A DNA stretch of 62,081 bases, filler included, from Collodictyon triciliatum (taxonomy: Eukaryota), in NCBI GenBank assembly GCA_043381765.1. It is 4 parts of 4 records of this genome, joined end to end, with 100 filler letters (N's around TTAATTAATTAA, not from the genome) between each part and the next. Parts side by side here need not be neighbours in the genome. Positions count along the whole stretch, not along the records: positions 1 to 17,344 come from JBHJMP010001459.1; 3 more parts are not named here. One strand, written 5' to 3'. The notes under the pieces were generated by a model. It was given only the letters and a program-made list of their open reading frames with translations, did no database searches and was not told the DNA's origin. This document shows, one piece after another, positions 1 through 62,081 of the stretch (position 1 is its first letter; the number at the start of each line of letters is the position of its first letter). The position numbers were made by a program, and so were the translations under genes.

Positions 1-103
1 CATATCATATCATATCATATCATATCATATCATATCATATCATATCATATCATATCATATCATATCATATCATATCATATCATATCATATCATATCATAT
101 CAT
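1..103. repeat. (CATAT)n microsatellite, intronic
   Basis: Perfect pentanucleotide tandem array. Confidence 0.97.
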
Positions 104-140
104 GTACAAAGGTTTTGATCTTAATATAATACAATAAAAC

Positions 141-782
141 CTCTGGTAATGCGGGATTGCTACTATCAAGGCGAGTGCTACAACCACTGCTAGGTCTGGA
201 AGAGGGTCGGGAAGCAAGCGCCGGTTTGGTGGAAGCAGCATAGGTAAGTGCGATCTGGTCTCTTCAGGCCGATGTGCACATATAGGTGTGTTTGTTTGCT
301 TTGATACGTTGAATATATCTGCAGACGACGCAAGAATGAAGCACGAGAATCACGAATCGGTCTGAAGAGACCCAGACTCAAGGGACTATGAAAAAAAAAA
401 AACGAAAGGCTATGAAGAAAAAAAAACCTCTTTCCAGGAACAAATCCCTTGTAGCCAGGCATGTAATGAGGTTCGCTGCCCACAAGCTTTTCAAACGAAG
501 GTTCCTCTAACGATGATGCTCATTCAATCGACCCATATTATTCTTGATATTCAGTCATATTTTCTCTTTTATCTTGTTTATTTGCCTTTTTTATGTTTTT
601 TTTTACGTTTTTCCTATGCTTCGGCTTGCAAACATGTAGTACACGTATATACTCTACTCCTGCACAACAGGAGCACCATTCCCATAAAAAAAAAAAAAAG
701 TAGGCCCAATAAAGTGTGAAAGACCTGCTCTGCGGAGTGGCTTTCGTTCGTGAGTGCGTGCGCTTTGCCCCTTGGAAGACAT
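141..782 (-). CDS. FAM166/CIMIP2-like ciliary microtubule inner protein, 5' part; gene continues off the left edge
   Basis: Hand-spliced exons ~782-725, ~506-429 and ~263-141 (GT-AG introns) give MSSKGQSARTHERKPLRRAEEPSFEKLVGSEPHYMPGYKGFVPGKRDQIALTYAAST. The H-x-PGY-x-GFVP...TY motif is typical of FAM166/CIMIP2. Confidence 0.55.
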
Positions 783-2036
783 GTCGATCCTGCGCTAATC
801 TGCTGAAGGAAAACAACGGCTTTGAGTCGGCGCAAAAGTCACAACCCGAAGTAAAAAAAAAAAAAGGAGTCTGCCATGACGCAATCAAAAGAAAGAGAAG
901 CGTCCCTGCGCTCCATGGCGGCAAGGGAAAAGACTTTTGCCTTGACAGAATGCGTTGTGCGGGTTTTCATGATAAGGCAACAAAAGCTTCGATGCTTGAG
1001 GATAGAGCCAGAGTCACAATGTCACTTTGTATCGCTCTTATCTTTTTCTTCCTTTTTTTTCTTCTTCTTTTTTTTTGGGGCGCCAATGATACAAAGGAAT
1101 GCCACGAAAAGCCGCGGCAGGAACAAGAGCAGGAATGAAAAGGAAGTGAGGGCAAAAGAGGCAGACACTTTGTTTTATCTCTTCCTGCGCTTTTGTTTAC
1201 ACTTCCCTTTTAATTCTCTTTATTTCTCTTGGTTTGCCTCTCTTCTCACTTTCCAAAGAAAACAAAAGGGACTGCACAATCATGGAAGACAAACATGAAA
1301 GGAAAAAGACATTGGCTGCCCAAAATAAATTGGCGATTGTTCCACAACAGTGCATGACAAACGCATTGTGCAGCTCCAGAACTGCGTTTATGATTGCCGT
1401 TACGGCTGGTTCTAGAATGTGTCCTGGAGAACCTATAACTATGGGTCAATGTCGCCAGTCCATTTGTGGATTTGGCGATTTTAAGTTAAAGGGGCGGACG
1501 GAGCTACCACTTGAATCTCGAAACGTGGCCGCGATTCTCTACCTCTGTGTTCGTTTGTTTTCGTGATTTTATTTCCAACGCATCCAAGCAGCTCAGTCGG
1601 CGGCAGAGAGGTGGCCCAAGCCAGAAGCGCACCAGAAATGCACCAGAGGCACCGGGCAGCAAAAGAACAGAAGACTCAGACGAGGTGCAAAGAGAGGCAG
1701 AATGGAGTAGGAGAGGAGGGAACGAAGGCAGAGTCGCCCATCTCTAGCGGCGTGTTCGAGTGGTTATCGCCTCCGTCTTCCACAATCCTCTCTCCACCTG
1801 CGTGGAGAAAGAGAGAGAAAGAGAGGTTTCGGATTCTCCCTGCACTTCCCATTCATACAAACAGTCATGCAGAGAAACTATCCAGAGGGAAAGAAAAGAA
1901 GCAAAAGGGCGCAGCAGGCCCAAGGGAATGCGTTGGCTCTCCATGACTTTTTCTCACTTGCAAGCGGACAGCGTGGCGCGCTCAGGGCGGAGAAGGAGAA
2001 GGAGAGAGAATCCAGGCCCGAGCCAAATGGAGCCGC

Positions 2037-3284
2037 CTAGCCGTCTGTGGAGACGCCCGAGAGCACGCGCGCAACCTTCTTGACACGGCCTCCATACTGA
2101 AGCAGAAGCGGAGTGGTGACCGAACGGTCGGCAAAGCCCAAGGCGGTGAGCTTCACATACGCCTTCTCCGGAATATCGGCCTCCTGCAAGACGCTTTCTC
2201 CTTTCTTCCTGGTGTGGCGGCGATTTCCGTGATGACGGTGGTGACGACCATGATGGTGGTGATGGTGATGATGGCTGCCGTCTTTTTTAGCTGGTTCCCG
2301 ATCTGACGACTCTGATGACGACGATGACGACGATGTTGCGCCTTCCTTAGCCAGTCCCTTGAGCGCCTGAATCTCAGCAATTCTTGCCAGCAGGACGTCA
2401 ATGTCCCCGTCAGCAACCAGGAAAATATGCTTGTAGCGGTGGCGCATGGAAATACTTCGCGTTTCCAGCAACCTGGCGAGTGAGGCGAACTCAAGACGCG
2501 GCGGGCGGTTCGGGCTGTGAGAGGGGCCAAAGCCGATACCTGTGGTAGAGTCGACTAGCGGCCAGACTGAGTTGGAGTTTTCCATCGACTCTGCATTCTG
2601 GAGTGTCGAGTCGACACAGATGAGAACCCAGCACTTGATGCGGGTCTTTCTGCTTTTCGGGTCGACCAGATGGAAGATGGCCAAGTAGGCGCCGTCTGTG
2701 TCGGGCGCTGTAAAATCCACAGCAACGGTGACTGCGTCACCTGCAGCAAGCGGCTCGCGACTCAGCGGGATAGAGCGCGGAAGCCCAAGTTGTGCGCTGC
2801 GGAAGCCTTTGACCAGACTCAGTGCGTATCCTGCAGGCAACTCTGTCTGCGATTGGTTTGTCACTGTCCACGTCTTGCGCAGGCTCGCCCGCGGCTTCAC
2901 TCGTGTACCATCGGCAAGGCTGCTCGAGGCGATTGAACAAAAGGCAGCCGGACGACGATGGAGATGACGTTGACGATGTTGGTGTTGATGTTGCTGCTGT
3001 TGTTGACTGGCGGGCTCGTCAGGGAAAGGGCGGGCAACCATGCGCACAATCATACCTGATTTGGAGGCTGCGAGCTCGATGGCCAGCTGGTACTCAGCCT
3101 CGGTGCTGAGGCGAATGAGCTCGTCCTCATCGTCGTAGTAGAAGAGTGCGTAGCTTGCAGCAGAGGAGCTGAGCAGCTCATTCACGCGCTCGACTAGACG
3201 CTCGTAGGTTGCTGGGAGCTCCATTCGGCGCAGCTCGTTGGAAGGAAGCAGCTGGATTTTGAGATGCATCTTGGTCGCGGCCAT
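2037..3284 (-). CDS. NBR1/p62-like selective autophagy receptor (PB1, FW/NBR1 Ig-like domain, UBA), intronless, 415 aa
   Basis: N-terminal PB1 with acidic OPCA motif (LFYYDDEDELIRLSTEAE); FW domain (DGTRVKPRASLRKTWTVTN...APDTDGAYLAIFHL); C-terminal UBA (LTALGFADRSVTTPLLLQYGGRVKKV). Confidence 0.8.
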   Translation of the reverse strand: MAATKMHLKIQLLPSNELRRMELPATYERLVERVNELLSSSAASYALFYYDDEDELIRLSTEAEYQLAIELAASKSGMIVRMVARPFPDEPASQQQQQHQHQHRQRHLHRRPAAFCSIASSSLADGTRVKPRASLRKTWTVTNQSQTELPAGYALSLVKGFRSAQLGLPRSIPLSREPLAAGDAVTVAVDFTAPDTDGAYLAIFHLVDPKSRKTRIKCWVLICVDSTLQNAESMENSNSVWPLVDSTTGIGFGPSHSPNRPPRLEFASLARLLETRSISMRHRYKHIFLVADGDIDVLLARIAEIQALKGLAKEGATSSSSSSSESSDREPAKKDGSHHHHHHHHGRHHRHHGNRRHTRKKGESVLQEADIPEKAYVKLTALGFADRSVTTPLLLQYGGRVKKVARVLSGVSTDG

Positions 3285-4080
3285 GGTGTTCCTTGTGTTT
3301 TCTTCTTCCTTTCTTCTCTAGCTTGTGTTTGCCTTTGGCTGGCTGGGTTGCTTGTGCTTGGTGGGGTTTGGCGTGGGCAGAGACAATAACGGCAGACTCG
3401 ACAGTCGACAGCGAAGGCACAGGCGATGTCTCCAAACGGCTTTGCGGGTGTGGAAAGCGACTCTGGGACAAACGGGGTGTGCTTTGCTCCGTGTGGATCG
3501 GGAGTGTGCAGTGATGGTCTGGCGGCGCGGCGATGCTTTGTGTGGCGAGCTGTGTGCTTGGATGTAGTAGATGACATGTGAGTTGGGGAGAAAATAAGGA
3601 GGAGATGAGAAGTAGGAGGGGTATATATACGTTTGGCAGGGCTTTGGAAGAACACGCGCTGGATTTTATATTGTTGGACACGTCATTCGCATGGCCGGAC
3701 ATGGCGTTCTGAGATGGTGAGATGAATTTGGGATAAGAATGGGTTTGGAGTTTTGCTTCGTCTAATACACAACCATACGCGATAGCATGTAATGCATCAA
3801 TTTGAAATATTATAATATCAATTGTAAATTTATTAAGACACTAATGCTTATTTACATATAAATTCCATATTTGTATATGATATGGTACTTGCAATTCCCT
3901 TTACGCTTCCCGTTTCGGCTGTTTGTTTTGTGCTGTTTGATCGAGTTTAAAGGCAAACGGATCGAATCGAAGCTATTCTGCTTGAATCTGTCAGGCGAAG
4001 AAGGATCAATATGAATGAAGACATAAGCAGCGTCTGCCTGGAGAAGTCCGAGCTCGGTGCCACAGAGACAGTAGATGCTG

Positions 4081-4980
4081 GGAAAAAGGAGAGAAAATAG
4101 GAAAGAAAAAAGGAAAAAAAGAAAGGAAAAAAAGAAAGGAAAAAAAGAAAGGAAAAAAAGAAAGGAAAAAAAGAAAGGAAAAAAAGAAAGGAAAAAAAGA
4201 AAGGAAAAAGAAAGGAAAAAGGAAAGAGAATAAAAGGAGAGGAAAAAAGGAAAGAAAAAAAGGAAAGAAAAAAGGAGAGAAAAAGCTTTGGGGCTATGTC
4301 TGGTGGAGAAAACCTTTTTTTTTTTACACAAGATACTGCATGTCCCTGGCCATATTTAACTTGCGCCCCCAGGAAGCGCTTTTGCGGATCTTGCTCATTT
4401 CTGAAACTCATATGCACATAATCACTTTTGTTTTCTCTCTTTTTTCTCTCTTTTTTCTCTCTTTTCTTTTTCTTCTCTTTTCTCTCTTTTATCTTTCTTC
4501 TCTTTTCTCTCTTTTATCTTTCTTCTCTTGTCTCTCTCTTTTCTTTCTCTTTTCTTTCTCTTTTCTCTCCTCTTTTTTCTCATTTATTTTCTTCTTTCTT
4601 TTCCTTTCTTTTCTTTTTCTTCTCTTTTCTTTTTCTTCTCTTTTCTTTTTCTTCTCTTTTCTCTCTCTTTTCTTTCTCTTTTCTCTCCTCTTTTTCTCAT
4701 TTATTTTCTTCTTTCTTTTCCTTTCTTTTCCTTTCTTTTCCTTTCTTTTTCTCTTTTTTCTCTTTTTTTCTCTTTTTTTCTCTTTTTTTTCTCTCTTTTT
4801 TCTCTTTTTTCTCTTTTTTCTCTTTTTTCTCTTTTTTTTCTCTTCTCTTCTCTTCTCTTTCTTCTCTTTCTTCTCTTTCTTCTCTTTCTTCTCTTTCTTC
4901 TCTTTCTTCTCTTTCTTCTCTTTCCTCTTTCCTCTTTCCTCTTTCCTCTTTCCTCTTTCCTCTTTTCTCTTTTCTCTTTC
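4081..4980. repeat. Purine-rich (GAAAAAAAGAAAG-like) tract at ~4081-4285 and a ~550-nt pyrimidine tract at ~4425-4980, probably in the first PLC intron
   Basis: Low-complexity tandem units; the pyrimidine tract ends at acceptor ATCATAG (4987). Confidence 0.9.
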
Positions 4981-4995
4981 ATCATAGTTGACGTT

Positions 4996-6414
4996 ATGGA
5001 TGCGCAACTGCCCGACCTTCAGATCTTCTTCCGCGGAACTAACATTACCAAGCTTTCCCACAAAGGGAAGCCCAAGGTAGAGAAGCTTCGCCATCGTTTT
5101 TCGTCTTCTTTCCCTTTTTAATTTTAATTTTGTACTTGCACTTAAAAATCATCGACTTGATAAATTAAAACAGAGAAGAATGTTCAATGTTTCCGCGGAT
5201 TCGCAATTTCTCACTTGGAAGTCGCAGCGAAAGAGACCCGAACAATCACGCAGTCTGTATATTCTTTTCCTTTTCTCTTCTTTTTTTCTTTCGCGTGAAA
5301 AATCATTTTCTTGCAATTATGTAACTTAGGATAGATAATAATAAAGTGAAAGAGATATGACGATTCACAATATAATTTTATTATTTTTTTTACTTTGAAA
5401 GGAATAAAAGAAGAATTATTATGTTAAAATCGTTCTTCAAACGAGGCAGTTGTGCTCAAGGAAATCGAGGCGATTCGCCCGGGCCAAACAACGCCGCTCT
5501 TTGGAGTATTCAAGAAGCCAGAGTTGGCTCCGTGCTCCATGTCCATTGTGTCGAAACAAGCTAATCTCGACCTTATCTTTTCGACGCAAGAGGAGATGGA
5601 AACATGGTACAAGGGACTCGTCGGACTCATGATTGTGGCTCAAGGACACATCACAAACACCCAAGTTCTTGACGAAGAGCTCATGTATTTTTTTTTTAAT
5701 ATTATCACCGCATGATTTTTTTTTTCATGTTTGGTGTACGAAGTCTATTCAAGAAACATGAATGGATGACTATTTTTATTTTATTTTATTTATTTAGATA
5801 TCTACTCATTTTCAATTCCTTATACTCAGGTTTGCTACACAAGAATGGCAACGATGCCAAAAGTCTTCAAATAATACAGTTACTTTCCAGGAGCTCTGTC
5901 AGGTTTTCAAGAAGATCAATATAGATTCTCCAACAAGCAAGATAAAGGAGCTATTTAACGTAAGTTTTTGTTTTGTGAAGATATTCTCGTAGTGTTGCTT
6001 TATCATAAATATGTTTTCAACCAATTTTTCAAATGACATTATATCTTAGAGGCAATAACCATTATGCTATCAAGATATATCATTTACCAAAATCCACAAT
6101 TAATCTGTTTTATTTCATCAATTTTTTTCGTATACATTTTTAATAATATTATTAATGGTGGTAATTATAAACTTCCCTAATAATAGGAAGCTGATAAAAA
6201 CCGCGACAATACCCTACAGTTCGGTGAGTTTTTGCATATTTTTGATCAACTACGAGTTCAAAAGTTTGTTCGTGAACTCTTTGCAGAGAAGTTTGGGGGA
6301 GCCGACAAGAGTGTAATTAGCTTCGACCAAATGCTCACCTTTCTCTCCCAGACTCAATTTGTAAGAATCCAGCTCAACATAAGCATTAAGTATTTGAAAA
6401 CAAAATTAATGTCT

Positions 6415-6488
<74 letters not shown>

Positions 6489-9400
6489 TATATTCTAAAG
6501 CTTCTCAATAAATTTGTTATCGATTTGCTTTACTGAGCCGGGTTTTCATAATTTTTATAAGAAAGAAAAGAAGAAATTAGATTCTTACAATTTATTGAAA
6601 TAGGAAAAATGGCAAAGGGAAAGTCTCATTCAGAGGATGTCTGCCTATAAGTGCACCGCTGAAAAGGGAATACCAGTCGTCGCTTTTTCATCTTTCTTGT
6701 TTTCAGCTGAAAATGGACTCATGAATCCTGGACATAAGGTTACTTATGTTCTTTTGACTTATCTAAATTTTTTTCTGGGTATGAGTCCTAATTTTTTTTA
6801 ATAAAATTTAGTGTCATTAAGTACATTTTGCTTCTTTCGGAAATAATAACATGTTTTATGTGATTATTGGTTAATTCTCCGTGTTGTAGATTGAAGTAAA
6901 ACCACATTTGTAGGTTGTCTATCAAGACATGCACCGGCCATTGACCCATTACTTTATCAATTCATCTCACAACACATATCTGGAAGGAGACCAGCTGAAA
7001 GGAAACTCAAACGTCAAGATGTATCAGAAATCTTTAGAGTTGGGTTGTCGTTGCGTTGAATGTTAGTATCGCATATATATTGAATCATTTACTTATTGTG
7101 TCCATTTCTTTTTCGTCTTTGTGTCAGCACTTGAAAATATAATTTTTGATGAAAATTCTCTCATGCACTCACAAATTTCCTCGTCTCATACTTCCAATCT
7201 ATATTTTCCTTTTTGTACACATTAACAAAAATACTTTCGAGGTTATCCTTTTTTTATTTAAAAAAAAATTAAATTAAATTAAATTTGATGAGTAAGTACG
7301 TGAATTATCAACAAATAGTGGACTGCTGGGACGGACCAAATGAACCAATAATCTACCATGGCCATACTCTGACATCCAAGATTTCCTTTCGTGATGTTAT
7401 CATGACATGCAAGGAATACGCTTTTGTTACATCCGAGTTTGTCCGCCTCCAATTCATGAACGACCGCATTTCTTCTTTTCTTTTTACCCTTTCTCTATGT
7501 TTTATGTTTTGGTTTCTTCTTTTCATGAAACTGAAAGGTACATCATTCTAAACAGATATCCTGTCATCCTGTCTCTCGAGAATCACTGCAGCCACGACTT
7601 CCAAATTCAAATGGCGCACATTATGCGTGAAATTCTTGGGGGTGAGAAAACTGAATTGTCTTATCAGAGAGAATAATTCATAATCAATACCCCTGTGCCA
7701 TCTTTCATATGTGTCTTTAGGATTTAATATTGTTTTACCCTTGATGTAGATTTACTCGCCGTGTCATATGTTGGTCAACAAATTGACGCATATCCATCAC
7801 CCGAATCGCTCAAGGGCAAGTTTTTGGTTAAGGTACACATGACTTACTTTCTCAGAAATGATATCAGTCGCTCAATAGAGCTGCAGGCCCCATGATTTTC
7901 ATGAAATCCCTCTACATTAACGCGTGGATTGTTTAGGGCGCTACCTTACCCATGTCTCAAATTCTTCAATCTGCCGCGCCAGTTGAAGAAGACTCTGGTG
8001 AAGAGTCTGACGAGGAAGACGATGATGACGGGGGTCAAGGAGATGCTGGTAAAGGTCAAGCAAAAGCTCAATCAAAAGGAAAAGGAAAAGCGAAAACTCC
8101 TAAACCAAAGGTAAAATTGAACATCCTTTTTCTTTTCTTTTCTTTTATCATATTTTGACCGTGAGCCAACTCTGCAATTGGTTTGAAATATGAATAAGGA
8201 GTAAGTAAGTCTCAGCGCGGATTTATCTACGTCGTATAATGCAAATATAATAGGTGGCTAAAGAACTCTCTGATTTGGTAAACCTCAAGAATACGCATTT
8301 TGTTAACTTTGAAACATCAGCTGGTAAGATTTCACATCAAAATGGTGTCTCTTTTAAAAATACCATGATAAAATCAAAAACAGGGAAGATATGGAGATGT
8401 ATACGATATGATTAACATGATAACGTTACCAACACACGCATACCATCTATTTCTTTCCCTGGAATATGATTTGACAGTTCCTTCACATTGTTATCAATTT
8501 ATAATCAGCTCGTTTTCGCTGTTATCATGCTTTTGCTCATGCTTTTGAATCAAATAAAGGAAAAAAATGCTTTTGCTCACGCTTTTACTTATTTTTTTTC
8601 TCTCTAATTGTTCTGTTCTAACTTTGCCAAATATCAGAAAAAGGACGTCCATATGAAATGTCTTCCTTTGCAGAGGGCAAAACAGAGGCTCTCTGTCAAT
8701 CGCAAGGGAAGAAATTCATTCAATACAATCGTAGACAATTATCTCGCATATATCCGAAAGGTATTCGTGTGGATTCCTCGAATTACAATCCGAATCTCGC
8801 ATGGAGTTGCGGATGCCAAATTGTCGCTCTTAACTATCAGGTTTCTGTAATCTCATGTTAAAAAAAGAATAAAGAATGATTGACTGGTACCTAGTATGAA
8901 GCTAACTAATCCTTTTTTTCTTTTTCTTTTCGGATAGATTCTTCACATTTCTGATTTTCCTTACTTTTTCATCTCTTTGGATAATGCACAAATAGTTACT
9001 TCACTCTGGACTAACTAACTATCTTGATAGACCCCTGCACTACCGATGTTTATGAATCTGGGAAAATTCAGAGACAACGGAGAATCTGGCTATCTACTAA
9101 AGCCTCAATACATGCTTGAAGGAACTCACTACGACCCCGCTGCTCGCCCATCATCTGCTGTCGATTATCAAATCAAGGTCAACATGTTTTTCTACGCTGC
9201 TAAAAATTCCTTTTTTAAAACAAACAAAACAAACAATACAAACAAAGCAACACAAAACAAAATGAAACATAATAAATGGCAACTCTAAAGAGAGTCGTAA
9301 CATACCATTCGGGTTTACTTTGACAATGATTGACGTAATGATTGAAGAAAAGAAAAGAAAAATGCCGCAAGAGGTAACCATCGGTCCATTCCATTCAAAC

Positions 9401-10212
9401 CCTGTCTTTTTGTATAACAGCTTATCTCTGGGACAAAGATTCCAAAACCCGATAACAGTCATAAGGGGGAGGTAATAGACCCCTACGTGATTATCAGCAT
9501 ATATGGCCACCCAACTGATGAGTGGAGCTTCACTTCAAAAGTTATCAATATCCTTACCAAACTTACCATCCGTATCTATTTCCCGTAAAATAAAGTAATA
9601 AAATATATATAAGAACAGCCATTCATCTAATTTGTCTTAACAAGCGAACATAACAATGGCTTTGACCCTGCATGGGGAGAGACAACCTCGTTTCGTGTGT
9701 CCTATCCCGACCAAGCTGTTCTTGTCTTTGAAGTCTATGACCATGATGTTGGTTCCAAAGATGACTTTATCGCCTACTACTCACTTCCCTTGACCAGCGC
9801 CAGAGTTGGGTAATTAAACGCTCATTTTCTCAGAGTATTACCTCTGTTACATTTGTTTGTTTGTTTGTTTGTTTGTTTGTTTGTTTGTTTGTTTGTTTGT
9901 TTGTTTGTTTGTTTGTTTGTTTGTTTGTTTGTTTGTTTGTTTGTTTGTTTTTCAGTGGTATTTCGGTTGTATTCTTGTTTCATAAAGTCACTCAGCCCGC
10001 AGATACACTGAACCATGCGCACCTTTTGAAGAATAACTTGTTGCAATTTTTCTTCTGTTGTCTATCAAAATCATGTCTTTTTTACTTAAAAATTATAATA
10101 AAATAAAACTAGACTCCGTTCAGTGCCGCTGCTGGATAAGCAACACACACCCATCACATTCGCGGGCCTCATGTGTCAGTTCTCCATTCTCAGTGCACAG
10201 CCATCAGCCTAA
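4996..10212 (+). CDS. PLC: Phosphoinositide phospholipase C, delta-like (PH, EF-hand, X, Y, C2), multi-exon; possible extra first exon from ATG 4011
   Basis: Spliced motifs: PH ([10 protein letters not shown]), EF ([14 protein letters not shown]), X box ([58 protein letters not shown]), Y box ([28 protein letters not shown]), C2 ([21 protein letters not shown]); stop TAA 10210-10212. Confidence 0.96.
9548..9649 (+). other. U12-type (minor spliceosome) AT-AC intron in the PLC C2 domain
   Basis: 5' end ATATCCTT, branch-like TGTCTTAAC at 9633-9641, terminal AC. Removal restores [12 protein letters not shown]; retention hits an in-frame TAA. Confidence 0.88.
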
Positions 10213-10532
10213 AAAATGAAAGTTCCCCGAACAATGCACCGTCCTTGATGAGTTTTCCACCTCGCTGTCGCAGAAGATACGAAGACGAAAAGCGAAAAAA
10301 ACAAGTATAAACTCACAACGCCTGGGTGTCGATCTGAACACAAAGGGGACGCTGTCAAGTGATAATTATGATATGCCATCGATACAAAAGTTCGAGCGAG
10401 GAGCATGTCAATCTAACACAATATTCATTTGACAAACAATGACACGTACACAAAGGCGAAAGAAAAATAGGGAATGTGGTGAAACCTGGTTTATACATTA
10501 AGATTATCCGACTTGGCTTAATGTTAGCCCTC

Positions 10533-12461
10533 CTAGGTGACCTCATGTAAACAGACGTTTTCACTAATGAAGAGAATGCGATTGGGATTTTTGAAGTAAC
10601 TCCAAAAGAAGCGAATAGAAAACAAGCACATAAACAAAAAGGATGAGGAGAGCATAGCTCTTGAAGACATGACAGGGTCTCCATCCATGTAAATGTACCT
10701 ATCGTCAGAGTATGTCTTCCCGATATTTAGCTTACAAAAGACAAATAATAACAGCATGCAAAGCACCCCAATTAAGGAGAAGTAAGAAAGCTTGCGATAT
10801 CTTGGGTTAAAGCAATCTATCATGACGAACCACAAGGCACATATGAGGTAGTAGGCGCAAAATATAATTCGGTAATCCCAATCACACAAGAGACCCGATG
10901 ACAGTATGATTTTGCAGGATAGGAAAGCCACGTACCAGAAATCAAATGACTGGACCATGTGGCGAAACATAAATAGATTTGTAGTGGTTAATATCTGAAT
11001 CATCATGGAAACGATGCTGAATAAAGTGATGGTTGTCGAGCAGAGACGAAACCCTGAAGGGGATTCAATTCCGACAATGAAGGGGAATGAAACAAAAATT
11101 GAGATTAAACAGCAGATTATAATAGTTATGTTATATAATTTGGAGCCCAGAACAACCGCGATTAAAGGGTATTTTCGCGAAATAAACTGAAACAAGAATA
11201 AATGGGCTTCATACTCCACAGTTTGACTTTCCATAATACCTATAGCGAGTTGTTTCTTGTTTAAATTATTGGATATTCCTGCCAGAGATATGTTCCTAAC
11301 CCCCGGAAAGCCATCTTGCCCATCGTCCTCTGATGGTTTACACGCAGAGTTACATGATTGATGACTCAAATCCGGCTCCTGTAGTGGCATGATGGAATTT
11401 AATTGCTTGTCTTGCGCATGGGCATTTTCTGTTGCAGTTTTCTTCAAACTATCTGCATGACTTTCTCGTCCTTGGATTTCAAAATGTCGTGATAGGAAAG
11501 TGATGTTTGATTCCTTCTTCAAAACGAAATTCGTGTACATAATTCGAAGCAAATATATAATCAGACTGCTGAGATTATCCATCGCTTGCAGCCGAAAGTC
11601 GACAAGGATAAGTCCATCGCTACCGAAGGTCAATTGTTCTTTTTTAAAGTCCATCAGTCGGAAAAATAAGATAATGAGGATAGGTGAAATGCTAGAAATA
11701 CCAAAAACAGATGCAAATCGCAGAGCCGATTTCTTCCTTGCTGCGTGAGCATCATAAAAAACAAGAACTAGCAAGATGCTGGTCAACATATGCAATGAGC
11801 TGCACACAATCTTTGCGTTGTCCCCCCACAACAGGACATAACGAAGTAGAAACGAGAGGGTGTTGTATACTGTGAACCAGAAGTTGAAAGACTTTGCTAG
11901 CTCCCGAATGATGCTAACACGTAGAAAGATAGACTGTAGGATTGTAAAATTCACGATTGATAGAAGTTGCATCGGCATGTATACGTCACTAGGGATGATT
12001 TCGTGATTGAATGATATGCCTATGACATTGACACAACAAATCGCCCAATGGAACCATATTAGAAATAAGGTGATGCGGTGTTTGTAAAGCTGAATGACTA
12101 TGTTGCGCACCATCTCGTTTGAGATTACCAGAGTTATGATTGTTTTCCTCCTGTCTATAAAATGGACATCTTTCTTAAGAAGCAGTTTCACACATCGCTT
12201 CTTGGTCGAGTTTATCTCGTTGTCCGACCTTGCATGACTTTTATCAGCTGCCCCTGTTTCATTTGGGGTATGAGAGCCAGCCACGCTTCTGTCTGTGATG
12301 TTGTTGCACTCTATCTTTTGGTTGCGGGCCTTTGATGGAGATGATTCACTTCGGTCGGCCCTGCAGGACTCTAGTTTGTTCTGTGTGGTTGGGATGACTT
12401 CGATCCAGACCTCATCTTGGATACTTGCGCTTTCAACGTCTTCCACGCACTCGATCTTCAT
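10533..12461 (-). CDS. Intronless 642-aa multi-pass membrane protein with two internally repeated halves, function unknown
   Basis: Long uninterrupted ORF with two hydrophobic blocks; ELAKSFNFWF...YDA is echoed by HMVQSFDFWY...IDC; hydrophilic linker between the halves. Confidence 0.85.
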   Translation of the reverse strand: MKIECVEDVESASIQDEVWIEVIPTTQNKLESCRADRSESSPSKARNQKIECNNITDRSVAGSHTPNETGAADKSHARSDNEINSTKKRCVKLLLKKDVHFIDRRKTIITLVISNEMVRNIVIQLYKHRITLFLIWFHWAICCVNVIGISFNHEIIPSDVYMPMQLLSIVNFTILQSIFLRVSIIRELAKSFNFWFTVYNTLSFLLRYVLLWGDNAKIVCSSLHMLTSILLVLVFYDAHAARKKSALRFASVFGISSISPILIILFFRLMDFKKEQLTFGSDGLILVDFRLQAMDNLSSLIIYLLRIMYTNFVLKKESNITFLSRHFEIQGRESHADSLKKTATENAHAQDKQLNSIMPLQEPDLSHQSCNSACKPSEDDGQDGFPGVRNISLAGISNNLNKKQLAIGIMESQTVEYEAHLFLFQFISRKYPLIAVVLGSKLYNITIIICCLISIFVSFPFIVGIESPSGFRLCSTTITLFSIVSMMIQILTTTNLFMFRHMVQSFDFWYVAFLSCKIILSSGLLCDWDYRIIFCAYYLICALWFVMIDCFNPRYRKLSYFSLIGVLCMLLLFVFCKLNIGKTYSDDRYIYMDGDPVMSSRAMLSSSFLFMCLFSIRFFWSYFKNPNRILFISENVCLHEVT

Positions 12462-13035
12462 CAGCTTTAGACTCCGCTTGTGACAGGTCTGAAGCTTTGT
12501 TCCACAGTTTTTTTTTCCTTCGGCTTCGGCTTTGGTGGCTCACCTGGCAGAAGGAAATGTTGAACTTTGATTAAGTTGCTCTCCAATAAGCAAAGGAAGT
12601 GCGTGTACTCTTTTCTTTCTTTGTTTTAGTAGTTTTTGTTCATTGCATCCACCGTGAATGTTTTTCTGTTTGAACACAAATCGATTTCTGGAGTCGGTTT
12701 TGTGAGAAAGGTTTTGTTTACCTTAAAGGCATGAATAAACGCTTTCTGTTTTGCCCTTGGAAAGGATAAATCAGATGAATCCAACACAATCGATCCTGCA
12801 TATTTTTTTTTAATATTTTTTATATTTATTTTTATATAATTATTGTAAACCTGTCCTCCATTCTGGTCAACGAACCTTCCAAAAAAAAAAAAAAAAACAG
12901 CAACCAAACTTCCCTCTCATTCCTGTTGGTCTGCCTTTTAAAAAAAAACTTTGGATCCTTTCTGGCGGAGTTCATATACTCAGATCGACGCTCTTACCTC
13001 CGTAGTAGTCCGCCAGCTTTCTTGCTTCTGAAGAG

Positions 13036-13301
13036 ATGATTTCCTCGGGGCCGTCCGGGTTTTGTAAGTGTACTTTTATTAACTGGATCAATGATTACTC
13101 GCATGTTATTTTCTTTTGTTGATTTTTTGCTCTCTCAAACTCATGAATATTAACGCACCCAATTCAAAGCTGGCTGGGTTATTCTGAAAGAAATTAAGTC
13201 CCTTTTTGTCTTTTACGTCTCTTTGTTTTCAATATTCTCCTCAAAAAATACCATTTCCATGACGTCTTACTTGCTGAAATCAGGAAACATCAATCCCACA
13301 T

Positions 13302-13376
<75 letters not shown>

Positions 13377-15483
13377 TTAAAAAAACGTGCATAATGGTCA
13401 ACGATGGAGTCTTTTTGTTTGAGTTGAATCGTTGTCATATCTAACAATCTAAATCAATTTCAGACCAAGCGCCTGTCACCATGATAATCCAGTGTATCAT
13501 AGGGTTATTCTTTTTCGTCAATGCCGATGGGGTATATTCATAATTGCAATCATCTCGCATCGTCCTCTTATCATTCCTTTTATGCATCCAAAAGATTTTC
13601 CGTTTCACAATCCATTTTTTAGATGAATGGTTCGCGAAATTCCTTACTTGTGTCTCTTCACCGGCTTCTCGGATTTGACAATGGTCTGCATGCAATCTAT
13701 GCGTTTCTTCTAATATACTCTTTTCGCCAATTCGAGAGAAGAATGAGCTCCAGAAAGTTCTCTGTTTGTGACTTATATTCATCAAATCTGTTTTAAACCG
13801 AAGTTTTGACACGGTGCATTTTAAAAAAAAACAATGATGTGGATGAGACACGTTTGGGTCCTAATTTGCTTAATGCAGTTTTACGTCCTCTTCCTCGGTG
13901 GATTATCTTTGCTGCTATACCTTCTAAAGTCAAAAGTTTTGTTGAAGCCTTCTCCTTTGCACATTCCGTACGATATTAGTTTATTCCATTTAGACATATA
14001 TGCATATCGCCGTTTCAACAATCTCTTTATGATTATATCGATGGTAAATATAGGTGCACTTTTAACAGAATTCGTCTACATTCCTATTTTTCCTCTTTTT
14101 TTCTAATACAGGACTGTATTCATCTTCGCTACGTTTATTCTTTTCTTTATTGATATCCCGAGTGTTCGCCAAGGGTCGGTTGTTGGGATTCCAATTTCTG
14201 AGAAAACAACAACTTATATTGTTGGGGGACTGGTATTTGTTGATAATTAAAGGACCCATGTAAAGCCAGGAAAACAATTCTTGATTGGATTTTCCGATTT
14301 ATTCATATTTTCTTTTCCATAGTATATCCCCTCCTATCGCTATTCCTTCATTTTCAATCTCATTTTCAATCTCAATTTCAATTCACTTTTTGGCAAAAAT
14401 GCAGTACTTGCTCACATCAGGCCAGAGCGTCCTTTGGAGCGCAATTGTCGGCACCATTTGGTAAGAATGATTGAGCCGCCAGATTATCACAATTCCCCTT
14501 TCCAGTGCCGATTTTTTAACATTCATAAACCTATTTCTTCCAAAACTTGAAGATGGGCAAGAGCAGAAAGTCAAATATGTTCAAACCGTTTGCATAACTA
14601 AATACATGCCTATCAGCGGTGCAACTTATCGAACTCGCTTTTTCCCTTTCCGCAACATGGAAATCATGAGAGCACTCTCCAGTTTCGGGTCGCAATACCT
14701 TTCCACTTGGATTCAGCCAAAGAATCCACGCAGACCTATCGTTTCAATCGCCGCGGTATCTTTCATTACGGAACCATACACATTCTTTACTTGTTATGTT
14801 TAATAGAGGACGATATGTTAATTGATTATTCACGCATATTTTTTTTGTTAGATTTATTAGATTGTCGACAAGTTGTTTTGGCCAAAAAAATATTATTATG
14901 TCAGAATCTAATTTTCAATGTGTTTAATTGCATTAGGGTCAGCAATTCATAAACGTGAATGAATTGGTATGGATGGCGAACCCAGGCCATTTATAAATAT
15001 ATGCATGACTCTGTCTTATCATCAATCATATCCTATTTCCCATACGATTGGTGTAATATTAGGGGATGAACGAACCTCAACCAAGGCAAATGAATGGAAC
15101 CCCACACCGCCGAGCAAACGCGGTAATTCATTATTTGCACGATATCACGCGTGTTTATAGCTCGTATTCGCGCGCTCTATATATATGGTTTCATAACTGT
15201 ATCCTCATAGAACCCTGAAGTTGAAGTCAACGAGGACCACCTTCACCAACTTGCTGGGTTTGTATTCTCTGTCATTTGGAATATTTCACGACATCCAAGA
15301 AGCGCTATAGAAGAAAAAAAAAACAATTGACGGCCTTCAAACGAAGAAATTCATGTACTCTCTTTTCCGTCTCTTTTTCTATACCCGTATTCAAGGATGG
15401 GATTCAGCATCGAGCAGGCTACACAAGCTCTACGCGTGACAAACAACAACATCGAGCACGCAGCTGCATTGCTTTTGGGTTAA
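13036..15483 (+). CDS. UBAC2: UBAC2/Dsc2-like rhomboid pseudoprotease with C-terminal UBA domain, multi-exon (missed by the ORF track)
   Basis: MISSGPSGF|YQAPVT start; IFATFILFFIDIP...VVGIPISEKTTTYIVGGL; YLLTSGQSVLWSAIVGTICGATY; UBA EDHLHQLAG|MGFSIEQATQALRVTNNNIEHAAALLLG-stop. Confidence 0.82.
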
Positions 15484-15589
15484 ATAAATAAATAAATAAA
15501 TAAAAATGCCGTTTAAATCAGTACAAACAAACAGACAAACAAATATCTAAGAGCCGAAGGAACATGAACCATATTAGAGTATGGTGAAT

Positions 15590-16360
15590 TATTGTGTGTC
15601 TCTCCCCGATGGTTTTCAGCTCGACTTGGGCTGCGGAGCTGTCCCTCTTGGGCAGTTTCCAGCTCACCTTACCGTCATTTCTTTCCTTCCAAGCCCATTG
15701 AACTCATCTCAGTCTACAATTAAATCGGAATAAGGCCTTGTCACGTCCCACAGCTTTTCCTGGCGGCAGCCGGCTTCCTCGTGCCACCTCCAGCACTCGT
15801 AGGAATAAGCGCTCCCTGAGCAATGCAGTCGACAGACCCAGAAGGCAGCAGTGCAAGGGGAAGAGGAAGAGTCTGGCTGAGTCACTCTTTCCCTGTACTT
15901 CAGTTGGGGTGTGTTTATTATCAGTCGAGGGAAGGTAGAAGGCGGAGGCAGAGGCAGAGAACACGGGCACTCCCGAGCGAGTCATAGTCCACTCCTAACC
16001 AGTACCTGAATGTAAATGGGCGGGTCAGAAGTGTGCAGGAAGAAGAAGACAGCAAGCCGCACGAAACCAAGGAGTAAGGGCAGAGTAGATTTGGCTCTGC
16101 GTCTGTGGAGGAATATGTTGGTCATTTGGAAATGCGAGCTCCACGGATGAGGCGCTAACATATGAAACTGACCGCGGCCGATTCGGCTCGCTGGGTTTAA
16201 TCTTGCGCAATCTGGAATCGGGCCCCCGGGTAATTAGCCCATGGGCCACTTGGGAGGTTTTCAGGCTGCCAGACTGGTGAGTGCCGAACTGAGTCAGCAA
16301 ACGCCCGTCTGACGCGCCTGTTAGGTCCCCCAGTGGCCCGGGCGAGAGGGCCCGGGTGAA
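15590..16360 (-). ncRNA. Candidate long structured non-coding RNA, identity unknown
   Basis: GC-rich island without recognisable protein; several nested helices whose wobble pairs read as G-U on the minus strand; found by eye only. Confidence 0.45.
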
Positions 16361-16519
16361 AGTTGCGCCTTGTGCTGTATTGTCGTTCGGTGGAGTTTGT
16401 TTTGTGAAGCGTGTGATTCGGCTGCTTACCTTGGTTGGTCGGCCGGCTTCTGTAGTTTCTTGGACTAGTTTGCGTCTTCTGTGGAGCGGCCTGCTTGCAG
16501 GTTGCTTGGTTGCTGATTG

Positions 16520-17137
16520 ATGGACTTTGACGTGAGGAATCGCTCTGAAGTGTATGATGACCATGATTCTTGGCAGGTTTATGAACACTAAGTAGACCAC
16601 ATGGTGAAACATTCAAAGAATTTCTGAAGAATTATTGCTTAGTATCAATATCAATATTTACAATTGAATATAATTATCACTTAATAAACGACTTGATGGT
16701 TATATGAAAATGAAATATTATTTTTTGGTTGTAAATTCCGCATTTATTAAAATCGATCTGGCCTATTGCGGAAACGTTTTTATGAAAAAGTGATCCTGCG
16801 AGTTGATCGTGTTTTTTTTTTATTTTTCTGTGCTTCTGATTCTGATCCAAGCGATTCATACGCAAGTATACGGAGGCGAAGATAGAACACTTCGAAACTC
16901 TGCCACAAAATACCCTGAGGATTTGGCTTCGCGGTGTGTTTTGACATTTATTTTATTGTCTGCAAGGAAGAAAAGAAAGAGGAAAAGAAAACAAAAAGGA
17001 AAGAAAAAGAAAAGAAAAAGACAAAGGCTGCGAATGGAGGCAGGAAAACTTGTGCAGCTTCTGTCGCTGTTAAACTTTGGACTGTCAACGGAGGACGATT
17101 TGCAGGCATGGAAGGACTCTAATCGCGCTGTGATTGG
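16520..17137 (+). CDS. 5' exons of an unidentified gene, truncated by the linker at 17345
   Basis: ATG 16520 and three exons joined by GT-AG introns give MDFDVRNRSEVYDDHDSWQ|RFIRKYTEAKIEHFETLPQNTLRIWLR|GKLVQLLSLLNFGLSTEDDLQAWKDSNRAVI. Confidence 0.5.
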
Positions 17138-17344
17138 TGAGTTATTCATTTATCTCCCTCTTGTGTAACACACGCAGTCAGCACTTGAGTCAGAGTCAGA
17201 TTTGTTTACTTGATGGTTTGTTTGCATGATTATTTTTTGGAGTAAAAAAGAATAAAGAATAAAGAATAAAGAATAAAGAATAAAGAATAAAGAATAAAGA
17301 ATAAAGAATAAAGAATAAAGAATAAAGAATAAAGAATAAAGAAT

Positions 17345-17444
17345 NNNNNNNNNNNNNNNNNNNNNNNNNNNNNNNNNNNNNNNNNNNNTTAATTAATTAA
17401 NNNNNNNNNNNNNNNNNNNNNNNNNNNNNNNNNNNNNNNNNNNN
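17345..17444. other. Artificial contig linker (100 nt, Ns with central TTAATTAATTAA six-frame stop)
   Basis: Same structure at 34874 and 52399. Confidence 0.97.
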
Positions 17445-17604
17445 GCATAAAAACTTTTGAATAAAGGGTCGACATGGCATCGACAATGGGTGGATTCGTT
17501 TTCATCACGTTCGGATTCCTCGTGAGAACATGTTGATGAAGTACACCAAAGTCTCACCTGATGTAAGCCTAAACGCTCCTGAGAATGAAAAGCTAGATTT
17601 GACT

Positions 17605-17606
<2 letters not shown>
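17445..17606 (+). repeat. Near-identical copy of ACOX exon plus flanks at 19271-19432
   Basis: Same sequence ([32 protein letters not shown]) except ACC vs ACT, followed by poly-T. Confidence 0.92.
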
Positions 17607-17683
<77 letters not shown>

Positions 17684-17827
17684 TTTTTTTTTTTTTTTTT
17701 TTTTGGTTTTTTTTTGGTTTTTTTTTGTTCGTTTGTTATTGGATGTCCTTTTCGCTTTTTCCTCTTGTTTGTCTTTTTGTCCCACATTATAAACATCAGT
17801 TTACTTCTAACCTACACTGTATTCAGA

Positions 17828-20800
17828 AAATAGAAAAGATCGTTTCAGAGCTGAAGGCCGATCCGCTATTCAAGAATTCCGACCGCTACGACTTGACCCA
17901 GGATCAAAGTCGTGAGCGTTGTATCACAAAGGTATCCTTAGAACCCATGAGTTGTCTGTATTTTCACTGCTATAAATTTTGAAGTCTTTTTGAATGGCCT
18001 TCATGGTTCCTCTCAACTCAAAGTCTACAGAAAAAATATGTCTGCTTCTACGTTTTATTAGTTACATTACATCTAGTTCAAAAGTCTTGTCCGATGGTTT
18101 TTGGAGGACCCTGAAGATGACTCTCGTCTTCGAATGACTGTTGTTTCTTTGGCTGACCCGGAGCTTAATACCCGCATTGGTGTTCATGTATGTTCTTAAG
18201 TTCAAGGGATTTATCGTCAGAGAACTTGTACTTTAACTTGATCATCCTTTTCTTTCCTTTTGTTTTTATTTTAGTTTATCTGATCTTAAATTCCAATTCA
18301 TTCATATCGGCTGTTATTTTGGGAATTTTTTTTTAGTGTTTTTAGTTTGGTGCTTTGTTTTTAACTAAAGTGTTAATGCACAATGGCCGTTAAGTACGGT
18401 TTATTCTTTGGTGCTGTGCGTGGACAAGCAACTCCAGACCAGCTTCACCATTGGGTTACCGAAGGAATGCTCACTATGAACTTGGTTGGTTGTTTTGCGA
18501 TGACAGAACTCGGGTAATATATATATACTTGTCTATCCTTCCTGTTTTTTTTTCCTCGGTTATAATTTTTTATCAATTTGTCATATTGCTATTGTTTTTG
18601 GAATCTAGTAGATAACTGATGAGCTCACAATTCATACCTTAGTCATGGCTCTAATGTTCAAGGAATCGAAACTACCGCCACATATGACAAGTTTGTGATG
18701 GATTATCGAATAAGAAATACGGATCGTATGTGTGCTGAAATAAATAAATCAAAGTACACGAGAAGATAGGATGACCTCTTTCTTATTTGATTTATAGATA
18801 GTTTCTCATTTCAAAAAGATTATTTAAGTTGTTTATTTTCATTGAACAGAGCAACACAGGAGTTTGTGATTAACTCCCCATCTCTTACATCGACTAAATG
18901 GTGGATTGGTGGACTCGCCTCTAGTGCAACCCATGCGTAAGCTAGACCTCGATTCGACTTTCAAATACTTTGTTGAACAAAAACAGGAATAATCCTCTAA
19001 TATGAGGGGTTCCTTTGAAGACAAACATTCACAATCATATCTAACCCAATAAAATCATAAAGTGCTGTCTTTGCTCAAACAATCATCGACGGGAAGAAAT
19101 ATGGCGTCAAGACTTTTATTGTTCCTTTGAGAGACCGCGAAACATACGAACCTCTTCCAGGAAGAGAGATCGGAGATTGCGGTGCTAAAATGGTTTGCAT
19201 TATTTTCTTTTCTATGATATTCAAATATTATACGTCATGCACATCATAAATACCATAAAATTGGCAATCTGCATAAAAACTTTTGAATAAAGGGTCGACA
19301 TGGCATCGACAATGGGTGGATTCGTTTTCATCACGTTCGGATTCCTCGTGAGAACATGTTGATGAAGTACACTAAAGTCTCACCTGATGTAAGCCTAAAC
19401 GCTCCTGAGAATGAAAAGCTAGATTTGACTGTTTTTTTTTTTTTTTTCCTCCAAAGACGATGTAGAGTTTAATTAAAAATTTTTGATCCCGTTTAAATTA
19501 TGGTTTATTTTGACTAAAAACATATCATATTTCACAGGGAGTTGTAACCGAGCCCCCGATGCAACAGCTCGCATATGGAGCTCTGATTCTTGGGCGAGTG
19601 GAGATTGTGAAAGGTAAACCCATAAGGGACAAGATAAAATTGAAATTTTTTTGCGTTTATCAGGTTTTGGCAATCTAGTATATGTCTTTGATTAACTCGC
19701 CTCGTATTCGTCAAAATAAAGACTCTGCAAACTTTTTGAAAAAAGCCATCACCATCGCCACGAGATATGGCGCTGTTCGCAGACAATTTTCTACCCGTGT
19801 TTGTATATTGCCATCCATATTATATAGGTATATTTAGTATCTTACGATATTTATGATATCCTAATTTTTATTTTTCATCATACTTCATTACAGCCTGGCG
19901 AGCCTGAACGCAAAATCCTGGATTATACAAACCACCAGTATCGTCTGATGCCCATTCTGGCCACGTCAGTGTTTTAGTCTCTTGATTGGTCCATTCGTGA
20001 TTGTATTGCAAATTTTCCTTCTTCAACACTATCGACAGAGCCTATGCCATGGTTTTTACTGGAAAGAGGCTAAATGAGATTTATCGAGATTTGATTGAGC
20101 TTTTGGAAAGTGGCGATGTAGAAGTAAGCAGATGAATCTCTAGTCAACCTTGGTTTTTTGAATCATGACGCTAAAAAAATAATTATCAAGGATGCCCTCC
20201 CAGCTCTGAAAGAGACTCATGCCACAAGTTCTGGATTGAAAGCCTTCTTTACGTGAGTTTATTGATGCGTATTTTTATCATGTCCAAGCCCCAAGGAAGA
20301 ATAAAAAAAAAATCATGTCCAAGCCCCACTCTCGCCTGCTTAAAGTAAAAATTAAAGCCAGGACCAGTGGGAGAATGACCAGGTAAGAAAAATTAAAGCC
20401 CTGCATTTACTAGATGGTATGTGCTTTCGGCCATTGAAGAATGTAGACAGTGCTGTGGTGGTCACGGCTATTCAGCGTACACAGGCCTATCGTCACTTTA
20501 CAATGACTACGCTGTGCAGTGCACGTGGGAGGTGATACTTGGGCTCTCTTTTTGGTTTTCTTTGCCTATCATAATACTATCAAGTTATGGCACATATCTT
20601 TAATTTTATTTTTCACTATTTTTGTCTTTATCTTTACTTCTTTTTTTTTTAAAAAAAAATGCTCCCAGGGAGATAACACGGTTTTGACTCAACAAACAGC
20701 TCGCTACCTTCTAAACTGCTTCAAAGAAAGCAGAAGTGGAATCCGTCAGGCATAATTTAATATATATGTGTCATCTTTTTTTCCATTGTACACCATTACT

Positions 20801-22726
20801 TTATCACAAGGAGACGTGGACAGGCTCTATTAACAAATGTGGAGTACTAAATTTATTTTTCATTTTTAATTTCCACCGCCCAGCCTGAGGGTGTTGGTTA
20901 TCTGAACGATTTTGAAGCATTGATAAGGTCTAAAGCCAACGCTATCACAGCCAAAGACTTGTTGAATCCTGGTTCGTGTGATAGTTTTCCGATATGAAGA
21001 TAGTTTACCACCAGATTTATTTTATGTTATTTTTGTTTGGTATTATTTTGGTATTATTTTGGTATTATTTTGGTATTATTTTGGTATTATTTTGGTATTA
21101 TTTTGGTATTATTTTGGTATTATTTTGGTATTATTTTGGTGTTATTTTGGTATTATTTTGGTATTATTTTGGTATTATTTTGGTATTATCATTCCATTTT
21201 CAAACTTAAATGTTTTGGACTTTGGTAGCCAGATCTGATAAAATTATATTCATTTCCAAGTATACATAATCTATTAATAAAGATAAAAAAAATCATCATA
21301 CGTTAGACTTTCATATTGAAGCCTTCAACTTTGTTGCTGCCCATCTCTTACTGAAGTCGTCCAGACAACTAGAGGAACTGACCAAAGGGGGGCTGGATGA
21401 GGCTGAAGCTATGGTCTTGGCTGGTAAATACGAGACTAAGACTATGTGATTACATATTTTGTTTATTCACATATATGGTATTCCTACGAAATAAAATATA
21501 TGTATGCCTCTCGTAATTAATTTTATTTTCTTTCGTGAATAGCCGTAGATTTACGATTTCTTGCGAAGGCCCATTGTTATTCGTATGTTTTTAGAAGGTA
21601 AGGTGGGATTTAGTGTGTGCTTTCTTTACTCTGAGTGACTGTAAAACATTATTTTTTTCACTTATCAAACGTAATCATATGTATCCCAAATGTAAGTGAT
21701 GATTGTATTAATTCTTTTGCTGGGACGCAGATTTACAGAAGCTGCCGATTCAGCTCCAGAAAGTCTTCGCCCTGTTCTGTCCAATGTCCGTGGTCTCTTT
21801 GCTCTGTACTACATCAAAGGTGACTGACGGTTTGAAAGAATGATGATTGTATATTAAAGAAAATGGACCCAGAAGATAATAAATGAGCGATTATCCGTAA
21901 ATATTCCTTCGAATTGTTGCTAGAAACCTCCTGGAAAAAAATTATTTTATTTTTACTATTTTATATTCTAATATACCAAATATAACATGCGTTTAATAGA
22001 GAACTTTGGTATACTGCTTCAGCACCAATACTTGACATCCAGTCAAGCTGAGCTGGTCGACCGAGAAGTAATATTGCCACAATTGAAGTGTTATCGCTTC
22101 AGATATTCTCATTTTCTCTGTATTAATTAACCAGTCCATACCTCGAAATTTCTTTAAAAACAACAGGTTTTACGCCTTTGCGCAACTGTGAGGAAGGACG
22201 CTGTCCCACTTATCGATGCCTTCAATCTTGATGACTTTATAATCAACTCACCGTTCGGTCGATATGATGGAAACATCTACGAAAAGTACTTTGAGCAGGT
22301 CAAAGCTGCACGTAGGATTTCCACTTATCAATACTTATTTATCAAGTTAATCGTTCATTGATTTATGTATTATTTTTATTTATGTCTCATCAAATAACTT
22401 TTTCGTCATACCCCACAGTCATTATTTCGTTCTCTTTGTTCTCTTTGTTCTTTCGTTCTGTTCTTTAGTTTTTTTTTCTTTTTCTTTTTCTCTTTTTCTC
22501 TTTTTCTCTTTTTCTCTTTTTCTCTTTTTCTCTTTTTCTCTTTTTCTCTTTTTCTCTTTTTCTCTTTTTCTCTTTTTCTCTTTTTCTTCCACGCACGCTT
22601 AGTAATTTGGACACATGAATCATCCCCATACGTTCTGATGCCTCATTTTCTCCAGCCAATTCCACTGGAGTCGCACCTTACTTCCAATCCGTCATCAAGC
22701 CCCTCATCAACGAGTCGTACGATTAA
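17828..22726 (+). CDS. ACOX: Peroxisomal acyl-CoA oxidase, ~20 exons, N-terminus missing
   Basis: [118 protein letters not shown]; stop TAA 22724-22726. Confidence 0.95.
21033..21189. repeat. (TTTTGGTATTA)n 11-mer tandem repeat in an ACOX intron
   Basis: About 14 near-perfect copies. Confidence 0.95.
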
Positions 22727-23366
22727 AGCCGAGGCCACCCCCACGCGAAACAAAGATAAAGACACAAAATTCCTGAAAATGCGAGAAACCCACCCAGCCG
22801 GAAATATACATAACTGGAATATATGATTATACATTTCATTTTCGACCCAAAAAATCAAATTACGTCCTCCTAGAACTTAAAAAGCAATCAAATTTATAAT
22901 TATTGCACATCTCATTCTACATCAGGGGTTACTGCAGCTTGCTATTGAGGGGTTTATTATGATCCGGTATCAAACCAACCACCACGTTGGAGGGCGACTA
23001 TGATCCCGACACATAATCAAATCGAAAATCGAGCTGCTTCTTCACGCCTCGACTTCCGTCTGGCCAAGGAAGCTTCTGATCAACTCCATTTTCCTCGATA
23101 AAACCAATCACCGAGAAAGGGCACAGCACTCACGATCCTCACGCACAACCCTTCCCTACTCCTCACACGCAGGCCTTCAGAGTCCCTCGCCACGCCGCCA
23201 TCAGGGCCCTGTTTCGAAGGAGCGAGAGAAGAAAACGGAGCACAGCACTTTCGAGCAACCTTACCTTCGGCAACTCTTACACAACACCATATATTTTCTT
23301 TTTCTATTCTGCTGTCGCGTTTGAGTCCCCTCACAAAGATTGTAGAGGACGCATTTTGAGGCAGAC

Positions 23367-23980
23367 ATGACGATGTATAAAAAGCCTGTTTTTTCAAGGA
23401 CACTTGCAGTTGTCTTACTTACCGGGCTCGTCTGTGTATCTGTGATTGAAGCATTTTATTTGCCGGGTGTCGCGCCAGTCGATTATCCCGACGGATCAAA
23501 GGTCGACCTTAAAGTGAACAAGCTTACTTCAGTCATTACGCAGCTCCCGTATCAGTACTATTCGCTTCCTTTTTGCCAGCCGGACCAGATTGAGTCGACA
23601 GCAGAGAACCTGGGCGAGGTGTTGAGTGGTGATCGTATCGAAAACTCAAAGTATGAGGTATGTAACCATATCTTCTCTCAATGGTATTAGTTATGCGCAT
23701 AATTGACCAATAGTATGTGTGATGACCGAATGAGCTAATTCAATATCTGTTAATTTTTTTCCTTTATTCGAGTTTTATATCTGTTAATTAATATACCACC
23801 AGTTATTTATGCGTGTAGACGAGAAGTGCAAGGTTTTGTGCAAAAGAGAATACTCTAAAGGAGAAATGGCTAGATTTGCGGAGAAGATTTCGAAAGATTA
23901 CCGCGTTGGCTGGTTAGTTAGCTGTCTGTCTGTTGTTTTCATTATTATTGTTGTTGTTATTGTTATTATTATTGTTATTA

Positions 23981-24060
<80 letters not shown>

Positions 24061-26902
24061 GTTGTTGTTGTTGTTGTTGTTGTTTTTAAATCTTCAACTT
24101 GGAATTACACAATGGTCTATGGTTATTTCTTCAAGACTTTTTTTTTTAAAAAAAAAATACAAGATTTTGGTTTCCTGGCTCGTGCTATGGCGTGTGAAGA
24201 ATCATTTGTTTCAAAGATTTTGATTATGAAAGGCGATACTGGTGCTGCTCTAATTTGTCGGCTTATTCATTTGAAATAAATTAGGATTGTCGATAGTCTA
24301 CCTGCAGCAACACCGCATACATTTCATGAAGTGAATACAAATAAAGTCCTCAAGACATATGAACTTGGGTTCCCGGTTGGATTTGTCGGACGGAAAGAAG
24401 GAGTAATCATACTTTCGCCCGTATTCTTTCAAAATGAAACACTTTTATCGAATACACAAACCAGCCACTAACTGTTGTTGTATTTAAAATGTGACTGACT
24501 CTTAACCTCGCTACACTTTGAATCGAATAAAGGAAAAAAAAATGTGACTTACTCTCATCTATCCCTGTTTATCCAGTTACAGACCGAAGGGGAGCGCTAT
24601 ATCCACAACCATGTAACCATGAACCTCATGTACCATTCAGACGAATCACAAGATGGTCAAGGCTCTCGAATTGTCGGGTTCGAGGTCCATGCCCGAAGCG
24701 TTTTACACAAATGGGTTGGTAACGCTGGACGGCCTTCTACTTGTCGCACTTTAGAGTCTGAACCACCACAAAGTGTTGAAAGCCCTGGTACAATTACATG
24801 GACGTATGACGTTCAATGGGAAGTATGTATGCACTGGAGCATTTTGATTACTATTAAATTTATACTTTCTTCGATTCAAATATGAGTACACGAAAGTTAT
24901 AAGGCAGTGAATATACATATATTTGTGTTTGCGTTTAATTTTCTATTTGAAAAAACCCAGCACTTGAATGATTTCAAACATGCAATAATCAAGAAATCAA
25001 ATGTATAATATATAATATAATTATTGATGGTATGTTGCTTTTATAGTCAAAAGATATTAAATGGGCTTCTCGCTGGGATGTTTATCTGCTAATGACTGAT
25101 GGACAAATACATTGGTTCTCGATTATAAACTCTCTTATGATTGTCCTCTTCCTTACGGGAATGATTGCAATGATTATGATGCGCACTGTGAAGCAAGTAG
25201 AACCTTATACATTTATCCTTTTATACCGAATTGTAAAGTATGCCCTGATGTTTGAAACATCACCCTCCCTATCGCGACTACATTCACAAACCGACGTTAA
25301 TCTTGTGAAAGGACTTTATTCGATACAATCAAGCCGATCAGTTGGAAGATGGTCAAGAAGAAACTGGCTGGAAATTGGTACATGCGGATGCCTTCCGTGC
25401 ACCACCCCATCCACTAATGCTTTCTGTTAGTATTGGTAGTGGTGTACAAGTTTTGACCATGGCTTTTGCCTCTATGGGTATGAATGCGCTCGAAATGTTG
25501 TAATCACATCTTTTATTGAAAAAAATATTAAGTAAATTCATTTTAACATCAAGGTGGCATTTTATTTGCTGAATCAAAGTCAACATGTTTATAAATATCC
25601 AGTGTTTGCCGCGCTTGGATTCTTATCACCAGCCAACCGCGGTGGTTTACTGACAGCCATTATTGTACTTTATGTCTTCATGGGGTGTGCTTCTCATTGA
25701 TTCCTGTCATTTGTACATTATGATGACATCAATATCGAAGAGAGACCATAATATATATAACAAATAATAACTGGTTGTAGGATATGGGCTGGGTATTACT
25801 CTTCCCGTTTCTACAAGATGTTTAAGGGGACTGCGCAGAAGAGATGTACGCTCTTGACCGCAGTTTTCTACCCTGGTGTTGTCTTTATCATATTTTTCGT
25901 GCTGAATTTCTTCATCTGGGGCAAGAGATCATCTGGCGCTATTCCATTTGGTAAGCCGATACCTTGTTTTCCTCTTTATTTTCTTATGTTTTTTTCCTTG
26001 GGAAAAGATGTCGAACCAATTTTGTGATCTCGTCCCCCTAAAGTCCTATCGTTTTTATGAGCAAGATAATTTGTCTTTCTTCGAGTTCCCATGGAGTAAA
26101 GTTCATTATCCATTATTATTTTTAACAGGGACACTATTGGCCTTGCTGGGACTCTGGTTTGGGGTTTCTGTACCGCTTGTATTCCTGGGTAGCTACTTTG
26201 GGTATCGAAAGAAAGCGATCGAAAATCCCGTGCGAACCACACAAGTTCCGCGCCAAATCCCCGAACAGGTTTGGTACATGAAGCCTTTTGTGGCAGTCAT
26301 GATGGGCGGCATTCTTCCGTTTGGAGCTGTCTTTATCGAGCTCTTTTTCATCCTCTCATCGATTTGGCTGCACCAATTCTACTACGTTTTTGGCTTTCTC
26401 TTTGTCGTCTTCCTGATTTTGATCATCACCTGCGCCGAAATCACGATTGTCATGTGCTATTTCCAGCTGTGTAGCGAGGTAATGACTTGAACTTTGATAT
26501 GTAACTTAGTCTCGGTTTGTCAGCTATACTGTTTTAATGTGTCTCGAACAATGTTGCTTGCTGAAAATCTCGTCTGATTGATGCACTTGCGATTCTTTCG
26601 CATCGCTCGTCTGAGGCAGTATTGCACATTTAGCCTAGTATTCATAATTTACAATCCTATAGGACTATCACTGGTGGTGGAGGTCGTTCCTCACATCCGG
26701 CGCGTCATCTTTTTACATGTTCCTCTACTCCGTCTTTTACTTTTTCAACAAACTGGAAATCCACTCCTTTGTCTCTGGCCTTTTGTTCTTCAGCTACACG
26801 TTCATCATGTGTCTCGGATTCTTTTTGCTGACGGGCACAGTGGGCTTCCTCGCGTGCTTCTGGTTCGTTCGCAAGATTTACTCTTCTGTCAAGGTTGAGT
26901 GA
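23367..26902 (+). CDS. TM9SF: Transmembrane 9 superfamily (nonaspanin/EMP70/Phg1A, TM9SF2/4-like), multi-exon
   Basis: Signal peptide + [72 protein letters not shown]-terminal KIYSSVKVE. Confidence 0.97.
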
Positions 26903-27471
26903 CGCGCGCCCTTAAAAAAAAAAAGAAAGCAAAGGAAAAGAAGAGAAAAGCAAAGCCCATAATAAAGAAAACGGAAGGAAGCTGCGTGGAAAATGACCCG
27001 GTTTGCACCCGGGTTGAAAATTGACCAGATATGTTTTACAAATGCGGAATTTATATGATCATTACTTTAATTTAGTAAAAAAGATATATATAAGCTCATC
27101 AATTAGTATTTCTATTGCTACTGTATATTATTAAAATGTTTCATATGGGTTTCAGCTGGTTCTCATTTCATACTTGTGAAATACGTGAGTCATGCGGTGA
27201 CGACACACATTACGCAATGACAAACCCGGCTGGATCGTCCGCCTGAATTTATTTAAACAAAGGCTGCGCCTCCCATAACATTCTTTTCCCATTTGCATTC
27301 AGCCCAAGCCGATCAGTGTCGTTATTGCCAGAACACGATCTCTCACCCAAAGCCGCTTGCCAAGCCTACACACAAAAGGACACGAACGACACACAAACTC
27401 GCCACCCTCAAACCCTCTTCCACGGCAAGAAGGCTGCCCGACTCACTAACCAGCCGGCTCTGCCCAGCACC

Positions 27472-29527
<2,056 letters not shown>

Positions 29528-29962
29528 ACTCCTCAGCCATGCCACGCCTACAAACTCTCTCCAACAGAAAAATAAAGCTGCCTCACAAAAAATAATATTG
29601 GACATAAAAAGTGAGAGGAACAATGACAGACAACTTCCTCTCAACCAAGCTTAAGCGGAAACAGCCTTCTCCAAAGGCACCTGTTTGATGCGGTTGAAGC
29701 GCGTCAGCAAAACACAATCATCCCCTCCCCAGCAAGCCAGAGCGAAAAAAAAGATAAAAGAAAAAAAAAAGGGGAAACGAAAGACGGCGGGCGTCATCAC
29801 TGCGGCAGCCTACTTAACCCCAAACGACACGCTTAGCAAGTCAACCCAATTACCCCAGTCTTGATAAGTCCTTGCGAGCAGACATCAAGACAGAAACTCG
29901 CATGCTCACAGATTCATTTCCCAACTGCTAACCCAACCTTCTTCGAACTCGCCGCAGCTCCC

Positions 29963-31973
29963 ATGCAGTCCGTCCGACTTGGCCTCCTCATCCGCCTGTT
30001 TGGCCTCTACGCTTCACAGGGTCTCGCCTTTGGATTTCAAAGCAAAGCACTCCCGCTCGTGCTGCGCGCTGCTGGGCTTTCGTACAAGGACATTACCGGG
30101 CTGCAGCTGCTGCATCTGCCGTGGCAGTTCAAGTGGGCAGTGGCTCCGTTCATCGACCGAGAAGCCGAGCGCCACCCCGCAGGCGTCGATGCAAACCCCG
30201 TCAGACGGCTCTTTGCGTTTCTCGGACCGCGTGTGTCCATTCTGCTTCCTGTTCAAGTGTTGCTGGCCACCGGGATATTCCTTGCTGCACCTTTGTTGCG
30301 TGGATTCGAAGGCGATGGTGCTGGTGGGAATGCAGAGGCGGCTCTTGGGTTGGGGCAGCTGATGGTGGCGCTAGTCTTTGTGAATTCTCTCTCTGCGCTG
30401 CAGGACATTGTAGTTGATGCACTTGCAGTGGATGTGTTGCGGCCGACTGAACTCGGCTGGGGAAATACGGCACAGGTGGCCGGGTTTAAGGTGATTGTGT
30501 GATTATGTGATTGTGTGATTGTGTGATTGTGTGATTGTGTGATTGTGTGATTGTGTGATTGTGTGATTGTGTGATTGTGTGATTGTGTGATTGTGTGATT
30601 GTGTGATTGTGTGCATGATTCTGTAATTTTTGTGATGTAGATTGGCATGATTCTGGGAGGCGGAGTTTTGATTTCTCTGAGCGAGGTAATTGGCTGGGTC
30701 AATTCCTTCCGCGTTATGGCCGCCTCTGTTCTCTTTGTTGCGCTCTCTCTTTTGTCATTTCGAGAAAGAGACTATACCACAGACCAAAAGAAACAAGAAC
30801 CAGATACACAGAAGGATTTGTCGAATCCCGAGTGCCGGTCAATAGAACAAAAAAGTCTAGGGGAAATCGTCTGCATCTTATGGGAGTGGGCAAAAAAACC
30901 GTCTGCCTGGTGGCTGATGCTACTTGTTTTTACATACAAGGTATATTTACCATAAAATTTTCTACAAAATCGTGCATGCTTGCTTGTCAAAGAGAAAACA
31001 TAAAAGAAAAAAAAAGAAGATAGTCTCACGAGTGATACATCCGCAGGCCGGTGAGTCCATGGGAGACAGCGTCACAAAGCCCTTTCTAATTGACAAGGGC
31101 TTTACAGTCAGTGAATTGGGCTGGTGGACTGGAATCTACGGGATGGCTGCATCTACGCTTGGTTCGTTCATCGGCGGTGCAGTGGTTGTTCGATGGCCGC
31201 TTCGTCGGGTGCTGTGGTATACTTCTATCCTTCGCTTCTTGTCGCAGGTTTTCTTTCCTGTCCATCCAGATATCCACATAGTTCATTAATTTGTGTGTGA
31301 AAATAATTTTAATTTGTTTGGGTGGTATGATGGTGGGGTTTAAGCTTCTAGAAATAAATAACATAGGTATATCGCTGCCTCTTGGCATACTTTTCTCCAC
31401 TAACCTCTGGGCATGTTATCGGCGCTATCATCGCAGAAAATCTCAGTGGAGGAGCATTGACCACTGCCATGTTTGCATTCATGATGCAACAGGCAAGGCT
31501 TTTTTTTTACTTTTGTACTAAGGTCTCATATTTTCCTGGGTTGGTGGCCGAGTGTGTGTTTTGCGTCCCCTTGGCTTGGAATGCCGTTTTGTGTATCGAT
31601 GTATTTTTTTTTTTTATGAGACGCAAGCAAATGTAAATCGATAAGGACAAGGGAAAGGATAAGGATAAGGAAAAAGATAAGGAAAACAAATAGAATATAA
31701 ATAAAATATTTAATCCAGGTTGACCGCTCGATTGGCGCAACACATTTCACTTTCCTGGCTACGCTTGAGCTTACTGGAAAATCTGTGACTGGAATATCGT
31801 CTGGGTTCGTAGCGGACATGTTCAGCCCTGTGCTTGTCTTGCAAATGAGTGTCGTGTTGTCGTTTCTGTACCTTCCTCTTGTTTGGAGATTTGCAAACAG
31901 CCCGAATGTCCACGCAAGTGAATTACTGAGTCAACAAAATCATGGCAAAAAGCAAAAAAGAAAAGGGCATTGA
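29963..31973 (+). CDS. MFS transporter of the AmpG/MFSD3/acetyl-CoA transporter (PAT) group, 5 exons
   Basis: LYASQGLAFG, LPWQFKWAVAPFID, SALQDIVVDALAV, TYK|AGE, PFLIDKG, GATHFTFLATLE; stop TGA 31971-31973. Confidence 0.88.
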
Positions 31974-32212
31974 CTAACACAGTTTAGAATAAATATACAA
32001 ACAAACAAATAAATTTAAAAAACACATCCAGCGTCTTATTTTACTCTGACACATCTTATACATAATCGCTTCTATAAAACAAACAAACAAACAAACAAAC
32101 AACAACAACAAAACATCAGAGAATGAGCAGGAAAAGATTCAACTCCATCGATGATTATTTGAATGGTGCAGAAAATAGATAGCTCTTCACTTTTCCCTTT
32201 CCTTGGGTTTAT

Positions 32213-33777
32213 TCAACAATCAATACTGGTGATAGGAGCTGAAAAAGTAAAGTTTGTGACCAAAATCCGGTTGATTGCTCTTCTTTGCTCATAGGAATTA
32301 CCCATGAAAATGTTGATGCATGACACGTCCTATTTTAATTCGATTATTTTCAAGTTATTTTCGATTCATTTAAAAGATTAATATATGTTTTTTTTTAATG
32401 GTATACGTAAAACACACACACATGAGAGATAATGCAAATGAAAAATACCTTGAAAAAACCTCTCCTTTCCAAATCCGAGACCAAACTAGACCCACAGATA
32501 TACACTTGCTCCAAATGGTGAAGCAAGAGACCTGTTTGAATCTCGATGGAGTTGTCCAACCTCTTTGACGCGTATAATTCGCTTACATGTACATAAGGGT
32601 AAGAAGTAATGATTATTATTATTATTTTTATTTTTAGCAACAGAACAACATAATCAGGTCATACAATATTGAAATTATACATGTGTAAGCCTTTCTTCTT
32701 TCTTTTTTTTTTTAAACTGCTATTTACATTTGCTCGTTTGTCATGAGCTGGTTAACTGTTTGTGAACTTCCGGCTGTTGGATAATTCTGAATGATTCGAT
32801 CAATCTCGTTGATTGCAAAGCGCAGCCTTACTCGAATTTGATTTCTCTCTATTCATCGACAACAATTCAAGATGCAAGTATGTTCAAGAAAAAATTATGG
32901 AGGAGTTTTTTACATGTGTTTTATATTACTTTTTTTTTTTTTAAAAAAAAATCCTGATATTCCAATCCACCGATATAAAAAAACTGAAAGTCTCCAAAGC
33001 AGTGCTGCTGTCAATCAATATCCAAGTTATCTTCCCCCTCTTGAAATTCACGAATAAAACAAACCTTGCTGTCTATAGGAGGCAATGAAAGACCTAAATC
33101 CATAACCTGCACCAAATACCAAAATCACTGCAGGTATGGCAGCAAGCAGCTCTATATTCAGTTCATTGCTTTTCAATATTTGGTCCATGGAAAGCATCGC
33201 ACTTTGTGTGTCAATCTTTAACTTCTGGACCTTTAATTTTTTTTGAGCAAGTCGACATGAATTAGTATAGAAAACAACATTAAGAATAATTTTTCCTCTC
33301 TCTTTGTGGAGAAAGAAATTAGCTACATGTCGATATTGCTGAAAAAATAAGAAAATACTTGGATGAGAAACGCTCTAATCAATTCACCGGAGAGGGCTCC
33401 CTTTAGTGGATTCTCCAGTTCACTTTCGTATCTGAGAAGAGCATGAATATTTGGACTTAGAAAAAGAAAAGAAAAGAAATAGCCTAAAATCATTGTAAAA
33501 TCAAACAATACCAAAAAAGTCACCTTTTCATAACTAATTCCATATTCCCATTCTGTGAAAGTGTTTCAATCTGTTCTGAAGTCAAAGTAACACCAAGAGG
33601 GACAGATGTAAGGAAGTCACGAACCATCCTTGATTTTAAGGACCAAAAACAAAAACAAAAACAAAAACAAAAACAAAAACAAAAACAAAAACAAAAACAA
33701 AAACAAAAACAAAAACAAAAACAAAAACAAAAACAAAAACAAAAACAAAAACAAAAACAAAAACAAAAACAAAAACA

Positions 33778-33846
<69 letters not shown>

Positions 33847-34680
33847 TCAAAGACAAAGACAGAAAGCATACAATTTAAATGCCAAGCAATAAGCTGAGTC
33901 GTTTCTCGATGATATTAAGCAGGAATAGTTTTTCTATAATTTTGAAATCTTACCTGCTGAGAGATTCTTTCGATTCACGGAATTCTTCAGTTGTAACGAT
34001 GGACGGACGGCTTCGATAGGTATCAAAAAAGAATTCACCAATCTTTCCTATGGGCTCTTTGACATGTTCCTGGGATTTTTAACAGAGAAAATTATACACA
34101 AAAATGCATACAAAAATATATGGGAAGGTATTTTCATAAGTTCGGAGAAGAAAACTTAAAACATTAGATAGACGGAAAATAGCCGGGTTAGCAATTAAAT
34201 ATTGATGGTGAATTCGAGGATTGTGCATAACGGCTTAACCTCTCACTTAAATATGTGTGACTTTGATATTAATAGTTGAATCTAAAATACCAGATGGTTT
34301 ATGAATGTAATAAAAAATAAACCAAATAAAAACGATTGCACGCATCTTGACCTTGATGGGTCCAGTTCTCAATATTGGGACGACCGTTCAAACTAATTGA
34401 ATAATTTGTTAAAATGGACATATCAATAAATGAGCTTTTAGCATTTAAAAAAGTCCTAGATACAGCGACGTCCTACCCAAATCATTTAAATATTCAATTT
34501 AAAAAGCCACTCCTATGACATACACACAAAATAAAATAATCGATTAAGCATACTCGCTTCTCTGGAGCATGAATCGAGTACCAACCAACGCACCCAAGCC
34601 GATGAATCCATATTTCAGCCATGACTGTTCGATGTGTGATGGTTTTCTATGTTGAAGGACACGGACTCGAGTGTTTGCTG
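32213..34680 (-). CDS. NCA2: NCA2/DGS1-like mitochondrial protein (nuclear control of ATPase 2), 3' part; 5' end cut by linker
   Basis: FYL|EHVKEPI; YESELENPLKGALSGELIRAFLIQ|VQKLKIDTQSAMLSMDQILKSNELNIELLAAIPA is the NCA2 signature. Confidence 0.88.
33645..33845. repeat. Compound (AAAAAC)n-(GAAAAC)n microsatellite, intronic
   Basis: The unit switches once, at about 33783. Confidence 0.95.
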
Positions 34681-34873
34681 TATTGGCAAGTAAAATCAGA
34701 CACACATTAAGATAAAAAAAGAAAAGATAAAAAAAGAAAAGATAAAAAAAAGAAAAGATAAAAAAAAGAAAAGATAAAAAAAAGAAAAGATAAAAAAGAA
34801 AAGATAAAAAAGAAAAGATAAAAAAGAAAAGATAAAAAAGAAAAGATAAAAAAGAAAAGATAAAAAAGAAAAG

Positions 34874-34973
34874 NNNNNNNNNNNNNNNNNNNNNNNNNNN
34901 NNNNNNNNNNNNNNNNNTTAATTAATTAANNNNNNNNNNNNNNNNNNNNNNNNNNNNNNNNNNNNNNNNNNNN
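34874..34973. other. Artificial contig linker
   Basis: Ns + TTAATTAATTAA, 100 nt. Confidence 0.97.
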
Positions 34974-35001
34974 AAAAAAAATACTAAAAAAAATATTTTT
35001 T

Positions 35002-35058
<57 letters not shown>

Positions 35059-35187
35059 AAGAGTATAAATTTATAAATTACGACTTAATACATGTCATAA
35101 TAAAGGGAAATGTCGCGTCAGTGTTATGCAAGACATGAAGAGTGAAGCGCTCAAAAATATTGAGAATGTAAGCCTTTTCCTCAAACC

Positions 35188-35829
35188 TGGGAGAAAACAA
35201 TACATTTCGAAGTTGAATCATCTTTAAATATATTTTGAAGGCAACGAACGATGGCTGTTATCTTTGCTCCGTACATCTGAGGGTTTTTTAATCGTTAGTA
35301 AAAAATTTTTTTCCTTTATTCGATTCAAAGTTAATCGTTAGTAAATTAATATCAATGATAAGAGACTTAAAAATCGATCCCATTCCCCATTGCATACGTT
35401 GACATAGAACGAAAAGATGGCATATACATTTAATCAATACTTTGATATCTTCTGTGGCAGTCTCATTTTCGACGCTATTGTGATTCGTTTCTTTCTCTAT
35501 ACTGGTACAATTATAAGTTTATAGTTTATTCCAAATATCTCCACTCCCAAGAAAAATAAAGATGGTTTGAGTAGTCAATATATCATCCCAGGAGAAAGAT
35601 AGTTCATACTTATTGTACGGCGAAACCCCCTCATCGATTTATCATGAAATAATTTAAATGGAAACACATACTTTGCGCAAACCAGATCTTTCACGTGCAT
35701 CGAACGCCGACAAGTTGGACATTTCATGATATTAAATCTCACACGTTCAGCTAAAGCATAGCTGCATGGACTGCACACCGTATGCCCACAACTCAACACC
35801 ATGGCCTCATCTTCCAGGCTTTGGGAAGG

Positions 35830-35927
<98 letters not shown>

Positions 35928-36025
35928 GTCGTTGTTAATGCTCTTATTTCTTTTTCCATTACTCATTTTTAATCATAAAGTTCTAAAATTCTTGTAAATA
36001 AAATCTATAGTAAGGAAAATACGTA

Positions 36026-36082
<57 letters not shown>

Positions 36083-36755
36083 GTGATGGTGATGATGATG
36101 GCTCGAATAATAAAAAGAACAGTAATGGCATGAATGTCATGTTAAAATAAAGCGCTTGAGAGTGGAAGAAAAAAATGTAAACTCACGCGTCATGACATAC
36201 TGGGCAGTCTGAATTGAAGGATGAAAGTTTCTTCTCCGATTGACTTCTGTGCATTTTTTAGTCGAATAGTAATCAAACAACGTCGATATGGATACTATTC
36301 AATGGTGATATATACTTTCAATGAATAAAAAAAGAAGAAAATGTATCATTTCCTATCTTTCGGTGTGTTGCATTCCACTAAATATCAAAGCCATACTTTT
36401 GCATTGTCATTAAATAGTTAAGTTGTCCGAGATACGACTTAAGCTTTCCATCTGCCTCAGTGCGATTGACGGTGAAGCTGGCCAACTAAAAGATATGTAT
36501 AAAAGGATGCTTGCGATATGAATAAATAATATTGTGTGGGTTAACTTTCCAAGAGTATTGTGTCACTCTCAACCTTAGAGACGCATCATTCTTTTTTTTT
36601 TCTTTTTTTCTTCTTTCCCCCTCTCATTCTCTTCCAGATGTGATTAGGAGCATACTTGTCGATCAACTTCATACTGTTCGATAATGTATGTTCGTTGAGC
36701 CTTCGAAACAACTTCTCCAGGACGACGAAGTCTAATCCTCAATTTTCCCACTGAA

Positions 36756-36851
<96 letters not shown>

Positions 36852-39452
36852 AAATAATAAATAATAAATATAAATAAATAAAAGTGAGAATTTCAGACAG
36901 TGGTTAGCAGCGCACATTTAACATAAAACTAAGCTATTTGGTTGTTGATAAATATTACTCTCTAGTTCAGCCAACCGAGAGGCAAATGTTTTGTGTTGGA
37001 TGCAGAGGGAATGCATGCTCTTCAATTCTTTCTTTAAATTTTCGAGAAGTTCAATGTGTTTGGCTATGATTTGTATTGTCATCATTAAGTAAATTTGTTC
37101 CTGATTTATAACTGTTATGAACGTGGATATACAGCTCTCATATTTCGGGTTTATAACATAGATTTTAATGCCTATTTTTCTTCTTTATTATTATGTCCGA
37201 TTTTAATTTTACAAAAAAAAAAAAAAAAAAAAAATTGTATGTCCCCGCAAAAAAAAAAAAAAAAAATTACAATTTCTTCAAGAATAGAAGGAGAACATTA
37301 ATTTTCTCAAAGACTTACCAGAATCTTCCATACAACCCTTCAATTTGTAGAGGCTGCTCAAGGCTATTATTCAGTTATTAACATTATAGAAAAGATCATG
37401 TTAATTTAAATCATTTTAATCACAACATAATCCTCCGGAAGTTATTATTCTTTCATAGTACGAATACTCATAGAAGTTCATGTTGATCAGAAAAAAACAC
37501 AAGGCAAGAAATAAAATAGGGGAGCTGAAATAAGATAATTTATGCACCATCAAATTTGGTACTTCATTCAAGCGGTTCAGTAAGAAAGATACCTGATAGC
37601 CGTCTCAGCACAACAGCAAGATGTGTCCCTTCGATCTTTTTGTTTTTTGCTGCATGATTTAGTTTTTCATTCACATCGGCAGCGCTCTCATAGGCCAACT
37701 CATCTGCAACAGCAGGCCGAATCAGTCTTTCATAGTCAGCCAGCTCCTCTAGAATTTTACACCCTTGACAAACTTGACCATTCCCTTTCTCGACGCACTG
37801 AAAGTGTTTTCACATAGAAAATGATCAAGAAAAAAATCATAATGCTCGGAATGTTGAACAGATGATATTTTGACAGAAAGATGTGTATGCATATATAACA
37901 GAATTTATGAAAGCATTTTATCAAGATTTTTATCAAAAAAAAAAAATACAGACACGTGGGCATGATTCGCAACTTTCAATATACTCTTTTTTCGGATCGC
38001 TATAGCATATCTCTTTGAGAGAACGCATAGCTCTGTCTCGTTGTTCCGAGATACGCTGTAGACCTATTTTTTTGCCGACATGTTTCAAAGTTAAATCAAC
38101 AAGTCTAAATGCCACTGGCACCTCTTTTGATTTTGATGGATTAGAATGAAAAATATGTACTGAATTACCGATTATAGAGACATGAATCTCCAAATCGGTG
38201 GAACGTGTTCTCATATCTAACAGCACGAACATTTTCGGAAGAGTATAAATTAATTATAAAGGGTACTTGATTGAATAAGATGACCGATGCCAGATATATT
38301 TCGGGCACTCGAAAAGCCGGAGGACCCTGTCAAGCTTTTTGTCGTGAATGACGCAAGTTCTGTCTGAAGGTTTCTGATGAATTCGTCTGTAATATGTTTT
38401 CATTTTATTTTACTTGATTTTTTTTTATTATGAATGCTAAATGACTGACCAACAGTAATTAAGGAAAAATTTGAAATGCGTAATGTAAAGCGATTAAAAG
38501 ACATACCTTCGCCATCACACGAAGAAATATGAGACAGGACTCTCATCCACCAGATAGAAGGTATTTCCATTTGCCTCTGTGCGGTTGATTTTCATAAATA
38601 AAATAATATTAGTGAATTACTTTAAGAACACTGGCCGTGTTTAAGAGCATAAAGTAGACTAATTTGTATCAAACAGAATCGGCTATGGAATGAGAGTAAA
38701 AAAGGAAAAGAAAATAAACATACTTGTATTTCACTACTTTCCTCATCATATCTGGCCTGTTATATATATATATATATATATAATGATGTGAACATTTATT
38801 ACAGACATTTATGTGAAAATTGTATACTACAATATTCTGAAGTTTATATATGTATGAATAAAGGAAGACTTTGAACACTCACTTTGGCGTGAAGCCAAAA
38901 CGACTTTGATTCCTCAGTGTATGATAGCTTCAATGAATTTAACTGCTCCCTCAATTCTTCTGTTGGTAGAGGCTCATCGGCAAATGGATAGCTTTCAATC
39001 ACATCTAAGTTTTTGTTGAAAGTAAATGTAAAAATAATGACACATTGATCTTTTACTACGAAGCTAGAGAGATGGCAGATTAATTATGCACAACTCTTGA
39101 TAATCAAATTCTTTTCAAAAAAAAAAAAAGACAACTGTCTTGTCAATACACCTACCAATCATGTTATGGAGGATGTGGCATCGCTGAATTCCATCTATTT
39201 GGAAAGGAGCTCCATATTCATCGTTCAGCGAAAGCGTTTTCTTGTATAAACTTATGGCCTCTTTGTACTCCTACAACATTTTTTTTTTATTAAATAAAAA
39301 GTTTATCTCGAACCTTGAGAACGTAATACCGGCTAATCTGAGATATGTGCGATGTTTTCATGTATAATTTGCTTACTTTGCGAATTATGTTAATCGCGGC
39401 GATACCATTGTTGTTCATAACAATAACGCGAAGTTCCTCTTGAGATTCAGCC
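35188..39452 (-). CDS. SHPRH: SHPRH/Irc20-like SNF2-RING E3 ligase, internal fragment (helical region, RING, start of HELICc)
   Basis: AESQEELRVIVMNNNGIAAINIIRK|EYKEAISLYKKTL...DGIQRCHILHN resembles the SHPRH helical domain; RING CPVC...CGHTVCSPC...CPTCR; YGAKITAIVRCL...KCIVFSQ. Confidence 0.8.
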
Positions 39453-39972
39453 TATAAATATTTTATAGATTGATCACCAGTAGTATTATTCTTGTTTTTG
39501 TTTTTTTGTTTTTTTAGNNNNNNNNNNNNNNNNNNNNNNNNNNNNNNNNNNNNNNNNNNNNNNNNNNNNNNNNNNNNNNNNNNNNNNNNNNNNNNNNNNN
39601 NNNNNNNNNNNNNNNNNNNNNNNNNNNNNNNNNNNNNNNNNNNNNNNNNNNNNNNNNNNNNNNNNNNNNNNNNNNNNNNNNNNNNNNNNNNNNNNNNNNN
39701 NNNNNNNNNNNNNNNNNNNNNNNNNNNNNNNNNGCAACACAGTCACATCACAGACACTTTATGCGCCTTTGACTTCGGCCACCCGAGTTTTGTCCCAGGA
39801 GGTGAGCCCCAGAGTGGCCATACTAAACTGCGCCGTGGCAGAAAACGCACTCCTCACTCTGTTCGGAAAACCAACGAACTGTTGTCTTTGATCGCTCCCT
39901 CTCTCTTCTTCCTCGCCCACAAAGTGATCCGATCAAACACTGCAATTCTCCTTCTCTTTTCGCAGGAGGCCG

Positions 39973-42549
39973 ATGCAACAGGATCCCTCTGCATATGTGG
40001 TCGACCCTGCTGCAGACTACTTCGCATCACCGCCGCTCTATCGCATTCCACCGCACGACATAGTCTTTGAAGAGCTGCTCAGCACCAATCCCTTTGGCGA
40101 CCTGCGCAGATGCACCTGGAACAAAAGCACAGCAACCGCACGAACTTTGCGATTTGTTGCCCCGAGCGAAGCGCACTTGCTTTCGAAAACCCAGCAACAA
40201 ACCCAGCAGCAGCAACAACAACAACAACAACAACAACAAAGCCAAGTCCAAGCCCAACCTCACCATCCAACTCAGAGTCAACCCCGTCCGCAGAACGCAA
40301 GCCACACTGCAAGTCAGGCTGTTCCAAAGGAGGCCAAGGAGCTTCGCAAAATGCCACTGCGCGAATACGTGTCTGTGCTGACGCGTGTGCGGGACATTTC
40401 GCACCCAAACATCCTGCCAATCTACGGGATTGTGGAGGCCGAGCAGCACGTCCACGTGGTGACCGAGTATGTGGATGGTGGACATCTGCGCGCGCTGCTC
40501 GATGCAACAAAGAGCCGTCTGTCTTGGCACCTCTTTTTCCGCTACGCCCTACAGATATCCTGCATCCTCGAGAATCTGCATGCAGAGCATTCGCACCTTC
40601 CTTACCGCGAGCTGCGGTCCGAAAACATCTACATCATCCAGGCATGTGCCAAGTTGGCCGACTGCGGCTTCTTTCGGCTGCCGGACGACACGGGTACCGC
40701 AAACAAACACTCGGTCACGATTCTGTCGCAGCCAAACTATAGTCCACCCGAGTGCTTCAACCTGGGCTCTGTGCGCGGCCGCCACGTGGGCGAGAAGTCG
40801 GACGTCTATATCTACGCCATGATTCTCTGGGAAATGGCGACGGGTCAGTATCCCTTCCACACATTCTCTCCGTCCAAAATTATGGGCAAGGTCACCAAAG
40901 GCACGCGGCCAACAATCCCTGCAGCTGTCCCGAAGGGCCTCTCGGACTTTATCCGCCTGTGCTGGCATCAGGACCCGGCAAAGAGGCCGACTTTCCAGAA
41001 GGTCACACAGACCCTCAAAAGCATCCGCGATTCCACACCCGAATTTGCGCAGGATTCTTCTATCCCAGTTGTTGTGCACGATGTAGGCGACCTTGTTGCT
41101 GGTTCAACCGGCCCAAGCGGCAATGCAGCCGCACGAGTGCGCAGGCCAGAACCGGTTGCACACATGGCTGATATTTTCCGCTCGTCCAGCATCCCAGAGT
41201 ACATTGTGCGCCTGTTTACTAGACAAGGTGTCGACCTGAAAAGGTTCATCCGGATTCTGCCGGACGAGTTCACCGCGCACCCGTTTGACCTCTCGCTCTT
41301 CTTCTCCTACCGCCTCCTGAAGCTGCAGACGAAACTCATTTCCGAGTGTATCACAGAGGTTCTGCAGGAGCCGCATGACAAGCTCACGCTCCCGCACATC
41401 TGCGACATACACACCTCCCTCATGGCCTGCCTCGAGAAATACCCGACCTTCATCGTAAACATCCTCATCGTGCGCGAGGTCTACATCCACTATCCCGGCC
41501 TGATTCCATACCCGCGCGACCGCGACATCTATGCCGACCTGATGAACGATATCAAAAAGAGCGATCCGAGGAGCAGACAGGAGTCGCGCGAGTTTCTCAA
41601 GAGGCTCAACGAGGAGGCCCGCGAAATCCGGGCTATGAATAACTCTCTCAGCGTCGTTGTCTACGGCAACTTCCTCCATCACGTGGACGACAACGTGCAA
41701 GGTGCATTTGAGTGCTATAAATACTCTGCAGAGGCCGGAAACTCCTTTGCCCAGCACCATCTGGCCACCTGCTACTACTACGGCCACGGCACCGACAAGG
41801 ACCATGCAAAGGCCTTCTCGTGGTTCCAGAAGGCTGCCGAGCAGGACCACATCTATGCCCTGTACTACCAAGGCGTCTGCTACTCGCACGGCCACGGCGA
41901 GCCAGAAAACCTGGGCCAGGCCTACATCTGCTACCGCAAAGCAGCCGAGTATCGCCACCCTTACGCTCAAAACAACTTGGCATACTGCTTCCAGTACAAC
42001 CGCGGCGTGGCCAGAAACTATGCAGACGCGTTTGCCTGGTACAAGAAGGCTGCCGAGATGGGGAATGCGTGCGCCCAGTACAACACAGCCCTCTGCTACA
42101 AGGCTGGAAGGGGTGTTGACAAGAATCCGGAGGAGGCCGCAAAGTCCCTACTGAAGGCCTCCATGCAAGGCCACACGCACGCACAGAACAACCTGGGCTG
42201 CATCTACGAGCACGGCCGCGGCGTGGAAAGGGACTTTGCAAAGGCTGTCTTTTGGTACCGCACCGCGGCTGAGCGCAACAACCCACAGGCACAGTTTAAC
42301 CTCGGACTCTGCTACGAACACGGGCGGGGAGTTGATGCGAACTACGTGGAGGCGGCAGAGTGGTACAAGCTGGCGGCCAAGCAAGGCGATATGCTGGCTC
42401 AGGCAAATCTTGGAGACTTTTTCGAGGAGGGCAAAGGTGTTCCAAAGGACAGGACAGAGGCCATTCGGCTCTTCAAGATGGCTGCTGCGCGAGGGAATGC
42501 GTATGCGAAGTATGCCCTGGCCCGTTTGGAGGGCTCGAAGATGGTGTAA
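39973..42549 (+). CDS. Intronless TKL-like (pseudo)kinase + SAM-like segment + ~8 SEL1 repeats, 858 aa
   Basis: HPNILPIYG, VVTEY, KSDVYIYAMILWEMATG, CWHQDPAKRPTF; SEL1 repeats such as AQNNLGCIYEHGRGVERDFAKAVFWYRTAAE. Confidence 0.92.
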   Translation: MQQDPSAYVVDPAADYFASPPLYRIPPHDIVFEELLSTNPFGDLRRCTWNKSTATARTLRFVAPSEAHLLSKTQQQTQQQQQQQQQQQQSQVQAQPHHPTQSQPRPQNASHTASQAVPKEAKELRKMPLREYVSVLTRVRDISHPNILPIYGIVEAEQHVHVVTEYVDGGHLRALLDATKSRLSWHLFFRYALQISCILENLHAEHSHLPYRELRSENIYIIQACAKLADCGFFRLPDDTGTANKHSVTILSQPNYSPPECFNLGSVRGRHVGEKSDVYIYAMILWEMATGQYPFHTFSPSKIMGKVTKGTRPTIPAAVPKGLSDFIRLCWHQDPAKRPTFQKVTQTLKSIRDSTPEFAQDSSIPVVVHDVGDLVAGSTGPSGNAAARVRRPEPVAHMADIFRSSSIPEYIVRLFTRQGVDLKRFIRILPDEFTAHPFDLSLFFSYRLLKLQTKLISECITEVLQEPHDKLTLPHICDIHTSLMACLEKYPTFIVNILIVREVYIHYPGLIPYPRDRDIYADLMNDIKKSDPRSRQESREFLKRLNEEAREIRAMNNSLSVVVYGNFLHHVDDNVQGAFECYKYSAEAGNSFAQHHLATCYYYGHGTDKDHAKAFSWFQKAAEQDHIYALYYQGVCYSHGHGEPENLGQAYICYRKAAEYRHPYAQNNLAYCFQYNRGVARNYADAFAWYKKAAEMGNACAQYNTALCYKAGRGVDKNPEEAAKSLLKASMQGHTHAQNNLGCIYEHGRGVERDFAKAVFWYRTAAERNNPQAQFNLGLCYEHGRGVDANYVEAAEWYKLAAKQGDMLAQANLGDFFEEGKGVPKDRTEAIRLFKMAAARGNAYAKYALARLEGSKMV

Positions 42550-43052
42550 GTGAACCCCCTAATTTTTTCTTATTTTGTTGGTTAGTTTATCTTGATATTT
42601 TTTGTGGGGGTTATTTTGGTTTTTGCGCATGACGAGATAATCCCATAAGAAAAAAAAATATGTAAGCATAAAGCGTTTGTAGAAAGTAAATTCTTTCTCT
42701 ACTCTGTGTATATTTCTTTGCGCACCCAAATACGATGACGCCAGCCATCGCAATGCAAGCATGCTGGGTTTGGATCAAAACCATGTGGCGGTTCGCAAAT
42801 AATACAGAAGCAGAGATAACGGAGAATACAAACTGCAAATCAGCGCCTCACACAGATTTCTCGCGGCATCACAGACACATCAGATTTTGACGGATTGAAT
42901 TGAAATAAACAAAAATTGGACTTGAGGATAATGCTATACGTAATTGTGGATAAAATGGAGAATGAAAAGGAAGGATTTTGGCATCCACTATTTTCTCTTT
43001 TTTTTTCTTTTTTTTTCTTTTTTTTCTTTTTTTTCTTTTTTTTTCTTTTTTT

Positions 43053-43089
<37 letters not shown>

Positions 43090-43546
43090 CTTTTTTCTTC
43101 TTTTCCTTTTTTCTTTTTCTTCTTTTCTTCTTTTCTTTTTTCCTTCATTTGTCCAGAGATAGAACCAGGGACACAACCCAACCACAAGGCCAACTCAGGG
43201 CTCGATGAATCTGGGATTAATGGAGCCCCAAACTATTCATTAATTCTGCATAAATGTGGGAATATTTTGGACGCACACAGGATTTTCCTTTTTGCGCAGA
43301 AATGCGTTTGGCTGCAGCGTTTCTCGTTCCTTCGACTGGGTTCTGCTTCGGCCTTCGGTGGTCGGGAATGAGTCAATTAGGCCTTTGCCTTTTGCTTTGT
43401 GCTGTTTTGTCGCTGCTGTCGATCGCCGACGAAAACCAATACCAAAGCTGTGGCTAATTACTTGTTCTTTCTTTTCCTATGAGGGCGTCCTTTTGGGCTT
43501 TATCTCTAGTCATGAGAGCTTTTTTTTTTTGTTTGTTTTTTATTTT

Positions 43547-43630
<84 letters not shown>

Positions 43631-44004
43631 NNNNNNNNNNNNNNNNNNNNNNNNNNNNNNNNNNNNNNNNNNNNNNNNNNNNNNNNNNNNNNNNNNNNNN
43701 NNNNNNNNNNNNNNNNNNNNNNNNNNNNNNNNNNNNNNNNNNNNNNNNNNNNNNNNNNNNNNNNNNNNNNNNNNNNNNNNNNNNNNNNNNNNNNNNNNNN
43801 NNNNNNNNNNNNNNNNNNNNNNNNNNNNNNNNNNNNNNNNNNNNNNNNNNNNNNNNNNNNNNNNNNNNNNNNNNNNNNNNNNNNNNNNNNNNNNNNNNNN
43901 NNNNNNNNNNNNNNNNNNNNNNNNNNNNNNNNNNNNNNNNNNNNNNNNNNNNNNNNNNNNNNNNNNNNNNNNNNNNNNNNNNNNNNNNNNNNNNNNNNNN
44001 NNNN

Positions 44005-46629
44005 NTCGCAAGGAAGAAATGAAGATTTCGCGCGAGATAAAGATTCTCCTTCTTGGTCAGTTTTGATATTGCGTAATTTACATCATTGAGTTGACTTGTC
44101 ACTCTTTATTTTATTCTACACAACCTTTTAACGAAACATTTTTCGTCTTCTATTTTGACAGAAAAAAAATAGTTTTATGTGTATATATATATTTATTTAT
44201 TTGCAACTACAATACTTTTGTGTGGTATCCGGTTCATTGTAACTTTCACATCCTTTCATTCGCCCTAATTGCTATTCGGGCAGGCGCTGGTGAGTCTGGC
44301 AAGAGCACAATTTTGAAGCAGATGAAACTTGTCTATGGAGTCGGATTCACGAGAGAATATGTACTGGACCACAGAGCTCATGTTTACACAAACATATACG
44401 AATGTGCAAAGTCGCTTGTGAAAGGCTGTGAACAACTACGAATCACGATTCAAAACTCTGACAATCTGGTATGCCTTTTCATACTCTCCGTTATGACTCC
44501 ATCTTGAATGTATGCGTGGCATGTGTGTTTCTTTTATCTGGGTATTCACAGAGCATCCCTTTCGATATTAGGTATTTTCTCAGCAACTAATGTCGCAGCC
44601 AATTATAAATCAGGATGACGTTCCAGAGGTTCGTTCATGTGTTTGTATTGATGATGAATGTATGAATCGTATTTCCGTGAGCTGCTTATTTATATGTGTG
44701 GTATCATTGATTTCTCGCGCAGACGCTATCAAAGATTGAGAAGTTATGGACCGATCCGGGAATAAAAGAAGCTTTTTCGAGATCAAACGAGTACCAGATT
44801 GGGGATTCGAGTGAATAGTATATAATCTCTCAGTCATTATTTGTTTCTTTCATTGAAGCGTATATTTCTTTGTAGTAAATGTCTTTATGCTGATCGTTAT
44901 TTTAATTATATGCACCCCCCTTTATTCATTTGTTTATTTTGTATTATAGTTTTATGAGTCATATACCGCGGTACAAGAATCCAGAATTTGTGCCCACCGA
45001 GGAGGTTTCTTATCTTTATCTTCATTATGCGACTGGAGTATTTTATTTTTTTATTTGAATTCAAAAGAAAAGTATGCCTTGTAAAGAAAAAAAGAAGAGA
45101 TAATCTAAAAAATACTTCAATCAAGGATGTCCTCCGAACACGCGTTGCTACTTCGGGTATTACAGAGAATTTCTTTAACATAGACAGGAACGTATTCAGG
45201 TACGTTCACCTTTTTCTCGTTTGTAAGTTTGTCTCTTTTGTCTTCTCATTTGCCCTTTTTGTCTCTTTTTGTCCTTTTTTTCCCCCTTTAAGACACCGAC
45301 TGAGAGACTAAATGTAAGTTTGGTATTACTATATAGAATTGTTGATGTCGGAGGTCAGCGAAGTGAACGAAAAAAGTGGCTCTCCTGTTTTCACGATGTC
45401 ACATGTGTTCTTTTTGTCGTATCTATCAGCGAGTACCTTTTTTTTCTGTTTTCAAGAACCCTTACATTGTTTTTATGATTCATTTGCATGTGTATAATCT
45501 CATTTTGAAATGATGTAATTTTAGTATAAAAATAATAATGATAATTAAACTTTTTTTGGCTCTCACAATTTTTAGTTCTTCAGTTGGTTTTCTATCTTTT
45601 CGCTCTATAATTGCTGTGCGATTCAAATTATGAATAATTTGTATAGATTTGACCAGGTTTTGTTTGAAGATTCACGCACTAACAGAATTCTGGAATCGCT
45701 TCAATTATTCAAGGATATTTGTGAAAACAGATGGTATTAAAAAATGCATATCATAATTCTTTTGCTATTAATTGAGTTTTATTTTGATTAAACCTTTGTA
45801 TAAAACAAAGAGATATTACCTTATTTACATTTCTTCAATACGAATTCAATAGGTTCACCAATACTCCAATCATATTATTTTTGAACAAGAAAGACATATT
45901 CCAGAGGAAAATTGAAAGCGGAAAGGACATTCGTATTGCTTTTCCAGAATATGAAGGTTGTCAACGTCTATCAGATGATTTCTTTTTATCCGCCTTGCAA
46001 AACATGTAATCATATTTGTCTATTCCTTTGAATTCAATGATGAGCTGCACATGATTTATGTATGAATATAATAACCAGGAAGTACGTCTTTTGAGGAAAC
46101 GACTACCTACATCGAGAAGCAGTTTTTGAATTTCAATAAGTAATCCTTCAAGTTTTACGGATTTTTCGTGTCTTTTATGATGTCTTTTATGATGTCTTTT
46201 ATGATGTCTTTTATGATGTCTCATATGCTAATCCCTATTCAAACACCAACGCAGGCATCCAACCCGTGAAATTTTTGTGAAGGTATATTTACGTTTTGCT
46301 GATAAACTCTGCAACGTTCTTTTCTTTTTTCTTTTTTCTTTTTTCTTTTTTCTTTTTTCTTTTTTCTTTTTTCTTTTTTCTTTTTTCTTTTTTCTTTTTT
46401 CTTTTTTCTTTTTTCTTTTTTCTTTGATACGAATGGTTGCATTCTGGTTCGCACACCTAGAAAGATATTGACTCCATCCATGACAATACATATTATGCTG
46501 CAAGAAAACAAACATCGCCTATTTATTGTACAGATTTCGTGTGCAACAGACACAAACTACATGAGGTATGCACTCAACGCGGTCAAAGTGATTATCATCC
46601 AAAAGAAGCTCGAAACTGCCGGGTTCTGA
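44005..46629 (+). CDS. Heterotrimeric G protein alpha subunit, multi-exon; N-terminus probably lost in gap 43631-44004
   Basis: [50 protein letters not shown]; stop TGA 46627-46629. Confidence 0.96.
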
Positions 46630-47045
46630 AAGAAAAAGAAGCTGGAAGAAAAAACTGGCCACTGTCGCAACTCACACAACTGTTACTCCTTTCTTTTTTT
46701 TTATTTTTACACTCTCGATTCTTTTGTGCACTTTCTTCCCTTTTTTTTTATATTCCTTTTCCTTTATTTTTATTTTTATTTTTATTTTATTTTTTTTATT
46801 CCTATTTACTGTTCGCGTGCTGCTATTTTCTTGCGTTTCTTCCAAGTGACTTTCAAAACACATCGAAGCCTTTCATTTCACGTTAATTAATACTGTTATT
46901 CGAATCGAAAACATGAGACTGAATAAACAAAGAAAGAAAGAAAAAAACGCCCCAAAAGCCGTCTCTTCGCTCTAAAAAGCCCGATCGTTCTATCCCCGTC
47001 TTTGTTCCCGACTGTAAGTTGTAGGCTCAGCGTTGCCTTTCTAGA

Positions 47046-49228
47046 ATGCCGCTTTCTGACTGGATGGGTTTGTCTTTGATTATTTTTTTTAATCTTTTAT
47101 TTCACTCTTATTTCACTCTTTTATTTCACTCTTTTATTTCACTCTTTTATTTCACTCTTTTATTTCACTCTTTTATTTCACTCTTTTATTTCACTCTTTT
47201 ATTTCACTCTTTTATGATATTCTTTTATGATATTCTTTTATGATATTCTTTTATGATATTCTTTTATGATATTCTTTTATGATATTCTTTTATGATATTC
47301 CTTTCCCTATCGACAATAATTGGTATCATAATCCCATTAAACCCTTTGTGACGCCCACCTCCACGCGCTAGTAAATGCTCTTTCGGGAGGCTTGGCGGGC
47401 GCCTCTGTGGACTTTGTGCTGTTCCCTTTGGACACCATCAAAACCCGACTGCAATCGGCTCAGCCAAGTGCCGTTCCACGCAGGTTCATTGACGCACAGA
47501 TAAGTTTGCACTCATCGGCATATGCGCTCATGCGACTCTACACAGCTTTTACTCGGGTCTCTTTTCTGCAATGGCCGGCTCTTTCCCATCGGCAGCGATG
47601 TTCTTTACTGTATATGAAATGTCAAAAAAGAATCTTGAGCCCCGCGTTCCGGAGCACTTTGTTCCTGCACTGAGCGCGACCATCGCAGATGTAGCAACTT
47701 GCTGTGTTCGTGTGCCTTTTGAAGGTTGGCTGAATTCATCGTCAACCAACTTTGTAGTCAGTTCCTTTTATATATCTAATTTTCATGTAATAATACATAT
47801 GCGCATATTGATATATATGTGTGTGTTTTTATATATCTTTTTTTTCCTTTATTCGATTCAAGTGTATTTATATATCTGAATTCATGTCTTTCATGTTTGT
47901 TTGTTTGTTTGTTTGTTTGTTTGTTTGTTTGTTTGTTTGTTTGTTTGTTTGTTTGTTTGTTTGTTTGTTTGTTTGTTTGTTTGTTTGTTTTACAGTTCTT
48001 TCATGGTTATCCCACTTTTTTTCTTTCTTGTTTTAACCAATCCGTGTAAACCTGGCCGTCGCCTCGTAGTTGTGAAGCAACGTATGCAAGTTGGACTCCA
48101 TAAAACAACGATGGAGGCAGTTAGGTCTATCATTCAAGCAGAAGGCTTTCGCGGACTCTACCGAGGCTACACATCCACCGGTTCGGTTCTATCAGAATCC
48201 TTTGCAAATACTATCATCTCGCAAGATGGTAGTAATGCCACCTTTTTTTTTCTGTTTTCTGTTTTCTGTTTTCTGTTTTCTGTTTTCTGTTTTCTGTTTT
48301 CTGTTTTCTGTTTTCTGTTTTCTGTTTTCTGTTTTCTGTTTTCTGTTTTCTGTTTTCTATTATCAGGCCCATTTATTTAGTCGCCCGTGAGATTCCGTTC
48401 GATGCTATTGAATTTCTACTCTACGAGAATGTAAAAAAGTACTGGGCGAAGAGACTCGACCGCAAATGTAATTTCAGAATTATTCTTTGATGCATTTTCA
48501 TCAACCACTCTCCGCATCTCGCTATTCTTTTGGATTTGTTTGAGAGAAAAAAAAACATGGCCTTTATTGAAACGCGTTCCTCATGCATATGTCTATGTCT
48601 ATTCTTATATTTATTCCTACGTGTGAATGTGTAAATGTGTGAATGTATGAATATGTGAATGTATTCAAGTGACGCCACAAGAAAGTTCATTGGTTGGGTG
48701 CATGGCTGGCGGATTTGCAGCTGCGGTCACGACGCCGCTGGACGTAGTGAAGACCCGTCTGATGACACAGAGCCTCAACACAGATTCATCAAAGAAGAAA
48801 TATACCGGCGTTTTCCACGCTCTGAGGACGATATATGTGTAATGCTTTGCGTGATTTTCTCCCTTTTCGTTTATTATTATTATTATTATTATTATCCATT
48901 ATCATTATCATTTTTATTTGAAAATATACTTATTCCGTTTGGTTCATCGGATGTCTCACGGATATGCCACAATTGTTTGTGGCTCTTTCTTTCGCGTCGT
49001 GTGCATATTTCTCTTTCATTCGTGTAGCTTCGGGTTACTTATTGTATTTTATTTTAACGTAATTACAGTGAAGAGGGGTTTCTGAACCTGTTCAAGGGGA
49101 TTGGGCCGCGCGTTGCATGGATTAGCTTAGGCGGCTCCATATTTTTCGGCGTCTACGAATTCTCCAAAGCACATCTTCTCTCTGATACATCGCAGACTCA
49201 CCCAAAGTCAGAAGCAAAGAATGAATGA
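47046..49228 (+). CDS. SLC25A26: Mitochondrial S-adenosylmethionine carrier (SLC25A26/PET8-like), 7 exons
   Basis: [74 protein letters not shown]. Confidence 0.9.
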
Positions 49229-49798
49229 GGTGTTGGTTGGATGCAGAAAGAAGGCGCACTCAATTTTGAAGAAAAGAATGATATAAAGTCTCCGTATTCG
49301 GGATATGGTTTATAATTTTATTATAATTCAGAAAATAAAAGAGAGCTCAGAGATACTGAAATATGCTGTACCATGTTAAGTTGGTTTGATTTTGGCTCCT
49401 TATTTTCTTTTCTTTGTGTTTATTCAATCCTAGTTCATTTTTTTTTCTGTGTCCTTGGATAATTTTTTTATGATTTGAAAAAAAAAAATCAGACTCATTT
49501 TTGGCTATCTACTCAGCATCCTAGTTATTATTAAGGGGATAGTGAATGTTTGTGAATTATAATCATCACGACATTTAATAATCAAAAATACCATTTATAT
49601 ATAAGGTTGTAGCGTAATACAAATAAATAAAAATTATCATTGCACTCTAATTTAAATGTAAAACAGTATATCGTAATGGCGATAATAAACTGCATATTTC
49701 ACTTTGCTACCGCCTCCGCCATACTACTTTGATAAAAAAAAATCTTGCACACAGAATTTGCTCAAACAATATACACATCGAATCTGACAATGCAAATA

Positions 49799-52252
49799 CC
49801 ACTTCGCCCGGTGGGTGCGCAATCCTCTGTCGCAAGTGTTGGCCTGTCTCCTGTGGTTCAGTCTCCATAGCTGGCGGTGAAGATTCGTCTGTCTCTGCAG
49901 CCTGTGATTCCGGCTCTGTCTCTGATGACGACGCTGCAGAAGTGTCTTGTGTTGGCGCTGCTGTGTCCTTATCTTTTGCAGCAGCCTCTCCTTCATCTTT
50001 CTAAACACGTATCCAATCAAAGATGGTAAAGCACTCAGTGTCTCGATTAAGAGATATGCATTAAATTAAATTGAGAAAGGATGGGGGAAAGTATTAAAAA
50101 AAAAATTGGAAAAAGGAAAAATACAACCACAGCCTCTCGTGCTTGGCTGTGTAGCGAAAGTGTGTGATTTAATGATTTCGGTGGGATAACCTGAACAAGT
50201 TCAGCGATTGCAGATTGGCCAAACTCGTTGCGACGAGTCGGGTCGACCGGGTAAATCCAGCGTTGGTACAAAAAGATGAGGAAAATAATATCTAATTATT
50301 AATGTTTTTTTTAAAAAAAAAAAAACTATATAGATTTTCAAGATATGTCCTAATGGAATACCAACTGGACGAATTATACCAGAGATTTCTGTTAAACGCA
50401 CAAAGTATACTATCAAAAGGGAATAAGCCTAGGGAAAAGTTGGTTGATAAGAAGAAGAAAAAATCTACCATCGCGAAAGCAACTAAGGCGATGCAGTGTT
50501 GGCATTTTGATGATAAATGCAAACAGGTCGTCGATGAATGTATTCAGCGCTTTATAGACGAATGTTTTCCACGGAAGGTGAGCAACCGATTTCATCTTAT
50601 AGTTGATGAACAACTGTGGGGTCATCATGATAAATCCTAAAAATACAAAATAATAATTATTGAAAAGACATGTACATGTATGTTGATATCGTAAGGGTTT
50701 AGGTGGGTTTTTTTCTAGTGAAATGTTTCGTTTTATATTTGCATATTACGCGGAGTTATACCACAAAAGCATACATATACATGTTCAATCATGATCAGTA
50801 AGAAAAAAATAACAGCAATAATGGCTAAATGAGTGAAGAGTTCAATAAACAAATATATATATACCAAATGTGTACACAGTGCCGACAAGGCTGGAGAGAA
50901 TCCACGAATACCAACTCTTGTGTGTCTCATATGCCAATGAGTAGATAGAGTACCCAATTACCAAAGGAATCAAAGCTATGATTAGCTAATAGATTAGTTT
51001 CCTGGACTTTGTAATGGTCCCTAAAAAAAAAAAAATCATTTTGTGCTACCAACTACGATTCAATCGTTGAAAGAATGCGACTATTACAATAGTAAAGCCA
51101 GCGGGAAGCAACCTCATCGTGCTCTTTTGTTTCACTCTTGACATAACTCTCTCGGTACTTGAATGAAATTTTTGGAAAAGATCCACTTCGGTCAATCTGT
51201 TTTGATTTTGATTTTGATTTTGATTTTGATTTTGATTTTGATTTTGATTTTGATTTTGATTTTGATTTTGATTTTGATTTTGATTTTGATTTTGATTTTG
51301 ATTTTGATTTTGATTTTGTCATGTTATTCAATGTAGTGTTATATAAAAAAAATTTTAGTTTCAATAGTATCCTTTTGTAAGTATCATGTTTATTTGTCTT
51401 TAATATGTAAATCGATTTCGAATTATACACCTTGATTTCAGCTGCTTTCTGTACTTTCCAAAATTCAATCAACATTCCGATAAAACTGCTTATCAAGATT
51501 ACCCAGCTAAAGTAATTCAAAATATATTTCAGTCGCACAAGTCTTGTAATTAAATTGGGTATTTATTAACTCTCGTTAAATTAGAATGAAAATGGCATGT
51601 ATTAATGGAAAAGAACCTTGTTTCGTTATCTAACAGGTACAAGAAAATCACCAACTAAGAATAATTAGAAAAATTGAAATATATCCTCGAATGCAATGTT
51701 CTGATATTGTGAAATATTGACGCGTTATTTCATCATACCTGGCAGCCAGAATTCAAAAGAATGGTGCGGACCGAAAGGCCTTCCATTGATTTATTCTTGT
51801 TCCAAAACTGGATGTCTGAGAAAATTTAATTAATATTTTATCTTTGAATAAAGAAAAATATGGCTGGGAATAGACTAGAACAAAAGGGAGATTTCAGGAA
51901 ACAGCACATTGATTTTTCTGGTATGTAAAAAACTCACCGTTTTTGAAAGCCAGGAAGTCGAAAATAGAGTGTAGTAGGGAAACCACCATTGTGACACCCA
52001 GTAATATTGGATTTGTTTCCGCAAACATTCTCTTTTAGACCATTAAAAAAAATTAAATATATATTTGATTAAGAGAAGAATAAAGAAAGGAACCTGAAAT
52101 ACTAAACCATCAACTTTGCTTGAATGAAATACGATAATCTAAAAGGTATGGGGTGCATTGTTACATACTTTGATTTCCTCTTGTTCATTCTCTGAACTTC
52201 CCATACTGATTTGAGATTTGAAGGAAGCTTCCATTTGGGTGAAGAATTGCCA
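49799..52252 (-). CDS. CLPTM1: CLPTM1-family membrane protein (lipid scramblase-like), 3' part; last exon uncertain, 5' end cut by linker
   Basis: ETNPILLGVT, FDFLAFKN|DIQFW, MEGLSVR, FIMMTPQLFINYKMKSVAHLPW, YKALNTFIDDLFAFIIKMPTLHRLSCFRD, YQRWIYPVDPTRRNEFG. Confidence 0.95.
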
Positions 52253-52398
52253 CTAACAAAAATATTATTCAGAAGTGTATAATGTGAAATGTGAAATGTG
52301 AAATGTGAAATGTGAAATGTGAAATGTGAAATGTGAAATGTGAAATGTGAAATGTGAAATGTGAAATGTGAAATGTGAAATGTGAAATGTGAAATGTG

Positions 52399-52498
52399 NN
52401 NNNNNNNNNNNNNNNNNNNNNNNNNNNNNNNNNNNNNNNNNNTTAATTAATTAANNNNNNNNNNNNNNNNNNNNNNNNNNNNNNNNNNNNNNNNNNNN
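52399..52498. other. Artificial contig linker
   Basis: Ns + TTAATTAATTAA, 100 nt; preceded by a (GTGAAAT)n array. Confidence 0.97.
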
Positions 52499-52698
52499 TT
52501 TTTCATAGGGAGAAAGAAAAGATCTTATCTCTGTTCAATGCCACTCTATAATTTCCATTTGTTTTCATCTTAATTATTTATGCAAAGGTTTCTTGTTTTC
52601 TTCGTTTTAAAACAGCTATCTATATATCTCACTATTGCGTATCCTTTATTCAAATATACACACCACTACGTTTCTCTCTCTCTCTCCTTCTCTTTCTC

Positions 52699-52806
<108 letters not shown>

Positions 52807-52976
52807 GTTCAGTCGCACAACCACACCTACGATAGCCAAAGGAAAAAGACGTGAACGAAAGAGAAGGATGAATGGCAAAAAGAATGGCGACTGTGATTGA
52901 ACCCTAACCTCATTCCCCATTCCCCTCGTCCTGTCCTAAGCCGATTCCGACTCCGTATTAATCCTCCTTCTCCTCA

Positions 52977-54258
52977 TCACTCCTTCTCTCCTCGCAGATT
53001 GCACTTCTCTTGCTGCAAAAGGGAGCCAACCACCGCCTCACAAACTCGTACGGTTTCACTGCACTCGAGCTCGCCAGTATGAAAGGCTGCCACGAGTTTA
53101 TCCGCGTTGTCGGCCCCTTACTTCAGTAGACATTTCTTTTTCCTTTCCTTTTTTCCTTTTTCCTTTTTTTTTTNNNNNNNNNNNNNNNNNNNNNNNNNNN
53201 NNNNNNNNNNNNNNNNNNNNNNNNNNNNNNNNNNNNNNNNNNNNNNNNNNNNNNNNNNNNNNNNNNNNNNNNNNNNNNNNNNNNNNNNNNNNNNNNNNNN
53301 NNNNNNNNNNNNNNNNNNNNNNNNNNNNNNNNNNNNNNNNNNNNNNNNNNNNNNNNNNNNNNNNNNNNNNNNNNNNNNNNNNNNNNNNNNNNNNNNNNNN
53401 NNNNNNNNNNNNNNNNNNNNNNNNNNNNNNNNNNNNNNNNNNNNNNNNNNNNNNNNNNNNNNNNNNNNNNNNNNNNNNNNNNNNNNNNNNNNNNNNNNNN
53501 NNNNNNNNNNNNNNNNNNNNNNNNNNNNNNNNNNNNNNNNNNNNNNNNNNNNNNNNNNNNNNNNNNNNNNNNNNNNNNNNNNNNNNNNNNNNNNNNNNNN
53601 NNNNNNNNNNNNNNNNNNNNNNNNNNNNNNNNNNNNNNNNNNNNNNNNNNNNNNNNNNNNNNNNNNNNNNNNNNNNNNNNNNNNNNNNNNNNNNNNNNNN
53701 NNNNNNNNNNNNNNNNNNNNNNNAAAAAAATGATAAAAATATAATAATAAGAACAACACAGGCCAATTTTTTTAAAATAAAAAGAAAAGATGAGACGGGA
53801 GGGGCAAACCGATGATGACACCAAGACACGCACAAGTGCTGCATTCCCAACTCCGGCTGCGCGGTGCAAAAGACTTGAGCCGTGTGTGTCGGTCACATCG
53901 AGCTTTGCACCGTTCTGAATGAGCAGGTCGCACACGGCGTGCCGATTCTTTCCTAAGCAAACAACCCTCCCATTCACAAAAAAAGAAAACGACGTCTGCT
54001 CTTGTAAAATCTTGAATAAAAAGAATGAAAAATAGTAATGAAATCCCGTATAATTAAAAAAAATCAAAATAATGAGAATAATAATGAAAAGTAAAATAAA
54101 AAAGAATAAAAAGAATAAAAAGAATAAAAAGAATAAAAAGAAGAATAAAAGAATAAAAAAGAATAAAAGGAATAAAAGGAATAAAAAGAAGAATAAAAAA
54201 TAATAGAAATAGTATCAAGATTTTTGTAAAGAGAATTAAAAAAAAAGAACAAAATACA

Positions 54259-54354
<96 letters not shown>

Positions 54355-54743
54355 AAAAAAGGAGAGAACAGTTCCCCAAAGAGCAGACCGACGGCATAAA
54401 ACAGCGGAGTGCGCTTCTCCTTTGTGAGGGCGTCCACAGGCGCGGCATGGGACAGCAAGAGACGGACAATGTCGACGTGGCCCGAACTTGCCGCAGAGTG
54501 AAGCGGAGTCCAAAGCGCCTCGTCGGGCTGCTCAATCAGCCTGGCCTTCTGCGCCACACACCCGAGCAGATACGTTGCCGCACAGACGCTGTTTTCGCTG
54601 CACGCCCAGTGGAACGCGCTTCGCCCGTCCGCATCGATCTGCAGCACTTGGAGCGGAGTCGGCCGCGGTTCCGGCTCAACGCCTCTGCGCAGCTGCTCAA
54701 AGAGCTCCGCAACGGGACACGCGCTGTGCTTGATCGCTTGCAT
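52977..54743 (-). CDS. Ankyrin-repeat protein, gankyrin/PSMD10/Nas6-like; interrupted by gap 53174-53723, 3' end uncertain
   Basis: DADGRSAFHWAC, DEALWTPLHSAASSGHVDIV, KRTPLFYA|..KNRHAV, GSSLLHRAAGVGN follow the gankyrin repeat order. Confidence 0.72.
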
Positions 54744-54938
54744 ATCCGCCTTTCTTTCGTGCCCAGCCAACTCACTCTTGATTTTTATTTATTTTGACGG
54801 AATTTATTTCCATTTATTCTTCTTTTTTTTAATTTTTTATTAGATTGAGTTATTGGTTTGCGCGGGTACACTACAAGGAGAAGGAAGAGGATATAGGTAA
54901 GGAAGAAGGAGAGGGAAAAGAAGGGAAGGAAGGGGCGC

Positions 54939-62081
<7,143 letters not shown>

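Follow-up and report, generated by a model that had tools for sequence, protein, structure and literature searches.

Box H/ACA RNAs are typically 120–160 nt long (PMC3542256), and yeast has H/ACA RNAs of 200–600 nt with long 5′ and internal hairpins (PMC7601244; PMC13015370). The distance from the top of a pocket to its box is given as 14–15 or 14–16 nt (PMC2664660; PMC7601244), and natural guides pair with their targets over 8–17 bp (PMC6800473). SNORA24 is the human box H/ACA guide for U609 and U863 of 18S rRNA; U863 is the uridine of the context GGAA[U]AAU, as a splint oligonucleotide in the same paper indicates (PMC6776443). A neighbouring site is human 866, equivalent to yeast 808 (PMC8522698). 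The same region of the ribosome has a chaperone, snR30, which acts on the h20–h23 and ES6 domain of 18S rRNA (PMC12095548). Dual functions are also described for two long yeast H/ACA RNAs, snR10 and snR37 (PMC2879522; PMC13015370). Descriptions of H/ACA RNAs are sparse for many protists; for Dictyostelium, one box H/ACA RNA is mentioned (PMC8817022).

We analysed a 62,081-nt stretch of DNA from Collodictyon triciliatum (GCA_043381765.1), called the window here, whose positions 1 to 17,344 come from JBHJMP010001459.1. Positions 16369–16113, minus strand, very probably encode a long box H/ACA guide snoRNA. We base this assignment on the fold, the presence of both boxes and both pockets, complementarity to 18S rRNA and representation in RNA libraries.

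Results

A single structured unit within a GC-rich island

A first-pass annotation had proposed a highly structured RNA of about 750 nt at 15590–16360, within a GC-rich island holding no recognisable protein. The island is real: GC content is 0.52–0.61 across 15600–16399, and about 0.3–0.4 in most flanking windows. None of its five small open reading frames has a Pfam match, in agreement with the annotation. Dispersed, transposon-like copies were not found; a DNA search of the genome returned one match, a single-copy result for paralogues within BLAST range. The Rfam scan that the annotation had suggested gave no match in the window at gathering score, and the only three at E≤10 are all at chance level.

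The proposed extent of structure did not hold up. When 15590–16360 is folded whole, it is no better than its shuffles on either strand (minus, z −0.92, with 2 of 20 shuffles equally good; plus, z −0.93, with 5 of 20). Sliding folding windows place the minus-strand signal at 16360–16231 (z −5.4) and 16200–16071 (z −4.3), and give none below 16070. Indeed, 16113–16369 folds at z −5.72 with 0 of 200 shuffles as good, and 15596–16112 folds at z +1.09 with 87 of 100 as good. Positions 16369–16113 are the only structured part of the stretch on the minus strand, and one 750-nt structured RNA is not supported.

The structured unit has the architecture of a box H/ACA RNA

The unit is about 257 nt long. 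It reads, 5′ to 3′, as a pocket hairpin, an H box, a hinge, an internal hairpin, a second pocket hairpin, and an ACA box followed by three nucleotides; the minimum free energy (MFE) and centroid structures agree on this hairpin–hinge–hairpin–tail fold. We place the 5′ end between 16362 and about 16374. The earlier boundary at 16360 cuts through the lower stem of the first hairpin (16368–16363).

The 5′ hairpin (16205–16368, 164 nt) is present in both MFE and centroid structures and includes the inverted repeats I1 and I3. Its lower stem pairs GCGCAA (16368–16363) with UUGCGC (16210–16205). An 8×8 internal loop follows, made of the pocket strands CUUUCACC (16362–16355) and AUUCCAGA (16218–16211). 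Above it rises a long, unbranched upper stem (16354–16219), which is the nested 5′ hairpin that the first-pass annotation had recognised; all five helices it listed are found in both MFE and centroid structures. One A separates this hairpin from the H box, AGAUUA (16198–16203; consensus ANANNA), whose single-stranded state is predicted with unpaired probabilities of 0.93–1.0 over 16204–16199. The pocket top lies 15 nt from the H box.

The hinge is single-stranded in the predicted fold and contains the element UUAAACCCA (16192–16200), the first three nucleotides of which are the last three of the H box. An 18-nt internal hairpin (16174–16191), again in both MFE and centroid, links the hinge to the 3′ hairpin (16120–16173). 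The latter has a lower stem GGUCA/UGACC and a 7×7 loop with pocket strands GUUUCAU (16168–16162) and UUCCAAA (16131–16125). One A after it comes the ACA box (16118–16116) with its tail UAU (together 16113–16118). Here the distance from pocket top to box is 13 nt, slightly under the 14–16 nt of the literature, or 14 nt with the closing A-U pair open. Among dinucleotide shuffles, an H-type pocket hairpin occurs in 1 of 250, an ACA-type one in 1 of 250 and both together in 0 of 250, figures that are somewhat overstated because boundaries and thresholds were set after inspection of the sequence.

Searches for relatives gave little. None of the 21 matches of a metagenome pattern scan is related and none extends beyond the pattern; a viral scan found no homologue. 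A loose pocket pattern, with 431 matches in the genome, was uninformative.

The unit is found in RNA libraries

Of 24 sequencing runs listed, 20 contain part of the stretch; we examined four (X1, X2, X4 and X8), all in the form of contigs, which fix neither the ends nor the level of an RNA. Contigs of at least 99% identity from three studies cover 16119–16362 between them (X2, 16121–16333; X4, 16119–16330; X8, 16123–16362). All three stop within 16119–16123, 3–7 nt before the region of the ACA end, a weak hint that the RNA 3′ end lies there. At the other side, the X2 and X4 stops at 16333 and 16330 lie on either side of a variant at 16331 and probably reflect breaks in the assembly. This variant, seen in X1 as C>T, or G>A at the RNA level, falls within a G run of the 5′ hairpin and can be absorbed there by a register slip.

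X1 holds spliced RNA, as its contig confirms three GT..AG introns (skips of 96, 88 and 138 nt) in the neighbouring UBA-domain gene (14936–15473, plus strand; UBA domain E 3.6e-7). Another X1 contig spans 15901–16382 and runs 212 nt past the ACA box. Behind 16382 and 16401, X1 has loose ends of 21–22 nt, which we take to be the SMART template-switch oligonucleotide. Read in this way, they place 5′ ends on the minus strand at 16382 and 16401, and support the strand that the first-pass annotation had favoured.

The unit is flanked by an A/C-rich precursor leader (16370–16534, minus) and a 3′ trailer (15901–16112, minus). X1 marks two 5′ ends for the leader, 16401 and 16382, and low-depth contigs of X2 and X4, for which the data do not give the strand, cover 16374/16381 to 16531/16534. 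The trailer is the region of the long X1 contig beyond the unit and has an AAUAAA at 15919–15914; 16110–15900 folds at z +1.06. The donor-like site AAG|GUAAGC that the annotation had noted is present at 16430/16429, but the X2 and X4 contigs cross it unspliced. In the four runs, neither the donor at 16429 nor either acceptor (16103 and 15547) takes part in a joint, and an intron model for the region is unsupported. Cover is absent over 15539–15893 in all four runs and over 15894–16106 in X2, X4 and X8, which in contigs carries no evidential weight.

We propose that the unit would be trimmed from a longer Pol II precursor that begins at 16401/16382 or near 16534 and has one 3′ end near 15900. 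This precursor could be transcribed independently or come from a non-coding host, as one of its introns. Yeast snR30 and intronic U17 are parallels for trimming of this kind (PMC7601244).

The two pockets have predicted targets in 18S rRNA

We searched 18S, 5.8S and 28S rRNA of the same genome for pocket targets. Each pocket can form a two-sided pairing of 8 bp or more that flanks a U-N left unpaired. The best site of the 3′ pocket in the whole set is U892 of 18S rRNA, with 5+7 bp (12 bp) that leave U-A unpaired at the pocket top. This score is matched by 22 of 300 shuffled rRNA sets, or 8 of 300 without offsets (p about 0.03–0.07 for the 3′ pocket alone), a test that takes no account of the coincidence of U892 with a known pseudouridine position. 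The U863 splint oligonucleotide (PMC6776443) is complementary to the bases that follow GGAA[U]. The shared context GGAA[U]AAU makes U892 the equivalent of human U863, and we predict from this pairing that the unit guides pseudouridylation of U892.

The 5′ pocket has two equally good sites in 18S rRNA, U1026 (4+7 bp) and U719 (8+4 bp, several of them G-U). Its score is matched by 76 of 300 shuffled rRNA sets (p about 0.25), and either assignment is weak. Matches of both pockets within 150 nt occur in 38 of 1,500 shuffles, a frequency explained by the resemblance of the two pockets to each other. A search of 15560–16440 for long ungapped antisense to rRNA gave a best score of 35.5, inside the null range of 29–40 (40 shuffles).

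The hinge complements the rm2 site of U17/snR30

The hinge element UUAAACCCA is an exact Watson-Crick complement of 18S 945–953. These positions align with the ES6 consensus uugguuuu, which is rm2, a binding site of U17/snR30. The Collodictyon rm2 reads UGGGUUU where the consensus is uugguuu, with G for one U; the hinge reads AAACCCA where the m2 motif of U17/snR30 is AAACCAU, and has a C that matches the base change in rm2. The Collodictyon 18S rRNA (2153 nt) also carries a 23-nt insertion in ES6 (18S 900–965).

Four 9-mers of the unit match rRNA somewhere, and a 9-nt hinge match occurs in 97 of 300 shuffles of the whole rRNA set and in 81 of 5,000 shuffles of 18S 850–1060. The combination of sites is rarer: in a post hoc test, the 3′ pocket site and the 9-nt hinge match fall within 150 nt of each other in 1 of 1,500 shuffles, and the hinge and both pocket sites do so in 0 of 1,500. 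Without the nucleotides of the H box, the hinge pairing is 6 bp (−7.6 kcal/mol). We suggest that the hinge could pair with 18S 945–953 as an accessory anchor that keeps ES6 open. We regard this as a serious possibility that falls short of even. A literature search, mostly at the level of its listings, turned up no paper that describes an H/ACA RNA pairing its hinge with rm2.

The downstream part may hold a second guide

GC content stays at 0.54–0.55 down to 15596, and we looked for further RNA features between 16112 and 15596. Of 15 D boxes, counting both strands, the highest-ranking one belongs to a candidate box C/D guide module (15900–15924, minus), with a C′-like CUGAUAA at 15924–15918 and a box D CUGA at 15903–15900. 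Before this box D lies a 16-nt antisense (15920–15905) to 18S 208–223 with one mismatch, a fit found in 1 of 150 shuffles for this guide and in 3 of 150 for any of seven minus-strand D boxes. The X1 contig end at 15901 adjoins the box D. The AAUAAA at 15919–15914 accounts for that end equally well. A scan for RUGAUGA found no proper C box upstream of the module; words with at most two mismatches to box C are CUGAUAA at 15924 and two others, both within the H/ACA unit. A second guide, of the C/D type, in this part of the island seems doubtful, though worth keeping in mind. If present, it might end near 15898, and the rest of the island would be trailer. Clusters of snoRNAs are common in protists (PMC8817022; PMC3542256).

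The GC-rich remainder (15596–15899) has no significant minus-strand structure. A scan for further H/ACA hairpins gave weak candidates only, and Rfam at E≤10 gave no match within 15580–15880. A pocket hairpin before the second ACA (15599–15597) was not found; an m2-like AAACCAU (15615–15609) stands 9 nt before this ACA, unaccompanied by a U17 hairpin. The second multibranch domain that the first-pass annotation had drawn at about 15960–15778 appears in the MFE structure, but in no other. The separate 3′ hairpin of the annotation folds better on the opposite strand (15611–15690, plus z −3.9, minus z −0.2). That strand has a hairpin with G-U pairs in its favour at 15627–15666, about 140 nt past the stop of the UBA-domain gene.

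Neighbouring features

The gene that the annotation had placed at 16520 is a frame of 23 codons only (16520–16591, plus strand), and the next long coding start seems to lie near 17034. Beyond the join, the same exon-like frame occurs twice, at 17461–17600, directly after the N gap, and at 19287–19430. It is probably an assembly duplicate, of a gene that we take to be acyl-CoA oxidase-like. A 668-aa open frame on the minus strand (10533–12539) has many hydrophobic segments and no Pfam match.

Alternative readings of the locus

The first-pass annotation had inferred a divergent telomerase RNA or a new long non-coding RNA. Its broader claim, that a structured non-coding RNA is transcribed from the minus strand, is borne out; the class is very probably that of an H/ACA snoRNA instead. 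A single 750-nt RNA (16360–15590) would accommodate the GC content that persists to 15596, the X1 contig that continues beyond the ACA box, the complementary ends of the island and the second ACA at 15599, and for the telomere repeat of this genome there are seven candidates. Against these points, the folding signal is confined to the 5′ unit, and the ACA at 15599 lacks a preceding pocket hairpin. The ends are complementary as the annotation had noticed, but their pairing is not in the MFE structure, and its 5′ arm is consumed in the first hairpin of the unit. Moreover, the annotation had seen no convincing telomeric template, and neither do we: the longest matches to the seven candidate repeats are 5–8 nt. 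The H/ACA domain of an animal-type telomerase RNA forms the 3′ end of a longer RNA that bears the template. That layout is not seen here, as the H/ACA unit sits at the 5′ end of the island. A telomerase RNA is not supported for this stretch, and a single 750-nt RNA of either kind is very unlikely. As for the repeats themselves, the genome has three matches to five-fold TTAGGG/TTGGGG, the sole TTAGGG array being internal to its contig; a reversed control of this pattern has 643 matches, which suggests a very common GGGATT-type repeat.

The hairpins might instead be the structured leader of an mRNA with a small frame (59 aa, 16161–15985, or 93 aa, 15985–15707), the boxes arising by chance. Such an mRNA would suit the X1 contig at 15901–16382, with AAUAAA 13 nt before its end. 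Yet this contig terminates within the 93-aa frame, for which there is no usable Atlas match, the Pfam search of the frames was empty, and shuffling did not reproduce the two-box architecture; we give this reading very little credence. Still less, next to nothing, is left for a divergent RNase P, RNase MRP or U3 RNA. The word GAGUUCAAUGG (15705–15695), in which the first-pass annotation had seen a likeness to CR-IV of RNase P, is present, and a few words near 15820–15620, which we take to be U3-like, can be counted on the same side. Canonical genes for all three RNAs lie on other contigs (RNase P, 58.6 bits; MRP, 59.1; U3, 73.9), and local alignments of either part of the island to them are at null level, 6–49 of 50 shuffles being as good. 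With the empty Rfam search of 15580–15880, this largely refutes the reading, and the annotation was right to doubt RNase P.

The RNase P and MRP genes (L004, about 450–460; L006, about 743–752) share a word AACCCA(C/T)A some 60–80 nt upstream, which is absent upstream of the H/ACA unit; it resembles an upstream promoter element of social amoebae. A scan for bacterial promoters did no better than chance and has no bearing here.

A U17/snR30-like role is a further alternative

Alternatively, the same H/ACA RNA could serve mainly as a folding chaperone for the central domain of 18S rRNA. It would hold rm1 through the 3′ pocket, rm2 through the hinge and helix 23 through the 5′ pocket, and would supplement or replace U17/snR30. 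The layout of the unit is snR30-like. The motif GGAAU of rm1 falls within the stretch of 18S rRNA covered by the 3′ pocket, the hinge fits the rm2 position, and the three sites are antiparallel, in order and within 150 nt, all in the h20–h23/ES6 domain. A canonical U17 was not found: RF00045 reached at best 28.8 bits (cut-off 74) in the genome, RF01271 nothing, though a control for the latter was likewise without matches; neither family matches in the window. Two U17 motif patterns gave 27 and 14 matches in the genome against 12 and 10 in a reversed control, which is about chance level, and no convincing hairpin.

On the other side, the geometry of the unit is that of an ordinary guide. It is complementary to rm1 and rm2, but through its pocket top and its hinge, and m1 and m2 are outside their U17 positions. 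The 5′ strand of the 3′ pocket is GUUUCAU, not m1, AUAUUCCU(A/G/U), and m2, AAACCAU, is absent at 7 nt before the ACA at 16118. The hinge pairing past the H box is only six base pairs. Humans carry U17 as well as a guide, SNORA24, for the same uridine. Because the assembly is broken into 14,576 contigs, failure to find U17 does not show that it is absent; a U17-like candidate with a weak full-length match and altered motifs is in fact present. We consider a mainly chaperoning role unlikely. That the snoRNP clamps these three sites, its hinge having followed the base change of this lineage in rm2, and took over the essential U17/snR30 role, with the local U17-like gene losing its m1/m2 match, strikes us as equally improbable.

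The U17-like candidate is a GC-rich, full-length but weak match to SNORA73/U17 (locus L005, 1501–1718, minus strand; C1604:9826–10043) and is the source of the 28.8 bits. It has a U17-like 3′ hairpin, and a 71-nt stretch where the model has 12. Its m1 and m2 are altered and do not fit rm1 and rm2 of the Collodictyon 18S rRNA; it is possibly a diverged U17 or another H/ACA RNA. Three other candidates were rejected: L068, U17-like by pattern, folds at z about 0 to +1; the unit as U17 itself has no m1 or m2 in its 3′ pocket; and a U17 built from the m2 at 15615–15609 and m1-like words near 16116, 15809 and 15732 has no joining lower stem and a spacing of 9 instead of 7. The genome has two matches to the Fcf1 family (Utp23/Utp24).

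Discussion

As a box H/ACA guide, the unit at 16369–16113 would, by family resemblance, bind two sets of Cbf5/dyskerin–Nop10–Nhp2–Gar1. Its 3′ pocket would pair on both sides of 18S U892 in ES6 and direct formation of a pseudouridine there, and its 5′ pocket would perhaps do so at U1026 in helix 23. More speculatively, and by analogy with snR10 and snR37, the RNP might also aid folding of the 18S central domain with its hinge on rm2.

A long H/ACA guide that Rfam misses is a useful annotation, and the prediction is that the ES6 pseudouridine of human position 863 is found in this microbial eukaryote too. The hinge–rm2 pairing, if true, would give an H/ACA RNA an unusual hold on rRNA and would be informative about the relation between the U17/snR30 chaperone and ordinary guides. 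A takeover from U17/snR30, if true, would mean that an H/ACA RNA recognises rRNA through its hinge and that a modification guide has displaced a processing RNA supposed to be universal.

SNORA24 is one close counterpart. It belongs to the same class, and U892, the predicted target of the unit, corresponds to human U863, at the base of ES6. The two differ in that the unit has no Rfam match that would indicate sequence homology, and its second pocket misfits the U609 site. Moreover, the unit is about 257 nt long, against the typical 120–160 nt (PMC3542256).

In layout, the unit resembles U17/snR30/SNORA73, in which a long 5′ hairpin and an H box precede an internal hairpin, a 3′ hairpin and the ACA (PMC7601244; PMC2664660; PMC12095548), and it shares with these RNAs complementarity to both rm1 and rm2 of ES6. 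It differs in the means: m1 and m2 are missing from the 3′ pocket, rm1 lies at the pocket top with its U unpaired, and rm2 is met by the hinge. Furthermore, snR30 has no counterpart to the pocket that the unit carries at guide distance in its 5′ hairpin.

The long yeast RNAs snR10 and snR37 offer a third comparison. Their pockets modify 25S rRNA, snR10 has a 7-nt element in its 5′ hairpin and snR37 scaffolds through proteins, whereas the predicted element of the unit is in the hinge. Like the unit as predicted here, they are oversized H/ACA RNAs that combine a working pocket with extra elements, and they set a precedent for linking modification to processing or to scaffolding.
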